This document shows positions 1 through 54,958 of a stretch of 54,958 bases of DNA, piece by piece. The notes under the pieces were generated by a model that was given only the letters and a program-made list of their open reading frames with translations, had not been told where the DNA came from and did not search any database. How positions within the stretch are numbered: position 1 is the first letter of the stretch; each line of letters begins with the position of its first letter. The DNA lies in contig JAHFHX010000006.1 in the NCBI GenBank assembly GCA_023246655.1, positions 1 to 54,958 of the forward strand. Reading direction: 5' to 3'. The position numbers and the translations under genes were made by a program. Source of the DNA: Candidatus Magasanikiibacteriota bacterium. GTDB lineage: Bacteria; Patescibacteriota; Patescibacteriia; Magasanikbacterales; GWA2-37-8.

Positions 1-828
1 TTTAACACCGCGGTATTCATTTAAAAAACTCTCCACGGTATCCGGATTCAAACCGCCGCGAAAAACCAAACTGCCCACACCAATAATTGGGTACAGTGGA
101 ACCTGTTTGGCTCTCGAAAATTGTGTCATTTCAGAAAGAGCAACTTTATTAGCCAGCACTGTTGCTACTAACCCTGAAACCATGGCGGGGTCACTGCGTG
201 CTAGAAAAGGTCGTAAATACTTGGGTTTTCGCCCAAATTCTTTAACATGCTGTTGGCAATACTCATTGAGGAGCCCCTCAATTGCCATTTGACCTTCCAC
301 ACTCTCAATGAGTGGGATCACTTCAAGATAATCTGTATTCGGGCGCTTGGTATGATTAAAAATTTCAAATTTAAAGCGAGCCAATTTGCGAAAAGAAGTT
401 TGAATGTATGTTAATTGTTCGGCTCGCTCGGTCATTGGTAAAATAATTTCAAAGAGCGGATTATTTTTTAATTTGATATCGCGCGCAAAATCTTCGCCCG
501 TCAGAATCACCATCAGCGAACGCAATAAACTATACCCTTTCTCATGCCAAATATTAGGAACACGGAAGGTGAGAAAACGATCTTTACCGAATTTGGCTTG
601 CCGACAAAAATTATAATAGGTAGTAAAGAGTTTGTCAGTCACGGCTTCATCGGCATGTTTGCCTTCCCAATCCCACATAAATTCCGTGACTCCTAAATCT
701 TGGAAAGCCGAAACACACTCAGGTAGTTCTTCGTGAACGCTTACAAACCCATCACCATCTGTTTCCCAATAAGGGGCACTAGCGTTATCGGGGTGTTGGG
801 TAGCCATGGTGGCAGGAATTTTTCGCAT
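1..828 (-). CDS. ppcA: Archaeal-type phosphoenolpyruvate carboxylase; runs off the window start, so its C-terminal part is missing
   Basis: Not in the ORF track. Manual translation from ATG at 828 gives MRKIPATMATQHPDNASAPYW...EFMWDWEGKHADEAV, and the last in-window codons read SFLNEYRGVK in the same frame. MxTQHPDN and MWDWEGK are PpcA signatures. Confidence 0.9.
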   Translation of the reverse strand, partial: MRKIPATMATQHPDNASAPYWETDGDGFVSVHEELPECVSAFQDLGVTEFMWDWEGKHADEAVTDKLFTTYYNFCRQAKFGKDRFLTFRVPNIWHEKGYSLLRSLMVILTGEDFARDIKLKNNPLFEIILPMTERAEQLTYIQTSFRKLARFKFEIFNHTKRPNTDYLEVIPLIESVEGQMAIEGLLNEYCQQHVKEFGRKPKYLRPFLARSDPAMVSGLVATVLANKVALSEMTQFSRAKQVPLYPIIGVGSLVFRGGLNPDTVESFLNEYRGVK

Positions 829-958
829 ATGCTGTTTACCTAGTATATAACGTGTCCCATTATCTCAGAGAATCGTGCGAACGTCAATTAAAGATAGAGT
901 GATACCCGTACTCATACTATTCAAAAAGGACAACCTTACGAGAAAGAGCGAGGAAAAT

Positions 959-2086
959 TTAATTGCCAGCCAGAATCTGCTTCACTATTTTGTCGCGTTG
1001 GCTTAAGGCATCGTCGAGGGAATACGTTGGGTCAATTATGTTAACCATTCGCTCAGCTAAATCTCTATCTTCGGCAGGGAGGCTCAGATCGCCCGTTAGA
1101 TACGCCGCCACAATTTCCGCAAAATATTCACCGGCTTTGGTTATGTTTTGTTCTTGGATATTACTACTACTAATTGACTCAACATAATTTTTTTTAAAAC
1201 GCTCATCACTTTTAAGCCGCTGCAGAACCTCGCCCAATAATTCTAATCGCTCGGCTGCAGACAGCCGGGGGTTGTGGAACCAATCATTATGGTGGGTTGC
1301 TTCATGAGCAAGGGTATCAATTATTTCCAGAATGGTTTCTTTTTCGGCAGATGACTTAAAAAGAGTTACTTCATGATTTACATAATTAGCTTCAGCTAAA
1401 ATAGACCACCCGTCCCCGGAAAGTTTAAACTCTGACAGATCACTATCTGATTCTTGATCAACGTAAATAATTCGTGCGGTTTCGCCAAACATCCCCTGAG
1501 GGAACGTGCTAATTAAAGCTTCCATTGCCTGTGCTTTAATGGGAAACAGTTCCATCCCCTCCAAACGAGGAGATGGAGCCTGAGCTAAATCCGCCGCTGC
1601 CAAATATTTTCCTTCAAGACTGCGGACACGAGTATGTTTTGTTATTTTTTGAATTGTTTTCCTACCAACTGCTCTCTGTACCTCGGTCGCAATGTCCTTA
1701 TTGCTATTAATGAAAGCTTTGGCATCGGATTGCGGCAGCTGCTGCCCGAACGTAAAACCGATAACTGCCGCCGAAAAAAATTTCAACAAATCTTTTGATC
1801 GAGAGGAAGACAGAACCATATCCATCTTGGTGGTGAAGCGATTGAACCATTTTTGTACCCGGCGCTGGTAACCAATAAATCCTTGGTACAACTCTTTCTT
1901 CGCTTGTCTAACCTCCTGCCGAGAATATGGTTGGTTAGGATCATGCAAAAGAAGCTCCAACCCCTGCCAGGCCTCTCGCAGCACTGGATCGTCTAATCGT
2001 AAATTGCCAAGCGTATATTCTAAATCTGGTTTTTTATCTTCTGTAGAATCTTCAATAGAAGAGAATCGAGAATTTTCAGAGGACAT
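959..2086 (-). CDS. Hypothetical protein with HExxH zinc-metalloprotease-like motif
   Basis: 375-aa ORF. TLAHEATHH is preceded by a beta-strand-like segment (HEVTLF) and followed by a downstream E in GEYFAE, as in zincins. Acidic, low-complexity N-terminus. Confidence 0.6.
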   Translation of the reverse strand: MSSENSRFSSIEDSTEDKKPDLEYTLGNLRLDDPVLREAWQGLELLLHDPNQPYSRQEVRQAKKELYQGFIGYQRRVQKWFNRFTTKMDMVLSSSRSKDLLKFFSAAVIGFTFGQQLPQSDAKAFINSNKDIATEVQRAVGRKTIQKITKHTRVRSLEGKYLAAADLAQAPSPRLEGMELFPIKAQAMEALISTFPQGMFGETARIIYVDQESDSDLSEFKLSGDGWSILAEANYVNHEVTLFKSSAEKETILEIIDTLAHEATHHNDWFHNPRLSAAERLELLGEVLQRLKSDERFKKNYVESISSSNIQEQNITKAGEYFAEIVAAYLTGDLSLPAEDRDLAERMVNIIDPTYSLDDALSQRDKIVKQILAGN

Positions 2087-2103
2087 AGGTAGTGGCTATG
2101 ACG

Positions 2104-2625
2104 TTATGTTCCAATTGTCTTTTTTAGCAATAATTTTTTTATCTCTGCTACCTGGTGCAACAGCTCATCACGATCTTTTTTAATATGTACTGCCTCATCT
2201 TCCATTTCAACTAATAGGCTCGACAATTGAGAGCTCACTTGTTCATCGCAACTGAGAATCTGTGCCAGCAGCTTGCGGCGCTGAGCCACAGTACCCACTG
2301 CCTCCTGGAGAAACAATAATAATTTTTTGTGATAATCGTGAGCGCGTGCCGCCAAGAAACCATTTCTTTTTAACTCTTCATAAATGGCGGTGGTGTATGT
2401 CGCATCACTCGGCAATACCGTTTGTAATATAATCAATCGTTGGCCGTGGGGCCTCATAATTTCTTTTACTGTACGAGGATAGTGTTTAGTTAAAAATGTT
2501 CGAAATTTTTTTAAACTGTGCTGCACTGAACCATCTATTATTTCATACTCTATGCCCCGCCCTTGCACCTCTATAAAAGCAGTTAGAGTTACATTACGAT
2601 TAAAAATGGCGATAATTTCAGACAT
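2104..2625 (-). CDS. Hypothetical protein with C-terminal coiled coil
   Basis: 173-aa ORF, co-oriented and 17 nt from the next gene. Heptad-like C-terminus. No family recognised. Confidence 0.6.
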   Translation of the reverse strand: MSEIIAIFNRNVTLTAFIEVQGRGIEYEIIDGSVQHSLKKFRTFLTKHYPRTVKEIMRPHGQRLIILQTVLPSDATYTTAIYEELKRNGFLAARAHDYHKKLLLFLQEAVGTVAQRRKLLAQILSCDEQVSSQLSSLLVEMEDEAVHIKKDRDELLHQVAEIKKLLLKKTIGT

Positions 2626-2809
2626 ACGTATTTAAACGGATCAAACTATTTAAGTAAATCATACTTCTGTTGAATTGTCTATGTTTTAAAACCAATAATC
2701 TTGTACGAGCTGGATAATTTTAACTCTGATTTTTTATATCTTAGACCAATTATCAAACTTCGGAGCGCCTAAAATTTAATGGCACCGCTCACCTGTAGCA
2801 TCACGAGTA

Positions 2810-2818
2810 TGATATAAT
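2810..2818 (+). promoter_or_regulatory. Extended -10 promoter element (TGnTATAAT) upstream of the desaturase
   Basis: TGATATAAT at 2810-2818. SD AAGGAG at 2881-2886 lies 5 nt before ATG 2892. Confidence 0.5.
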
Positions 2819-2891
2819 GTATTTATAGTGCTATTGGCGAGCGGGAATTGTTCCGTTTGCCCAACCCGAACCACTCACCAAAGGAGCGGTG

Positions 2892-3662
2892 ATGAAAGCG
2901 TTGTATGATAAATTCGGGTGGCCGGCTCTGATTGCGGCCACCTTCGCCGTGGGATTGGCTGTGTTGTTGGTGGCGACGATCCGCTTCGTTGCCATTTTTG
3001 TCTGGCGGCGCAAGCGGTACGTGCCGGACTACAAGGCGGACCGGGCGGAGTTGGGGCGGTCAGTGTTCTGGTCGCTCGTCTCCATGGCGGGCAACGCCGT
3101 CCTCATGTTCCCCATCCAACTGGGGATCGTGAAAGGGTACAGCCGAATGTATTTCTCGGTGGGGGAATACGGGTGGCTCTACCTGCCATTCAGCGCGGTT
3201 GCGCTCCTCGCGGTGAGCGAGACGCTCACCTACTGGGTGCACCGTGTGCTCCACAGCCGTTTCCTCTACGGCTTGCACGCCAAGCACCACGAGTTCAAAA
3301 AAACGACGCCGCTGATGGCGGTGGCGTTCATCCCGCTCGATGCCTTCCTGCAGGGGTTACCCTACCACCTGTGCATCTACGCCTTCCCCATACACGTGTG
3401 GGTGTACCAAGGGTTTTTTGTGTGCATCACCCTGTGGGCGATCTCGATTCACGATCGCACCACCTGGCTGGCGCCCAAAGGGCTCTTGGTGTGGCTGGTG
3501 AACCACACCGGGTGCCACACGGTGCACCACTGGTTCGGCACCGGCAACTTCGGCCAGATCACCTCGATCTGGGATCGGATCTGCGGCACCTACAAACATC
3601 CGCAAGACCTGCCCGCGGAGTTCTTCGCCGCCGTCCCAGGCCGCGCGCCTCCGCCGGCATAA
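2892..3662 (+). CDS. Sterol desaturase / fatty-acid hydroxylase family protein, most similar in motif pattern to lathosterol oxidase (ERG3/SC5D)
   Basis: Three His boxes (YWVHRVLH, HAKHH, HTVHH) plus AFxPLDAFLQGLPYH, FPIHxxVY, WAISIHD and NFGQITSIWDRICGTY. Hydrophobic TM segments. Start placed at ATG 2892 from SD spacing. Confidence 0.85.
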   Translation: MKALYDKFGWPALIAATFAVGLAVLLVATIRFVAIFVWRRKRYVPDYKADRAELGRSVFWSLVSMAGNAVLMFPIQLGIVKGYSRMYFSVGEYGWLYLPFSAVALLAVSETLTYWVHRVLHSRFLYGLHAKHHEFKKTTPLMAVAFIPLDAFLQGLPYHLCIYAFPIHVWVYQGFFVCITLWAISIHDRTTWLAPKGLLVWLVNHTGCHTVHHWFGTGNFGQITSIWDRICGTYKHPQDLPAEFFAAVPGRAPPPA

Positions 3663-3704
3663 AACTCGGCAAGCAACTCCCTCCCGCCCAATAAGGAAGA
3701 TAAC

Positions 3705-3761
3705 TGAGACCTCCCCGTACCTATGGATATAAAAATTGTATACATCGGTACGGAGGTCTCA
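3705..3761. repeat. Inverted repeat / hairpin downstream of the desaturase
   Basis: TGAGACCTCC(CC)GTACC ... GGTACGGAGGTCTCA. The arms pair apart from a 2-nt bulge. Confidence 0.7.
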
Positions 3762-4069
3762 CCAAAAATTCTATAAATATTCTACAAAAATGTGGAATAT
3801 TTTTATTCATAATAATTTTATTAGGATAAAAACAAAAAACCAGCTGGATTACAGCATGATTTTTTGTCTCGTTTGTGCACAAGGTGAGATGCCCCTTAAC
3901 GCGGTAGCATACGGCCGATGAGTGTTCGGCGCACTTGCGCTGGGCCTGTTAGCTCGGGTGAACGAGACCGTAAAAAGTTCACTTTCAGCGCTGTTCCGAC
4001 CACTGGGCACCCTGCCACGGTCCTTCTTCGGAAAACAATGCCCTGCAATCGGCGGCCCTTCGGGCGCGA

Positions 4070-4528
4070 CTACTCGCTTTTGAGGATGAGGCCGGCGCGG
4101 CCGAGGAAGGCCTCGACTTCACTCGACCTGAAGGGCGCCGTCTGGCGCGAGCGCGCGCACCCGGCCGGAAGACCGGTACGTGGCGGGCCGAAGTGGCGGA
4201 TGAGTTCCTTGATCGCGGCCGCGACAGCCGTGAAGTTCGTGAGGTCAGCGCCCTCGCAGAAGTCAGCGCCCTGGAACCAGCCGATCACCCCCTCACCACC
4301 CTCGAGGAGGGTGCCCCGAACCGGCTGCCGTCCGAAACGCAGGTGCCAGATTGTCTGACCCTTCTCCCCGGTACCCTTCCAGACGAGGAGCGATTGCCAG
4401 TCGCTCCAGATGATGTAGCCACCCACCTTCGGCTCGACCTTGAGCTCGCCAAGCCCCAGGTTCACGAGGCTCGCGAGCATCTCACGCAGATCCTCCCGAT
4501 CAATGAAGAACAGTCCGTGGTAATTCAT
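4070..4528 (-). CDS. GC-rich hypothetical protein
   Basis: 152-aa ORF with SD-like AGGAGAAGG just upstream of the ATG and high GC3 codon use. Confidence 0.6.
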   Translation of the reverse strand: MNYHGLFFIDREDLREMLASLVNLGLGELKVEPKVGGYIIWSDWQSLLVWKGTGEKGQTIWHLRFGRQPVRGTLLEGGEGVIGWFQGADFCEGADLTNFTAVAAAIKELIRHFGPPRTGLPAGCARSRQTAPFRSSEVEAFLGRAGLILKSE

Positions 4529-4568
4529 GTACCTTCTCCTGGTTGGAGCTACTCACCTTGAGCAGCTG

Positions 4569-4577
4569 TTATCCACA
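4569..4577 (+). promoter_or_regulatory. Isolated DnaA box
   Basis: Perfect TTATCCACA in an intergenic region. A single copy could be chance. Confidence 0.35.
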
Positions 4578-4628
4578 CTTTACGTGGTATATAGTTTGAA
4601 GTAAAATTTTTAATCATACTATACAATT

Positions 4629-4657
4629 TTGACACGAATTGTAATGTTTGTTACAAT
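4629..4657 (+). promoter_or_regulatory. Sigma70-type promoter
   Basis: TTGACA(4629-4634)-17 nt-TACAAT(4652-4657) with extended TG, 9 nt before ATG 4667. Confidence 0.7.
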
Positions 4658-4666
4658 TGACCTACT

Positions 4667-5314
4667 ATGATAAATATCTCTACCGTTGTTGAAAAAATCC
4701 TCTTTAATTCCCCCGTTCCCTTTATTGCTCTTCAAAAGGACTATTTGAATTTGTCGGCGTACGCCAAATCAATTGCCAAAGAAGTTGAACAGAAAACCAA
4801 AAAACCGGTACGGGTAGGAAGTATTGTGGTGGCGCTTTCACGCCTCCAAGCTACGCTTACCAAAGCCAAACCATTATTGCCTACTATTCGTATTGAAGAA
4901 TTGTCGGTTAAGTCCAACTTAGTAGAAATAACATTTGAAAAAACTATGGCAAACTTGCGGGCGTTTCCTGCCATCTATCACGATCGTGCTTTTGCCTCAA
5001 CTGATTTTTTTACGGTTACGCAGGGTATTCAAGAAATTACGATTATTACCAATGAAAAAATGAAGCCTCTGGTTTTAAAAAAATGTGCTCCCGCGCGAGC
5101 CAAATATGTTATGGATAATTTGGCGAGTTTGACGATCCACTTAGGCGAACACTATTTAGAAACACCAAATGTTATTTACGCGCTCGTGCAGGAATTTGGT
5201 TTGCGACGCATTAACATTGTGGAAATTATTTCTACCTTAACTGAGATGAGTTTTATTCTTAAACAGGCGGATCTCCAGGAATCTTTTTTGTTGATGAGTG
5301 AGCGTTTGAGGTAA
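4667..5314 (+). CDS. ACT-like (aspartokinase regulatory-type) domain protein with N-terminal helical domain
   Basis: 215 aa. C-terminal TPNVIYALVQEFGLRRINIVEIISTLTEMSFIL resembles ACT-like repeats. No kinase catalytic domain. Confidence 0.55.
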   Translation: MINISTVVEKILFNSPVPFIALQKDYLNLSAYAKSIAKEVEQKTKKPVRVGSIVVALSRLQATLTKAKPLLPTIRIEELSVKSNLVEITFEKTMANLRAFPAIYHDRAFASTDFFTVTQGIQEITIITNEKMKPLVLKKCAPARAKYVMDNLASLTIHLGEHYLETPNVIYALVQEFGLRRINIVEIISTLTEMSFILKQADLQESFLLMSERLR

Positions 5315-5468
5315 AAAACAAAAACGGCTTATTTAAGGCCATCTCTATTCTACAAATAACGCTTCAGTTGTTTGTATAAATATTTCCTGCCTAACCCGCC
5401 TTTAAAAAATTTCTCTCTACCAATTGCATCTTGTTTATTGGCGTAACAGATGCCGAGAGCATTTTTCG

Positions 5469-5543
5469 TGGAGCGGGTAAGGGGAGTCGAACCCCTGTCA
5501 CCAGTTTGGAAAACTGGGATAATAGCCGTTATATGATACCCGC
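5469..5543 (-). tRNA. tRNA-Gly(TCC)
   Basis: GCGGGTA...anticodon loop with TCC...GGTTCGACTCC...TACCCGCTCCA. Cloverleaf with encoded CCA. Confidence 0.95.
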
Positions 5544-5614
5544 AGTGAGTGAAAACGAAGTTAACTTCGGTTTTCCGAGCGAGGAATATTATATACTAGG
5601 TATATGATACCCGC
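5530..5614. repeat. 14-bp direct repeat duplicating the tRNA-Gly 5' end
   Basis: TATATGATACCCGC at 5530-5543 and 5601-5614. The spacer holds the palindrome GAAGTTAACTTC. Confidence 0.75.
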
Positions 5615-5640
5615 GGTGAAAGTCTAAAGTCTATAAAGTT

Positions 5641-5670
5641 CCCGCCACAGGCGGGTCCGCCTTTGGCGGA
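5641..5670. repeat. Tandem short GC-rich palindromes set in AAAGTC-type tandem repeats
   Basis: CCCGCC-ACA-GGCGGG immediately followed by TCCGCC-TTT-GGCGGA, flanked on both sides by (A/T)AAAGT(C/T) repeats. Confidence 0.75.
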
Positions 5671-5726
5671 GAAAGTCCATAAAGTTTTTAAAGTCCGAAT
5701 TGTTGTATTGCTCGTTATTTTAACGA

Positions 5727-6287
5727 TCACGCCCGAGCTGAATACTCGCCGGTTTCTGTATTTACCAAAACTTCTTCACCTTCTTTAATAAAAATCGGGG
5801 CTTGAATTTTAAGACCATTATCTAAAGCAATTTCTTTTGTCACATTGCCAGCGGCGGAATCTCCGCGTACTGCTGGGGGGGCTTCTACTACTTTGTACTG
5901 CACTTTCTTTGGCAACTGAATACTCACTGGCCTCCCTTCATAAAGACCGACAACAACATCTAAACCTTCTTTAAGATACTTGGCATCGTCACCAATTGAA
6001 TCCGCATCCATCTCAATTTGCTCATAGTTATTCATATTCATAAAAGCGTATCGCCCCTCAGTTTGATACAGATACTGCATGGTTTGAAATTGCACTTCAA
6101 CAATCTCTACTGACTCACCACTTTTATACGTAATTTCAATAACTTTTCCGGAAGCTAAATCCTTCATGCGGGTACGGGTAAACGCCGCTCCTTTACCAGG
6201 GTTAACGTGTTGAAACTCGACAACGACGTATAGGTTATTATTGTGCTTAATAACGGCTCCTTTGCGAATATCAGAAGTTGTAGACAT
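5727..6287 (-). CDS. efp: Translation elongation factor P
   Basis: HVNPGKGAAFTR loop (Lys at the modified position), YAFMNMNNYEQ, NGLKIQAPIFIKEGEEVLVNTETGEYSARA. Confidence 0.97.
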   Translation of the reverse strand: MSTTSDIRKGAVIKHNNNLYVVVEFQHVNPGKGAAFTRTRMKDLASGKVIEITYKSGESVEIVEVQFQTMQYLYQTEGRYAFMNMNNYEQIEMDADSIGDDAKYLKEGLDVVVGLYEGRPVSIQLPKKVQYKVVEAPPAVRGDSAAGNVTKEIALDNGLKIQAPIFIKEGEEVLVNTETGEYSARA

Positions 6288-6337
6288 AAACTAAATTAGC
6301 AATTATCAATGAGCAATTAACAACGCGGCTTACATTG

Positions 6338-7501
6338 TTAGTTGTTTATTGTTAATTGATCATTTACGCTTTGAAATATCACCTCATTAATATCTCTAGC
6401 GCCAGTAAATAATAGTATCATACGATCCACCCCTAAGGCAATACCTGCAGCCTTATCTGTCATTCCTAGCGCAGCCGAGGGATCTCGCGACGTCTTGGCC
6501 AAGCGAGACTTCTCCGCTACGCCGCGCCCTGTACCATACGGTACTGGGCTCCGCTCCGGTTGAAATGACAAATTGGCAGGGATGCCCGATTTAAGAGCGG
6601 CAATAAAGTCCTCGTCTACGGGCCAGGTCTCTTTGCCAAGTTGGTGACGCACAGCACGATCAACTTCCAAACGACGTTTTTGTTCATCAGAATCAGTCAA
6701 CTCACCAAATCCATTGCATATCTCAAGCCCACCAATATAACATTCCACGCGTTCAGCATAGCGTGGATCGTGATGGCAGAGGCGTGACAACGAGGCCATC
6801 TGAGCGGGATAATCATATAAAAACATTGGACGTTCGATGCCAAGGTGAGATTCGATCTCATTCAAAAAAATCTTAAAAAATATATCCTCATAGCTATCTT
6901 TATTACCTACCGAATATCCTCGACCTCGGGCTGTGTTACTCAATTGTTCAATTGTTAGATTGTTGTCTAAATCAACCCCAACATATTTTTCCCACACTTC
7001 TTTCATACTCATCCGCTCCCAGGTTTGGTTTACCTTTATCTCTTTATCTTTATACCTCAAGGTCTCAATTAACAATTCCTTTCCCACAAATTTAAATAAT
7101 TCTTCCATATCATCCATAAAATTCTGATACGTGCCCGGCGCACGATACCACTCAATCATGGTAAACTCAGGGTTATGTGTGCCACCAAAATCTTCATGAT
7201 TACGAAAACATTTACCGATCTCAAATACTTTGTTCCAACCAGCCGCCAATAGTTTCTTAAGGGCAAACTCCGGAGAAGTACGCAGGTAAAATCTATATTC
7301 ATCGCCGGTGGCGTGCGTTACCATTACCGGAAAAAAATGTAAATATGGCTCTTGGCTGGCAAAGCGAAGCGCGAGTGGTGTTTCAGCCTCCACAAATCCT
7401 TGTGACCAAAAAAATTCGCGGATCAGACGTACAATTTTAATTCTTTGATCAAAAATCTTTTTGAGGCGAGGGTTATGTTTGAGGTCGGACCAGGTGGACA
7501 T
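6338..7501 (-). CDS. epmA: EF-P lysine aminoacylase (GenX/PoxA) with a ~40-aa insertion
   Basis: LRTSPEFALKKLLAAG, FRNHE...HNPEFTMIEWY, EICNGFGEL, GIALGVDRM. No anticodon-binding domain; directly upstream of efp. Confidence 0.93.
   Translation of the reverse strand: MSTWSDLKHNPRLKKIFDQRIKIVRLIREFFWSQGFVEAETPLALRFASQEPYLHFFPVMVTHATGDEYRFYLRTSPEFALKKLLAAGWNKVFEIGKCFRNHEDFGGTHNPEFTMIEWYRAPGTYQNFMDDMEELFKFVGKELLIETLRYKDKEIKVNQTWERMSMKEVWEKYVGVDLDNNLTIEQLSNTARGRGYSVGNKDSYEDIFFKIFLNEIESHLGIERPMFLYDYPAQMASLSRLCHHDPRYAERVECYIGGLEICNGFGELTDSDEQKRRLEVDRAVRHQLGKETWPVDEDFIAALKSGIPANLSFQPERSPVPYGTGRGVAEKSRLAKTSRDPSAALGMTDKAAGIALGVDRMILLFTGARDINEVIFQSVNDQLTINN
6458..6570. mobile_element. Palindromic REP/MITE-like element inserted in frame in epmA
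   Basis: Ends TGTCATTCC...GAAATGACA are inverted repeats, with an internal hairpin GTACC-ATAC-GGTAC. Same end motif as the intergenic elements at 24759, 40850 and 48709. Confidence 0.8.
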
Positions 7502-7509
7502 ACTCGTGA

Positions 7510-7576
7510 AACGTAAAACGCGTAACGCATAACGTAAACCATTTGGTTCAACGCCCTACGTTACGCGTTTTACGTT
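7510..7576. repeat. 18-bp perfect inverted repeat built from heptamer units; probable terminator of rpsF-ssb-rpsR
   Basis: AACGTAAAACGCGTAACG (7510-7527) and CGTTACGCGTTTTACGTT (7559-7576). Confidence 0.8.
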
Positions 7577-7589
7577 ATATATTTAAAGT

Positions 7590-15524: not shown

Positions 15525-17264
15525 GTGTATCACATTTCTATGTTGCCTTCTGGAACTATCAAAAAAATCCTTAAAAAATGTAATTACGCCGTGAGTCCCT
15601 CGCAAGCGCGCGTGACACAAGCTAAGGCAATAAAATTCAATAAAAGCTGGGACGAAATTTTGGTTCAAGATGGGTTGGTTGATGAAAAAAAATTTTATGA
15701 ATGTGCCGCTAAACAGTTGGGTGTTCCTTTGGTAAATTTGCGGGGGCGGGAAATAAGAAAGGAAGTGCTTAATTTAATTCCTGGCCCAGTGGCTGGTACC
15801 CACCAGGTGGTTGCCTTTGACAAGAGTGGCAATGAAATCAAGCTTGCCATGACTGATCCGACTGACCTGCAATCGGTGGAATTCTTACGACGAAAAACTG
15901 GCCTGGAACCAAAGATCTATCTCACCACTCCGGCGGATCTACGTGAAGCACTCCGGCGTTATCATGCCGAGCTTCAAGATGATTTGAAGATTGTCCAAGA
16001 AACTACCGGACAGGTAAGTGCGGGGGATCTTAAAAAAGCGGCCGAAGAGGTTTCCATTGTGAATGTCGTTAATAGCATTTTGGAACATGCTGTTTATGAA
16101 GGGGCCTCGGATATTCATATTGAACCAGCTGAGAAAGAAGTCATAATTCGTTATCGAATTGACGGCGTGTTAAAACCAATTATGACGCTACCAAAAATCA
16201 TCCAGAGCGGCGTTGTGGCCCGCATTAAAATTTTGGCAAACCTCAAACTTGATGAACACATGGTGCCGCAAGATGGCCGATTCAAAATTCAGATTCAGGA
16301 TGACAAGCTCGCATTTCGAGTCTCGGTGCTGCCCATTTACGATGGAGAAAAGATCGTCATGCGTCTTTTACACGAAGGAGCGAAGCCACTGACGCTTGAT
16401 CAATTGGGGCTTTTGCCACTACCACAACAGCTGGTGGAAAATGCCATTAAGAAACCGCACGGCATGATTCTGGTGACTGGTCCGACGGGCTCGGGAAAAA
16501 CAACTACCCTCTATTCGCTGTTAGGTATTTTAAATCAACCCGGTGTAAATATTTCCACAGTCGAAGATCCAATTGAGTATCGCGTCAATGGAGTTAACCA
16601 AAGTCAAATTAATCCTAAAGTTGGTTTTACTTTTGCTACGGGGCTCCGGGCACTTCTCCGCCAAGACCCTAATATTATTATGGTGGGAGAAATTCGCGAT
16701 CAAGAAACTGCCGAAATTGCTATTAACGCGGCCATGACGGGGCACTTAGTACTGTCGACGCTCCATACCAATGATGCCGCTACCACTCTGCCACGCCTTT
16801 TAGACATGGGCGTACCGCCATTTTTAGTGGCGTTTACTGCCAATATCATTATTGCTCAGCGCTTGGTTCGCAAAATCTGCCCGCATTGTAAGCAAGAATG
16901 GCGGCTTAATAAAACTGCTGTTGCTGAGCTTGGTCGCATATTTGATATTGCGCAACTTGTTCCGTTGCTTAAAAAATCTACAACCCTTAAAAGCGAAGAA
17001 AAAAAGTTGGAAAATTTATTATTTTTTCAGGGTACTGGCTGCCGACGTTGTGGCAATACCGGCTATAAAGGACGGATTGGTATTTACGAAATTTTAGAAA
17101 TTGATGAGGAAATTACACGTAAAATTAATCAACGCGCCACGGCCGATGAAATTAAACGCTCGGCCCGAAACAAAGGTATGTTGACCATTTTAGAAGATGG
17201 ACTGATTAAAGCCAAAATGGGAATAACCACCATTAGCGAGGTATTGCGGGTGACGAAAGAGTAA
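15525..17264 (+). CDS. pilB: Type IV pilus assembly ATPase (PilB/GspE family)
   Basis: ASDIHIEP, VTGPTGSGKTTTLY, LRQDPNIIMVGEIRD, GHLVLSTLHTND, Zn-binding CPHC...CRRC. Confidence 0.95.
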   Translation: MYHISMLPSGTIKKILKKCNYAVSPSQARVTQAKAIKFNKSWDEILVQDGLVDEKKFYECAAKQLGVPLVNLRGREIRKEVLNLIPGPVAGTHQVVAFDKSGNEIKLAMTDPTDLQSVEFLRRKTGLEPKIYLTTPADLREALRRYHAELQDDLKIVQETTGQVSAGDLKKAAEEVSIVNVVNSILEHAVYEGASDIHIEPAEKEVIIRYRIDGVLKPIMTLPKIIQSGVVARIKILANLKLDEHMVPQDGRFKIQIQDDKLAFRVSVLPIYDGEKIVMRLLHEGAKPLTLDQLGLLPLPQQLVENAIKKPHGMILVTGPTGSGKTTTLYSLLGILNQPGVNISTVEDPIEYRVNGVNQSQINPKVGFTFATGLRALLRQDPNIIMVGEIRDQETAEIAINAAMTGHLVLSTLHTNDAATTLPRLLDMGVPPFLVAFTANIIIAQRLVRKICPHCKQEWRLNKTAVAELGRIFDIAQLVPLLKKSTTLKSEEKKLENLLFFQGTGCRRCGNTGYKGRIGIYEILEIDEEITRKINQRATADEIKRSARNKGMLTILEDGLIKAKMGITTISEVLRVTKE

Positions 17265-17280
17265 AACGATAATTTTCTGT

Positions 17281-18384
17281 ATGCCACGCGTTAAAAAAAT
17301 CTTTGCCACTGCCGTGTTTCACCATTTCACCTGGTTCGGGCGCCTGCGCCCCATTCCTTTTGTCCAAAAAATTCTTCTGGTACATAATCTGTATATTATG
17401 ATAAAGGCTGGGTTGTCATTGGTGGATGCCCTGCGAATTTTAAGCGAGCAAATAAGCCACCAACGCCTGAAGCATATGGTGGGAGAAATTAAAGCTGGCA
17501 TAGAAAAAGGACGCCAGTTGAGCGAAGTACTACTGGAATTCCCTACCGTATTTCCATCCATCTATGTGAGCATGATTGCTGCTGGTGAAACTGCTGGAAA
17601 ACTAGAGCATGCACTGTTCCAAGTTAATGAACAAATGAAAAAAAGCCATGAATTAATTTCGCGAGTACGCAGTGCGATGATTTATCCGGCTGTAATCTTG
17701 ACCGCCATGATTGGGGTTGGAATTGAAATGGTGGTATTTGTGCTGCCAAAAATTATTGTGCTCTTCAAAGATTTTAATGCTGAACTGCCACTCGCAACAC
17801 GGATTCTGGTGGCGGTGGTAACTTTTATGGAACAGTACGGGCTCTGGGTGTTCATTGGCATAATTATCACTATTGTAACTTTAGTGTGGCTCGAGCGTCG
17901 TCCCACCGTGCGACAAATGGTACATCGTCTGAATCTTTACTTGCCCATCGCAGGAGAAATTATTAAAAAAATTAATACAGCAACATGTACACTAACCTTA
18001 TCATCGCTTCTGCAGAGCACTATCCCTATCATTGATGCTGTTCAGATTACCGCCAGTGTCCAAAGTAATTTAACCTATCGGGAGGCGCTTAAAGCAACGG
18101 CCGAAACGCTTAAAAAAGGCGAACCGCTCTCCACCATCTTAGGGCGTTTCCCTCAATTGTTTTCACCCATGGTAGTACAAATGATTTTAGTTGGTGAACA
18201 GTCTGGCCAGATGGAACAGATGCTCGCTGAATTGTCTGCCTATTATACCAGTGAGGTTGATATAACCATGAAAAATTTTTCTACTATTATTGAACCGGCC
18301 ATTATTATTGTGCTTGGTCTGGCAGTGGCCGGCGTTGCGGTGGCGGTTATTTTACCGATGTATAGTTTGGCCCAAAACTTTTAA
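17281..18384 (+). CDS. pilC: Type IV pilus inner-membrane platform protein (PilC/GspF)
   Basis: Two T2SSF repeats: AGETAGKL...SAMIYP and VGEQSGQME...IIEP. Confidence 0.93.
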   Translation: MPRVKKIFATAVFHHFTWFGRLRPIPFVQKILLVHNLYIMIKAGLSLVDALRILSEQISHQRLKHMVGEIKAGIEKGRQLSEVLLEFPTVFPSIYVSMIAAGETAGKLEHALFQVNEQMKKSHELISRVRSAMIYPAVILTAMIGVGIEMVVFVLPKIIVLFKDFNAELPLATRILVAVVTFMEQYGLWVFIGIIITIVTLVWLERRPTVRQMVHRLNLYLPIAGEIIKKINTATCTLTLSSLLQSTIPIIDAVQITASVQSNLTYREALKATAETLKKGEPLSTILGRFPQLFSPMVVQMILVGEQSGQMEQMLAELSAYYTSEVDITMKNFSTIIEPAIIIVLGLAVAGVAVAVILPMYSLAQNF

Positions 18385-18386
18385 TT

Positions 18387-19484
18387 ATGTTTCTCACCAA
18401 CCCCTTCCCCAATGCCTTTGGTTTAGATATTGGTGATCTGTCTATTAAATTAGTTCAGTTGGAACGCCGACTTTCCTGGCGACGCTGTGACAATTTCCGA
18501 GTCCGCGAAGTGCGCACCATGCGTTTGCCGCCGGGCTTGATTGTGAATGGTGATATTGAACAGCCGGAGTTGGTCCGCAAAAAAATATTACAATTGTTAG
18601 CGTGGCACCCGGGAACAAAACGGCCACTTACAACCAAGTGGGTCGTGGCCAACCTTCCAGAACCAAAGACGTTTCTCAAACTTATTACCGTCTCCGCTCC
18701 GGTTATAGAAGTTAATGATGATGCTATAATTTTTGAAGCAAAAAAACACCTACCGTTTGCCCTTGAAGGGGCCTACCTGGATTGGCAAATCGTACCTGGT
18801 GCTGATTTACAAAACACATCGGTGCTAATCGGCGCGGTGCCCAAGGTAACTGCTGATGCGTATACGTATCTTTTAGAATCAGTTGATCTCCACCCCCTAG
18901 CTTTTGAGATTGAAGCGGCGGCAGTGGCGCGTTCCATGATTACCGGAACAAAACTATATGCCGGTGAAGCCCGGGTGATTCTTGATCTTGGTGCCACTCG
19001 ATCTCATTTGATTGTCTATGATCATGGTTGTATTCAATTCTCAACTACCTTGCCTTTTTCAGGAGAACTTCTCACCATGGCCATTGTCCAACAACTTAAA
19101 ATTGATTACACGATGGCGGAAAAATTAAAACTTGATACGGGACTCCGACATACTACCGCATATCCTATGTATCTTCCGGCTATTCATGGAATTGTGGAAC
19201 AATTGATAACTGATATTAAACGCGCCCTATTATTTTATAAAGAGCATTTTCCGGAGCCTAACCAAATTACTCATATTACGCTGTGTGGTGGTACGGCACA
19301 GTTGAAAAATATATCAACGGTGCTTTCCAGCAAACTTAAAATTAGTTCCCATCCCGGCAATGTATGGAAAAATATTATGTGCGGAACAATGAACGAAATC
19401 GAAAAATCCCAAGGACTATCACTGGCCGCGGTGTTGGGGCTCGCCATCCGTGCAACCCATGAGTATCATGATCTTATGTTATGA
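18387..19484 (+). CDS. pilM: Type IV pilus assembly protein PilM
   Basis: FGLDIGDLSIKLV, ILDLGATRS, ITLCGGTAQL, terminal LGLAIR; actin-like fold. Confidence 0.92.
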   Translation: MFLTNPFPNAFGLDIGDLSIKLVQLERRLSWRRCDNFRVREVRTMRLPPGLIVNGDIEQPELVRKKILQLLAWHPGTKRPLTTKWVVANLPEPKTFLKLITVSAPVIEVNDDAIIFEAKKHLPFALEGAYLDWQIVPGADLQNTSVLIGAVPKVTADAYTYLLESVDLHPLAFEIEAAAVARSMITGTKLYAGEARVILDLGATRSHLIVYDHGCIQFSTTLPFSGELLTMAIVQQLKIDYTMAEKLKLDTGLRHTTAYPMYLPAIHGIVEQLITDIKRALLFYKEHFPEPNQITHITLCGGTAQLKNISTVLSSKLKISSHPGNVWKNIMCGTMNEIEKSQGLSLAAVLGLAIRATHEYHDLML

Positions 19485-20050
19485 TGCAATCGCGTTTAAA
19501 TTTACTTTCACCCTATAAAAAACAGCGGCTTACGCAGCTCGTTCATTTTCTTTTTATTAAAGAGCTTCTGGAACTCACTATTTTAGCGGCCTCACTTATG
19601 GCTATTGTTCACCTTACTGGATGGTATCTACTAACGCAACACTTGGATATCCTGGCTCAGAGTACCACCATTGTTAGTCGTGACTTTTCTCGTCCTCACC
19701 AAACGGTTGTAAAAATGAATAGTTTAATTAAAGCACTACAACGCGCTGGTGATGGTTTTGCGCCCCTGAGTCCCTATCTAGTTGAACTTTCCATGACGTT
19801 ACCAGCCGATATCAGACTCACGATGATCAATTTCGATCGTTCTGAACAACGTCTTACCATTGCTGGGCTGGCCAAGACACGGGCGGCACTACTTTCTTTC
19901 CAAGCGGCTCTTCACCAGCTTTCGTGGCTTGGCACAGTATCTACTCCAACATCGCAGTTGCTGCAGAAAGATAATATTCCTTTTGAAATAAAAGCCCAAT
20001 TGCAACCAGCACCCGCTGTGAAGCCCGTTTCTTTAACCGGTTCTCTATGA
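19481..20050 (+). CDS. pilN: PilN-like protein
   Basis: NLLSP N-terminal motif, one TM helix, LTIAGLAKTR; follows pilM. Confidence 0.8.
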   Translation: MMQSRLNLLSPYKKQRLTQLVHFLFIKELLELTILAASLMAIVHLTGWYLLTQHLDILAQSTTIVSRDFSRPHQTVVKMNSLIKALQRAGDGFAPLSPYLVELSMTLPADIRLTMINFDRSEQRLTIAGLAKTRAALLSFQAALHQLSWLGTVSTPTSQLLQKDNIPFEIKAQLQPAPAVKPVSLTGSL

Positions 20051-20589
20051 TAAAATTATCTATTGAAAAACGGGTCATCCTTTTCGTTGTATTCCTTGGT
20101 TTTATTACTAGTCTAATTATAATTGGAGTAATTATTCCAACCATTCAAGCAATTCAAGAAACCAAAGACCAAACGTATGCCTTACGTTTATTTTTAGAGA
20201 AACGTTACGAACGCGCATCACATCTTAAAGCTTCCGCTAAAAAAATTACCGAAATTAAAACCGCTACGGAACATTTCCCGGAACATATATTTAAACACGG
20301 CGATGAATTGAGACTCATTACCATGCTTGAAAATACCGCCACGGATGCAGGGGTAGACCAAAAAATTACTGCCTCGAATATGGATAACCTGGGCCCATTT
20401 GACCATGAACTACATTTAACATTAACTATCACGGGAACATATACGCGGGTTCTCAGCTATCTCATTAACCTGGAGAAGGGACTGTACTTTTTTAATGTGC
20501 AACGCTTGACCATGACTCCCCGAACCGAGGCAACTGCTCCCGCGAATCTTGTTAACCTTCAACTCGACCTCAATCTCTATGTGGAGTAA
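20047..20589 (+). CDS. pilO: PilO-like protein
   Basis: N-terminal TM, coiled coil, LTLTITGTYTRVLSYLINLE; follows pilN. Confidence 0.78.
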   Translation: MIKLSIEKRVILFVVFLGFITSLIIIGVIIPTIQAIQETKDQTYALRLFLEKRYERASHLKASAKKITEIKTATEHFPEHIFKHGDELRLITMLENTATDAGVDQKITASNMDNLGPFDHELHLTLTITGTYTRVLSYLINLEKGLYFFNVQRLTMTPRTEATAPANLVNLQLDLNLYVE

Positions 20590-20953
20590 AAAATTATTAT
20601 CACATTTTCCTCTGCAGGTGGCGGGGCGCTTTGGTGTCTGGCGTCTGGTAAGCCTCTTGGTGTTTGGTTTCCTCGCAGGCAGTTTTTTGGTCAGTTCTTA
20701 TTTTGTCTATAATCATATTTTTCACACCCTTGATGCAGCTACTACGATCGTTGCTCTTAATGCATCATTAAATGATACTATTGATGTGGCTAACTTTATA
20801 AAAGCAGAAAAAATGTTACAACAGAAACAGTCTGTTTCCCTGTTACCACCAATAATCCGTTTTCCCTTTAACTATGGCAAAATTATATCATCGACCATCG
20901 GCGTATCACCAATAACAACGCCCACTTTGATTCGTCGTCCCTCCCCATTATGA
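20579..20953 (+). CDS. Single-TM protein in the pil operon (PilP-position)
   Basis: ATG 20579 overlaps the pilO end. One TM helix and a Pro/Thr-rich C-terminus. Confidence 0.6.
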   Translation: MWSKKLLSHFPLQVAGRFGVWRLVSLLVFGFLAGSFLVSSYFVYNHIFHTLDAATTIVALNASLNDTIDVANFIKAEKMLQQKQSVSLLPPIIRFPFNYGKIISSTIGVSPITTPTLIRRPSPL

Positions 20954-22224
20954 GCTTGTCTTCCCCCGTGCGATGGTGGTTTATATTAGGGCGCGAACCC
21001 CTGCTCTCATTAGCGGAGTTGTTTGCTGTTCTCAAAATTCCTCTTACCAGTTGGCCCACAAACCGTGCTGAGTATATAACACCGCTTTGTCGAATTTCAG
21101 GAACCTTTGACGAAGCATCAATGGTGATACAGCAACTGGGTGGAACCGTAAAAATTGCCGCGGAGCTTGACCGTGGCCTATCTGAATCAGCGCTGGTTGC
21201 AGCAATTCTAAAAGAACTTCGGACGATTGAGGGAAAAATTCATTTTGGCATTAGTTGGTACGGCGCAGAACCTGGAGCCTGGAGCCTACAACGTATTGAA
21301 CACTGGGGAAAAGAAATAAAAAAGCAATTAACTGTGGCTGGCCGTTCGGTGCGCTATATTTATAAAGGAGAAACCACACTCTCCTCAGTGACCGTAGCGA
21401 AAAATGGATTAGACAAGCGCGGACGTGAGTTTATTATTACACGGATTAATGGTAAGGATTCCACGGATTCTAATTACTATGGACTGGCCAAAACCATCGC
21501 TGTCCAACCCTTCGAGGAATTCAGTGCCCGTGATTTTGGCCGCCCCGGGCGGGATAGTCGTAGTGGTATGCTACCCCCCAAATTGGCCATGATGATGATT
21601 AACATCGCAACCGCTTCACTTCCTCAGTTCACAATCCATAGCTCACAGTTCACAGTCCTTGATCCGTTTTGCGGTTCTGGAACAATTCTGACTGAAGCGG
21701 TGTTATTGAGCTACAAAAATATTATCGGCGCTGATGTATCTACCAAAGCGGTTGCGGACACCAAACAAAATTTTGATTGGCTCAATCATCACTACTCACC
21801 ACTCTCTACTCACTACTCCCTACAATTGTTTCAATCCGATGTCCGCGACCTCTCCCAAAAAATTCCACAACATTCAGTTGATGCTATTGTTACCGAACCC
21901 TACCTTGGTCCGCCACTGAGAAGCCGGGAATCTCTGGAACAAATAAAAAAGAATTGCCAAGAACTCTTCGGCCTCTATCGCGATGCCTTTGTGGAATTTA
22001 AAAAAGTGTTGCGGCCTGGTGGTATAACGGTGTTTATTATCCCTCGCTTTTTTGTTGGCGGAGCCTGGCATACTATTTCTGATAAATTAATCCCTGAGCT
22101 GAAGACACTTGGATTTACTAAAGAACGATTGCTGCCTACGGAGATTACTCCCACTACCTATATTTTGTATCATCGACCCGAGCAAATGGTGGGACGGGAA
22201 ATTTGGAAATTTCGATTAACATAA
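20950..22224 (+). CDS. Trm11/TrmG10-like SAM-dependent RNA methyltransferase
   Basis: GMLPPKLAMMMIN, VLDPFCGSGTIL, AIVTEPYLGP, FKKVLRPGG. Two heptamer-repeat insertions. Confidence 0.8.
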   Translation: MSLSSPVRWWFILGREPLLSLAELFAVLKIPLTSWPTNRAEYITPLCRISGTFDEASMVIQQLGGTVKIAAELDRGLSESALVAAILKELRTIEGKIHFGISWYGAEPGAWSLQRIEHWGKEIKKQLTVAGRSVRYIYKGETTLSSVTVAKNGLDKRGREFIITRINGKDSTDSNYYGLAKTIAVQPFEEFSARDFGRPGRDSRSGMLPPKLAMMMINIATASLPQFTIHSSQFTVLDPFCGSGTILTEAVLLSYKNIIGADVSTKAVADTKQNFDWLNHHYSPLSTHYSLQLFQSDVRDLSQKIPQHSVDAIVTEPYLGPPLRSRESLEQIKKNCQELFGLYRDAFVEFKKVLRPGGITVFIIPRFFVGGAWHTISDKLIPELKTLGFTKERLLPTEITPTTYILYHRPEQMVGREIWKFRLT

Positions 22225-22248
22225 AGACGCTCTTTTTCCGGAGCGTCT
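22225..22248. terminator. Hairpin terminator between convergent genes
   Basis: AGACGCTC-8 nt-GAGCGTCT. Confidence 0.6.
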
Positions 22249-22276
22249 CTATAGCTTAGATCGATATGACTGTTAC

Positions 22277-23929
22277 CTATCGAATCGGCGAACTGGCTGG
22301 ACTCGGTTTCTGATAGTTGAAGTAATAGTAGTTTGAAGTTGGTCCGACGGAATCATCTTGATACGTAGCGCGGAGGCGAACACGATAGCGACCGGTCGTG
22401 CCCAGTGGTGCTGTAGTGGCGACTCCGGCATCGAATGTATTGTAATAGCGATATTCGCCCCAACTCTCTTTGTTTAAGTCAAAATAATCAAGCATGATGG
22501 TATATTTTACTGCACCACCCACCGCTGTCCATTCTAAGTTTACTGACGGTGAATCGCTCACAACCACAGCACTGTTCTCTGGTGTAGAGAGACGCGGAGC
22601 AACCATTTCTTTGCTGATGCCAGCAGCTGGTTTGGGAGCTAGAAAATAAGCATAGTCAGTCCAGGCGCTCGATGCGCCACTGTCGGTGACGGCACGTAAC
22701 CGTACGCGATAGGTAATTCCCGGAACCAAACTATACACTTTATACGCATAGCTATTGTCGGTAGTACCAGGGGCAGCAGTTATCCGTTCATAATCCATTG
22801 GTGACCAGCTGCCAGCTATCTTGCAACCGTCACAATCGAGTTCCATATCAAAAGTCTTGGTTCCCGATGGGTAATTCCAATTTAATATGGCGTTGTTGCT
22901 GACGGTGACCATGGCTGATAACCCGGTCGGCACCACAATACCCGCTGGACCAGCAACCGGGACAACAACTGTGGAGGCGGGAGGTTGTGAAGCAACATCA
23001 GGAGGATTATCATAATAAAAATATCGATACTCCGACCAATCACTTCGATTCCCGCTCGCATCCAACGCTTGCACCCGTAACCGATAGGTGTGGCCTGGTG
23101 CGACTAAACGTATTCCATCATAACTCGGAGTGGTTATATTATTAAAATATCCTTTTGATTGACCGCTCCACTCTGGGGCGGTAGCTGAACAACAGTGATC
23201 AAATTCTATTTCCACACTATAGCTGGCAGCACCACTTACCGGTGTCCAGCGTATACTTAGAGTGTCGCTGCGCTTTGGCACTACCTGATATTGATCTGGA
23301 TAGGTTATGACTGGCCGAGCTAATAAAGAAGCCGGCGTTACGGTTTGTACTGCAGGAATCGGGGCAGTAACGGAGGAACCAATGGCGATATCAGTAGAGA
23401 CACTAGGTAATAGTGCTGAGCTAGCTGAACGACTGGTAGACCTTACAACTGGAGCAGGCAAACGGGTTATTTTTAAGACCCGCACTTTGATATATTCATC
23501 ATTGGTTTCATCGTAGATAGCATATACTCCGCCCCGTTTTACTTCAACACCAAATTTGGTATACAAACCTTCGCTCTCCGCTGGCATTTTCCAATTCATT
23601 CCTTTCATTCGATATACTCCACCTTGACCTTCGTTGTTACCAAAAAACAACAATTTTCCATTTTGAGTACCAATGTAAAAAGCACCATCAGTATACGACG
23701 TATTCTCTTCATTTACAAAATCATATCCCGCATTGGTGCCCTCTTCATTAGAGTGTTCCACGTTAATAACACCGCTCTGTGGGCCAAATCCAAAATCATA
23801 ATAATATCGCAGTGTTACCTTGGCATACGGCGTCCCCGCTGCCTGCGCCGGGCGGGCTGTCACCACAAAACTCAAACAAAGAACGACTGCGCCTAAGAGT
23901 AATGCGCTTATTTTTCGTGTTTTCAACAT
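22277..23929 (-). CDS. Secreted protein with three fibronectin-type-III-like domains
   Basis: Signal peptide ending AQA. Three repeats of the pattern (I/L)xW...Y.(V/I)R(V/L)(Q/R)A...S.(W/P)(S/T).Y.YF. Confidence 0.75.
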   Translation of the reverse strand: MLKTRKISALLLGAVVLCLSFVVTARPAQAAGTPYAKVTLRYYYDFGFGPQSGVINVEHSNEEGTNAGYDFVNEENTSYTDGAFYIGTQNGKLLFFGNNEGQGGVYRMKGMNWKMPAESEGLYTKFGVEVKRGGVYAIYDETNDEYIKVRVLKITRLPAPVVRSTSRSASSALLPSVSTDIAIGSSVTAPIPAVQTVTPASLLARPVITYPDQYQVVPKRSDTLSIRWTPVSGAASYSVEIEFDHCCSATAPEWSGQSKGYFNNITTPSYDGIRLVAPGHTYRLRVQALDASGNRSDWSEYRYFYYDNPPDVASQPPASTVVVPVAGPAGIVVPTGLSAMVTVSNNAILNWNYPSGTKTFDMELDCDGCKIAGSWSPMDYERITAAPGTTDNSYAYKVYSLVPGITYRVRLRAVTDSGASSAWTDYAYFLAPKPAAGISKEMVAPRLSTPENSAVVVSDSPSVNLEWTAVGGAVKYTIMLDYFDLNKESWGEYRYYNTFDAGVATTAPLGTTGRYRVRLRATYQDDSVGPTSNYYYFNYQKPSPASSPIR

Positions 23930-24014
23930 AGGATTATATGTAATAACTAATTAATTCGCATCTCTGTTAATACAAGACGAACCAGCCATTATTTTCTTAC
24001 ATCAAGGCTCACTA

Positions 24015-24743
24015 TTAAAGCCATCGTTCTGCCACCTGACCAACCACATACCCAATAACAGCGGCAACGCTGGCGAGGGTACACATTTCAAGACCAGCAC
24101 GCCACCATGGGCGTTTAGAAAATTTAGTTGTCCCGACTCCCAGAACAAAAAGCCCGACCAACGTTATACCCACCGACCAGGGAACGGCGGACGAAATAGC
24201 AGAAATAAAAAAATAGGGAAATAATGAAATCGATCCACCAATAATATAAGCAATGCCCATGGCGATACCATTTTGAAGTGGTCGTTCCAGACGATCGGGA
24301 ATGATTTTGAGCTCACGATAAGCCATTTCTTGAAGAAATAATTTTTTATTTTGCCTTGCTTCCGCGGCCATCTTTACAGCCAGCTCTTTTGACCAACCAT
24401 CCTTAACATACATACCAACCAATTCTCGCTCTTCTTCCTCGGGCATCTCTTTAAGCTCAATACGTTCTTCGTGGAGTTTGCGTTCCTCAATTTCTTTTTC
24501 CGATTTACTGGACAAATATGATCCTACTGCCATAGAAATTGATTCTACCGAGACAATAACCAAACCAGAAAGAACCACAATAAAATGATTATGACTCCCA
24601 GCAGCAATACCAGTGATCGCGCCCATCGTAGAAACCATTCCATCTTCCATACCAAACACGACCTCACGAATGAGTGAGGTGCGGGGTTGCTTTTGATGAT
24701 GGATGTAATCGGGATTTTTATGGAAATCCATTGGTGAAGACAT
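24015..24743 (-). CDS. VIT1/CCC1 family Fe/Mn transporter
   Basis: IREVVFGMEDGMVS, ISMAVGSYLSSKSE. Start reassigned to ATG 24743 because the longer ORF reads through a repeat element. Confidence 0.92.
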   Translation of the reverse strand: MSSPMDFHKNPDYIHHQKQPRTSLIREVVFGMEDGMVSTMGAITGIAAGSHNHFIVVLSGLVIVSVESISMAVGSYLSSKSEKEIEERKLHEERIELKEMPEEEERELVGMYVKDGWSKELAVKMAAEARQNKKLFLQEMAYRELKIIPDRLERPLQNGIAMGIAYIIGGSISLFPYFFISAISSAVPWSVGITLVGLFVLGVGTTKFSKRPWWRAGLEMCTLASVAAVIGYVVGQVAERWL

Positions 24744-24758
24744 GGTATGTAAATTATT

Positions 24759-24875
24759 TGTCATCGCGAGGAATCCCGAGCACTCGGGACGACGCGGCGA
24801 TCTCCCCATTTTAATAACGGCTCAAGTGAGGGGGATTGCTTCGTCGTCGCTGCCAAGCTCCTTCTCGCAATGACA
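24759..24875. mobile_element. Palindromic REP/MITE-like element
   Basis: TGTCATCGCGAG...CTCGCAATGACA terminal inverted repeats, internal CCCGAG-CA-CTCGGG hairpin and GCGATCTC/GGGATTGCT pairing. Confidence 0.85.
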
Positions 24876-24876
24876 C

Positions 24877-25959
24877 TTATGCATTAATATGAAAATAACA
24901 AACATCCCCATCCTTAATGATATATTCTTTTCCTTCTAATCTCATCTTACCAGTTTCCCGTAATTTTGACCAACCACCAGCCGCAACAAAATCTTGCCAA
25001 TTAACCACGTCGGCCTTCACAAAACCTTTCACAAAATCCGTATGAATGACACCCGCAGCTTCCGGGGCTTTGGTGTCAGCTTTTACCGTCCACGCCCGTG
25101 TTTCTGGCTCGCCCGAGGTGAGAAAGGTAATAAGGTTGAGGAGTTTATACCCAGCGACAATGAGTTTATCAAGCCCAGTTTGTTCAATGCCAAGTTCATG
25201 CAGGTATTGTCTAGCTTCCTCAGGAGACAAATCGGCGAGTTCAGCTTCGAGCTTGGCACTAATTTGAATTTGTGTCGCCGTCTCGTCGATAATGTTTTCT
25301 TGTTTTCTTGTTTTCTTGTTTTCTTCATCATTATTTACGACATACAACATTGGCTTCATCGTGAGTAAATGCAATTCTTGGACCAGTGCGATTTCATCGT
25401 CGGTATATTCAAGCTGACGTGCTGGCGAACCAGTTTGGAGATGATTAAAAATTTTTTCAAATAAATCTACCTGCGATTGAAACTCCTTGGCGCCGGCACC
25501 TTTGGCGGAAGTTCGAGCAGCCTTGAGACGTTTCTCAACCGTCTGAAGATCAGCAAGTGCGAGTTCGGTATTAATAATAGCGGCGTCGTCTTTCGGATCA
25601 ACGCGATTATGGACGTGGATGACATTTTCGTCAGAAAAAGCCCGGACCACTTGCGCGATCGCATCTACTTCCCGGATGTGAGAAAGAAATTTATTGCCCA
25701 ACCCTTCGCCCTCGGAAGCACCTTTGACAATGCCGGCGATATCGATAAATTCTATCGTTGTTGGAATAGTCTTTTGTGACTTAGACACTTGAGTCAGCTT
25801 TTGCAAGCGTTCATCAGGAACCTCAACCACACCAACGTTGGGATCGATAGTGCAAAATGGATAATTGGCGGCGTTCGCTTGTTTGCTTCGAGTGAGCGCG
25901 TTGAAGAGCGTGGATTTGCCCACGTTGGGAAGGCCGACGATACCGATTGAACATGACAT
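24877..25959 (-). CDS. ychF: Redox-regulated ATPase YchF
   Basis: [58 protein letters not shown]. Start at ATG 25959. Confidence 0.97.
25294..25325. repeat. Perfect octamer tandem repeat (GTTTTCTT)x4 inside ychF
   Basis: Four exact copies, encoding part of [11 protein letters not shown]. Confidence 0.9.
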
Positions 25960-26092
25960 AGGGTGAAAATAACGAATTTCGAATGACAAGTGACTATAAT
26001 GAACGTGATCATTTTATCAAACATCTCTGCTCTTGACAAACAGACATTGTTTATTTGTACATAGTATTATTCTGTAGTACAATTATTTTGTT

Positions 26093-26782
26093 ATGAGCAA
26101 AACCATACTAAAACAAAGGGTACGAGCTTTGCGTCGATCTGGAAAAACCTATGCGGAAATACAGCGAGTGGTACGTAAAAAAATTGCACGTAGCACTCTT
26201 TCTGTCTGGTGCGAAAATATTGAACTTTCTCCAACCCACCAACGGCGAATCAAACAAATTATTGTTGCTAATCAAATTCGAGCACGCCAAACAGCAGTCG
26301 TCGCCAATCGTGGAAGACGCCAATTATATCTTAAAAAAATTCTTACGGAAAATAAGGATTTGCCAAGATTGGCCAAAAATAAAGACGTTGGAAAAATTAT
26401 TTTGGCTATGCTCTACTTGGCAGAAGGTTCAAAAGGCAAACGTGGCTGTTTAACCTTTGGTAATTCTGACCCTTTAATTATACAACTTTTTCTTTATTTA
26501 TTACGGCGATGCTTTAATATTGATGAAAGTAAATTTCGCTGCACAGTTCAGTGTCGAGCCGATGCTAATATTTCGTACCTTGAAAAATTTTGGGGGAGTA
26601 TTACAGAAATTCAGCATAGACAATTTTATTCATCGCGAATTGATCCGCGGACAATTGGTAAAAAGACTCAAAAACCCAATTATAAAGGCGTGTGCAAACT
26701 TGACTATTTCTCTGCTCATTTGTATAATGAGCTCACAATTATTAGTCAGATTGTGTGCAATATTTCACAAATGGGCCGTTAG
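26093..26782 (+). CDS. HTH plus LAGLIDADG-like domain protein
   Basis: N-terminal HTH (SGKTYAEI...IARSTLSVW), LAMLYLAEGSK single LAGLIDADG-like helix, FGNSDPLII. The TAG stop lies inside the tRNA. Confidence 0.65.
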   Translation: MSKTILKQRVRALRRSGKTYAEIQRVVRKKIARSTLSVWCENIELSPTHQRRIKQIIVANQIRARQTAVVANRGRRQLYLKKILTENKDLPRLAKNKDVGKIILAMLYLAEGSKGKRGCLTFGNSDPLIIQLFLYLLRRCFNIDESKFRCTVQCRADANISYLEKFWGSITEIQHRQFYSSRIDPRTIGKKTQKPNYKGVCKLDYFSAHLYNELTIISQIVCNISQMGR

Positions 26783-26845
26783 CACAGCTGGTAGTGCGCC
26801 TGGCTGGCAGTCAGGAGGTCGCGGGTTCGACCCCCGCACGGTCCA
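26773..26845 (+). tRNA. tRNA-Ala(GGC)
   Basis: GGGCCGT/ACGGTCC acceptor stem, anticodon loop CTGGCAG, GGTTCGACCCC T-arm. CCA not encoded. Confidence 0.93.
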
Positions 26846-26848
26846 CAG

Positions 26849-26876
26849 AAACACGTCACTCGCGAGTGACGTGTTT
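26849..26876. terminator. Perfect 28-bp palindrome; likely bidirectional terminator
   Basis: AAACACGTCACTCG|CGAGTGACGTGTTT between the tRNA and the convergent fibre gene. Confidence 0.7.
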
Positions 26877-26881
26877 TAATA

Positions 26882-29800
26882 TTATGGAGTTGTTGAGGGG
26901 GCGGTTGATTCTCCGTGTGCTGGAGTTATTGATGACGACTCACTTGGTGGTGTTGATGAAGTTGATGTTGTTGATTCTGGGGGAGGCGCGGGGATCTGGA
27001 GATTAGGGTCGGGCGGTGAGGGGGGTGGTACAACTAGATTGGGGTCAGGGCCCTCTGCTGGAGTAGTATTGTGAACACGCCGTTTTGCCACTACAATCCA
27101 ATCGAAGGTAGCGTTGCTGGTACCGCCGGAAAGCTCTTTGACCACAAATCCTTGAGCAGTTTTTTCACTCACATAAATTCCTTTAGCTTCGCCTGATGTA
27201 AGCGTGACAGTGACTTTGAGTGGAGTAGCCGAATCAACAATCTCTTCCGTAGCTTGATCAAAAATTATTCGCGCTTCACCAGCCACGAGTTGTGATGAAC
27301 TTGAGAAAACAAATTCCGCGGTTGGTGACTGCATAGCGACCATTTCTTTATCTCCGGCTGAAGTAGACAGACGAGTAATAAACCTGCCTTCCGCGTCAAT
27401 TTCCCAGCGGTTATCTTGGCCCTTAATGGCTGCGACGTTGATAAGCACTTGATTATTGATATTAAAATCAGTGGGAAGAATAATTTCACCATTGTTGCTG
27501 GTTTTTATGGTTAAACCATGATTCCACCCCAATTTAACAAACGTTAATACTTTTCCAATCTCAGTACCATCATAGGTTTCTAAAGCCACGCCAATTGTTG
27601 GTCCTTCTCCCACCGCTTTAACCGCAACGCCGGGAATAGATGATAACGTAAGCTGATCACCGCGTTGAATTGATCCTTGAGATGTAGAAACTTTAACTGG
27701 AACACGACCGGCCAAGGCTACCAGTGGCCGAGTTGAGGTAACTTCAGCCGCTGGCCCCATAACCACATCAGACCCATTAATTGCTAGGGCTGGTTTTGTT
27801 GAAACAACACCAATTGCCGTGTCATTAACAAGAGCTTTTTTAATAGTTGCTCGCTCTGGAGCAGCCGTATCAACAGCTACTACATCACCTGCCTCCATTA
27901 CTTGCGATGCGGGATAACGCTCGGCGATATCGAATACATCGCCTGGGTCATCAGCTCCGTTTCCTCCAGCCGTATCTACCTTTAACCCACCGTTGACTTC
28001 CGCACCACAATTATTACCGGTAGTAATGCAGATGCCCCCCTGAACGACTAATGACCACGCTGGTGTAGTGGTATTAATTCCAACTCTTTTATTAAACAAA
28101 TCAATCTGCATCGCCACATCGCTCGGATTTGTCGTCCCTTTAATAAAGTCAAAGGTGCTACTTGCTGGGGTATATTGCAAACCCCAGGCGTTATATTGAG
28201 GAGATTCCGCTAGTACCGTACGACTAGCATTGCTACCAGTTTGATACATGTAAATCATTGGCTTGTTAGACCCAGTACTCAGTGGAAAATAAATACTTTT
28301 TTCGTCATCATTTAGAACAATATCCGAAGAAAAAGTGCCAGTAGCACTGACGCTACCAAACCTGAGAGTGCCTGAGACGCTTACATTACCACTGGAATCG
28401 ACATAAAATTTACCGAGCGCATCAACGGTGGAGCTGGCGATGACGAGTTTGTTGCTCTCGAGCGAAGATGTGACCGTGCCACTGCCAGCAAACACTCCAC
28501 CGCCTTGCACATTTAAACTTCCATTTCCTAAAGTGAGCAAACTATAGGGTGTCAGAGTGCCGATACCAACGTTGCCACCTATAATGGCCATGGTATTGGC
28601 TTGAGCCAATATTGGCCCGGTAGTATCAAGGCCAATTAAAACAGCATAATCACCGGTCGCTTGGCTGCCAATCCCCCCCATTGCAATTGAATGGCTGCCG
28701 GTAGCTTGATTAGAATCTCCTAAAGCAATGGAAATGATTCCGCTAGCCGTATTGGCATGACCAAACGCAGTCGAATAGTTTCCAGAGACAGTATTTTGAT
28801 CACCACTAGCAAAACTGTAATCACCGGCGACATTGCTCGCCCACCCCACCGCGGCTGAATAATTTCCGCTCACTGTATTATTCTGTCCAAAAGCTACTGA
28901 ATAATTTCCGATACTGCTATCATCCCATTGTGTACCAGCAACGGCTCCAGCTCGAAATGCTGCTTTAGCTGGAACCCACATGAGACGGGTACCAGCACCG
29001 CTTGCCGGTGCTCCGCCGACGACTCCTGTATAGATACCCTGAGCCAAAATGGTGCCTGAAGTGCTAATGGCACCATCGCCCGTCGGGGAACCATCTACAT
29101 AAAATACACCGGCATTAAAATTGCTCGCTTGACCAACGATAAGCGAGGTGGCAGTAGCAACTGTAGAGCTCGTGCCATTGCCGAGTGATAAATAATTGCC
29201 GTTGAGGGTGGTGGAGGCAATACCACCACCGATGTTAAGACGAAGAACAGTAGAAGAGACTTGGGAAATGAAACCTGCCTGGAAGGTGTTGAGGCCACTG
29301 TAGGTAACACCGCCAGTGAAGGTGGTGGCGCCAAAAACTTGGAGCGTGCCAGAGGCACTAACATTGCCGGAAGAATCAACGTAAAATTTACCCAAGGCGT
29401 CAGCAGTGGAACTAGCGATGACGAGTTTGTTGGATTCAAGTGATGAAGTGGTAGAACCGTTGCCAACAGCCAAACCGGCATTACTACCCGCAACAGTTAA
29501 CAAAAAATTAGGAGCTAATGTACCAATGCCAACATAATTAGATAGCATTGCAATAGTGTTGTTCTGAGCCAGAGTGTAGGCAGTGGATGTTCCTCCAATA
29601 GCCATTGAGTTGTTACCGCTGACGGTTAATAAGTTCCCTAGGGCAATAGAATTAATTCCGCTTACCGTATTGGTGGCACCAAATGCAAAGGAACTAGGCC
29701 CAGATACAGAGTTGCCAATACCAACCGCTCCAGCATGATTACCGCTGATGGTATTGTTGTCTGTACCTAACACGAACGAAGCGATACCATTAATAATATT

Positions 29801-32410
29801 TGATCGCCCCAAGGCAATTGAATACTGGCCACCGGCTCCACCATTAGCGACAGAATTACCGCTTCCAAAGGCTGAAGCATTTGGTGCGTGGACTGTATTG
29901 TTGTCACCAATTGCCGTACCGTATCCATAATCAGCCGTATTTTGATAACCAAACATATAATTGTATGATGCCGCACTGACTGCATTAACATTGCTGCGAT
30001 ACCCAATGCCAATATTGTTGGTAGCCCCACCAGCAAGACCGGCAATAAAATTTTCTACTCCAATACCAATTGAATCATCGGACTCTGGTCGGTTGCCATT
30101 CCCTAAGGCAATGGAAGTAGCGCCGCTAGCAATATTATTTACTCCGAGAACAAATGAATTCTGACCAATGCTGGCATCATCCCAACTAGCCGCCCCTCCT
30201 CCTGTCAACCGACCTGCCCGAAACGCTCCTTTAGACGGAATCCACATCATTCGAGTTCCAGCTTCACTCGGTAATGGGTTACCCCCACCACCAGTGCCTT
30301 CTACCAGAAACACACCATTACTTACTGTGAATTTAGCAACTGGTGTAGAAGTTCCGATTCCTAAAGCCACATTAATGGTTGAAGTGGTAATGGCGTTAAT
30401 TGAACTAGATGTATAGATAGCACCATTCCCAGCCGCTGAACCATCTACAAAGAACACTCCTTGATTAAACCCGGAGTTGCGTTGACCGAGAATAAGGGAG
30501 GTAGCGGTGTGGATTGAGGTGGTGGTGCCATCGGTTACCGACAAATAATTAGCGGCAACGGTTGTTGACACCCCGGCATTACCAACAATGATACTCGAGG
30601 ATGAATAAAGTGGTTCGCTACTCTTGAGCCAAAGTGGAACGGTAGTGGAAGGAGTAAGAGTGAGAGTACCAAAGTTAGTTTGTTTCACCCAATCCGCGGC
30701 TAAGTTGCTACACCCAGTGCAACTAGCCACGGTTAGTGTGCCCGAAGCACTCACGTTGCCGCTGAAATCAACGTAAAATTTACCAAGATCAGCGCTGGGA
30801 GTTTGACCAATAATAAGTTGAGTATTACTCAGACTCGAGGTCACAGAAAAACCAAGCGCTGCGCTAATATCATTAACAAAAACGCCGCCTTGAAAATTAC
30901 CATAACGCCATTTCGTGGAGGCAGTACCGAGATCATACAGACCTCCTGTACTTGGATTAACGTTCCCGGCAAAAGTGCCGACACCAGCAGTCAAGGCATC
31001 AGCGCCAATATCGATGGCACCGAAACCCGAAGTGATAGAACCGCTCCCGAGTGCGCCAACCGAGGTGAGTGATGAATTAACAACAGCGGAACCAAGTGTT
31101 GTGGCGCTGAGAACGTTGGTGTTGTTGATGAGATAGACACTGCCACTAGGAAGATTGATATTGCCACTAGCGACGGAAATGCCACCGGAGAAAGTTGAGG
31201 TGGTGCTGTCGCCGAAGATAGTAGTAGTAGCCGAGCCTCCAACATAGATTCGATCAACAACCGACAAACGGGTTGAGGAAGCTTGCGTTAGTGAACTTAA
31301 TCCTACCACTGATAGAGCATTACTTAATGTGGTGACGCCGGTAACACCAAGCGTACCGCCAATGGTGGCATTGTTGGTAACGGCAAGACCGGTGCCAGCG
31401 GCAGTTGCGCTAAGGGCTCCAGCGATTGTCGTCGCACCATCAACTAGAAAGGTAGAAGAAGCGCGTAGAGCACCACTGATTTGGAGGTTGCTGCTAAAAG
31501 TAGAGGAGACGCTTGAAAGTAAACCACCGGTGAATGTCGCCAGACCACTAACACCAAGCGTGCCGCCGAGAGCGCTATTACCAGTGATAGCGACTGTTCC
31601 TAGATTGGCGTTTGTGATGGTAGAACTGACGACCGTTGTTGTAGCGAATGTGGTGGTGGCAGAAAATGTATTACTACCAGTAAAAATCTGATTACCAGCT
31701 AACTGCGCACTACTGGTAGCGCAACCTATACAGTTTGTTACAGTAAGGTTGGTGATATTGGCATTGGTAAGCGTTGAACTGGTAAATGTCGACGTTGCGA
31801 ATGTCGTCGTGGCAATAAAAGTAGAATTACCGGTGACATAGGCGCCTGTTGATGTGACGCGATTAAATTGAAAATTCCCACTACTATCAGAAATGGGGAT
31901 GTATGTTGAACTAGATGCCGTGCTAGTAGCAGTCACACCATCAAGCTGGCGGGCATTAAACGCATAGGGGGCAGTAGTAATTTGTTTGCGTGGCGTAAGT
32001 GTCTCGGCTCCAACCCGCACCTCTAAGTATACGGAACCATTCGTTTGAAAAATAGTATTATCAAGAGCGTTAGTACCACTACTGCCTAAATCAACACTAA
32101 AAAGTCCGCTGGTTGGTGTTACATTGATAGTCGTCGGTGCAGCCAGAGTTCCAGAAACAGTATAGAGTGCGTTCCCACCGGTCACAGCATCATAAAGAAG
32201 AATTTTCATGCTTTGCGTAGTGGTAGCGGCTAGCCCATTAACTAACAACTTTCCTTGATACGTAACAATCGCTGGGGCAGTGGCCGCTTTGGTGGGCGTG
32301 CCTTGTAATAGCCAGGCGCCGCCAAAAAATAACAATAACAAAACTACACCAATAGCAAAAAATACCCGGCGTTCATTTTTTGAATTTCTCCCGGTTTTCG
32401 GAAACAACAT
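26882..32410 (-). CDS. Very large Thr/Ser/Gly-rich surface fibre/adhesin with YadA-like head repeats and a C-terminal intramolecular-chaperone-like domain
   Basis: Start reassigned to ATG 32410 (TM/signal follows; a terminator lies in the longer ORF). N-terminal YQGKL...GLFSVDLG...LTPRKQITTAPYA, two blocks of (S/A)xAxGxxNxxxG repeats, C-terminal DIAERY...GVVSTKP...LAGRVPVKV. Confidence 0.75.
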   Translation of the reverse strand: MLFPKTGRNSKNERRVFFAIGVVLLLLFFGGAWLLQGTPTKAATAPAIVTYQGKLLVNGLAATTTQSMKILLYDAVTGGNALYTVSGTLAAPTTINVTPTSGLFSVDLGSSGTNALDNTIFQTNGSVYLEVRVGAETLTPRKQITTAPYAFNARQLDGVTATSTASSSTYIPISDSSGNFQFNRVTSTGAYVTGNSTFIATTTFATSTFTSSTLTNANITNLTVTNCIGCATSSAQLAGNQIFTGSNTFSATTTFATTTVVSSTITNANLGTVAITGNSALGGTLGVSGLATFTGGLLSSVSSTFSSNLQISGALRASSTFLVDGATTIAGALSATAAGTGLAVTNNATIGGTLGVTGVTTLSNALSVVGLSSLTQASSTRLSVVDRIYVGGSATTTIFGDSTTSTFSGGISVASGNINLPSGSVYLINNTNVLSATTLGSAVVNSSLTSVGALGSGSITSGFGAIDIGADALTAGVGTFAGNVNPSTGGLYDLGTASTKWRYGNFQGGVFVNDISAALGFSVTSSLSNTQLIIGQTPSADLGKFYVDFSGNVSASGTLTVASCTGCSNLAADWVKQTNFGTLTLTPSTTVPLWLKSSEPLYSSSSIIVGNAGVSTTVAANYLSVTDGTTTSIHTATSLILGQRNSGFNQGVFFVDGSAAGNGAIYTSSSINAITTSTINVALGIGTSTPVAKFTVSNGVFLVEGTGGGGNPLPSEAGTRMMWIPSKGAFRAGRLTGGGAASWDDASIGQNSFVLGVNNIASGATSIALGNGNRPESDDSIGIGVENFIAGLAGGATNNIGIGYRSNVNAVSAASYNYMFGYQNTADYGYGTAIGDNNTVHAPNASAFGSGNSVANGGAGGQYSIALGRSNIINGIASFVLGTDNNTISGNHAGAVGIGNSVSGPSSFAFGATNTVSGINSIALGNLLTVSGNNSMAIGGTSTAYTLAQNNTIAMLSNYVGIGTLAPNFLLTVAGSNAGLAVGNGSTTSSLESNKLVIASSTADALGKFYVDSSGNVSASGTLQVFGATTFTGGVTYSGLNTFQAGFISQVSSTVLRLNIGGGIASTTLNGNYLSLGNGTSSTVATATSLIVGQASNFNAGVFYVDGSPTGDGAISTSGTILAQGIYTGVVGGAPASGAGTRLMWVPAKAAFRAGAVAGTQWDDSSIGNYSVAFGQNNTVSGNYSAAVGWASNVAGDYSFASGDQNTVSGNYSTAFGHANTASGIISIALGDSNQATGSHSIAMGGIGSQATGDYAVLIGLDTTGPILAQANTMAIIGGNVGIGTLTPYSLLTLGNGSLNVQGGGVFAGSGTVTSSLESNKLVIASSTVDALGKFYVDSSGNVSVSGTLRFGSVSATGTFSSDIVLNDDEKSIYFPLSTGSNKPMIYMYQTGSNASRTVLAESPQYNAWGLQYTPASSTFDFIKGTTNPSDVAMQIDLFNKRVGINTTTPAWSLVVQGGICITTGNNCGAEVNGGLKVDTAGGNGADDPGDVFDIAERYPASQVMEAGDVVAVDTAAPERATIKKALVNDTAIGVVSTKPALAINGSDVVMGPAAEVTSTRPLVALAGRVPVKVSTSQGSIQRGDQLTLSSIPGVAVKAVGEGPTIGVALETYDGTEIGKVLTFVKLGWNHGLTIKTSNNGEIILPTDFNINNQVLINVAAIKGQDNRWEIDAEGRFITRLSTSAGDKEMVAMQSPTAEFVFSSSSQLVAGEARIIFDQATEEIVDSATPLKVTVTLTSGEAKGIYVSEKTAQGFVVKELSGGTSNATFDWIVVAKRRVHNTTPAEGPDPNLVVPPPSPPDPNLQIPAPPPESTTSTSSTPPSESSSITPAHGESTAPSTTP

Positions 32411-32514
32411 AACCAACGTTAAATTTGTAGATAGTATACACTTTTTTTCACCTTTCTGACATGTTAAAAACTGTTGATAAGTAAGGTCAATGGAAGAGCT
32501 TGGATGATAACGAA

Positions 32515-32540
32515 AAAACTGCCCGTATCCGGGCAGTTTT
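32515..32540. terminator. Hairpin terminator after the 32583-35813 gene
   Basis: AAAACTGCCCG-TATC-CGGGCAGTTTT. Confidence 0.7.
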
Positions 32541-32582
32541 CCTGCAAACTTTGAATTACGAAATACCCGTTTTGTCATCTAT

Positions 32583-35500
32583 TTAATCTTTTTTCATTGG
32601 TTGATCTGGCGACCCTTGTTCTCCCGGTTGCAATCCAACATTAAGAGCGATCGTCTCGGCGTCTTTGCCGCTTAAATCAATTTGGTCGGAGCGTTGTTGC
32701 TCATAAGCCTTATGATCGTAAGTTACGTAGTAGCGATTATCCCCGGCTAAGAAATAATAGCGCCCTTTACGGTCGGTAATCTGCGTAGCGACAAGCTTGT
32801 TGAATTGTGAACTAAACAAACGGGCAACCGCATTAGACAGCGGTTCTTTTGTCCCCGCATCATACACAATACCCCAACTTTTAACTTTGGGCGGCTTGGC
32901 GAGTCGCCAGAAGAGTGCGGTGAATACTAAGTGGACGCCCAAAAGTACCCATACATACCAGCGTGGAGCAATATACAAAGATACGATCGTTACCCCAAAG
33001 CCTACCCATGATAGTATCCATTGCAATTTACGCGCGAAGCGTTCCCAGATGAGCCGAAGTGGCTTCTTATGTTCGCCGAGTGGATCGAGTGGGATATTGG
33101 CAGTGATAACTGCTCCTTCTTCGGAAACCTTAATTGGCTCACCATGATAAATATCGGTTTTCTGACCATCATTTTTGTAAGCTGCAAGCAGTGTCGATGG
33201 AAAGGTCATCGCGCCCTTACTAATCTCTAAACGATATTCACCCGGTTCTACCACAAAGGCATAACGGCCTTTTTTATCGGTTACTTTGGATTGAACTATC
33301 TTACCAGTGGTGGCGTTAATTAAACGAACCGTGGCTAAATCAACAGGCAACTTATTAAGAGCATTGTATACCTGCCCCCAACCAGAACGACGTCGCAAAC
33401 CAAGGAGCATTAATGGCTGAAGAAAAAGAAAACGTAAAAATGGAAAAACATCAGCAAATGTCAAAAAGGGAACGGTACTAACAGCGATCACACTAACAGT
33501 AGCCGGCGCTACAACGTGACTCGCCGCCTTTTCAACTTCCGGATTATCGGCGGCCTCATTTACTATCTTAGCGGTATCAACTACTTTCTCTGCGGTACGC
33601 TGCGTGGCGGCTTTAGTTTTGGCAGCGAGATTTTTTGCAACATTAGTAATATTCTCGGCCAGCGAAGCATCGGGATTAATACTATCACTTAATGATGGCG
33701 GTTCTGCAATGAGGCTAATTGATACATTTACTACATTGTTGTCGATGGTTAACCCCGGTGTTGTGCGTTTATAAAACCCTAATTTTGTGGCTTGTATAAC
33801 ATACCGTCCATTGGGCACGATCCATCCATACGTACCATTAGCGTTGGTAATAACAGGATTAGCGAAGCCGCTCGGGGCAGTATCAACCGGCTTGCCTTCG
33901 GGGGTAAGCAAGAGAACAGTAACGCCCGTCGGTGCCACGTCACCGGTGTGGATCTCACCCAAGGCGAGTGATTCTAATACCAAGCTAATGGTATCAACTT
34001 GCTCTCCACCGTAATCGATTACTACTTGAACCGGATGCTGACCGATTGGTGGTGCGGTAATATCGGTACTATATCGAGCCGAACCAATTTCAAAAATAAA
34101 TTGATGTTCGTCATGGTTATCAATATGTAAAATCACCGAACGAGGGGTACGAAAAAATTTCTTAAGAGGTAGGAAAATCGTCAAAGGTGTACCCGCCAAA
34201 CTGGTTACTCGGTTGCCTTTCGGTTCTAAGGTAATAGTCCGGTTACCCGCCAAAAAAGTAAGGTCGCTTACTAAAAGTTTAGCCGATTCTGGCACCGTAC
34301 TGGAACCTGATTCCAAACCGCTTGTCCCCCCGGTCCCGGGCAACACTGAATTAACACATCCAGAAAATCCAAAACAGGCCGGATCATAACAATCAATTTT
34401 ACCGTTGCCGTCGTCATCGCTGCCATTCATGCAAATTTCTTGAACAATACCTTTCTGTCCTTGACAAAAAATACTTCCGCCACAGGCCGAATCAGCACAA
34501 TCAATGGCACCGTTGGCGTCGTCATCAATACCATTGTTACAGATCTCAAAAACTGGCGCCTTACAATTTACATTACCATTGCAATCACTATCGGCACAGT
34601 CTACCTTAGCATCACCGTCATCATCCACACCATTATTACAAATTTCTTTTTTTGGTGGTGCTAAACAATTTGGATCATCTTTACAGGCAACATCGGCACA
34701 ATCAATGGCGCCATTACTATCGTCGTCGATACCATTATTACAAACTTCGCTTGATCCTACAGGGGGGGTTATTTTTCCGCTGATGAATGTCCCAGCGCTT
34801 ACATTATTTGAGGTGTCAAAAGAAAAAATGGTGTAAAAATAAGTAACATTCACAAGAACATTCCCATCGGTAAAACTTTGTCCACTACCCGTGTATACCA
34901 ATGTGCCATCGTTAATGTTAAGAGAACGGCTGTTGACTTTACGTACCACCTTTACACCACTAAAATCGGGCACGGCATTAAGGCTCGGGTTAACCCAGCT
35001 CACTTTGATAGTATTTGAGGTTGTGCTTAATTCCACTCCACTTACATCTGGAGGTGGGGTGGCATCTTTGGCGGTCTGGAAGGCAGCGTCCGTGGTGTTA
35101 GCAGTGTTGCCCGCGCTATCAGCAGAAAGAATTTGGTAATGATAGATAGTATTGGGCAACAGGTTAAAAAGCAAAACACTATGAGCAAGTATCTTACTGA
35201 CATCAAAAGAACTTACGCCATAAGCATTGGTGAAACCATATTGAACCTGGCTATCGGCGGGCTCGTTGGTTTGCCAATTAATACTTGAGGTAGTAACTCC
35301 CGGAATGGTTTGAATATTGGAAATAACTGGTGGGGTGTTATCCGGTGGTGGGGTATATACTTTGGTTTTAAATAAACCGGTATACGATGTACTTTTATTA
35401 CCATTATCAGTTACCGTAATTTTAAAATAATACACCGTGCCCGTAGCCAGACCGGACAGCGCCACTTGATAGCTGCCCGTGATTGATCCGGAGTTACCAT

Positions 35501-35813
35501 AATTTTGAGTTAACCCATAGACAAAAGAGCTGGCGGTGATCTGTCCGTCATCAGTAGCATTCCACGTAATGGTGGCGGTAGTAAAGGTGGTCGACGAAGC
35601 AACATTAGAAATTGTGGGTGGATTGTTGGGTGGTGGATTGTCGCCTGGCCCGCCGCCACCTACACCACCACCGCCCCCACCTGAACTGGGAACGGTAAGC
35701 GTTACGTTAACATCTTGCTGCGTAGTGGTGGCAGCATGTACTAATAAAAAACCACCCCCACAAACAGCAAGGCTCAGGAGGCTTATGACAATCGTACGAA
35801 CAAAGCGAGACAT
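32583..35813 (-). CDS. Membrane-anchored surface protein with FN3-like domains, four Cys/Asp-rich repeats and carboxypeptidase-regulatory-like domains
   Basis: Signal peptide; three FN3-like units; E(V/I)CxNGxDDDxxxxxDCxDxxC x4 (34356-34748); TNANGTYGW, TDKKGRYAF and TDRKGRYYF beta-sandwich motifs; TM segments. Confidence 0.75.
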   Translation of the reverse strand: MSRFVRTIVISLLSLAVCGGGFLLVHAATTTQQDVNVTLTVPSSGGGGGGVGGGGPGDNPPPNNPPTISNVASSTTFTTATITWNATDDGQITASSFVYGLTQNYGNSGSITGSYQVALSGLATGTVYYFKITVTDNGNKSTSYTGLFKTKVYTPPPDNTPPVISNIQTIPGVTTSSINWQTNEPADSQVQYGFTNAYGVSSFDVSKILAHSVLLFNLLPNTIYHYQILSADSAGNTANTTDAAFQTAKDATPPPDVSGVELSTTSNTIKVSWVNPSLNAVPDFSGVKVVRKVNSRSLNINDGTLVYTGSGQSFTDGNVLVNVTYFYTIFSFDTSNNVSAGTFISGKITPPVGSSEVCNNGIDDDSNGAIDCADVACKDDPNCLAPPKKEICNNGVDDDGDAKVDCADSDCNGNVNCKAPVFEICNNGIDDDANGAIDCADSACGGSIFCQGQKGIVQEICMNGSDDDGNGKIDCYDPACFGFSGCVNSVLPGTGGTSGLESGSSTVPESAKLLVSDLTFLAGNRTITLEPKGNRVTSLAGTPLTIFLPLKKFFRTPRSVILHIDNHDEHQFIFEIGSARYSTDITAPPIGQHPVQVVIDYGGEQVDTISLVLESLALGEIHTGDVAPTGVTVLLLTPEGKPVDTAPSGFANPVITNANGTYGWIVPNGRYVIQATKLGFYKRTTPGLTIDNNVVNVSISLIAEPPSLSDSINPDASLAENITNVAKNLAAKTKAATQRTAEKVVDTAKIVNEAADNPEVEKAASHVVAPATVSVIAVSTVPFLTFADVFPFLRFLFLQPLMLLGLRRRSGWGQVYNALNKLPVDLATVRLINATTGKIVQSKVTDKKGRYAFVVEPGEYRLEISKGAMTFPSTLLAAYKNDGQKTDIYHGEPIKVSEEGAVITANIPLDPLGEHKKPLRLIWERFARKLQWILSWVGFGVTIVSLYIAPRWYVWVLLGVHLVFTALFWRLAKPPKVKSWGIVYDAGTKEPLSNAVARLFSSQFNKLVATQITDRKGRYYFLAGDNRYYVTYDHKAYEQQRSDQIDLSGKDAETIALNVGLQPGEQGSPDQPMKKD

Positions 35814-35819
35814 AATTTT

Positions 35820-36701
35820 TTAGTTTGCGCTCGTAGGCCGACGTTGTGATCGACGACCAACCGCTCGCCATATCAGGCCAAAACAGATTGTGCCAATAAT
35901 TCCAAATACCCACAGTGGTATATACCACAGTGTAATTTTCGCTGTTACAATTTGCTTGGTCTTTCCATAATGTACCAAAAGCTCTGCCCTATACCACCCA
36001 GGCCAACGGATCTGCCCCTTGGTATCGATAGTTGGTTCTAACGTGCGATATCCCCCGGGCACAAGCGGGTTACCCAACGTCACCGAATTTCGTGCCAACT
36101 CTTTCCCCGACCAGTTGGTTATCTGCAGATACCCTTCAAGGGGTACTTCTATGGTTCCCCTGTTGCGCAGTGATAATGAAAACGGCCAAGCGCTTTGGGT
36201 AATCCACGTTGGTCCTCGCCACATTATTATTTCTACGTTTTCATGAACTTCTCCGGCCACGTGTAATACCACGAGAGTCACTAGCCGCCCTCGTAAAGCC
36301 GTCCCATTGCCCCCGCCGCTTGCCTCAACTGCTAAACCGAGATAGTGTGCCCCAGGTAGTGCCTGTTTGGGTATATGGAGTGAAAAGATGGCGGTGGCTT
36401 CTTCTTTCCCCCGTAGCGTGATACTCGGTTGACTTGGTTCTACCCACGTTTCGGCCGAATCAATAGAATTTTCAAAAATAGGGCGACCGGTGGCATCCTG
36501 ACGAACCCCAACGACCTGTAAGGCGTAATGGGCGCTTACCGCATCCGGATTAGTAATCGTGACACGTAGTTGCTGGGTTGCTCCTGCTTCCGCATTAATG
36601 ACATAGCGTAATGGACTAACACTAAACGCCCGCACCCGAAGAGGCAAACTAAGAAACAACCCGAAGATTAAACAACCAAATATGATACTGCTGTAACGCA
36701 T
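35820..36701 (-). CDS. DUF916-like (WxL-associated) surface protein
   Basis: Signal peptide, FSVSPLRY...VTITN, IPKQALPGAHYLGL, LRNRGTIEV, C-terminal TM. Confidence 0.6.
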   Translation of the reverse strand: MRYSSIIFGCLIFGLFLSLPLRVRAFSVSPLRYVINAEAGATQQLRVTITNPDAVSAHYALQVVGVRQDATGRPIFENSIDSAETWVEPSQPSITLRGKEEATAIFSLHIPKQALPGAHYLGLAVEASGGGNGTALRGRLVTLVVLHVAGEVHENVEIIMWRGPTWITQSAWPFSLSLRNRGTIEVPLEGYLQITNWSGKELARNSVTLGNPLVPGGYRTLEPTIDTKGQIRWPGWYRAELLVHYGKTKQIVTAKITLWYIPLWVFGIIGTICFGLIWRAVGRRSQRRPTSAN

Positions 36702-36737
36702 ACCTTTTATGAAAAGCGAGGATGATTTTTTATTATT

Positions 36738-37376
36738 TTACAAATTAGCCGAAGCAGCCAGGGTGACGGTTTGATTATAAGCCCCGGCGCTTGACGAACC
36801 GCTGATAGCCGCCTTAAAGGTTAAAGTGCTTTGGCTATTATTGACCGGAGCGTTAAATGAGGCAAGCACCAAACCAGGCGTCACCGCTTGGTCAGTACTA
36901 AAAGCTCGATCAGTGCCGGCTACCGCTACGCCGTATTCTTCAACCCCAGCGGTTACGGCGCCATCACTCACCCCTGTCAAGCTACTGCCGCTCGCACTCC
37001 CCACTGAAAGAGTGTACCCGGTATTGGAGTCTGTGGAAATGGTTACCACCGAACTGCCCGAAGCGACTGCGCCCGTAGTTAATGTTCCCAAGTTCACCGA
37101 GCTGGCACTCAGCGTCATAGTGAGCGACCCCAGTTCCGCTCCCTGATACCCACCGTGAATAATATATGTGGAACTGGTGGCGGCTGTCCCGGCAGCTTCA
37201 CCAACAGTATCTTGAATAGTATATGAGGTACTGGTACTCAGTACTCCTCCGGTATCAATGGTGTCGGCATAAATATAATAATTGGTTGAAGTCATTACCG
37301 CTTGGGTAGGCACAGGGCTACTAAGACTGATACCAAGCAGTATAATTAAAACGCAATTAAAAAAGCTTGAACGCAT
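36738..37376 (-). CDS. Secreted Ser/Thr-rich WxL-like protein
   Basis: Signal peptide, SVNLGTL, ISTDSNTGYTLSV, terminal AGAYNQTVTLAASANL. Confidence 0.55.
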   Translation of the reverse strand: MRSSFFNCVLIILLGISLSSPVPTQAVMTSTNYYIYADTIDTGGVLSTSTSYTIQDTVGEAAGTAATSSTYIIHGGYQGAELGSLTMTLSASSVNLGTLTTGAVASGSSVVTISTDSNTGYTLSVGSASGSSLTGVSDGAVTAGVEEYGVAVAGTDRAFSTDQAVTPGLVLASFNAPVNNSQSTLTFKAAISGSSSAGAYNQTVTLAASANL

Positions 37377-37379
37377 ACG

Positions 37380-39722
37380 TTAGTGTGATCCTGATACGGC
37401 GGGCGGGGTTTGTTCTTCGGCAGATGGCAAAGCAGCTGGCCCGGTGAGGGTGGCAATTTTATCAGCCACTTCTTTACTCGTTGGATTTAGATCTTTAACT
37501 TTATAATAGTATTGCAAAGCGGTTGTTTTGTCTCCCTTGGCTTCATACCAAAGACCAAGGCTATACAGCGCATTGACATATTTGGGTTGCAACTGGATAA
37601 CAGCCAACCAAATCTTTTGCGCTTGGTCTCTATCTCCTTTACCGTTTCGATTAAACAACACACGCCCATAATTAAATAAGAGATCAACGTTAGTGTTGGC
37701 CACGGAGAGCCCGGTTTGATAAGCGGCAACCGCTTTATCAATTTGATTTAGCTGTTCATAAGCAGTAGCGAGCCCAAAATATCCGGCCAAATAATCCGCT
37801 TTAAGATCAACGGCTTGCTGATAGAGTTTGACGGCCTCCTCCCAATGCCGTGCCAAGCCAAAGTTATTACCCAGACGCCAATGCAAAATTGGGTTAGTTG
37901 GTTCGAGCGCAATAGCCTCTTGTAATGATTGCAACGCCCATTCACGCGCACCCGCTACTACCGGAGCCGCATTTTCGTACATAGTCGCCAGGTTCTCCCA
38001 AATAGCTACAGAACGAGGAGAGATGGTCGTGGCAACACGTGCTTCATTAACCGCTTTCCCCAGTAGCGCACTGACCTCCACTACCTTTGGCTCCTTCATT
38101 CGACTGGCCTGTACAGCCTCAAGTAAATATACCTGAGCCAGCGCCATATGATAGACATCGGAATTGCTCCGATAGCCTAGGGCTTTTGTTAAATTGGCTT
38201 CAGCAGTTGGATAATCAGTGCTCCGCAATGCCAAGGCGTAGGCGATCTCGGCTAAATACAGTCGTGCCCCCCACACCCCACCTAAAAGAAGTACTGCAAT
38301 AACAACAATAATTCCAAAGGAAAATGTTAAGCTGTGTTCTGGAGTCCCTTCGACACTCAATTCTTTGATCCGGAGTGTGCTGCCACCAAGTAGAGCGACT
38401 CCAATAATCGTAAGAGCCAAGAGAAGCCACCAGAGCCACCAGAGCACCGGTCCAAAAAATGTAAGGAGAGAAGCGGCGGTGACGGTTAACCAGACACCAG
38501 CGACAATAAAAACCTCCAGCCGTGGCGACGCAGGAAGTTCGGTGAGCATATCTGTTTCAAGAGCGGAATCAAGGATGGTCTTAGAACGCTGTCGTAACCA
38601 GCTAGCCAAGACATGGCCCATGATGATGATGACAATAAAAACTAATAGCACAAACGCCGGCACTCCCGCTTCGGCCAACCAGGCAAACAGGGTATTCATG
38701 GGGCGATTAAATCGTAATGTCCAAGCCACTGAATCATTATTAAATTCAGCATCACGAAATTCGGAAAAATCAATCCCAAAGGTACCCAGACCGCTGCCCA
38801 AAAAAAAGTTTTTTACTCCTTTCAATGCTGTTCCATGAGTGATTCCCCACGATGAAGAAACGTTGAGAGCAACTTCTGTTGGCACCGAAGATTTAAAAGC
38901 TTGTGGTGTTCCAAAGACAATAAAAATCGCCGTCAAAAGAAGGATTGCAAACAAAGCCGAAAGCCATCCCACCCGTGCCTCGCGCACAAAGCTAACTCCA
39001 AGACAGAGTACTATGAGTAAACCCACAAACGCTATCCACCATAACAATTGAAAACCAAGCAGGATAAGACTGGTGTAAGAAAGCAAAGCAACAAAAAAAT
39101 AACCAAGTGATCGACCTGACAGTCGGTCTCTTTTTATAAGCCGACCAGCGGCAAGCAAAAAAATTGCAATAAGCCAGATCCCAAAATTAGTATTCGTTAT
39201 GTCCACAGTATTCCATATTGACCCGCCGAGTCGACTCAATAAATCGATATGAAAAACAATTTTTAATATAAAAAGCAGCGCCGTACAGCCACCAACAGTT
39301 AGCACTATATCATTAACACTCAGCCACCGTCGCAGCGTTCCTACCTGATTAATCGTCAGAAAGAAAAATAATATCAAAATGCCTAAAATGGAAAAGTTAA
39401 GCACAAAAGAATCATTACGCCCAAAAAAACTATCGTACACTGATCCAGAAAAAACGGCTGATAAAAATAGTAGTACCAACAAAATCAAAAGGAGCGTATC
39501 GAGCATGGAACGTACTACTACTAAGCGTTTGGACAAAATTGCCTTGCCGGCAAATGTTAAAGCTTGAAGCAACACTAATCCCCCCAATACATACTGTTTG
39601 GGAATAACATACCAATTCGCTAGATTATTATCTACAAACAGCGGTACAACAATAATGGTTGCTAAAAGAAGAACATAAGCAAAATTATCAAGAATAGAGA
39701 CGAGGCGTTGTTGGTTAACCAT
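37380..39722 (-). CDS. O-antigen-ligase-like multi-pass membrane protein with C-terminal TPR repeats
   Basis: More than 10 TM helices, FFLGSGLGTFG loop, FNRPMNTLFAWLAEAG (His of the usual HN replaced), several TPR units. Confidence 0.75.
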   Translation of the reverse strand: MVNQQRLVSILDNFAYVLLLATIIVVPLFVDNNLANWYVIPKQYVLGGLVLLQALTFAGKAILSKRLVVVRSMLDTLLLILLVLLFLSAVFSGSVYDSFFGRNDSFVLNFSILGILILFFFLTINQVGTLRRWLSVNDIVLTVGGCTALLFILKIVFHIDLLSRLGGSIWNTVDITNTNFGIWLIAIFLLAAGRLIKRDRLSGRSLGYFFVALLSYTSLILLGFQLLWWIAFVGLLIVLCLGVSFVREARVGWLSALFAILLLTAIFIVFGTPQAFKSSVPTEVALNVSSSWGITHGTALKGVKNFFLGSGLGTFGIDFSEFRDAEFNNDSVAWTLRFNRPMNTLFAWLAEAGVPAFVLLVFIVIIIMGHVLASWLRQRSKTILDSALETDMLTELPASPRLEVFIVAGVWLTVTAASLLTFFGPVLWWLWWLLLALTIIGVALLGGSTLRIKELSVEGTPEHSLTFSFGIIVVIAVLLLGGVWGARLYLAEIAYALALRSTDYPTAEANLTKALGYRSNSDVYHMALAQVYLLEAVQASRMKEPKVVEVSALLGKAVNEARVATTISPRSVAIWENLATMYENAAPVVAGAREWALQSLQEAIALEPTNPILHWRLGNNFGLARHWEEAVKLYQQAVDLKADYLAGYFGLATAYEQLNQIDKAVAAYQTGLSVANTNVDLLFNYGRVLFNRNGKGDRDQAQKIWLAVIQLQPKYVNALYSLGLWYEAKGDKTTALQYYYKVKDLNPTSKEVADKIATLTGPAALPSAEEQTPPAVSGSH

Positions 39723-39963
39723 AGTATATAAGATATGAAAAAATAAACTGAGAATAAATTATTTAAAGTAATTATATCATGTTTCTTCACTAATCAAAAT
39801 GGCCCTTAACCAGGCGCTTCGTAATGCGCAGCATATTAAGAACTTACACGTTTGCTCAATATACCCTCCCCTTCGTAAGGAGGAGTCAAACGCGTAAGTT
39901 CTAATAATTAATCAATTTGTCAATTATTTTTATATTCTTTATAGATAAATATAATTAATTTTA

Positions 39964-39992
39964 TTGACTTACATATAAATAAATGATATAAA
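39964..39992 (+). promoter_or_regulatory. Sigma70-type promoter for the second TrmB gene
   Basis: TTGACT-17 nt-TATAAA. Confidence 0.5.
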
Positions 39993-40036
39993 ATAAATTG
40001 ACAGATTTTATCATCCCGGAATGACAATTGGAGATT

Positions 40037-40768
40037 ATGGATCTTACGCTTCAATTAAGACTCCTTGGCCTTAACCGCTCAGAAATCACGGTTTATCTTT
40101 TTTTATTGGAGAATGGTTTAACAACGCCCCCAAATGTTTCACGTGGAACAAAAATTGCCCGAACAAACTGCTATAACATTTTGGAATCCCTCACGACCAA
40201 GGGTTTGATTGAGGAGCAAATACAGGGCAAACGCAAGGCCTATATTTCCTGTGATCCTGATGCGCTACTACGTACGCTTGATAAAAAACGCGAAACGGTG
40301 CAACAAATACTCCCGGATTTACGCGGTCTTTATACTACACAAAAAAACAAACCTAAAATTAGGTTTTTTGATGGAACTGAACAGATTAAAGAAATATATC
40401 GTCTAAGCCTAAATTCTCAAAAAGTATTAGGCCTCGGCTTTACCGAGCACCTTAATAATCTCATGCCTGAATTTTACGAGTGGTATCTGCATGAGCTTCA
40501 ATCGCGGGGTATTGTTTTCTACGATGTTTTGACTGCGACTTCAAAAGCCAAAAACACTCTGCTAATGGAAGAAATGCTGAAAGAATTATATGATGTTCGC
40601 CATCTCCCCGAGAAATATAAATACTTGCCTACTAATGTGTTAATTTGGGATGATAATATCGCTTTAATTACGATTGAAGAACCAATATTTGGAACATTAA
40701 TTACCAACAATTTACTGGCAACGACATTCAAATTAATATTTGAGATAATTATACAATCAACTATTTAA
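40037..40768 (+). CDS. TrmB-family transcriptional regulator
   Basis: LGLNRSEITVYLFLLENG...IARTNCYNILESL, RFFDGTEQIK. Start placed at ATG 40037. Confidence 0.88.
   Translation: MDLTLQLRLLGLNRSEITVYLFLLENGLTTPPNVSRGTKIARTNCYNILESLTTKGLIEEQIQGKRKAYISCDPDALLRTLDKKRETVQQILPDLRGLYTTQKNKPKIRFFDGTEQIKEIYRLSLNSQKVLGLGFTEHLNNLMPEFYEWYLHELQSRGIVFYDVLTATSKAKNTLLMEEMLKELYDVRHLPEKYKYLPTNVLIWDDNIALITIEEPIFGTLITNNLLATTFKLIFEIIIQSTI
40135..40150. other. parS site within the TrmB coding sequence
   Basis: TGTTTCACGTGGAACA, the reverse complement of consensus TGTTCCACGTGAAACA. Confidence 0.85.
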
Positions 40769-40849
40769 CAGTACTCATATATCGAGATGGTATTAAGTAA
40801 TGAACAATTATTACCTCAATATGACTAAAAATCCTGTCAATTTTTAGTC

Positions 40850-40967
40850 TGCCATTCCGATGATACATTCGCTGCACTCAGTGCAGGCTCCGGAGGAATC
40901 TCTGTCTTGTCGTTTTGGCCAATTGGACAGAGATCCCTCACCCCTGCGATGGAGATTCGGGATGACA
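40850..40967. mobile_element. Palindromic REP/MITE-like element
   Basis: TGCCATTCCGA...TCGGGATGACA ends. Shares a 23-bp module (1 mismatch, inverted) with the element at 48709. Confidence 0.8.
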
Positions 40968-41011
40968 ATTGGTGAAACCTAATACCAGTTCATCTAAAGA
41001 GAGGTAACTTA

Positions 41012-41027
41012 TGTTTCACGTGGAACA
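41012..41027. other. parS site (intergenic)
   Basis: TGTTTCACGTGGAACA, identical to 40135-40150. Confidence 0.88.
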
Positions 41028-41122
41028 TTTATGATGCAGACAATATAAAATCAATCTTTTGATCTTATCTCAGCCAATTGTCGATATTATTTTTATTAAT
41101 TTGTATACGCTATTGTATACAA

Positions 41123-41163
41123 ATATACACAGATTTTGATATTTATACACTAAGTTATCCACA
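41123..41163 (+). promoter_or_regulatory. DnaA-box cluster in AT-rich DNA; candidate oriC or DnaA-regulated site
   Basis: ATATACACA (41123), TTATACACT (41143) and perfect TTATCCACA (41155), all co-oriented. Confidence 0.5.
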
Positions 41164-41179
41164 AAATAAATTGGTAATA

Positions 41180-41210
41180 AAAAATATCCCGATCCAGTCG
41201 GGATATTTTT
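41180..41210. terminator. Bidirectional hairpin terminator of the CCCGA/TCGGG family
   Basis: AAAAATATCCCGA-TCCAG-TCGGGATATTTTT. Confidence 0.75.
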
Positions 41211-41223
41211 TATATATTTTAAT

Positions 41224-42621
41224 TTATGTAGCCGACCAGCCGACCTCTTCCAACATTTTAATAAACCCAGTTTTTATATCTATATGAAGACCTTTTTGGT
41301 GTTGATCTTTGTTATGATGTGTAACTAACTCATCACGGAGCGGACCATAATCCTTTTCAAAATGTTCTTTAATTCGTTCGGCGTCAGCTATAAGAGTATC
41401 TGTTAAACCACCATCTTCTAACCCATATTCTTCTTTAAATAAAGCCCGTACTGCTTCAGCATCGTCTTCCCCAAGCGTTGCAATTTGTTTGTTATTATTA
41501 ATAGCTTCAAGCCCTAAAATTTTTCTAAATCTAAGGAAGTTTGGCTGCGTTTTTTGCCATTCAATGCAAGCCGTAAAAATCTTACTCATTTCATCTGGTG
41601 TCAAATTATCAATTCCTCTAGTGGAAATTTCGTTTTGAACTTTATAGCGTAACTCACGAAATTCCAAATTTCCATCGGTTGCTGAAGTCTGAGAATTCAA
41701 GTCTGAAAGAGCAATAGTTAAATCATAAACTGATGACTCTGCTGTAAGGTATGTTTGTTTGACCTCTAGACCAAAAGTTCCCTTAGGGGCATTGGGGACT
41801 TGAATAAATCTAAAATCAGGATAGGTAACACCTACCATTCCTTTAACCATCGGAATGATTTCTTCATCGCTAAATATGCGCTCACCGCTCTGAGGACCAG
41901 ACTCATAAACAAAACGTTGCATCAAGGCAATTATTTCGTTCGCGCTATCACCTTCGCTACCGTTTAACTCTAAGCCCTTGGCAATTCTTTGCACATCGTC
42001 ATTTAAATTTGCTGGTATTTCACTAGGGTTAGTACCACGGACACGCTGCAGTTGAGCGTCAATTGCGCCGTCAACTTTAACTTGATGAATTTTAATATCA
42101 TGTCCTACGCCTGCAGCTTTGGCAACTATTATTCCCTTATCAGTTATAAATTGTGGTGCTCTTGATTCTGTTTTTTGCTTTATTTTAGCCAAAATATACC
42201 CTGTTTTATCGCCAACTAGTTCGGGATGCTCGGAAGCATGTAATACTTTTGGACTGATGCCATCTTTGCCATGTCGTATGGCATGTCGTTTTTTTAATTC
42301 TCCTATCAACAACCTTCCCGCTTCTTCTTGGCTACCTACTTTAATCGGCTCAGTTGATTCTTTATATTCTATAACCTCAAAGGTGCCACCGGGGATGGTC
42401 GTTTCGCCTCGTTGATGTGCTTCTACTCTAAATTGGCGCAGTTTATGACCATCAGAATATTCAATTCCGGTTTCGCGAAATTCTCGGCCACCAAGAGTTG
42501 TGATTCTTTCGTATTCCTGTGGTTGTGATTCTGGAGCTCCATCATCCGGTAAATCCCTATTAGGTAATCTTGTCTCGCCTAAATTTTTAAGGCCCCCTTC
42601 TACATCTTTTTGGGAAGACAT
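41224..42621 (-). CDS. Hypothetical protein with HD-phosphohydrolase-like motifs
   Basis: LHASEHPELV...AAGVGHDI...SEGDSA...ALSDL follows the H..H/HD/D order. Start placed at ATG 42621. Confidence 0.55.
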   Translation of the reverse strand: MSSQKDVEGGLKNLGETRLPNRDLPDDGAPESQPQEYERITTLGGREFRETGIEYSDGHKLRQFRVEAHQRGETTIPGGTFEVIEYKESTEPIKVGSQEEAGRLLIGELKKRHAIRHGKDGISPKVLHASEHPELVGDKTGYILAKIKQKTESRAPQFITDKGIIVAKAAGVGHDIKIHQVKVDGAIDAQLQRVRGTNPSEIPANLNDDVQRIAKGLELNGSEGDSANEIIALMQRFVYESGPQSGERIFSDEEIIPMVKGMVGVTYPDFRFIQVPNAPKGTFGLEVKQTYLTAESSVYDLTIALSDLNSQTSATDGNLEFRELRYKVQNEISTRGIDNLTPDEMSKIFTACIEWQKTQPNFLRFRKILGLEAINNNKQIATLGEDDAEAVRALFKEEYGLEDGGLTDTLIADAERIKEHFEKDYGPLRDELVTHHNKDQHQKGLHIDIKTGFIKMLEEVGWSAT

Positions 42622-42697
42622 AAAGTTTAATTTCAATGATATTTTTAAAATTTTATCAAGAATTATTTACATTCAAAATTTTACTCACAAACTCTTA

Positions 42698-43333
42698 TCA
42701 TTCAATTACATGTCTTGTTCGCATATTATTAATTGCCTGCTGGCGAACAGGCAATTTTTGAGCTTCCTTGTCATTTAGTTCGCCCTCTTTTTGTTTATGT
42801 GCTCCATAATTAGCCAGCTGGCCATAGACATGTTGCATATCTTCTGCCGCAAGGCAGCGTAAACCATGTTTCATAGAAGCCCGAACAATACTATTATGAC
42901 GAACAAAGCGTGACTGTAAAATGATTTCAAATGGAAAGGCTACTTTGCGAGCCCTCCCTTGCTCGGTAACTGTAACCTCAATTGTGCCAGCAAGCGTATA
43001 ATGACCATCCACTTTATCGGGAATAGCGCCATTATCAGTAATGGTTACTATGCCCGACAAATTGCCCAGGCGTTCTCGGATAGCAGCCAAGGTGTTGGCG
43101 TTGCCAACCGCGATATCCATATCAGTTGGCATCGGCCAGCCTGCCAGCTTTGTATCTGGATTTTCGGCATTATATAAATAAAGGGCAGTGCTGCCATACA
43201 CTGCATAATCTTTCAAATCAAACAATAACGAACGAAAGGCATCGAGGGCGGCCTCCACCTCAAGTTTAGTGTATTCACGGTTGCGTGCTTCCTCTGGTGC
43301 CCACTCGCGAGGGTGGCCTTCTCGTCCCATCAT
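42698..43333 (-). CDS. Nucleotidyltransferase-fold protein (AbiEii/MenT-like motif order)
   Basis: YAVYGSTALYL...PTDMDIAV (hG[S/G]...DxD) and CLAAEDM near the C-terminus. Confidence 0.6.
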   Translation of the reverse strand: MMGREGHPREWAPEEARNREYTKLEVEAALDAFRSLLFDLKDYAVYGSTALYLYNAENPDTKLAGWPMPTDMDIAVGNANTLAAIRERLGNLSGIVTITDNGAIPDKVDGHYTLAGTIEVTVTEQGRARKVAFPFEIILQSRFVRHNSIVRASMKHGLRCLAAEDMQHVYGQLANYGAHKQKEGELNDKEAQKLPVRQQAINNMRTRHVIE

Positions 43334-43490
43334 ACAAAAATAGTTATAAATTCTACTTTAGAATACCACATTTTAGCGTTTTTGTCAAGAATTCTTTACA
43401 TCTTTGTAACAACTCTTTTTTTAAATAAAGCCTTACACGCAATCACAATGCGCGGTAAATGCGTGGTCCTATAATTTTCTATTTTTTTAG

Positions 43491-46400
43491 TTACGAAGAA
43501 CTGAATTCAGGAAGACGTTCAAAAAATTGAATGGAGAAATCAGCCAGCAATATTGCTGGGGGTGATGAGCGCCTGAGATTAATAGCAATAGTTCTCCGGG
43601 CAGGAAAATGAACAGGAGGATTGCCAACAATAATGCCAGCTATAATTGATGGCCGTAAGATTGCCTGTGCGCTCATTTCGGAATCACCAAATATTTTTCT
43701 AGCAATCACATCAACTTCTTTCTGAACCTCACCAATAAAGCGCCCTTCAGTTGAAGATAATACATCAGCTTCTCCAGAGGCGCTCTCAGAAACCTGCGGC
43801 GGAAACAAACGTCGGTAGCTTTCTCTGTTATATCGTCGGAAAAATGGATTTATTTTTCGTACGAGTTGTTCACGAAAGTGCATCACTTCAACCACTCGGG
43901 CATTATCGAGTTGCTGATCGTCAAGAACCTGTGAGGCATATGCTGGCCACAATCCTCTAGCTCCGAAAGGAAAACACTGGAGATAGCTTTTTTCTATATT
44001 TTGGGCAGCTTGCTTCATCTTGGCATTCAACTGCTCGAGCGCAGCAACACGAGCAGCCGCGTCATCGTGTTCTTGCAATTTTTGAACGCGCCAACCGCTT
44101 AGGATAGTCGCCTTTTGATTCTTATGAGTAGCCCATTCCTCTAACCGCTTATTTAATTGATTAAAATTTTGAACGGTCTGTTCAGAGTCAGCTTGGGCTT
44201 CAGTTAAAATCCTCCGAGCTTCTGTAGCAGCCGCTTGTTTAAATCTCACACCGCCAAAGGCTACAATGGAAGCGCTTTGTGGTGGAATTAAACTAACGGG
44301 CAAACGATCAATAAGTGCCTTCTTATATAAGGAATTATCTTCCAACCTAACACGAGCTTGATGATGATCAAGATACAAACGATGGCTTAACGGAGCAATA
44401 ACCTCAGGTATCCTGGTTAAGGGCACGGTGGCTAGAGTGGCTACAAGACAGTCTTGTTCGGCTGGGCTTAATAGTGCTCTGGCGCGGTGATATGCTTCGG
44501 TTATAGCCCTAACCAGATGGGCTAAATTCTTTTGTTCACCAGCTTTGAGGACATCTGGGAATGATATTGAACCATATAACTGATCAAAATCAATTTGCTC
44601 TTGCCCGGTAGATAAAAAAGCCAGCAAACGACTTTTAATTTGTCGTAAAAGTCGTCGCACGACTGGAGTATAATCTCCGCCTTCCAATGTACCGCTAATT
44701 AACGGAAACTTATCACTTTTTTCATCACCGTACTCAATTCCTCGAAATGAATTAAATAATAGTTGATTTTCGGCTTCTTGTTTGAGCCGAGCGGTGACGT
44801 GGTTGGACAGGTGCTGTTGGCCCGCGACCAGAATAACCGGATGTTCAGGAGAAAAATTGTTCATTAATGTGCCGCCCAAATCTTGCGCGGAAACGGTGTC
44901 ACTTAATTCCCAACCTTCATCAGATAACCCCGTGATATGAGCGGATTTCAAAAAAGCGTAATCATCTTTACTGCATTGTGCTACTACAATTGGCCCATCT
45001 CGATGCGCGGTTATAAAAAATGGGTTGATGGGCACAGGTACGGTCTTGCCGGCAGATACTGCCCACTCTCCTAATCTCTGTGGGTTATCGGCAACACGAC
45101 GGGATGTTTTATCTGTTACCTGCGATGCCTGGTACCACCGCTCAATTCCTTCAGTCAGAGCGGTTTTCAGTTCATTATCTTTAATATCGACGAGCGTAGC
45201 AATGGCTGTGATTTTTGCCGTTTCGTCAGGAACTTTATTCCCCTGCCATTCGCGCAATTGACTCACCAGGCGATAGATGGCCTCTCCGCGCTGGAGAATT
45301 GTATCCAGTGATTCGGAAACATTTTCAGGTGGTGGGGATGCACTATCGGGTGATTCAAGAACCAAAGTATTGGTTCGTTCGCGGATTTCTTTTATAACTT
45401 TAGCCGCCTGCTCCCCCCATTTTCCGGGATGCTCGTTGCTAGTCTCAGTTCCTAAAATTTTACTACGAGCCTGATCAAACAACGCCTCCCATTCTGATAG
45501 TTCTTTGTGGTTCGAGCTTGGCTGATAAACGGCAGCGTATACCCTCAAAGGCGCACTATATGTAACAAAATCCTTGGCATATTGTCTAGCACGAGTGAGC
45601 TGATTGTCAAAAACCCGAGCAATATGAGGAATCCAAAAATCCCAACGTACTAGTGGAAACCGGCTCAGCATGTTGGCAAGAATAGCGCGTTCATCTCTAG
45701 TTATAAAAATTTTATAAACCTGCGGCAATACTGCTTTAATTTTTTCTAAATGACCAATAATAGTTGCCAATTGCTCGGGGGAAAATTGCTTACGCAAGTA
45801 CTGATAATAATAGGCATCGTCAAGTATTACTGTACTACTTGATGGCTCGTGAAATTGTAAAAAATCTGCAGTGTCCTCAGGCGTCGTACCCTCTTTACTT
45901 ACTCGACACAAGGCTTCATCTTGGACATTTTTGATGACCACATCAAGTTCCTCATCTTGAGTGCGCTCGGCGGTAGTAGCAATGGTGTGCGGTGTAAAAT
46001 CGCCCTTAATATCTGGCCGAAAACGACGATCAGAAATTGCTGACAACGGAACAGTTGAACCAGTTGCAGCCAACAAGGCACTGTTAATCGCATGGCGCAG
46101 CTCATGATCAATCGTGCGACTTTTTGCCTCTGCAGATTGAAACTGTTTTTCGTTTATAGCAATAAAAATAACTTCCCGCTGCCCATAAGGCGCTTGGTCG
46201 GGGGCAATATCAGCGCTGCGGGAAGCTTTAAAACCGGCATATGCCTCGGCTTTGGTAAGTGCTTGTTTAGTGGCTGTGGCATGATTATAGCCATAATAGA
46301 ACCGACTAAAATCTCGCTTATCGGAAAATGTAAGGTAATATACAAAACCTTGCGCGACAAAGCTTATGGGGCCATGAGGCGTGGCGTTTTTAGTAAAATG

Positions 46401-46853
46401 TTCAAATATAAATTTGCCCATGGCAAGAGGATTATTACTGTCAATGCCTTTATCCTCGGCTTCATCATAAAAATAAGATCCCACGAGTTTTGCCCGCGTT
46501 TCGGCCTGAAAATAACGCTCAACAACAAAATCCATTTCACGATTAACACCATCAAACAATTTCGTCTCTCCCCGGGCAGGTCCGCCAGGGCGAGTGCCCA
46601 ATAATTTAAGTTGCTGTTCGATGTCACGCTTTAAGGCAGCATCAAACCCAGCCATCTCAGTGACACCGGCTTTTACTGCGTGCGCGTGCAGTTTGTTCTG
46701 CACTCGCGCCATGATAATGGACGCATCAGCCACTTCCCGGACTACTTCTTCTGCAATTTTCTCGCGCCGATCCTGGCGTTCTGGGCGCTCTTGTGCAGCG
46801 CGGACAGCATCTGCAAATTCTACTTTTGCACCGCCAGATCCAGATTCGTTCAT
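43491..46853 (-). CDS. Large hypothetical protein with HExxH motif and coiled coils
   Basis: 1120-aa ORF. TIDHELRHAIN and a later NVQDEAL. No signal peptide or TM seen. Confidence 0.7.
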   Translation of the reverse strand: MNESGSGGAKVEFADAVRAAQERPERQDRREKIAEEVVREVADASIIMARVQNKLHAHAVKAGVTEMAGFDAALKRDIEQQLKLLGTRPGGPARGETKLFDGVNREMDFVVERYFQAETRAKLVGSYFYDEAEDKGIDSNNPLAMGKFIFEHFTKNATPHGPISFVAQGFVYYLTFSDKRDFSRFYYGYNHATATKQALTKAEAYAGFKASRSADIAPDQAPYGQREVIFIAINEKQFQSAEAKSRTIDHELRHAINSALLAATGSTVPLSAISDRRFRPDIKGDFTPHTIATTAERTQDEELDVVIKNVQDEALCRVSKEGTTPEDTADFLQFHEPSSSTVILDDAYYYQYLRKQFSPEQLATIIGHLEKIKAVLPQVYKIFITRDERAILANMLSRFPLVRWDFWIPHIARVFDNQLTRARQYAKDFVTYSAPLRVYAAVYQPSSNHKELSEWEALFDQARSKILGTETSNEHPGKWGEQAAKVIKEIRERTNTLVLESPDSASPPPENVSESLDTILQRGEAIYRLVSQLREWQGNKVPDETAKITAIATLVDIKDNELKTALTEGIERWYQASQVTDKTSRRVADNPQRLGEWAVSAGKTVPVPINPFFITAHRDGPIVVAQCSKDDYAFLKSAHITGLSDEGWELSDTVSAQDLGGTLMNNFSPEHPVILVAGQQHLSNHVTARLKQEAENQLLFNSFRGIEYGDEKSDKFPLISGTLEGGDYTPVVRRLLRQIKSRLLAFLSTGQEQIDFDQLYGSISFPDVLKAGEQKNLAHLVRAITEAYHRARALLSPAEQDCLVATLATVPLTRIPEVIAPLSHRLYLDHHQARVRLEDNSLYKKALIDRLPVSLIPPQSASIVAFGGVRFKQAAATEARRILTEAQADSEQTVQNFNQLNKRLEEWATHKNQKATILSGWRVQKLQEHDDAAARVAALEQLNAKMKQAAQNIEKSYLQCFPFGARGLWPAYASQVLDDQQLDNARVVEVMHFREQLVRKINPFFRRYNRESYRRLFPPQVSESASGEADVLSSTEGRFIGEVQKEVDVIARKIFGDSEMSAQAILRPSIIAGIIVGNPPVHFPARRTIAINLRRSSPPAILLADFSIQFFERLPEFSSS

Positions 46854-47097
46854 ACAACGATGATTAAATATAGCTATTCTAACTGAAGGAGCTTGGATTG
46901 TCTATATAATTACCATCCACACATTAAAAAAGAAGCGGCGATAGCTTCTTTGCTCATAGGAAGTTATCTTTGACAATGTCAAGTTTTTCAGATGTGGCGG
47001 CAAATTCTTTTAGAGATGGTAAAAACAAAAAAACCGCCCTCATTTTAGTCGCAATTTACTACGACCAGAATGAGTTGGGGCGGTTTTCCTCTCCACT

Positions 47098-47364
47098 TCA
47101 CTCTTTCCACGCCGCGCGCAACCAGCCGCGCAACCGAGGGCTGAAAAGAGCAATTATCAATACTACCACAAAAAATTGCCCAATGGGTTGGCAGTAGACA
47201 AGCGGTGTGCCTAATAGCACTGCGAGCATGCTGACCTGCCATCCCGCAATCCCCTTGCCACAAGCCAAATAGATGAGTAGCATTAAGGAGGCAAAGTCCA
47301 GAGCGACCGCTGCTAAGATCGGTGAAATGGCCAAAAAGATGGGTCCATGTCGGCGCGGTGGCAT
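47098..47364 (-). CDS. Small membrane protein
   Basis: SD AAGGAGG 5 nt before ATG 47364. 88 aa with about 3 hydrophobic helices; divergent from TrmB. Confidence 0.6.
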   Translation of the reverse strand: MPPRRHGPIFLAISPILAAVALDFASLMLLIYLACGKGIAGWQVSMLAVLLGTPLVYCQPIGQFFVVVLIIALFSPRLRGWLRAAWKE

Positions 47365-47484
47365 GTGCACCTCCTTCTATCTCGTATTTGATTAAATTTT
47401 AACATATTTTAATTTAAAATTCAATTATAAATTGACAAAATAAATTTTTTTATAAATTGGCTAAAATAACTAAAAAATAATAAC

Positions 47485-47526
47485 TGTCAAATATATATTG
47501 ACAACTTTTTATCCATCTTATATTAT
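47485..47526 (+). promoter_or_regulatory. Promoter of the third TrmB gene overlapped by a palindromic operator candidate
   Basis: TGTCAA-ATATATA-TTGACA palindrome; TTGACA(47498)-17 nt-TATTAT(47521). Confidence 0.7.
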
Positions 47527-47544
47527 ATAAAAAAATTATTTTTT

Positions 47545-48315
47545 ATGAATCTTCTGCCATTTTTATTATCATTGGGCCTATCGGAAACCGAATCCAAGGT
47601 CTATCTTAAACTGCTCGCGCTTGGTACCAGTGAGGCCGGTCTCATTGCTGTGGAGACGCGGGTTAAGCGAACTACTGTCTATCACGCGCTTGTGACGCTC
47701 CAAGAAAAAGGGTTAGTACATATTGTGGGTCGCGCCGGGGCCACCCGCTATCATGCTGAACCGCCCGAGCACCTCACCACCATGCTAGCACGACGTACTC
47801 ATGAACTGGAGCGCCTGGGTCGTGAGACCACCAAGTTGTTGCCGTTCTTCCCGACTCTTCCCGATGATGCCGGCCGAACCATGCCTCACGTAGAGTTCTA
47901 TCGCGGTAAAGAGGGTCTCCAGAATTTAAGTGATCAGACGCTTGTCTGCCGCAGCAAAGAAATACTGGCAATCGTGCCAAACTTTTCGGCCATTCAACAA
48001 TGTTTTTCTCCAGACTATATGCGTAAAAATATAACTAAAAAATGTCAGAGTGGTATTGTGACAAAAACTATTTTTGCCGAAGCCGCTGCTGATACATCAC
48101 TCCAACTAAATAATTACTCCGGACGTGAGGCTCGTTTGGCTCCTCCTGAAATGCAGCGAAGTCTGCGCTCAATTGTAATGATCTGGGATAACCACGTGGC
48201 CACCATTAGCTTGCTCCCCGAGTTATTTGGATTACTCGTGACGAGCTTTGACTATAGTGAAACTATGAAAGCGCTATGGCAGACAATTTGGGTTCAGTCC
48301 GAGGCTACTGGATAA
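47545..48315 (+). CDS. TrmB-family transcriptional regulator
   Basis: LGLSETESKVYLKLLALG...VKRTTVYHALVTLQEKGLV, EFYRGKEGL. Confidence 0.9.
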   Translation: MNLLPFLLSLGLSETESKVYLKLLALGTSEAGLIAVETRVKRTTVYHALVTLQEKGLVHIVGRAGATRYHAEPPEHLTTMLARRTHELERLGRETTKLLPFFPTLPDDAGRTMPHVEFYRGKEGLQNLSDQTLVCRSKEILAIVPNFSAIQQCFSPDYMRKNITKKCQSGIVTKTIFAEAAADTSLQLNNYSGREARLAPPEMQRSLRSIVMIWDNHVATISLLPELFGLLVTSFDYSETMKALWQTIWVQSEATG

Positions 48316-48500
48316 AATAAAAAACAGAAACCCATCACGAATTTCTGTCACCACTGTCACACCAACGACGGGAAAAATTTTCTTTTCCTGCCAATACATT
48401 GGCACAAAACCGCCGCCTCACGTTTGTATGGAAAACCCCCCACAATTTGGTGGCCAACCTCGCTGGCCAACCCTCTAAAAATTTGACAAATTCGTTAATG

Positions 48501-48571
48501 TGGACCTAGGCAGAATCGAACTGCCGCTTCGGCAATGCGAATGCCGCGTCATACCACTAGACCATAGGCCC
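48501..48571 (-). tRNA. tRNA-Ala(CGC)
   Basis: GGGCCTA/TAGGTCC acceptor stem, CGGCA-TTCGCAT-TGCCG anticodon arm, AGTTCGATTCT T-arm. Confidence 0.92.
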
Positions 48572-48708
48572 ATCCTTGAAAATTTCTAAGCTCTAATTAC
48601 TAATGTCTAATAAAATTTCCAATGATTAAATCCAAAATAGTATAGCAGATTTGTTGAATTAATCAAGATTACTATTGGTATTTATCTATTCAGTTTTTTC
48701 CAACCAAC

Positions 48709-48849
48709 TGTCATTTCGAGCGAAGTGAAGCCTCGCGGCGAAACGAAGTCGAGAAATCGCTTGACCGTTGAGTCGCAAGGGTCAAGGGATTCCTCCGCTC
48801 GCGGAGCCTGCACTGAGTGTAGCGAACGTGACGCTCGGTCGGAATGACA
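48709..48849. mobile_element. Palindromic REP/MITE-like element with extended flanking inverted repeat
   Basis: TGTCATTTCGA...TCGGAATGACA ends. Flanks 48683-48703 and 48851-48871 form a 21-bp inverted repeat with 1 mismatch. Confidence 0.85.
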
Positions 48850-48887
48850 ATTGGAAAAAACTGAACAGATACCACTGACTTGCCTAG

Positions 48888-48959
48888 TGCCCTCGAAGGG
48901 AATTGAACCCCTATCTCACCCTTAGGACGGGTTTGCTCTATCCGTTGAGCTACAAGGGC
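48888..48959 (-). tRNA. tRNA-Arg(CCT)
   Basis: GCCCTTG/CGAGGGC acceptor stem, anticodon loop GTCCTAA, GGTTCAATTCC T-arm. Confidence 0.88.
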
Positions 48960-49017
48960 GGCGTGCAGCGAACTGTATCATGATTTTGGCCAATAATCAA
49001 TTCTCCTTGACAAAAAA

Positions 49018-49046
49018 TTGAGCCCACACCTTTGGTGTGCTATACT
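49018..49046 (+). promoter_or_regulatory. Promoter with a palindrome in the spacer
   Basis: TTGAGC-17 nt-TATACT with extended TG. CACACC-TTT-GGTGTG (49025-49039) fills the spacer. Confidence 0.55.
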
Positions 49047-49095
49047 AAAAGGAATGAACCTCTAACTAATCCTAGAGAGGAGGTGACAATAAGGT

Positions 49096-49332
49096 ATGAT
49101 GGGTAAAAACAAAGGTCTTCACATGGTAACTTTTACGTTACTTCTGATTGGTGGTCTCAATTGGCTTTTGGTAGGTCTTTTAAAATGGGATGTTGGTATG
49201 TTATTTGGTGGCCAGATGGCTACGGTTTCCCGCGTTATCTACGTTTTAGTAGGTTTGTCAGCACTCTACGAGTTATTTAGTCATAAGGGTTGCTGCAAAA
49301 TGTGTGGCGGTGATATGAAGCCGATGATGTAA
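49096..49332 (+). CDS. DUF378 family membrane protein
   Basis: LLLIGGLNWLLVGL...RVIYVLVGLSALY. Confidence 0.9.
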   Translation: MMGKNKGLHMVTFTLLLIGGLNWLLVGLLKWDVGMLFGGQMATVSRVIYVLVGLSALYELFSHKGCCKMCGGDMKPMM

Positions 49333-49357
49333 TCACAGGCTTTTTCGTTTAAACGAA

Positions 49358-49388
49358 AAAACGATCCCGACTCAGTCGGGATCGTTTT
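49358..49388. terminator. Hairpin terminator of the CCCGA/TCGGG family
   Basis: AAAACGATCCCGAC-TCA-GTCGGGATCGTTTT. Confidence 0.75.
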
Positions 49389-49446
49389 GATTACTGACAT
49401 TTGTAGGCAGGAATGATACAATATAGGTTGATCTGGATCAAACTAT

Positions 49447-50553
49447 ATGCCAACAGTTTTTTTAACCATCACGATCGTTCTTTTCCTCGCCATCCTCCTC
49501 GGCCTGTTTTTATTATTCAAAAAAATAGGCGCTGGACAGCGGCCCAAAGACGGTGAACAGAATCTTTTTCTCATGCTCCAAAACCAAATTCAAGAACTGT
49601 CACGCTCGAACCTTGATTTGCAAAAATTAATTGACCAAAAGATGCACGAGACACATAAAACAATACACGAGACACAGCAAAATTTGAACAAAACAATTCA
49701 AACGCAGTTTGGGCAAAGCGCCAAAATTATTACGGACGTAACCGAGCGGCTGACAAAGCTCGATGAAACTAATAAACAAGTGATGGGATTTGCGGAGCAA
49801 CTCGAAAATTTGGAAAACGTATTGCAGAACCCAAAGCACCGCGGTATCTTGGGGGAATATTATTTGGAGAATGTGCTAAAAAATGTGCTGCCTCCCGGCA
49901 GTTACCAAATGCAGTACAAATTCAATGACGGTGATATTGTAGATGCGGCGGTATTTGTAAAGGATAAAGTGATTCCGGTGGATTCAAAATTTAGTTTAGA
50001 GAATTATAACAGAGTAGTAAATGAACGCGACCCAGAACGTAAGGCTGAGTACGAGACGGCGTTTAAACGGGACTTAAAAAACCGCATTGATGAAACGAGT
50101 AAATATATTAAACCGAAGGAAAACACCATGGATTTTGCGTTTATGTTCATTCCAGCTGAGGGCATTTATTATGATCTCCTCATTAATAAAGTGGGAGCGG
50201 TCAAAATTAACACGCATGATTTAATTGAGTACGCATTTAAAGAGAGGCATGTAATTATTGTGTCACCGACATCGTTCTTGGCATATTTGCAGACGGTTTT
50301 ACAGGGCTTGCGCGCACTCCAAATTGAAGAGTCCGCCAAGGAGATTCGGCAGCGGGTAGAGGAGCTGGGAAAACATTTGCTGGCGTATGATGACTATTTG
50401 AAAAAACTGGGAAATAATTTATCAACAACCGTGAATACCTACAACGCTACCTATAAAGAATTTAATAAGATTGATAAAGACGTAATGCGTATTACCGGCG
50501 GGGAGAAACAAATAGAGGTGCTGACGATTGAAAAGCCGGCGCTGGAAGAATAG
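49447..50553 (+). CDS. rmuC: DNA recombination protein RmuC
   Basis: N-terminal TM, coiled coil, PKHRGILGEYYLE, IPVDSKFSLENY, DFAFMFIPAEG, VSPTSF. Confidence 0.93.
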   Translation: MPTVFLTITIVLFLAILLGLFLLFKKIGAGQRPKDGEQNLFLMLQNQIQELSRSNLDLQKLIDQKMHETHKTIHETQQNLNKTIQTQFGQSAKIITDVTERLTKLDETNKQVMGFAEQLENLENVLQNPKHRGILGEYYLENVLKNVLPPGSYQMQYKFNDGDIVDAAVFVKDKVIPVDSKFSLENYNRVVNERDPERKAEYETAFKRDLKNRIDETSKYIKPKENTMDFAFMFIPAEGIYYDLLINKVGAVKINTHDLIEYAFKERHVIIVSPTSFLAYLQTVLQGLRALQIEESAKEIRQRVEELGKHLLAYDDYLKKLGNNLSTTVNTYNATYKEFNKIDKDVMRITGGEKQIEVLTIEKPALEE

Positions 50554-50633
50554 CGGTTTTGAAAAAAACAAACGGAATAGCGTCGGCAATCACCTACGCT
50601 CTTGTTAAACGCCGTGCAGCGGAGGAACCACTA

Positions 50634-50662
50634 TTGACTTGCGCGCAGTTTTTTGCTATACT
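50634..50662 (+). promoter_or_regulatory. Sigma70 promoter of rpsT
   Basis: TTGACT-17 nt-TATACT with extended TG. Confidence 0.7.
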
Positions 50663-50752
50663 ACGTGCACTTAATAAATTCCTGCATGCCACGAACATGC
50701 GAATTGCTCTCAAATATTAGTACTTATTTACTGTTAATTGTTATTTGAAATT

Positions 50753-51013
50753 ATGCCAAATAAACCTGCTGCTGCTAAAGCATTGCGTCAAACTAAAAAA
50801 CATGCTGCGGCCAATGCCCTCCGTAAAGAAGCCTTTAAGGACGCGGTAAAAAAAACCCTTAAATCTAAATCGGCTGAGGAGGCCCTAAAGCTCGCGATCC
50901 AAGCACAGAAAGCTTTGGACAAAGCGGCCAAAGCCGGCACCATTAAAAAGAATACTGCCGCGCGTAAACTATCCCGGCTAATGGCAAAAGTGAACGCACT
51001 CAACAAAAAATAA
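50753..51013 (+). CDS. rpsT: 30S ribosomal protein S20
   Basis: MPNKPAAAKALRQ...ALDKAAKAGTIKKNTAARKLSRL. Start at ATG 50753. Confidence 0.96.
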   Translation: MPNKPAAAKALRQTKKHAAANALRKEAFKDAVKKTLKSKSAEEALKLAIQAQKALDKAAKAGTIKKNTAARKLSRLMAKVNALNKK

Positions 51014-51017
51014 ATTA

Positions 51018-51046
51018 AAAAATCCTAGCTTGATGCTAGGATTTTT
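51018..51046. terminator. rpsT terminator
   Basis: AAAAATCCTAGC-TTGAT-GCTAGGATTTTT. Confidence 0.8.
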
Positions 51047-51053
51047 ATGAAAG

Positions 51054-51644
51054 ATGTATTTAAAACATATATTTGAAAAATCTATGACTACTCTTGAGCC
51101 TTTCGCTGATGAAAAACAAAAAGAGCTGGTCGGTTATCTTGTTTCTGATTGGCTAGCACACAAAGTAGGTCACTTAAAAGGTTTATACGATTTTATAAAA
51201 TATAAGAAGTTACCACAAGATGATTATTGGTCTATTCCGTCCCTGGAAGATTACTGTGCATCTAAGGATGCGGATACAGAAAATTGGTTTAATGAAAGGT
51301 CTTTTAGTGTAAATGATACTTTTTCCAATTTTGCAGAATTTAAAGCACGATGCCCGCTACTTGAAACTATTTTTGAACCAGCACGAGAGTTGGCCCAAGG
51401 AGCCACCGAAGCGCTGACAGCACTCAAATGCGAAATCGCAAATCACCACCAAGGCAAGGCACAAGTAGTTCTCCCGGAAGCAGTACTTGATAAGTTAAAA
51501 AGATTAGTCAACTTACACAATAAAATTTCTTACAACATAGCTGAAGCCAAGCTCAATTTTCCTGGTGTTATAGAAGGTCTGAGAGAACTGGCTACAGAAC
51601 AAACCCGTGAAGGCGAGCGAGGACGCGGCGAAGGTGGTGGCTAA
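51054..51644 (+). CDS. Hypothetical protein
   Basis: 196-aa ORF, convergent with and overlapping the holA stop. No family recognised. Confidence 0.55.
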   Translation: MYLKHIFEKSMTTLEPFADEKQKELVGYLVSDWLAHKVGHLKGLYDFIKYKKLPQDDYWSIPSLEDYCASKDADTENWFNERSFSVNDTFSNFAEFKARCPLLETIFEPARELAQGATEALTALKCEIANHHQGKAQVVLPEAVLDKLKRLVNLHNKISYNIAEAKLNFPGVIEGLRELATEQTREGERGRGEGGG

Positions 51645-52621
51645 AGAGGCGCTGCCTGACCAATAAACAGATCAATTAATAATGACTGGCCTGCCTGGCC
51701 AGTTTTTGTTTTAATATCAACAGCCAGCAGCGCTTGATACAATGCTTGTAAGGTGGAAAGAGGCAGGCGGCGCGCGACCGCGAGATTTTTTTTGGCAACA
51801 AACGGGTGGATACCTAGCTTTTTAGCTATTATATCGCTGGTGAGAGTGCCCTCATTCTCTAAAAGATCGGCCATTTCCAGAAGAATCCGAAATTGCCAGA
51901 TAATGAGTCCAAAAATTTTATTTTCTTCTTCCCCCAAGCGACGCTGTTCGTTTAAAAGTTTAAAAGCCAGTTTATGATTGCCTTGAACAATGGCATCAAC
52001 CATATTAAAAACGTTGTCATCAATTTTTTCATCCAAAAATAATTGTACGTCGACGAGAGTGATTGGAACGACAATTGACGAGGCAGTGTACGCTACCAAT
52101 TGATCAATAAGGCTGTTCAAATGCCACATATCACGGCCGGCATTCTGACAAAGAAAATTGAGTGCTGATTCTTCAATCTGTCCACCACGTGCTTTAATCT
52201 CCTTCTCAACCCACTTGGTTAGATCAGCGCCCTTAAGCAGAGAAAATTCTTGGGCGTACTTTTCTTTAGTAAGAAGCGCCTGGAGTTCTTTGGTTTCTTT
52301 AATTTTGCTTAGTGCTTCGCCTTGCCAAAAAATGATGATGTTGCTTTCTGGGATCCTCTTATCTTTTATCCTGGTTATCATTTCTTGCAATAGCTCTTTA
52401 TCTGAACTCGACAAGATATTTTCGATAATAATCATTCGTCGCTCGGCGAGAAATGGCACGGAAACAATTTCGGCCAAAATTTTTCCGGCTGTTTCTTTTT
52501 TTCCATCCAAAAAAACCACGTTATAGCCTTGTGGGTCGCGTTGCTGTTTAAATTTTTTGACAGACTCATGGAGATACTGCCGGCTGCGGTAAGTGTCGGG
52601 ACCGTGGAGAAAGAGAATCAT
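51641..52621 (-). CDS. holA: DNA polymerase III delta subunit
   Basis: MILFLHGPDTY, SVPFLAERRMIII, LNSLIDQLVAY, LGIHPFVAKK, DIKTKTG; lies next to rpsT. Confidence 0.93.
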   Translation of the reverse strand: MILFLHGPDTYRSRQYLHESVKKFKQQRDPQGYNVVFLDGKKETAGKILAEIVSVPFLAERRMIIIENILSSSDKELLQEMITRIKDKRIPESNIIIFWQGEALSKIKETKELQALLTKEKYAQEFSLLKGADLTKWVEKEIKARGGQIEESALNFLCQNAGRDMWHLNSLIDQLVAYTASSIVVPITLVDVQLFLDEKIDDNVFNMVDAIVQGNHKLAFKLLNEQRRLGEEENKIFGLIIWQFRILLEMADLLENEGTLTSDIIAKKLGIHPFVAKKNLAVARRLPLSTLQALYQALLAVDIKTKTGQAGQSLLIDLFIGQAAPL

Positions 52622-52779
52622 ATGTTAAGGATAGTAAGCAGGTAGGATGATAGTGCAGTAGCATAATACTATTTTAAAACTAAAGACGCAAACAAAAAAG
52701 ACCTGCTTCCGGTCTTAATTAATGAGTTATGTGGGCGCCCCGACGACGTATCGTCGAGGCGCCGGCGTCCCCCTTGCAG

Positions 52780-53031
52780 CTATTCGCCCGAACCCGGATC
52801 GGGGGAAGGCTCCCCTGCTGGGGAGCGTTCCATCCAGCGCCACTCCAGCGGGATCACCGCCGTTTCCGGCGGGAATGGAGGTTGCATCAGGATGCGCAGG
52901 GTGGGTGGGCCACCCGCTGAGCTCACGAGCAGGCTCTGCCCGCCCGCCTGCTCGAAGACGGCTGCCGTGGTGTAACCACGAACGGCCTGCGCGAACCTGA
53001 AATAGCCGTCCTTGAATTTTCCGAGCGTCAT
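52780..53031 (-). CDS. Small GC-rich hypothetical protein
   Basis: 83-aa ORF with SD AAGGAG 5 nt before the ATG, in a local GC-rich patch. Confidence 0.4.
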   Translation of the reverse strand: MTLGKFKDGYFRFAQAVRGYTTAAVFEQAGGQSLLVSSAGGPPTLRILMQPPFPPETAVIPLEWRWMERSPAGEPSPDPGSGE

Positions 53032-53204
53032 GGGAACTCCTTACTCAGAAGCAGCGGATCCGTTCCGCTTTTGCCTGAGCAAATTAACCCTAACAAAGAG
53101 AGCGGGCTTCGTCAACGTGATAATTGAACAATCGATTCATACTTGCTATAATTGTCATGGTGAGGAACAGGGAAAAGATCCTTTATAATGACACACCATG
53201 ATCT

Positions 53205-54494
53205 ATGCAATTAGAAATTAAAAATCAGAAATCCAATACTCATAATACCGACATCGTTATTCTAGGCGCTGGTATTGGCGGCTACGAAACCTTTCGCGCT
53301 CTGGCTAAGTTGCTCCGGCGTTACCGTCTCAACAAACGTATTACCATTATTGATCAAAATAATTATTTTACTTTTATCCCACTACTTCATGAGGTGGCCT
53401 CGGGCGCAGTGGAACCAACGCATGCGGCCATGCCCTTACGCGAGTTGACCTATCGGACGCCGCATCGATTTCTAAAAGCAACGGTACAAAAAATTGATCC
53501 GGAGAAAAAAATTGTCACCACTGACCACGGTGAGATTAACTACGACTATGGTGTGATTGCCATGGGTAGTGCCGCAAATTATTATGGAGTACCCGGAGCA
53601 GAAAAATATTCCTATCACGTGCGGACCCTGGGTGGTGCAATGAGACTGCGGCATAATCTTATTGAAGCGCTCGAGGGTAGACAACAAAATATTACTCTTA
53701 CTGTGGTGGGAGGCGGCAATACCGGTGTAGAAGTGGCTGGACAGTTTGCCGATTTAATTACTCATGATCTTAAAAAGCTATACAGTGAAAAAAATTTGAC
53801 TCTCCGGCTTGTGCAAACCGGGCCAACATTAACGCCGCAACTTCCGCCCAAAGCCCAGCGCTATATTTGGCAACACCTGGAACGACACGGAGTTACCATT
53901 TTAGCGAACACGGCGGTTAAAGAAGTTAAACAGACATCCGTAGTAGTTGCTAGCACGGGCGGTTCTACTACTGCCCAAGAGCTTGCGAGCGATTTCACAA
54001 TCTGGTGCGCTGGATTTGGTAATATTGCACATTGCTTCTTTACGCAAGGGATGTGTACAACCGATCACCGGATACCCACCACCCCTTTTCTCCACCATCC
54101 AAGTTATCCAACCTTATATGCGGTTGGTGATATTGGATTAGTTCTAGATCGAACTACCGCCCAACCACTCCCTCAATTGGGCGAGGTAGCGTACCATGAA
54201 GGCCGCTATGTCGGCCACCAGATAGTGGCGCAGTTACGCAACAAAAAATTTCCACCATTCCGTTTTCGCTCCAAAGGTATTTTGATGCCTCTTGGCGAGC
54301 GTGACGGCTTGGGGATCATCGGCCCTTTTTTTATCACCGGAATTCTGGCGTGGTGGCTTCGACGCACGGTATACCTTTTATTTATGCCCGGAATTTTACG
54401 TAAACTCCGAATTGTAGTAGATTGGACCTTGCGCTTGTTTGGATTTAACTATATAATTGCAGTAGAGAGAAACCAACAAACAATTAACAAGTAA
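53205..54494 (+). CDS. ndh: Type II NADH dehydrogenase-like FAD-dependent oxidoreductase
   Basis: IVILGAGIGG, NNYFTFIPLLHEVASG, VVGGGNTGVEVAG, LYAVGD, PQLGEVAYHEG. Confidence 0.88.
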   Translation: MQLEIKNQKSNTHNTDIVILGAGIGGYETFRALAKLLRRYRLNKRITIIDQNNYFTFIPLLHEVASGAVEPTHAAMPLRELTYRTPHRFLKATVQKIDPEKKIVTTDHGEINYDYGVIAMGSAANYYGVPGAEKYSYHVRTLGGAMRLRHNLIEALEGRQQNITLTVVGGGNTGVEVAGQFADLITHDLKKLYSEKNLTLRLVQTGPTLTPQLPPKAQRYIWQHLERHGVTILANTAVKEVKQTSVVVASTGGSTTAQELASDFTIWCAGFGNIAHCFFTQGMCTTDHRIPTTPFLHHPSYPTLYAVGDIGLVLDRTTAQPLPQLGEVAYHEGRYVGHQIVAQLRNKKFPPFRFRSKGILMPLGERDGLGIIGPFFITGILAWWLRRTVYLLFMPGILRKLRIVVDWTLRLFGFNYIIAVERNQQTINK

Positions 54495-54606
54495 CAACTA
54501 ACAATCGAGCTGTCTTATTAGTTTGTTCATTATTAGTTGTTAATTTTTAATAAGGAAACTTTCCCGACTCAGTCAGGGATGAATTTCCTTGCGAAAGTAA
54601 ATTCAT

Positions 54607-54958
54607 ATGTGCAAAACTATGTGCGCACATCCAAAGATGAAGGCACTTGGGCTCTTGGGGCTCCGAATTGCCGTTGGTATCATCTTTATATACATGGGGT
54701 ACGGTAAAATTGGCCCTAACCATGAGCTGGCCAGTGGGATGTTTAGTAATAAATTAGGGCTGCCTGGTAGCGCTACTGCCTACCTTATTGGTCTCTTGGA
54801 GTTGGGCGGGGGTATTTTGGTCCTCCTAGGTGCTTATGCTAGTTATGCTGCTACCTGGCTCGCTATTATTATGGTTGTAGCCATGTTAACAGTGCATCGG
54901 GGTGGCCCATTTATGGGATACTTCTTGCCGTTGTCTTTGCTTGGTGGATGCTTAGCAC
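54607..54958 (+). CDS. DoxX family membrane protein (3'-partial)
   Basis: Not in the ORF track. Manual translation: MCKTMCAHPKMKALGLLGLRIAVGIIFIYMGYGKI...LLELGGGILVLLG...MVVAMLTVH. Confidence 0.85.
   Translation, partial: MCKTMCAHPKMKALGLLGLRIAVGIIFIYMGYGKIGPNHELASGMFSNKLGLPGSATAYLIGLLELGGGILVLLGAYASYAATWLAIIMVVAMLTVHRGGPFMGYFLPLSLLGGCLA

What the first reader, a model, noticed from the sequence alone, without database searches (positions are those of the whole stretch)
2892..3662. Eukaryote-style sterol C5-desaturase (ERG3/SC5D-like) in a CPR genome
Seen: three His boxes, plus inter-box motifs (AFxPLDAFLQGLPYH, FPIH...Y, WAISIHD, NFGQ...WDRICGTY) that match my recollection of ERG3/SC5D rather than generic bacterial FA hydroxylases. 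The gene is much more GC-rich than its neighbours and has its own extended -10 and SD. Established: these are O2-dependent di-iron membrane enzymes, and CPR bacteria generally lack lipid biosynthesis. Inference: a horizontally acquired enzyme that remodels scavenged host sterols or lipids, hinting at a eukaryotic or sterol-producing (e.g. myxobacterial) host.
Basis: partly seen in the sequence, partly recalled or inferred. Interest (0 to 1): 0.8.

Follow-up and report, generated by a model that had tools for sequence, protein, structure and literature searches.

The report
Myxobacterial-type sterol C5-desaturase gene in CPR
A tiny, lipid-synthesis-free candidate-phyla-radiation bacterium carries one intact gene of the ERG3/SC5D sterol C5-desaturase family, imported from a myxobacterium-like sterol producer; it may remodel sterols taken from a host and so hints at who that host is.

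Summary
ORF 2892-3662 (+) encodes a 256-aa FA_hydroxylase-fold protein with all three His boxes. GC3 is 0.84 against 0.35-0.41 in neighbouring genes. An extended -10 box and an AGGAG ribosome-binding site lie upstream.

It belongs to the ERG3/SC5D group, not to generic hydroxylases. Profiles built without it score 328 bits (bacterial ERG3-like), 240 bits (eukaryotic ERG3/SC5D) and at most 128 bits (other subfamilies).

It is not eukaryote-derived. It nests (100/93) in a bacterial clade beside a Polyangia MAG and the cholesterol producer Minicystis rosea. An AU test rejects a eukaryotic grouping (p = 0.003). Most relatives in that clade sit beside ERG24/ERG2-type genes or inside full sterol clusters.

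Two independent assemblies reproduce the left junction at 100% identity and one spans the whole island, so a chimera is unlikely. None of 60 relatives or 400 sampled Patescibacteria has an ERG3-clade gene.

The genome has no other sterol gene, no ketoacyl synthase, and no cytochrome b5, 2Fe-2S ferredoxin, flavodoxin or rubredoxin. Only an FNR-like flavoprotein could donate electrons. The gene is one of about 40 GC-rich foreign-looking cassettes.

Acquisition by transfer is well supported. Sterol remodelling is plausible (about 45%) but untested.

The parts
2810..2818 (+). Extended -10 promoter element TGaTATAAT, in AT-rich host-like DNA about 70 nt upstream of the start codon
   Evidence: Read directly. 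It is not listed by the consensus scan because no -35 hexamer matches. Function is not shown.
2835..3705 (.). GC-rich block 1: about 55 nt of leader, the desaturase gene and about 40 nt of trailer. GC about 0.60 against 0.35-0.44 on either side
   Evidence: Composition profile; GC3 0.84; sequence.
2882..2886 (+). Shine-Dalgarno AGGAG, 5 nt before the ATG at 2892
   Evidence: Sequence.
2892..3662 (+). ERG3/SC5D-family membrane di-iron enzyme: a sterol C5-desaturase homologue, 256 aa plus stop
   Evidence: PF04116 at E = 9.5e-24. Leave-one-out HMMs score 327.8 bits (bacterial ERG3-like) and 240.4 bits (eukaryotic ERG3/SC5D) against 128 bits or less for other subfamilies. IQ-TREE placement. AF2 pLDDT 95.3.
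3240..3254 (+). His box 1, HRVLH (H117, H121)
   Evidence: invariant columns.
3276..3290 (+). His box 2, HAKHH (H129, H132, H133)
   Evidence: invariant columns.
3516..3530 (+). His box 3, HTVHH (H209, H212, H213)
   Evidence: invariant columns.
3706..3760 (.). Unique imperfect hairpin just after the gene: arms ctgagacctccccgtacc and ggtacggaggtctcac around an AT-rich loop. It may be a terminator or the cassette edge
   Evidence: I7 is its inner part. No other copy in the genome. Rfam gives only chance-level matches.
3858..3893 (.). 36-nt boundary motif GATTTTTTGTCTCGTTTGTGCACAAGGTGAGATGCC, shared with two other GC-rich cassettes of this genome. It marks the 3' edge of the second cassette
   Evidence: 100% identical to C24:22321-22356; a split copy lies at C24:34984-35054.
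4070..4528 (-). Orphan 152-aa ORF in GC-rich block 2 (GC 0.65, GC3 0.82). It is convergent with the desaturase gene and is probably a separate foreign cassette
   Evidence: Codon-position GC pattern typical of a real high-GC gene. No homologue in 5.8 billion proteins or in 301 Myxococcota genomes. No Pfam, PADLOC or PHROG match. The AF2 model is unusable, pLDDT 40.

Best explanation
The gene encodes an intact membrane di-iron oxidase of the ERG3/SC5D (sterol C5(6)-desaturase, lathosterol oxidase) orthologous group. It belongs to the bacterial branch of that group, which is centred on sterol-producing Myxococcota.

Origin. A roughly 0.87-kb GC-rich single-gene cassette was inserted into an intergenic 'slot' of a 1.13-Mb Patescibacteria genome. 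Earlier notes call the genome Magasanikbacteria-like. The cassette now sits behind an AT-rich resident promoter (extended -10) and carries its own Shine-Dalgarno sequence. The donor was an unsampled bacterium of about 64-66% GC, close to Polyangia such as Minicystis rosea. The transfer looks recent because GC3 has not decayed.

Inferred mechanism. The enzyme sits in the cell membrane. It uses O2 and two electrons to abstract the C5 and C6 hydrogens of a delta-7 sterol (lathosterol or episterol type), giving a delta-5,7 sterol. The cell cannot make sterols or even fatty acids, so the substrate would be sterol scavenged from a sterol-containing host or prey membrane. Tetrahymena and Phytophthora do the same with their lone ERG3 genes. 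Electrons would not come from cytochrome b5, which is absent. They might come from the genome's native FNR-type flavoprotein.

Shown: the gene, its intact motifs, its family and clade, its foreign composition, its absence from relatives, the reproduced junctions, and the lack of a sterol pathway and of the usual electron donors.

Inferred: expression, sterol substrate, electron donor and host identity.

My odds: ERG3-family member about 0.9; real transfer from a Myxococcota-like bacterium about 0.8; active sterol desaturation in this cell about 0.45.
For: Family:
- PF04116 at E = 9.5e-24.
- All His boxes and 23 invariant columns are kept.
- The protein departs from the family consensus at only 5 of 55 columns that are at least 80% conserved; other members depart at 0-15.
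- AF2 gives pLDDT 95.3 and pTM 0.89.
- A profile search returns mainly proteins named C-5 sterol desaturase, ERG3 or lathosterol oxidase.
- Leave-one-out HMM scores are 328 and 240 bits for the ERG3 groups and 128, 64 and 61 bits for other subfamilies.
- ERG3-like ORFs score at least 281 bits against the family profile; myxobacterial paralogues score 150 bits or less.

Clade:
- IQ-TREE (LG+C20) puts the protein in a 13-row clade (100/93) with Polyangia MAG L010 and Minicystis rosea L012 as nearest rows (98/74).
- That clade lies inside a 46-row bacterial clade (96/94).
- The combined ERG3 clade, bacterial plus eukaryotic, has 98/91 support.
- The AU test rejects grouping the protein with eukaryotes, p = 0.0026.

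Sterol link from relatives:
- P0003 (47% identical) lies in a cluster with 3beta-HSD, Rieske SdmA-like, ERG4/24, CYP51-type P450, a fused squalene epoxidase-oxidosqualene cyclase, and ERG2.
- P0161 lies in a cluster with SE, two 3beta-HSD, P450, EBP, ERG4/24, a DHCR24-like protein and a sterol methyltransferase.
- ERG4/24 and/or ERG2 lie next to the homologue in four gammaproteobacterial MAGs, in M. rosea and in P0231.
- M. rosea and Enhygromyxa salina make cholesterol (PMC12004948, PMC10202945).

Transfer:
- GC3 is 0.84 against 0.35-0.41 in native genes. This equals the homologues in Polyangia: L010 0.62/0.90 and L012 0.62/0.88 (gene GC/GC3).
- No homologue in 60 relatives.
- No ERG3-clade gene in 400 sampled Patescibacteria.
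- Contigs from two other ENA assemblies match window 2001-13662 and 1617-4220 at 100% identity, with different contig ends.

Scavenging context:
- No ketoacyl synthase.
- No OSC, SE, CYP51, ERG4/24, ERG2 or EBP.

Precedents:
- Sterol auxotrophs that keep ERG3 to process dietary sterols (PMC2817430; Tetrahymena DES5A in PMC9485055).
- Another Patescibacteria family has an FA_hydroxylase fused to an FAD_binding_6 plus NAD_binding_1 reductase. That is the same module as the standalone native protein at C26 of this genome.
Against:
- The genome lacks cytochrome b5, 2Fe-2S ferredoxin, flavodoxin and rubredoxin. The electron supply is therefore unknown. The FNR idea rests on 25% identity to a fused domain in a different subfamily.
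- The gene is alone, with no sterol transporter or partner enzyme recognised nearby.
- It is one of about 48 ORFs with high GC3, spread over 64 GC-rich patches in this genome. Many are orphans, so capture may be indiscriminate.
- Its end branch is about twice as long as those of its sisters (0.95 against about 0.4). This could mean relaxed selection.
- The nearest known relative is only 51-55% identical, so the donor is not identified.
- Earlier notes on this genome show that some of its GC-rich genes are old residents and not imports (e1-1002942). Composition alone is therefore weak evidence; here the case rests on absence from relatives plus phylogeny.
- FA_hydroxylase enzymes change substrate readily within families (PMC9485055, discussion).
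Confidence: 0.55

Rival explanations
1. Unselected cargo. The gene is a genuine, recently captured ERG3-family gene, but it does nothing useful in this cell. It lacks a substrate, an electron donor, enough O2, or expression, and it will decay.
For: The genome holds about 48 high-GC3 ORFs in 64 GC-rich patches, many with no known family. The neighbouring cassette encodes an orphan. No cytochrome b5, ferredoxin, flavodoxin or rubredoxin was found. No other sterol gene was found. The end branch is long. Unameliorated GC3 implies too little time for decay to show.
Against: The frame is open. All catalytic His and 50 of 55 conserved columns are intact, which is within the family's normal range. The AF2 model is very confident. 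The gene has an SD and sits behind a promoter-like element. Three assemblies from different samples carry it unchanged.
Confidence: 0.25
2. An active enzyme with a non-sterol substrate. It would desaturate or hydroxylate another scavenged membrane lipid, such as an acyl chain, a sphingoid base, or a hopanoid- or carotenoid-like isoprenoid.
For: The FA_hydroxylase superfamily shifts substrates easily (PMC9485055). Other Patescibacteria (family f28) natively carry a different FA_hydroxylase subfamily without sterol genes. A member of that subfamily (P0100) sits in a non-sterol context. This genome has no sterol genes.
Against: The protein is a deep, well-supported member of the ERG3 orthogroup and not of those other subfamilies. 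Most sub-lineages of its 13-row clade are linked to ERG24, ERG2 or whole sterol clusters.
Confidence: 0.13
3. Assembly or binning artefact. A fragment of a high-GC organism was wrongly joined into a CPR contig.
For: The island lies only 2.9 kb from a contig end. The composition shift is abrupt. Read coverage could not be checked.
Against: Both sides of the island are AT-rich and carry native genes: PEP carboxylase, EF-P, EpmA, S18, SSB and S6. Two further assemblies from other ENA samples reproduce the sequence at 100% identity, and their contig ends differ. One spans the whole island plus 9 kb of core genes to its right. The other covers the left junction and ends inside block 2. The same architecture recurs at about 60 places in the genome.
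Confidence: 0.03
4. Direct transfer from a eukaryote, the first reader's 'eukaryote-style' reading. It would point to a eukaryotic host.
For: A eukaryote-only ERG3/SC5D profile still scores 240 bits. Red-algal and glaucophyte sequences are among the top named hits.
Against: The protein nests in a bacterial clade with 100/93 and 96/94 support. The AU test rejects a clade of the window protein plus eukaryotes, p = 0.0026. There are no introns, and the codon composition equals that of the Polyangia homologues.
Confidence: 0.03

Closest known systems
Bacterial ERG3-like 'lathosterol oxidase' homologues of sterol-producing Myxococcota (Minicystis rosea, Enhygromyxa salina, Polyangia MAGs) and of gammaproteobacterial MAGs with an ERG24-ERG2-ERG3 trio
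   Same: Same orthologous clade, 43-52% identity, same length class (about 250-270 aa), same His boxes and inter-box motifs, same GC and GC3.
   Different: Those genes sit in genomes, and often in clusters, that encode the rest of sterol synthesis (PMC10202945, PMC12004948). Here the gene is alone in a 1.1-Mb genome without any sterol or fatty-acid synthesis. The window protein has a longer branch and a 4-residue insertion after the WAISIHD motif. As far as I could find, none of the bacterial C5-desaturase homologues has been tested biochemically.
Eukaryotic ERG3 / SC5D / STE1 (delta7-sterol C5(6)-desaturase, lathosterol oxidase)
   Same: Sister group within one well-supported clade (98/91). 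About 30-36% identity over about 85% of the length. HX3H, HX2HH and HX2HH boxes; membrane di-iron chemistry that depends on O2.
   Different: Eukaryotic proteins are longer (about 280-430 aa), with N- and C-terminal extensions. They take electrons from cytochrome b5 and its reductase (PMC9485055), and cytochrome b5 is absent here. The window protein is not nested among them.
Lone ERG3 genes of sterol auxotrophs: Tetrahymena thermophila DES5A; Phytophthora and ciliate ERG3
   Same: An organism that cannot make sterols keeps or acquires a C5-desaturase to modify sterols taken up from outside (PMC2817430; PMC9485055). This is the functional model proposed here.
   Different: Those are eukaryotes with an ER, cytochrome b5 and companion sterol desaturases or reductases. 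Here the organism is an ultra-small bacterium, and neither activity nor uptake has been shown.
GC-rich single-gene cassettes at intergenic hotspots of this Magasanikbacteria-like lineage (earlier notes e1-995511, e1-1289824, e1-807002)
   Same: Same build: resident AT-rich promoter, SD-bearing GC-rich ORF and a hairpin or terminator edge. The neighbouring cassette carries the 36-nt boundary motif also found twice on contig C24. A relative holds a different GC-rich gene (GNAT) in the same slot, beside the homologue of the 215-aa ORF.
   Different: Most such cassettes encode orphans or proteins of unknown origin. This one has a clear family, a clear donor clade and a specific predicted reaction. 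No integrase, tRNA target or direct repeats define its ends.

Membership tests
ERG3/SC5D sterol C5(6)-desaturase orthogroup | FA_hydroxylase (PF04116) domain of the short-spaced type | tested here: met
   E = 9.5e-24, 84.7 bits against a cut-off of 31; profile positions 2-132 of 132 matched.
ERG3/SC5D sterol C5(6)-desaturase orthogroup | Three His boxes (HX3H, HX2HH, HX2HH) plus further invariant His and Asp that bind the di-iron centre | tested here: met
   H117/H121, H129/H132/H133 and H209/H212/H213, plus H159, H187, D150 and D228, are invariant across 34 family members and present here.
ERG3/SC5D sterol C5(6)-desaturase orthogroup | Groups with named ERG3/SC5D proteins and away from other FA_hydroxylase subfamilies | tested here: met
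   ERG3 clade 98/91 excludes 12 myxobacterial paralogues and the P0132 group. Leave-one-out HMM scores are 328 and 240 bits against 128, 64 and 61 bits. ERG25 and CH25H references by name were not available, so the outgroups are unnamed paralogues.
ERG3/SC5D sterol C5(6)-desaturase orthogroup | Occurs with the rest of a sterol pathway, or with a known sterol supply | tested here: not met
   tblastn with 20 sterol-cluster proteins finds only generic SDR and methyltransferase hits in the genome. The feature is met in its nearest relatives. A sterol supply from a host is not testable here.
ERG3/SC5D sterol C5(6)-desaturase orthogroup | [quoted passage not shown] | tested here: not met
   No PF00173 match in the genome. 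Fer2, flavodoxin and rubredoxin are also absent. One native FAD_binding_6 plus NAD_binding_1 flavoprotein is present. The donor used by bacterial members of the family is unknown.
ERG3/SC5D sterol C5(6)-desaturase orthogroup | Catalyses delta7-sterol to delta5,7-sterol conversion | not testable with these tools
   Needs yeast erg3 deletion complementation or an in vitro assay.
ERG3/SC5D sterol C5(6)-desaturase orthogroup | Fold: four-helix membrane core with a cytosolic His cluster | tested here: inconclusive
   The AF2 model is very confident (pLDDT 95.3) with long helices at 10-38, 51-80, 97-120, 148-164 and 169-185. No solved structure matched by sequence or by fold, so no comparison was possible.
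Horizontally acquired gene island | Composition unlike the host genome | tested here: met
   GC 0.61 and GC3 0.84 against a genome GC of 0.447 and native GC3 of 0.35-0.41.
Horizontally acquired gene island | Absent from close relatives; phylogeny conflicts with the organism's position | tested here: met
   0 of 60 relatives. 0 of 400 sampled Patescibacteria carry an ERG3-clade gene. The gene nests among Myxococcota.
Horizontally acquired gene island | Mobility signatures: integrase or transposase, tRNA target, flanking direct repeats | tested here: not met
   No such gene in 1-9000. Only chance-level short repeats. The nearest tRNA (Gly) is at 5469-5543, beyond the next gene.
Horizontally acquired gene island | Junctions real, not an assembly join | tested here: met
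   Contigs from two other assemblies are 100% identical across the junctions. Read-level check was not possible.

The most novel reading that the evidence does not exclude
This Magasanikbacteria-like episymbiont lives on a sterol-producing myxobacterium (Polyangia) and takes up its host's sterols along with other lipids. It uses a desaturase gene taken from that host lineage to convert delta-7 sterols into delta-5,7 sterols in its own membrane, powered directly by a native FNR-type flavoprotein in place of cytochrome b5. If so, this would be the first sterol metabolism in the candidate phyla radiation, the first gene-based host assignment for this CPR class, and a new electron-donor arrangement for ERG3-type enzymes.
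Probability: 0.2. Interest if true: 0.85.

Novelty: new member of a known kind. Interest (0 to 1): 0.6.

Why it matters
Hosts and lipid sources are unknown for almost all CPR lineages. A recently imported, intact, lineage-traceable sterol enzyme gives a concrete hypothesis that can be tested: a host or neighbour among sterol-making Polyangia, with scavenged sterols being remodelled.

It would extend sterol modification to ultra-small bacteria that cannot make any lipid. That matters for reading sterol and sterane biomarkers and for the debate on bacterial versus eukaryotic origins of late sterol steps.

It also gives a well-annotated example of the single-gene GC-rich cassettes that pepper this genome. 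That helps to ask where those cassettes come from.

If the gene is inert cargo, it still records physical contact or DNA uptake between a CPR bacterium and a myxobacterium-like donor.

Tried and rejected
Independent assemblies served instead.
- Solved-structure comparison: phmmer and a profile search against PDB sequences found nothing. Foldseek of the confident model against PDB gave only chance matches, best E = 1.7.
- NCBIfam gave only a far sub-threshold OlsE hit, 18 bits against a cut-off of 475. I rejected it.
- The 152-aa neighbour gave no result by any route:
  - no homologue in 5.8 billion proteins or in 301 Myxococcota genomes;
  - no Pfam, PADLOC or PHROG match;
  - a single-sequence AF2 model with pLDDT 40, which is unusable.
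- Empty-site comparison: only two relatives have a homologue of the 215-aa flanking ORF. Wider synteny is not conserved, so no clean empty site could be shown.
- Donor remnants: blastx and blastn of the island flanks against all fetched loci found nothing.
- A link between the nearby HemN-like radical SAM / SRPBCC operon (10098-12943) and the radical SAM gene in the P0231 sterol-like cluster: only 23% generic identity, and the SRPBCC hit is sub-threshold. I rejected this as evidence.
- Rfam on 2500-4750: chance-level hits only.
- Named ERG25, SC4MOL and CH25H references could not be obtained without typing sequences from memory. Unnamed paralogues from myxobacterial genomes served as outgroups.
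Full report
**1. What is there**

The ORF listing finds an open frame at 2889..3662 on the plus strand. The ATG at 2892 follows AGGAG (2882-2886) by 5 nt, so it is the likely start. It gives the 256-aa protein that public assemblies also call (P0001).

Pfam assigns the protein to FA_hydroxylase PF04116 with E = 9.5e-24, covering the whole model. The three His boxes are present:
- HRVLH, nt 3240-3254
- HAKHH, nt 3276-3290
- HTVHH, nt 3516-3530

These, together with H159, H187, D150 and D228, are invariant columns in alignments of 16 and 34 relatives.

The gene has GC 0.61 and GC3 0.84. The five native neighbouring genes have GC3 0.35-0.41, and the genome as a whole is 0.447 GC. An extended -10 (TGaTATAAT, 2810-2818) lies in the AT-rich DNA upstream.

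**2. Which family**

The closest database proteins are few, and the best is 51-55% identical. Where they carry a name, it is 'lathosterol oxidase'.

A profile of the first hits retrieves 1,940 proteins. The best 120 listed are mostly fungal and other eukaryotic proteins named 'C-5 sterol desaturase', ERG3 or 'Delta(7)-sterol 5(6)-desaturase'. Representatives that I looked up include crinoid 'lathosterol oxidase-like', Thecamonas and Cantharellus C-5 sterol desaturases, and red-algal and glaucophyte proteins.

For generic paralogues I fetched all PF04116 genes of five bacterial genomes that also hold an ERG3-like gene. Minicystis rosea has 15 and Enhygromyxa salina has 11. Against the family profile, ERG3-like ORFs score at least 281 bits and every paralogue scores 150 bits or less.

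Profiles built without the window protein score it as follows:

| Profile | Bits |
|---|---|
| Bacterial ERG3-like | 327.8 |
| Eukaryotic ERG3/SC5D only | 240.4 |
| P0132 group | 127.6 |
| Generic paralogues | 63.6 |
| Intermediate paralogues | 61.2 |

At sequence level this is a member of the ERG3/SC5D orthogroup.

**3. Where in the family**

A FastTree of 255 rows and a careful IQ-TREE (LG+C20+F+G4, 94 rows) agree.
- The window protein lies in a 13-row clade (100/93).
- Its nearest rows are a Polyangia MAG and Minicystis rosea (98/74).
- That clade lies inside a 46-row bacterial clade (96/94), made up mainly of Polyangiales, Nannocystaceae and Sandaracinaceae with a few Pseudomonadota, Bacteroidota and Acidobacteriota MAGs.
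- The bacterial clade and the eukaryotic ERG3/SC5D sequences together form a clade with 98/91 support that excludes all paralogues.

Forcing the window protein into one clade with the eukaryotes lowers the log-likelihood by 65, p-AU 0.0026. 'Eukaryote-style' is therefore right as a statement of family and wrong as a statement of source.

The end branch is long, 0.95 against about 0.4 for the sisters. Even so, the protein departs from the family consensus at only 5 of 55 strongly conserved columns, inside the range of 0-15 seen in other members. AlphaFold2 gives pLDDT 95.3. The protein does not look degraded.

**4. Why sterols**

No bacterial member has been assayed as far as I could find, so the link is by association.
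- P0003 (47% identical) sits in a cluster with 3beta-HSD, a Rieske SdmA-like oxygenase, ERG4/24, a CYP51-type P450, a fused squalene epoxidase-oxidosqualene cyclase, and ERG2.
- P0161 sits in a cluster with SE, two 3beta-HSD, P450, EBP, ERG4/24, a DHCR24-like protein and a sterol methyltransferase.
- A record labelled Bradyrhizobium has ERG4/24-ERG2-ERG3 in a row.
- Four gammaproteobacterial MAGs have ERG4/24 and ERG2 within a few kb, and M. rosea has ERG4/24 directly downstream.
- Overall, 45 of 80 fetched loci have at least one sterol-type neighbour.
- M. rosea, Sandaracinus and E. salina make cholesterol, with lathosterol as an intermediate (PMC12004948, PMC10202945).

**5. Is it really in this genome, and how did it get there**

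The window is a whole 54,958-bp contig of a 1.13-Mb, 96.8%-complete genome. Its relatives are all 0.6-1.2 Mb. Earlier notes call it Magasanikbacteria (CPR); I did not verify the name.

The genome has no ketoacyl synthase, while the same search finds one in 14 of 14 control genomes.

Contigs from two other ENA assemblies match window 2001-13662 and 1617-4220 at 100% identity, with different ends. Both cover the left junction. The first spans the whole island plus EF-P, EpmA, S18, SSB and S6. A chimera is therefore very unlikely, although read depth could not be checked.

None of 60 relatives has a homologue. In 400 sampled Patescibacteria, five other genomes have FA_hydroxylase genes. All of these fall in other subfamilies.

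The gene's GC and GC3 equal those of its Polyangia homologues. That argues for a recent transfer from an unsampled donor of about 64-66% GC within or near that clade.

No integrase, tRNA target or flanking direct repeats were found.

**6. The wider pattern**

The genome has 64 patches with GC of at least 0.57 and about 48 ORFs with GC3 of at least 0.72. Among them are a sigma-54 activator, an SDR, a radical SAM enzyme, DUF5995, a PfkB kinase, a PaaA-like protein, SprT and many orphans. Earlier agents described such cassettes and warned that some are old residents.

Directly after the desaturase come four features:
- a unique hairpin (3706-3760);
- an AT-rich spacer;
- a 36-nt motif (3858-3893) that is identical to one beside another GC-rich gene on contig C24 and split in a third place;
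- a second GC-rich cassette with an orphan 152-aa ORF on the minus strand.

In one relative, the homologue of the 215-aa flanking ORF has a different GC-rich gene (GNAT) in the same divergent position. The site thus looks like a recurrent landing slot. The desaturase is one of many captured genes, and this tempers any argument from selection.

**7. Can it work here**

The genome encodes no OSC, SE, CYP51, ERG4/24, ERG2 or EBP. Any sterol must therefore come from outside.

The classical donor, cytochrome b5, is absent. So are 2Fe-2S ferredoxin, flavodoxin and rubredoxin.

One native-composition FNR-type flavoprotein (FAD_binding_6 plus NAD_binding_1, 234 aa, contig C26) exists besides PyrK. In another Patescibacteria family, an FA_hydroxylase is fused to exactly this kind of module (L136). 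That shows such a pairing is used in the phylum, though in a different subfamily. This is an inference only.

A lone ERG3 that processes dietary sterols is known in sterol auxotrophs such as Tetrahymena (DES5A), other ciliates and Phytophthora (PMC2817430, PMC9485055).

**8. Verdict**

I commit to the following. The gene is an intact ERG3/SC5D-family gene of the myxobacterial branch, recently captured as a single-gene cassette by a CPR bacterium. It most likely, but unprovenly, desaturates delta-7 sterols scavenged from a sterol-containing partner.

The main rival is that it is inert cargo. The finding is a new member of a known enzyme family in an unexpected host. I found no paper that links CPR or Patescibacteria with sterol desaturases.

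Noticed in passing
Whole genome G000 (e.g. C2:27533-28579, C7:36821-37627, C9:10812-12125, C9:23109-23867, C13:80702-81874, C14:3023-4420, C18:14448-14921, C22:8235-9134): The 45%-GC genome has 64 patches with GC of at least 0.57 and about 48 ORFs with GC3 of at least 0.72. They include a sigma-54 enhancer-binding activator, an SDR, a radical SAM enzyme, DUF5995, a PfkB kinase, a PaaA/PaaC-like di-iron protein, SprT and a sigma-70-like protein, plus many orphans. The donor taxa were not determined.
   Followed up: partly
window 3858-3893; G000 C24:22321-22356 and C24:34984-35054: The 36-nt motif GATTTTTTGTCTCGTTTGTGCACAAGGTGAGATGCC follows a terminator-like hairpin at the 3' edge of three GC-rich minus-strand cassettes. 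One copy is split by a 32-nt GC-rich insert. It looks like the 'slot boundary' described in earlier notes.
   Followed up: partly
L130, L131, L132, L135, L136 (Patescibacteria family f28: G399, G531, G548): Another Patescibacteria family carries one to three AT-rich, native-looking FA_hydroxylase genes of a separate subfamily. They group with P0132, P0100 and P0144, which JGI also labels 'lathosterol oxidase'. One copy (L136:752-2245) is fused to an FAD_binding_6 plus NAD_binding_1 reductase. The substrate is unknown; P0100 sits in a non-sterol context (Band_7, CN_hydrolase).
   Followed up: partly
L125:5068-5622 (relative G023): Beside the homologue of the window's 215-aa ORF, a related genus holds a different GC-rich gene (a GNAT acetyltransferase, local GC about 0.62) in the same divergent position. 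This suggests a recurrent insertion slot.
   Followed up: partly
L004:1575-4937 and L005:5537-8899: A 1,120-aa protein fuses squalene epoxidase (SE, FAD_binding_3) to oxidosqualene cyclase (SQHop_cyclase_N/C). It lies inside a compact bacterial sterol cluster from a Logan metagenome assembly.
   Followed up: no
L090 / L091 (record labelled Bradyrhizobium diazoefficiens, GCA_044909415.1): An ERG4/24-ERG2-ERG3 trio lies in a cluster with three P450s, an Orf2-type aromatic prenyltransferase, two radical SAM enzymes and a methyltransferase. The cluster looks like natural-product tailoring of a sterol-like scaffold. The taxon label may deserve checking.
   Followed up: no
window 959-2086 (-): A 375-aa ORF with an HEATHH (HExxH-like) motif matches no Pfam, PADLOC or PHROG family. 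The 173-aa ORF next to it (2104-2625) also matches none.
   Followed up: no
window 10098-12943: Amidohydrolase_2, a weak SRPBCC/Polyketide_cyc2-like 147-aa protein (E = 0.0012, below the cut-off) and a HemN-like radical SAM enzyme lie 6.4 kb downstream of the desaturase gene. An SRPBCC fold could bind a hydrophobic ligand, but no link to the desaturase was found.
   Followed up: partly
window 3706-3760: A unique 17-bp-arm hairpin with a 24-nt AT-rich, partly palindromic loop lies just after the desaturase stop codon. There is no other copy in the genome and no Rfam family.
   Followed up: partly

What the first reader, a model, noticed from the sequence alone, without database searches (positions are those of the whole stretch)
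6458..6570. Palindromic repeat element inserted in frame inside EpmA
Seen: about 40 extra residues (NLSFQPERSPVPYGTG...GMTDK) separate LKSGIPA from the motif-3 AAGIALGVDRM. The encoding DNA has the same TGTCAT...ATGACA ends as three intergenic elements, and the frame stays open. Established: Rickettsia palindromic elements insert in frame into proteins. Inference: an active element family adding new peptide sequence next to the active site of a translation-factor-modifying enzyme, or an RNA hairpin that is bypassed or removed.
Basis: partly seen in the sequence, partly recalled or inferred. Interest (0 to 1): 0.75.

Follow-up and report, generated by a model that had tools for sequence, protein, structure and literature searches.

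The report
Palindromic repeat translated inside EpmA
A 123-base copy of a hairpin-forming selfish repeat that litters this tiny Patescibacteria genome sits in frame inside the gene for the enzyme EpmA, which modifies EF-P, and most likely adds a floppy 41-residue loop. It is a new example, in a new phylum, of what Rickettsia palindromic elements are known to do.

Summary
EpmA (6338-7501, minus strand, 387 aa) carries a 123-nt, 41-codon insert (6452-6574). Its core is a TGTCAT...ATGACA palindrome (6458-6570), five residues before the Ala that gates beta-lysine and ten before the motif-3 Arg.

The closest relatives (68% and 66% identity) lack the insert.

It is one diverged copy (80% to its nearest relative) of about 90 such elements in a 1.13-Mb Candidatus Magasanikbacteria genome. 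Thirty-four copies lie in frame and stop-free inside long genes. None breaks a gene.

Each arm is a TGTC-tagged hairpin. That is the architecture of CGTC-tagged REPs, the class that includes Neisseria dRS3/NTS and Rickettsia RPE-4 and RPE-6. Four copies of the same bracket enclose a small GIY-YIG (Ssn-like) nuclease gene, so the EpmA insert looks like a version of that cassette without the nuclease gene.

EpmA looks functional:
- all conserved residues are kept;
- there is no rate acceleration;
- the AlphaFold core is confident and the insert is predicted disordered;
- the host loop varies in length in 43 of 99 homologues.

Verdict: real, and a new member of a known kind.

The parts
6338..7501 (-). 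epmA (EF-P lysine aminoacylase, GenX/PoxA), 387 aa including the insert
   Evidence: TIGR00462 scores 322.9 bits against a cut-off of 286.9. PDB matches to 3g1z, 3a5y and 3a5z. AlphaFold model pLDDT 88.8; Foldseek to 3a5z_C gives TM 0.87.
6452..6574 (-). The inserted segment: 123 nt, codons 310-350 (NLSFQPERSPVPYGTGRGVAEKSRLAKTSRDPSAALGMTDK)
   Evidence: Absent from all close EpmAs. GC 57.7% against 41.6% for the rest of the gene. pLDDT below 50 for residues 317-342.
6458..6570 (.). Palindromic core TGTCAT...ATGACA (113 nt), a head-to-head pair of tagged hairpins
   Evidence: Nearest genomic copy is C26:2965-3073 at 80% identity over the full length.
6458..6487 (+). Arm 1: TGTC tag, then the ATTCC...GGGAT stem, then the CTCG tail (TGTCATTCCTAGCGCAGCCGAGGGATCTCG)
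   Evidence: Matches the published SRM search pattern exactly (pattern taken from PMC11893778).
6504..6570 (-). Arm 2: TGTC tag, then the ATTTC...GAGAAG stem, whose long loop holds an inner hairpin (6526-6549)
   Evidence: The inner hairpin GCCCTGTACCATACGGTACTGGGC is shared with copy C26:2965-3073.
6493..6501 (.). Central loop, the position that holds the GIY-YIG gene in the full cassettes
   Evidence: Comparison with the bracketed GIY-YIG loci; coordinates.
5727..6287 (-). efp, directly downstream of epmA; the PGKG loop lysine is present
   Evidence: TIGR00038 scores 226.5 bits. Translation.
24759..24875 (.). Intergenic copy of the same family (CGCAATGACA subtype), abutting the stop codon of the upstream gene
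40850..40967 (.). Intergenic copy with a degenerate left end (TGCCAT)
48709..48849 (.). Intergenic copy, itself nested in an outer 21-nt inverted repeat (48683-48703 / 48851-48871)
   Evidence: (I21).

Best explanation
The insert is a non-autonomous copy of a selfish palindromic repeat. It consists of two TGTC-tagged hairpins placed head to head. The same bracket encloses a ~100-aa GIY-YIG (Ssn-like) nuclease gene at four other places in this genome.

A copy landed in epmA after this lineage split from its closest sampled relatives. It survived for three reasons (inferred):
- the added DNA is a multiple of three;
- it has no stop codon in the reading frame;
- it sits in the loop just before motif 3, which tolerates extra residues throughout this clade.

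It is therefore transcribed and translated with the gene. It gives EpmA a 41-residue hydrophilic, probably disordered loop, while the catalytic core and EF-P ligase function stay intact.

Shown: family membership, absence from relatives, the frame statistics, the conserved residues and the loop variability.

Inferred: that the insert is translated, that it is functionally neutral, and that the small nuclease moves the repeats.
For: - EpmA identity, insert boundaries and absence from relatives. No protein closer than 68% identity exists among 5.8 billion proteins.
- Repeat family: 96 candidate elements, 89 of good quality, in a 1.13-Mb genome. The conserved end is AAY|TGTCAT-YSC-GAG. In 162 of 192 arms a TGTC tag is followed by a perfect local stem of 5 bp or more that starts with AT. 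The EpmA copy is 80% identical over its full length to C26:2965-3073.
- Nuclease link: 8 GIY-YIG hits in the genome. Four small genes (three intact, one with a stop) lie exactly between TGTCAT...hairpin and hairpin...ATGACA.
- Translation rather than removal: 33 good copies plus EpmA lie in frame and stop-free inside open frames of at least 150 codons. The only three out-of-frame cases are gene ends, where the element supplies the last codons and the stop. An element has on average only 2.07 of 6 frames open.
- EpmA is not decaying. It keeps all 67 invariant columns of an 87-sequence alignment, including R100, E260, G353, G357, D359 and R360. Its p-distance to 84 outgroups is 0.360, against 0.358 and 0.378 for its sisters, and it has 2 private changes in 120 highly conserved columns, the same as its sisters.
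- Structure: pLDDT 88.8, pTM 0.86, with residues 317-342 below 50. TM 0.87 to E. coli GenX in its complex with EF-P.
- Loop tolerance: 43 of 99 homologues exceed the 15-aa baseline at this loop, 18 of them by 7 aa or more and one by 43 aa.
- Another lineage's EpmA holds an 88-nt copy of the same family, in frame, at a different loop.
Against:
- No strain with an empty site is available, so the time of insertion and any polymorphism are unknown.
- The insert ends five residues before the A298-equivalent selectivity residue, so an effect on catalysis cannot be excluded.
- No target-site duplication was seen, and no experiment links Ssn-type nucleases to mobility. The published role is in Neisseria transformation.
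- The strict published SRM pattern is not enriched in this genome: 3 hits against 1-3 by chance.
- The EpmA copy fails my own strict test for a perfect 5-bp arm stem.
Confidence: 0.82

Rival explanations
1. The hairpin is removed from the mRNA, in the manner of an intron or by RNase processing and religation, or the ribosome hops over it. Mature EpmA would then lack the 41 residues.
For: The transcript segment folds very stably: -67.9 kcal/mol, z = -5.5. CPR bacteria are known to excise insertions from rRNA (my own knowledge, not checked here).
Against: All 34 intragenic copies keep the frame and lack stops, although only about a third of element frames are open. Excision or hopping would not require this. 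All three reading phases of the element are used, so no special take-off and landing context is conserved. No Rfam family matches. The fold is equally explained by hairpins that act at the DNA level.
Confidence: 0.05
2. epmA is a young pseudogene, or an enzyme crippled by the insertion, on its way to being lost.
For: The insert lies 5 aa from the substrate-gating Ala and 10 aa from the motif-3 Arg. No EpmB is found in the genome.
Against: The ORF is intact, and the TIGR00462 score is above its cut-off despite the insert. All invariant residues are kept and there is no rate acceleration relative to the sisters. The insert has diverged to 80% from its nearest copy without acquiring a stop or frameshift. 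Lack of EpmB is the rule in the family: 0 of 31 genomes score over the cut-off. The ssb-rpsR-epmA-efp gene order is kept as in relatives.
Confidence: 0.05
3. The insert has been co-opted: the extra loop now serves EpmA, for example in docking EF-P, gating the substrate or in regulation.
For: The same loop carries extra GC-rich residues in 43 of 99 homologues. It is close to the selectivity residue. EF-P in this organism differs at two E. coli identity positions (by-eye alignment).
Against: The extra segments are unrelated in sequence and length between lineages, and the nearest relatives have none. The insert is predicted disordered. The same family sits in dozens of unrelated enzymes, which argues for tolerance rather than function.
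Confidence: 0.06
4. It is an assembly artefact: a repeat wrongly joined into epmA in a metagenome-assembled genome.
For: The genome is a 32-contig MAG rich in repeats.
Against: The EpmA copy is unique in sequence (its best other copy is 80% identical), so it cannot have been borrowed from another locus. Both junctions fall exactly at codon boundaries that restore a full-length EpmA. Independent assemblies of other Magasanikbacteria show the same kind of insert in EpmA.
Confidence: 0.02

Closest known systems
[quoted passage not shown] 2000, as summarised in PMC10969869; R. japonica genome paper PMC3767692)
   Same: - Palindromic repeats of about 70-150 bp, scattered through a small genome.
- A large fraction inserted in frame into unrelated housekeeping genes (UvrC, IleRS and other synthetases in both organisms).
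- Encoded peptides lie in solvent-exposed regions.
- An ATGAC motif sits in the palindrome ends.
- Different elements are found at the same site in orthologues, which raises the same hotspot question.
   Different: - Different phylum (Patescibacteria rather than Alphaproteobacteria).
- No sequence comparison with RPE consensus sequences was possible here.
- The hairpin loops are much longer.
- Copies carrying the nuclease gene coexist with the short ones in this genome.
- EpmA has not been reported as a host gene, as far as I could search.
CGTC-tagged REPs (Di Nocera et al. 2013, PMC3733652), which include Neisseria dRS3 and R. conorii RPE-4 and RPE-6
   Same: - An unpaired CGTC tag, 'changed to TGTC' in many repeats.
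- Stems start with A-T.
- Mostly head-to-head dimers.
- A short unpaired tail.
- Some copies lie inside coding regions.
- No transposase gene is associated.
   Different: - Published stems are 8-9 bp with 4-5-nt loops. Here the median loop is 21 nt and often holds a further hairpin.
- The tail is CTC(TG), not CCA.
- Patescibacteria were not among the five phyla listed.
Ssn nucleases with NTS/SRM hairpin repeats (Chenal et al. 2025, PMC11893778)
   Same: - The repeat-nuclease-repeat architecture, with a single-domain ~100-aa GIY-YIG protein.
- The GTCAT-stem...stem-ATCYxG layout of the hairpin.
- Arm 1 of the EpmA insert fits the published SRM pattern exactly.
   Different: - In N. meningitidis only 2% of NTS lie inside genes. 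Here about 38% of copies do.
- The strict SRM pattern is not enriched in this genome.
- Membership of the nuclease in cd10448 and its ssDNA cleavage are untested.
- The published function is control of transformation, not mobility.
Bacterial MITEs that make in-frame fusions (ERIC, BOX, Coxiella QMITE1, Anabaena MITEs; review PMC10969869)
   Same: Short, gene-less, inverted-repeat elements that sometimes contribute codons to host genes.
   Different: No target-site duplication was detected. No transposase-encoding parent exists; the only coding partner is a small nuclease.

Membership tests
EpmA (EF-P--(R)-beta-lysine ligase, TIGR00462) | Scores above the curated family cut-off | tested here: met
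   322.9 bits against a cut-off of 286.9, in two stretches split by the insert.
EpmA (EF-P--(R)-beta-lysine ligase, TIGR00462) | Class II catalytic core without an anticodon-binding domain; motif-3 GxxxLGxDR and the Ala equivalent to E. coli A298 | tested here: met
   Aligned to 3g1z/3a5y. A355, G357, D359 and R360 are conserved. Fold match to 3a5z_C with TM 0.87. Role of A298 taken from bioRxiv 10.64898/2026.07.07.736966. The one-residue numbering offset to the PDB chain is my assumption.
EpmA (EF-P--(R)-beta-lysine ligase, TIGR00462) | Partner genes: efp with the target lysine, and epmB to supply beta-lysine | tested here: inconclusive
   efp is adjacent and has PGKG. No EpmB was found in this genome, or above the cut-off in 30 relatives.
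Rickettsia palindromic elements (RPE) | Repeated palindromic element inserted in frame in many unrelated protein genes | tested here: met
   34 in-frame copies and none disruptive.
Rickettsia palindromic elements (RPE) | Insert located in a solvent-exposed, structurally tolerant region | tested here: inconclusive
   Predicted disordered, in a loop that varies in length.
Rickettsia palindromic elements (RPE) | Sequence similarity to a defined RPE family consensus | not tested
   No RPE sequences were at hand. Only the shared ATGAC / CGTC-type tag reported in PMC3767692 and PMC3733652 links them.
Rickettsia palindromic elements (RPE) | Insert retained in mRNA and protein | not testable with these tools
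CGTC-tagged REP superfamily | Unpaired CGTC or TGTC tag at one end, stem beginning with A-T | tested here: met
   T .96, G .99, T .99, C .99, A 1.00 and T 1.00 over 192 ends. The local stem starts right after the tag in 162 of 192 arms.
CGTC-tagged REP superfamily | Stem of 8-9 bp with a 4-5-nt loop | tested here: not met
   Median loop is 21 nt, range 5-59. Arm 1 of the EpmA insert has a loop of about 12 nt and arm 2 a loop of about 47 nt.
CGTC-tagged REP superfamily | Predominantly head-to-head dimers | tested here: met
   Every TGTCAT...ATGACA unit is a head-to-head pair.
Ssn-related motif (SRM) with Ssn nuclease | Matches the pattern HGTCWYN(0-2)YYVSBRHN(0-5)WNVSBRGN(0-2)RNCYNB | tested here: inconclusive
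   EpmA arm 6458-6487 matches. Genome-wide there are only 3 hits against 1-3 in simulated genomes, because the loops here are longer than the pattern allows.
Ssn-related motif (SRM) with Ssn nuclease | Repeats flank a single-domain GIY-YIG gene on both sides | tested here: met
   C7:18355, C7:63895, C16:46326 and the decayed C2:123932.
Ssn-related motif (SRM) with Ssn nuclease | Nuclease belongs to cd10448 and cuts ssDNA next to its hairpin | not testable with these tools
   Only a PF01541 hit. No NCBIfam family and no close PDB entry.
MITE | Terminal inverted repeats plus a target-site duplication | tested here: not met
   Terminal inverted repeats are present, but flanking positions show only a weak AAY preference and no duplicated pair.

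The most novel reading that the evidence does not exclude
The loop before motif 3 of EpmA may be a preferred landing or exchange site for several unrelated GC-rich palindromic repeats across Magasanikbacteria, rather than merely a tolerant spot. On this reading the repeats are aimed at a DNA feature of the conserved motif-3 coding sequence. Alternatively, the added loops may retune substrate gating beside the A298-equivalent residue, in a clade that has EpmA but no recognisable EpmB.
Probability: 0.1. Interest if true: 0.6.

Novelty: new member of a known kind. Interest (0 to 1): 0.4.

Why it matters
- It shows that the Rickettsia-style habit of writing selfish palindromes into essential proteins also operates in ultra-small Patescibacteria.
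- Here it does so with repeats built on the same tagged-hairpin plan as dRS3/NTS and RPE-4/RPE-6.
- It places gene-less copies beside copies that carry a small GIY-YIG nuclease, which bears on what moves this repeat class; Di Nocera et al. found no dedicated transposase for it.
- For EpmA, it marks a loop five residues from the beta-lysine gate that accepts more than 40 extra residues. That is useful for anyone engineering the enzyme.
- It warns annotators that spurious-looking peptides (CHPE..., VIPSE..., ...LGMT, ...ARDD) inside CPR proteins are repeat-derived.

Tried and rejected
- Rfam: no family matches the insert.
- Strict SRM pattern: not enriched genome-wide, so I do not file the family as SRM by that criterion.
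- Target-site duplication: none visible in 96 elements.
- '100% identical copies' as proof of recent jumps: rejected. The identical 138-139-nt copies share identical flanks and belong to a larger dispersed repeat of about 230-270 bp.
- Three apparently out-of-frame intragenic copies turned out to be gene ends.
- The hairpin nature of the extra loop residues in four other EpmAs is not significant (z from -0.25 to -2.1). Only their GC enrichment holds.
- Nuclease naming: no NCBIfam model and no close PDB entry.
- The scan of all genomes for a 17-nt end motif hit many phyla. About 280 chance hits are expected in 596 Gb by my own estimate, so only loci with several copies count as evidence.
- The AlphaFold model gives no coordinates, so the distance of the loop from the EF-P interface could not be measured.

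Full report
**What is there**

The window holds, on the minus strand, an operon-like run: ssb, rpsR, epmA (6338-7501) and efp (5727-6287). The 387-aa product is EpmA: TIGR00462 scores 322.9 bits against a cut-off of 286.9, and efp scores 226.5 bits on TIGR00038.

Against the solved Salmonella and E. coli enzymes, the alignment runs to residue 308/309, breaks, and resumes at residue 351 with AAGIALGVDR, the motif-3 strand. The missing stretch is NLSFQ...GMTDK: 41 residues, 123 nt, window 6452-6574. Its core is TGTCAT...ATGACA at exactly 6458-6570.

The insert has 57.7% GC in a gene of 41.6% GC. Without it the gene is 1041 nt, the size of its relatives. The transcript strand folds at -67.9 kcal/mol, z = -5.5.

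**Not ancestral**

Record titles of the nearest loci place the organism in Candidatus Magasanikbacteria (Patescibacteria). The closest EpmAs, at 68% and 66% identity, and about 20 further relatives have no such segment. No closer protein exists in a 5.8-billion-protein collection. The time of insertion can only be bounded as after the split from a relative at 68% identity.

**A genome-wide family**

The whole genome is 1.126 Mb in 32 contigs, 44.7% GC and 96.8% complete. It has 96 candidate TGTCAT...ATGACA units, 89 of them of good quality. The ends are nearly invariant (TGTCAT, then YSC-GAG) with only a weak AAY preference outside and no target-site duplication.

In 162 of 192 arms the TGTC tag is followed at once by a stem starting with AT. 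That stem pairs locally with GNRAT, and a tail of CTC(TG) or C(T/C)CCC follows. The median loop is 21 nt. Each unit is thus a head-to-head pair of tagged hairpins.

The EpmA copy is diverged. Its best match is C26:2965-3073 at 80% over the full length, sharing the inner hairpin GCCCTGTACCATACGGTACTGGGC. It fails my strict test for a perfect 5-bp stem.

The window's three intergenic copies are at 24759-24875, 40850-40967 (left end TGCCAT) and 48709-48849.

The end motif is patchy among relatives. It occurs 122 times here and 0-66 times in 30 related genomes, and 12 of the 31 genomes searched, this one included, have none.

**Link to a small nuclease**

The genome has eight GIY-YIG hits, one of which is UvrC. 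Four small genes lie exactly between a TGTCAT...hairpin and a hairpin...ATGACA: C7:18355, C7:63895 and C16:46326 are intact, and C2:123932 carries a stop. The short elements, including the EpmA insert, look like the same bracket with the gene replaced by a short loop (6493-6501 in EpmA).

This was a lead from earlier notes of this scan, and I verified it here. The proteins match no NCBIfam model and no close PDB entry.

**Is it translated?**

I looked for copies inside genes without assuming a frame, by requiring at least 70 open codons on both flanks on one strand. Apart from pairings attributable to a chance-open alternative or antisense frame, every such element was in frame and stop-free, except three. 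In those three the upstream gene simply ends a few codons into the element, which supplies its last residues and stop codon, and the next gene follows.

With a 30-codon flank threshold, 33 good copies plus EpmA lie in frame in long open frames and none breaks a gene. By eye, not checked with a family search, the hosts include PurH, LeuRS, IleRS, UvrA, UvrB, UvrC, CarB, GatB and the ATP synthase gamma subunit.

Elements are not intrinsically open. On average 2.07 of 6 frames lack a stop (1.54 for shuffled elements, 1.73 for random genomic segments of the same length), and one frame per strand is closed by the terminal TGA. All three reading phases are used: 18, 9 and 6 copies.

If the hairpin were cut out of the mRNA or hopped over, neither the length nor the stop content would be constrained, and about two thirds of copies would be out of frame. 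The pattern is what purifying selection on translated inserts gives. This is strong indirect evidence.

**Is EpmA still an enzyme?**

- The protein keeps all 67 invariant columns of an 87-sequence alignment, among them R100, E260, N263, G353, G357, D359 and R360.
- Its mean p-distance to 84 outgroup EpmAs is 0.360, against 0.358 and 0.378 for its two sisters.
- It has 2 private changes in 120 columns that are at least 95% conserved, the same as the sisters.
- AlphaFold2 with that alignment gives pLDDT 88.8 and pTM 0.86. Only residues 317-342 fall below 50, and the motif-3 strand and helix are confident.
- The model matches E. coli GenX in its EF-P complex at TM 0.87, rmsd 2.3 Å.
- The insert peptide is hydrophilic, rich in S, P, R, G, A, K and T.

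**How close to the active site, and why tolerated?**

By the alignment, and assuming a one-residue tag offset in the PDB chain, A355 corresponds to E. coli A298. A recent preprint calls A298 the backbone-selectivity gate for beta- versus alpha-lysine. The insert ends at K350, five residues before A355 and ten before the motif-3 Arg. 'Next to the active site' is therefore right in sequence terms.

This loop is nevertheless the most length-variable spot of the enzyme in the clade. Among 99 homologues with both anchor motifs, 56 have the 15-residue baseline and 43 are longer. Eighteen are longer by 7 residues or more, and one (P0061) by 43. In the four examples I fetched, the extra DNA is GC-enriched relative to its gene (0.53-0.68 against 0.38-0.49), although not significantly hairpin-forming.

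Other EpmA loops also take inserts. P0089, from another lineage, carries a clean 88-nt TGTCAT...ATGACA element of the same family, in frame, near residue 155.

I could not measure distances to EF-P or the adenylate, because the model's coordinates are not exposed.

**Comparison with what is known**

Three bodies of literature meet here.

1. Rickettsia palindromic elements. These are repeats of about 150 bp in ten families, roughly half of them in frame in unrelated genes (review PMC10969869). [quoted passage not shown] It leaves the hotspot question open.
2. Di Nocera et al. 2013. They define CGTC-tagged REPs: the tag is often TGTC, stems start with AT, head-to-head dimers predominate, some copies lie within ORFs, and no transposase is associated. 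They equate CGTC-1 and CGTC-4 with dRS3, RPE-6 and RPE-4.
3. Chenal et al. 2025. They show that dRS3/NTS-type hairpins (SRM) flank, and are cut as ssDNA by, small GIY-YIG Ssn nucleases. They note that NTS-ssnA-NTS looks like an insertion sequence and that only 2% of NTS are intragenic in N. meningitidis.

The elements here share the tag, the AT start, the head-to-head layout and the bracketed nuclease. They differ in their much longer, structured loops, in their tail, in the phylum, and in having about 38% of copies inside genes.

The published SRM pattern matches arm 1 of the EpmA insert (6458-6487). It is not enriched genome-wide: 3 hits against 1-3 by chance. I therefore treat 'works like an SRM/CGTC REP dimer' as well supported and strict membership as unproven.

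**Verdict**

It is one more case, in a new host gene and a new phylum, of a known phenomenon. The bypass/removal alternative is disfavoured. Earlier agents of this scan reached similar conclusions for other genes of this genome and for epmA of another genome. I used those notes only as leads and re-derived the points cited above.

The residual novelty lies in two places. One is the recurrent use of the pre-motif-3 loop across the clade. The other is the side-by-side presence of nuclease-bearing and gene-less brackets.

Noticed in passing
whole genome G000 and 30 relatives: EpmA and efp are present, but no EpmB (TIGR03821) is found in this 96.8%-complete genome. None of 31 family or order genomes scores over the cut-off, and only five have KamA-like hits (E 1e-45 to 1e-65). 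The beta-lysine gate Ala is nevertheless conserved, so the acyl donor of EpmA in this clade is unclear.
   Followed up: partly
window 5727-6287 (efp): By eye, the EF-P acceptor loop reads QHVNPGKG against E. coli EFVKPGKG. The target Lys and Gly are kept. The positions of the E. coli identity elements F29 and K31 (PMC3950694) are His and Asn.
   Followed up: no
G000 C2:41056-41194, C2:94125-94263, C4:2898-3035, C7:95756-95893, C13:41293-41431, C16:40612-40750: A 138-139-nt TGTCAT element is nested in a larger dispersed repeat of about 230-270 bp, 95-100% identical at six or more loci and with identical flanks. This looks like a composite unit that has spread recently.
   Followed up: partly
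G000 C3:8148-8283, C13:72091-72178, C20:8611-8735: Elements lying between consecutive genes donate the last 3-11 codons and the stop codon of the upstream gene. By eye, two of those upstream genes are SufC-like and Pth-like.
   Followed up: partly
L093:563-650 (protein P0089): The EpmA of another Magasanikbacteria lineage carries an 88-nt element of the same family, in frame, at a different loop (peptide CHSESPIRGEESLSQSTSGQRSLAVARDD).
   Followed up: yes
window 48683-48703 and 48851-48871: The intergenic copy at 48709-48849 sits inside an outer 21-nt inverted repeat that is 95% complementary. The tail ATGACAATTGG recurs at 40962 and 48844. This suggests insertion into, or association with, a second palindrome family.
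   Followed up: no
window 5545-5700: Between a tRNA gene (5472-5543, minus strand) and efp lie further GC-rich hairpins, including CCGCCTTTGGCGG, a module also found inside the 139-nt elements.
   Followed up: no
window 6334-6358 and 54481-54505 (also 50716-50747): An AT-rich 25-nt inverted repeat (92%) built of TTGTTA-like units overlaps the stop codon of epmA and the few bases beyond it.
   Followed up: no
loci L094-L173 (genome-contig scan): The 17-nt end motif TGTCATYCCGAGCGAGS occurs in MAGs labelled Acidobacteriota, Planctomycetota, Omnitrophota, Gemmatimonadota, Bacteroidota, Chloroflexota, Clostridia and Patescibacteria. Some loci hold 2-4 copies or inverted pairs. Single hits could be chance in a 596-Gb collection.
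   Followed up: no

What the first reader, a model, noticed from the sequence alone, without database searches (positions are those of the whole stretch)
26093..26845. LAGLIDADG-like gene whose stop codon lies inside the tRNA-Ala 5' end
Seen: the last codons (ATG GGC CGT TAG) use tRNA positions 1-10, so mRNA and tRNA overlap. The protein has an HTH and one LAGLIDADG-like helix, with no intron or intein visible. Inference: a free-standing homing-endonuclease-derived element that targets tRNA 5' ends, or a domesticated tRNA regulator. RNase P cleavage would remove the stop codon and give a non-stop mRNA, a possible feedback. It parallels the 5'-end scar at tRNA-Gly.
Basis: partly seen in the sequence, partly recalled or inferred. 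Interest (0 to 1): 0.65.

Follow-up and report, generated by a model that had tools for sequence, protein, structure and literature searches.

The report
Nuclease-like selfish gene docked on tRNA-Ala
A small DNA-binding, endonuclease-like gene sits against the start of the alanine tRNA gene and borrows its stop codon from it; it belongs to a large, unnamed family in ultra-small (Patescibacteria) bacteria in which each branch is tied to one particular tRNA gene and comes and goes between related genomes, as selfish "homing" genes do.

Summary
A 229-aa ORF (26093-26782) ends in TAG, which is bases 8-10 of tRNA-Ala(GGC) (26773-26846).

This is not chance:
- Among 81 orthologous loci, all 79 that can be assessed have tRNA-Ala(GGC) adjacent. 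In 77 it lies directly downstream, and in 49 the stop lies inside the tRNA.
- The wider family has at least 2150 clusters at 50% identity. It occurs in 94 of 401 sampled Patescibacteria genomes, with up to 7 copies per genome.
- 37-38 of 40 paralogues precede a tRNA, and protein clades follow tRNA identity.

Within the window's own taxonomic family the gene is patchy:
- One relative (G401) has a 96%-identical tRNA and the same ychF neighbour but no such gene.
- Another (G428) keeps only the last 26 codons.

The gene is AT-rich for its genome. It carries a conserved promoter of its own that implies a leaderless mRNA.

The N-terminal HTH is supported. The LAGLIDADG assignment is only partly supported. 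The motif has an invariant Glu-Gly and the secondary-structure order fits. There is no Pfam hit, no clear match to a solved structure, and only weak profile similarity.

Best reading: a free-standing, homing-endonuclease-type cassette specialised on the tRNA-Ala(GGC) gene. DNA cutting is unproven. The non-stop-mRNA idea is possible but not a conserved feature. No link to the tRNA-Gly repeat was found.

The parts
26054..26083 (+). The cassette's own promoter: -35 TTGTAC (26054-26059) and -10 TACAAT (26078-26083). The two elements form an imperfect inverted repeat. The ATG follows 9 nt later and there is no Shine-Dalgarno sequence, which implies a leaderless or near-leaderless mRNA.
   Evidence: locate the site in the window. 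One search gives the consensus TTGcACATtGA..TCTaTGGTACAAT across 76 orthologous loci, with information content 0.88 bit/position against 0.09 further upstream. One search shows the -10 ending 6-7 nt before the ATG in 44 of 63 scored loci, and an SD-like motif in 0 of 81.
26093..26782 (+). ORF of 229 aa with N-terminal HTH, long helix and C-terminal alpha/beta domain. It is the tRNA-Ala(GGC)-clade member of the family.
26099..26227 (+). Helix-turn-helix DNA-binding domain (residues about 3-45), of the homeodomain-like / transposase-PAI type.
26231..26350 (+). Single long helix (residues 47-86) linking the HTH to the C-terminal domain.
   Evidence: pLDDT 94-97.
26375..26779 (+). C-terminal alpha-beta-beta-alpha-beta-(alpha)-beta-alpha domain (residues about 95-229). 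It is LAGLIDADG-like, but membership of that family is not proven.
   Evidence: pLDDT 92, pTM 0.85.
26402..26434 (+). Motif LAMLYLAEGSK (residues 104-114). The helix ends in invariant E111-G112, the position of the catalytic Asp-Gly of LAGLIDADG enzymes.
   Evidence: hhalign puts E-G on D-G.
26700..26728 (+). Promoter-like site TTGACT-17-TATAAT (11 of 12 matches) inside the codons for LDYFSAHLYN, ending 44 nt before the tRNA. It is probably a second promoter that can drive the tRNA alone.
   Evidence: The same motif at the same place is all that survives in the decayed copy of relative G428. It is not conserved family-wide (p=0.054).
26773..26846 (+). tRNA-Ala(GGC), intact, with G3:U70 and no encoded CCA. 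It is the only copy in the genome.
26773..26782 (+). 10-nt overlap of ORF and tRNA. The stop codon TAG (26780-26782) is tRNA bases U8-A9-G10.
26849..26876 (+). Perfect 12-bp hairpin followed by TTT. It is the likely terminator after the tRNA, shared with the convergent 1898-aa gene.
   Evidence: the hairpin is shown by a chance miRNA-model match.

Best explanation
The ORF is a free-standing, homing-endonuclease-type selfish gene. It has an N-terminal HTH, a rigid helical linker and one LAGLIDADG-like domain that would act as a dimer. Its clade is specialised on the tRNA-Ala(GGC) gene.

The mobile unit is a cassette of about 720 bp. It begins at its own conserved promoter (26054) and ends at the first base of the tRNA.

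Inferred mechanism:
- The protein recognises the tRNA-Ala(GGC) gene or its 5' boundary in genomes that lack the cassette.
- It breaks the DNA there.
- Repair from a cassette-bearing copy places the cassette against the tRNA. Incoming DNA could arrive by natural competence, which is common in this phylum.

The insertion costs the host little. The tRNA is still made by read-through from the cassette promoter followed by RNase P cleavage, and in this window probably also from a second promoter inside the last codons of the ORF.

The ORF has no stop of its own and simply runs on until the tRNA's U8-A9-G10 reads as TAG. The overlap is therefore a by-product of the cassette ending at tRNA +1. A side effect is that RNase P-cut transcripts lack a stop codon.

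Shown: the linkage, clade-to-tRNA specificity, patchiness, the empty and decayed alleles, the conserved acidic residue, the cassette's own promoter, and the atypical composition.

Inferred: nuclease activity, the target site, gene conversion, co-transcription, and autoregulation at the palindromic promoter.
For: Linkage:
- 79 of 79 assessable orthologous loci have tRNA-Ala(GGC) adjacent, 77 of them directly downstream.
- 37-38 of 40 paralogues precede a tRNA on the same strand, with a gap of -23 to +105 nt.
- Protein clades follow tRNA identity: 19 label changes, against a minimum of 16 and a shuffled mean of 34; 0 of 200 shuffles score as low.

Selfish-element signature:
- The family occurs in 94 of 401 genomes of the phylum, with 1-7 copies each. 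The Ala-clade gene is in only about 10 of the 401.
- In the window's own taxonomic family, 10 of 17 genomes with a tRNA-Ala match lack any family member. Besides the window, only G427 has the Ala-clade gene next to its tRNA-Ala(GGC).
- G401 has a 96%-identical tRNA and a YchF neighbour 76% identical, but no such gene. DNA similarity with the window starts at tRNA +1.
- G428 retains only the last 26 codons, abutting the tRNA.
- The gene is 37.7% GC against 44.7% for the genome, in the lowest 2.3% of long ORFs.
- In three genomes the gene lies on the other side of the same tRNA, in the order tRNA, terminator, gene, ychF. What is kept is DNA proximity to the tRNA, not one transcript layout.
- The two deepest Ala-clade branches each contain Moraniibacteriota and Kerfeldbacteria members, which argues against purely vertical descent.

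Nuclease-like features:
- E111 is invariant and G112 and K114 are above 90% in 46 paralogues that share only 21-57% identity with the window protein. One homologue has Asp in place of Glu.
- The secondary-structure order fits LAGLIDADG.
- The best BFVD Foldseek hit is a 'Homing endonuclease'. Many intein hosts and LAGLIDADG proteins are in the top 50.
- hhalign gives P=0.003 in the correct register.

Own promoter.

Host machinery: RNase P RNA and tmRNA are present.
Against: No nuclease activity has been shown, and LAGLIDADG membership is not established:
- There is no Pfam hit in any of about 90 members scanned.
- There is no PDB sequence hit.
- PDB Foldseek gives OmpA-like domains at TM about 0.4 and no LAGLIDADG structure in the top 50.
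- There is no profile similarity to an I-DmoI-like homing endonuclease family of this phylum.

Nearly all copies are intact (78 of 80 loci) and the clade is deeply diverged. That would also fit a gene useful to its host.

The tRNA of the cassette-bearing window is identical over bases 1-52 to that of the empty relative. Self-protection therefore cannot come from tRNA sequence differences. The flank left of the cassette is not conserved, so a classical split target site is not evident.

No target-site duplication was found. No phage or IMG/VR copy of this clade was found.

The empty and occupied alleles come from different genera. The intergenic DNA would not align in any case, so the 'boundary at +1' is only suggestive.
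Confidence: 0.55

Rival explanations
1. The protein is a domesticated, non-cutting DNA-binding protein that regulates the promoter it shares with its tRNA gene. Each paralogue would be a dedicated, cis-encoded regulator of one tRNA gene.
For: The HTH is well supported. The clade's promoter is a conserved imperfect palindrome, which looks like an operator. Nearly all copies are intact. Regulators often sit beside their targets in either orientation.
Against: Most genomes of the phylum, and of the window's own taxonomic family, have tRNA-Ala(GGC) without this gene. The empty allele has an ordinary promoter. The gene's composition is atypical for its genome. A decayed copy exists. The acidic residue expected of an active site is invariant, whereas the known domesticated relative WhiA has lost it (established knowledge).
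Confidence: 0.18
2. The gene belongs to a different kind of mobile element. It would encode a transposase- or recombinase-like protein with a transposase-type HTH and a novel catalytic domain, and it would insert next to specific tRNA genes.
For: The HTH matches transposase families: HTH_SB, HTH_Tnp_1, HTH_Tnp_IS630 and PHROG 'transposase'. The C-terminal domain has no confident fold assignment. tRNA genes are classic integration sites (established knowledge).
Against: There are no terminal inverted repeats and no duplication of the tRNA 5' end at the left border. There is one copy per tRNA identity rather than scattered copies. No DDE, serine or tyrosine recombinase motif or family hit was found.
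Confidence: 0.1
3. The protein acts on RNA. It would be a maturase-like or tRNA-precursor-binding factor made from the leader of its own pre-tRNA. The stop-in-tRNA overlap would couple its translation to RNase P processing.
For: The stop lies inside the tRNA in 49 of 77 orthologues and in many paralogues. RNase P RNA and tmRNA are present. Some LAGLIDADG proteins are RNA maturases (established knowledge). Two paralogues precede tRNA genes predicted to carry introns.
Against: 28 of 77 orthologues stop at or before the tRNA's first base, and three genomes have the gene downstream of the tRNA behind a terminator. The HTH is of a DNA-binding type. The tRNA here has no intron. Relatives lacking the gene have the same tRNA.
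Confidence: 0.07
4. The protein is a defence or competition nuclease that targets tRNA genes of invading DNA or of competitors. The adjacent tRNA would be a protected copy.
For: The distribution is patchy and multi-copy, and the composition is atypical.
Against: There is no meaningful match to known defence families. The adjacent tRNA is identical in its first 52 bases to that of a relative without the gene. No partner gene is conserved next to it.
Confidence: 0.05

Closest known systems
Free-standing homing endonuclease genes of T4-like phages, especially SegB in the T4 tRNA gene cluster (established knowledge; not tested here)
   Same: The gene is free-standing, not in an intron or intein. 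It sits among or next to tRNA genes, is sporadically present between relatives, and is presumed to spread by a double-strand break and co-conversion of flanking DNA.
   Different: SegB is a GIY-YIG enzyme of a phage. This gene is chromosomal, in Patescibacteria, with an HTH plus a LAGLIDADG-like domain. It is part of a large radiation in which each clade is tied to one tRNA identity. It abuts tRNA +1 so closely that it uses the tRNA's bases as its stop codon.
LAGLIDADG homing endonucleases (I-CreI-type single-motif homodimers; I-DmoI / Pfam LAGLIDADG_3 enzymes of archaeal and CPR rRNA introns, PMC11270868)
   Same: There is one helix ending in an invariant acidic residue plus Gly, followed by a beta hairpin and a second helix, with an alpha-beta-beta-alpha-beta-beta-alpha-like order. 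The host phylum is the same as that of the rRNA-intron enzymes.
   Different: There is no Pfam hit, no confident structural match to solved enzymes, and no profile similarity to the I-DmoI-like family of this phylum. The first hairpin is short. An extra helix and a loop of about 40 residues lie between strands 3 and 4. There is an added N-terminal HTH and a 40-residue helix. The gene is not intron-borne.
I-TevI as autorepressor of its own promoter (established knowledge)
   Same: It is a modular nuclease in which a DNA-binding domain is tethered by a linker. A homing enzyme could bind an operator overlapping its own promoter. Here the clade's promoter is a conserved imperfect palindrome.
   Different: Binding to the promoter is inferred only. 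I-TevI is a GIY-YIG enzyme encoded in an intron.
WhiA (domesticated LAGLIDADG plus HTH transcription factor of Gram-positive bacteria)
   Same: It combines a LAGLIDADG-type domain with an HTH in a bacterial chromosomal gene.
   Different: WhiA is universal and single-copy in its lineages. It has two degenerate LAGLIDADG domains without the catalytic acids, and its HTH is C-terminal. This gene is patchy and multi-copy, has a single domain that keeps an invariant Glu, and has an N-terminal HTH.

Membership tests
LAGLIDADG endonuclease superfamily | Signature helix ending in a conserved acidic residue followed by Gly | tested here: met
   The motif is LAMLYLAEGSK. E111 is invariant and G112 is above 90% in 46 paralogues. 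One homologue has Asp instead of Glu.
LAGLIDADG endonuclease superfamily | Significant match to a Pfam LAGLIDADG model (LAGLIDADG_1, _2 or _3) | tested here: not met
   The window protein has no hit. No LAGLIDADG family is among the 25 families that most members match, in the 48 and 46 members scanned. The window protein matches no PHROG, and none of the 25 PHROGs that most members match is a homing endonuclease family.
LAGLIDADG endonuclease superfamily | Alpha-beta-beta-alpha-beta-beta-alpha fold that superposes on solved enzymes | tested here: inconclusive
   The domain model is confident (pLDDT 92) and its element order fits, apart from one inserted helix. In PDB Foldseek the top hits are OmpA-like domains at TM about 0.4, and no LAGLIDADG structure is in the top 50. 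With the full-length model, I-Tsp061I appears only at rank 19 with E=0.62. In BFVD, homing endonucleases, LAGLIDADG proteins and intein hosts are prominent, but at E=0.13-1.1 and TM 0.37-0.45.
LAGLIDADG endonuclease superfamily | Profile-profile similarity to bona fide members | tested here: inconclusive
   hhalign gives P=0.003 with the motifs in register against 11 PF14528-positive domains. It gives P=0.28-0.46 against an I-DmoI-like family of 32 sequences.
LAGLIDADG endonuclease superfamily | Metal-dependent, site-specific DNA cleavage | not testable with these tools
   This needs the purified protein and substrates.
Free-standing homing endonuclease genes (functional class) | Sporadic presence or absence at one defined genomic site among related genomes | tested here: met
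   Searches show the patchy presence. G401 is an empty allele with a 96%-identical tRNA and a conserved ychF neighbour.
Free-standing homing endonuclease genes (functional class) | Own expression signals, and not inside an intron or intein | tested here: met
   A conserved promoter lies directly before the ATG, and the tRNA is continuous.
Free-standing homing endonuclease genes (functional class) | Decayed copies, as expected from the gain, decay and loss cycle | tested here: met
   G428 keeps only the last 26 codons against tRNA-Ala(GGC). Two of the 80 loci have internal stops.
Free-standing homing endonuclease genes (functional class) | Cleavage of the gene-less allele and spread by gene conversion | not testable with these tools
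WhiA-type domesticated LAGLIDADG-HTH regulators | Universal single-copy gene, loss of the catalytic acids, two LAGLIDADG domains and a C-terminal HTH | tested here: not met
   This gene is patchy and multi-copy, has an invariant Glu, and has one domain with an N-terminal HTH.

The most novel reading that the evidence does not exclude
The 5' flank of a tRNA gene is a third 'self-erasing' home for homing-endonuclease genes, beside self-splicing introns and inteins.

Under this reading:
- A cassette of about 720 bp, made of a promoter and a leaderless nuclease gene, lands exactly at tRNA +1.
- RNase P plays the part that splicing plays for introns.
- The cassette even supplies a replacement promoter for the tRNA inside its last codons. 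That promoter can outlive the gene as a scar.
- Each of a dozen or more protein clades has specialised on the DNA of one tRNA identity across a whole phylum.
- The stop-in-tRNA overlap makes RNase P-cut transcripts non-stop, which would keep the level of a dangerous nuclease low.
Probability: 0.35. Interest if true: 0.8.

Novelty: new variant of a known kind. Interest (0 to 1): 0.62.

Why it matters
If the family consists of active nucleases, it would be a large natural set of compact enzymes. A single-sequence search finds at least 2150 clusters at 50% identity. Each clade would read a different, highly conserved 70-nt gene. That is of interest for understanding how protein-DNA specificity diversifies, and as a source of new sequence-specific DNA-binding or cutting scaffolds.

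It would also show a new way for a selfish gene to hide without an intron or intein, by relying on tRNA processing.

It would further explain a recurrent 'hypothetical protein' next to tRNA genes in Patescibacteria genomes. It would affect how tRNA promoters and leaders in these organisms are annotated.

No description of this family was found in the searchable literature. Earlier notes from this scan had already flagged the family many times.

Tried and rejected
1. Target-site duplication. I looked for a copy of the tRNA's first 18 nt within 400 nt upstream of the ORF in 74 loci. The mean best match was 10.6 of 18, against 10.1 for shuffled probes. The few high scores were other tRNA genes. 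Rejected.

2. Family-wide internal tRNA promoter. I compared the best promoter score in the last 120 nt with a synonymous-codon null: 8.82 against 8.63, p=0.054. It is not general. It is real-looking only in a subset that includes the window and the G428 remnant.

3. Link to the tRNA-Gly(UCC) 'scar'. The 19-nt direct repeat is real. However, tblastn with 46 paralogues against 400 nt upstream of all 48 tRNA genes of this genome found only the Ala locus.

4. Phage origin. There was no hit among 50,697 phage records and no IMG/VR relative of this clade. The diverse alignment was too variable for a pattern scan.

5. Defence system. Only weak HTH-level hits in PADLOC.

6. Remnant in G401. The 95-aa ORF that fills the gap in the empty allele is unrelated to the family.

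7. ychF linkage. ychF is a neighbour in only 7 of 81 loci, so the association is with the tRNA, not with ychF.

8. RNA evidence.

9. Extra profile test for LAGLIDADG. A comparison against an I-DmoI-like family from this phylum gave no similarity.
Full report
THE OBSERVATION

The window holds a 229-aa ORF at 26093-26782 on the + strand. tRNA-Ala(GGC) lies at 26773-26846 (ARAGORN; Rfam tRNA model 63 bits, G3:U70 present). The last codons ATG GGC CGT TAG occupy 26771-26782. The stop TAG is therefore tRNA bases U8-A9-G10, and the two genes share 10 nt. A perfect 12-bp hairpin at 26849-26876 follows the tRNA.

IS THE OVERLAP CHANCE? WHAT IS THE FAMILY?

The protein has no significant Pfam, NCBIfam or PDB sequence match. 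It does have 345 full-length homologues of 220-250 aa in the large protein collection. All that carry a name are from Parcubacteria/Patescibacteria.

I fetched 80 orthologous loci from species-representative genomes and tabulated what follows the gene:
- 77 of 81 loci, the window included, have tRNA-Ala(GGC) directly downstream on the same strand.
- Two loci run off their contig.
- Two Magasanikbacteria loci have the same tRNA directly upstream instead.
- Every assessable locus (79 of 79) therefore has tRNA-Ala(GGC) adjacent.

In 49 of the 77, the stop codon lies inside the tRNA: 35 at the window's register, 11 five bases further in, and 3 elsewhere. Seven stop at or abutting +1, and 21 leave a gap of 1-88 nt. 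The overlap is thus a common but not obligatory consequence of the ORF ending at the tRNA's first base. In one reading frame the near-universal U8-A9-G10 of tRNAs supplies TAG.

THE WIDER FAMILY

A single-sequence HMMER search finds at least 2150 clusters at 50% identity. In 401 genomes sampled across the phylum, 94 have a member, with up to 7 copies in one genome. Only about 10 have the Ala-clade gene. The window's own genome has one copy.

I fetched 40 paralogues from ten multi-copy genomes. 34 have a tRNA gene directly downstream on the same strand. With intron-tolerant tRNA prediction, the count rises to 37-38 of 40. The tRNAs are Ala-GGC, Gln-UUG, Ile-UAU, Gly-GCC, Gly-UCC, Met-CAU, Tyr-GUA, Ser, Trp, Val-GAC, Phe and three Arg isoacceptors.

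A maximum-likelihood tree of 46 members groups them by tRNA identity. It needs 19 label changes, against a minimum of 16 and a shuffled mean of 34. None of 200 shuffles scores as low. The copies without a detected tRNA nest inside the Met, Gln and Tyr clades.

PRESENCE, ABSENCE AND DECAY IN CLOSE RELATIVES

Within the window's own taxonomic family, 21 of 41 genomes gave a BLAST match to this tRNA. Of the 17 best of these, 10 have no family member at all. Only one other, G427, has the Ala-clade gene.
- G401 has a tRNA 96% identical to the window's, differing only by compensatory changes in the T stem. Its YchF neighbour is 76% identical. It has no such gene. Instead it has an unrelated 95-aa ORF, a terminator, and an ordinary TTGACA-N18-TATAAT promoter about 90 nt before the tRNA. 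DNA similarity to the window begins at tRNA +1.
- L002 has YchF 78% identical, in the same divergent position, and it has the gene at 63% identity. Relatives at about the same distance thus differ in presence.
- G428 keeps only the last 26 codons (GIDYFSADIYNELLIVSKMIGEGLIK) wedged between the previous gene's stop and tRNA-Ala(GGC).
- In G427 and the two Magasanikbacteria loci the order is tRNA-Ala(GGC), terminator, promoter, gene, ychF. The gene can therefore sit on either side of this tRNA.

The gene has 37.7% GC (GC3 29%) in a 44.7% GC genome, which places it in the lowest 2.3% of long ORFs. In the Ala-clade tree, the two deepest branches each contain Moraniibacteriota and Kerfeldbacteria members. 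That does not fit strictly vertical descent.

THE CASSETTE'S SIGNALS

Upstream of the Ala-clade ORFs, a stretch of about 35 bp is far better conserved than the protein would predict. Its consensus is TTGcACATtGA..TCTaTGGTACAAT, at 0.88 bit per position against 0.09 further upstream. Conservation begins at the -35 element.

The -10 hexamer ends 6-7 nt before the ATG in 44 of 63 scored loci. None of the 81 loci has a Shine-Dalgarno-like motif. This implies a leaderless mRNA. The -35 and -10 parts form an imperfect inverted repeat (window arms 26052-26060 and 26077-26085). That could serve as an operator for the dimeric protein, but this is inference. Promoters of gene-less tRNA-Ala alleles in the family do not share this sequence, so it belongs to the cassette.

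Inside the window's ORF, the best promoter-like site of the region (TTGACT-17-TATAAT, 26700-26728) lies in the codons for LDYFSAHLYN, 44 nt before the tRNA. The G428 remnant preserves exactly this piece, with the same two hexamers 46 nt before its tRNA. This suggests the site is the tRNA's working promoter there. Across the clade, however, such a promoter is not selected beyond what the amino-acid sequence gives (p=0.054).

THE PROTEIN

AlphaFold2 on 32 homologues gives a confident model (pLDDT 90). It has three short helices at residues 3-39, one long helix at 47-86, and a C-terminal alpha/beta domain.

The N-terminal part is an HTH. 29 of 46 paralogues hit Pfam HTH_23, and others hit HTH_SB, HTH_28 or HTH_7. 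The family profile matches the Sleeping Beauty PAI subdomain.

The C-terminal domain, modelled alone (pLDDT 92, pTM 0.85), has the order helix, hairpin, helix, strand, helix, strand, helix. Its first helix ends in the family's hallmark Y-x-x-E-G-x-K. E111 is invariant in 46 paralogues that share only 21-57% identity with the window protein. This is where LAGLIDADG enzymes carry their catalytic Asp-Gly.

Independent support for LAGLIDADG is weak:
- There are no Pfam LAGLIDADG hits.
- PDB Foldseek returns OmpA-like domains at TM about 0.4, with no LAGLIDADG structure in the top 50. With the full-length model, I-Tsp061I appears at rank 19 with E=0.62.
- In BFVD the top hit is a 'Homing endonuclease'. 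The top 50 are rich in LAGLIDADG proteins and classic intein hosts, but at E=0.13-1.1.
- hhalign against 11 PF14528-positive domains from this phylum gives P=0.003 with the motifs in register.
- hhalign against an I-DmoI-like family of 32 sequences gives nothing.

I therefore call the domain LAGLIDADG-like and treat membership as unproven.

MECHANISM

The best-supported reading is a free-standing homing-endonuclease-type cassette specialised on the tRNA-Ala(GGC) gene.

Shown:
- the near-absolute linkage;
- clade-to-tRNA specificity;
- patchy distribution;
- the empty and decayed alleles;
- the cassette's own promoter;
- atypical composition;
- a conserved acidic residue.

Inferred:
- that the protein cuts DNA;
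- that its target is the tRNA gene or its 5' boundary;
- that it spreads by repair-mediated copying;
- that the tRNA is released from read-through transcripts by RNase P (its RNA is present).

A cut at 26773 removes the TAG, and tmRNA is present. But 28 of 77 orthologues stop at or before the tRNA's first base, and the window probably has a separate tRNA promoter. I therefore see it as a side effect that may limit expression, not as the point of the arrangement.

One problem remains for the homing model. The occupied and empty tRNA alleles are identical over bases 1-52, and the left flank is not conserved. How the resident copy would escape cutting is unexplained. One possibility is that the cut falls in the leader, at a distance from a binding site inside the tRNA gene. 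This is speculation.

COMPARISON WITH WHAT IS KNOWN

The closest functional analogue is the set of free-standing homing endonuclease genes of T4-like phages, notably SegB in the T4 tRNA cluster (established knowledge). The closest structural candidates are single-motif LAGLIDADG enzymes and the I-DmoI-like enzymes of CPR rRNA insertions (PMC11270868, which has no mention of tRNA). WhiA shares the domain combination but fails on distribution, domain order and loss of the acids.

Literature searches found no description of this family.

Earlier notes from this same scan had reached similar conclusions on other genomes. I treated them as leads. I re-derived the linkage, the clade specificity and the presence/absence independently. 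I could not reproduce a clear structural match to I-DmoI for this clade.

VERDICT

The feature is a new variant of a known kind: a homing-endonuclease-like gene in a new niche, with tRNA-identity-specific clades. Interest is moderate to high for the family as a whole. The stop-codon overlap itself is a by-product.

Noticed in passing
window 5530-5548 and 5601-5619 (tRNA-Gly(UCC) is 5469-5543, minus strand): A 19-nt direct repeat (95% identity, spacing 71 nt) duplicates the last 5 leader bases plus the first 14 bases of tRNA-Gly(UCC) upstream of the gene. The upstream copy lies in the spacer of a promoter-like TTCACC..TATAAT. No remnant of the HTH/nuclease-like family is present there.
   Followed up: partly
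L148 (G018:C4, Tyr clade) and L149 (G374:C6): Two paralogues that seemed to lack a downstream tRNA are followed, at gaps of 6 and -10 nt, by tRNA genes that ARAGORN predicts only when introns are allowed. These are tRNA-Tyr(GUA) with a 192-nt insert at position 37 and tRNA-Phe(GAA) with a 208-nt insert at position 34. The Tyr call agrees with the protein's clade. These may be group I intron-bearing tRNA genes.
   Followed up: partly
L082, L083, L090-L092, L097, L099, L101, L144, L152, L156, L157, L159: In 13 of 40 paralogue loci a second tRNA gene lies 56-108 nt upstream of the start codon on the opposite strand. For example, tRNA-Leu(CAA) lies opposite three of the four Met-clade genes. The cassette therefore often sits between two divergently transcribed tRNA genes.
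   Followed up: no
L088 (G032:C1:520346-520984): The one gene that precedes tRNA-Val(GAC) falls within the starred 10-row clade that holds all nine tRNA-Ala(GGC) genes (99/95 support), on a long branch. The two anticodons differ only in the middle base. This may be a recent switch of tRNA partner.
   Followed up: no
L103 1455-1510 (G401) and L105 (G416): Gene-less tRNA-Ala(GGC) alleles carry a conserved leader element, CGTAGCTT(C/T)AGCGAAG, just before tRNA +1. It can form a hairpin, and in G401 it can pair with the first bases of the tRNA.
   Followed up: no
window 26882-32578 (minus strand): A 1898-aa repetitive, Thr/Ser/Gly-rich predicted surface protein converges on the tRNA and appears to share its terminator hairpin. 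It is unrelated to the gene downstream of the tRNA in relative G401.
   Followed up: no
L001, L002, L015, L050, L052, L057, L062, L071 (record titles): Several contigs that carry this Patescibacteria-type gene and its neighbours are deposited as 'uncultured Gammaproteobacteria' or 'Bdellovibrionales' MAGs. These labels are likely taxonomic mislabels.
   Followed up: no
24 of the 81 Ala-clade loci (for example L079 2383-2457): tRNA-Arg(CCU) lies within 400 nt upstream of the Ala-clade gene, in either orientation. This suggests an old tRNA-Arg(CCU)/tRNA-Ala(GGC) neighbourhood into which the cassette is inserted.
   Followed up: no
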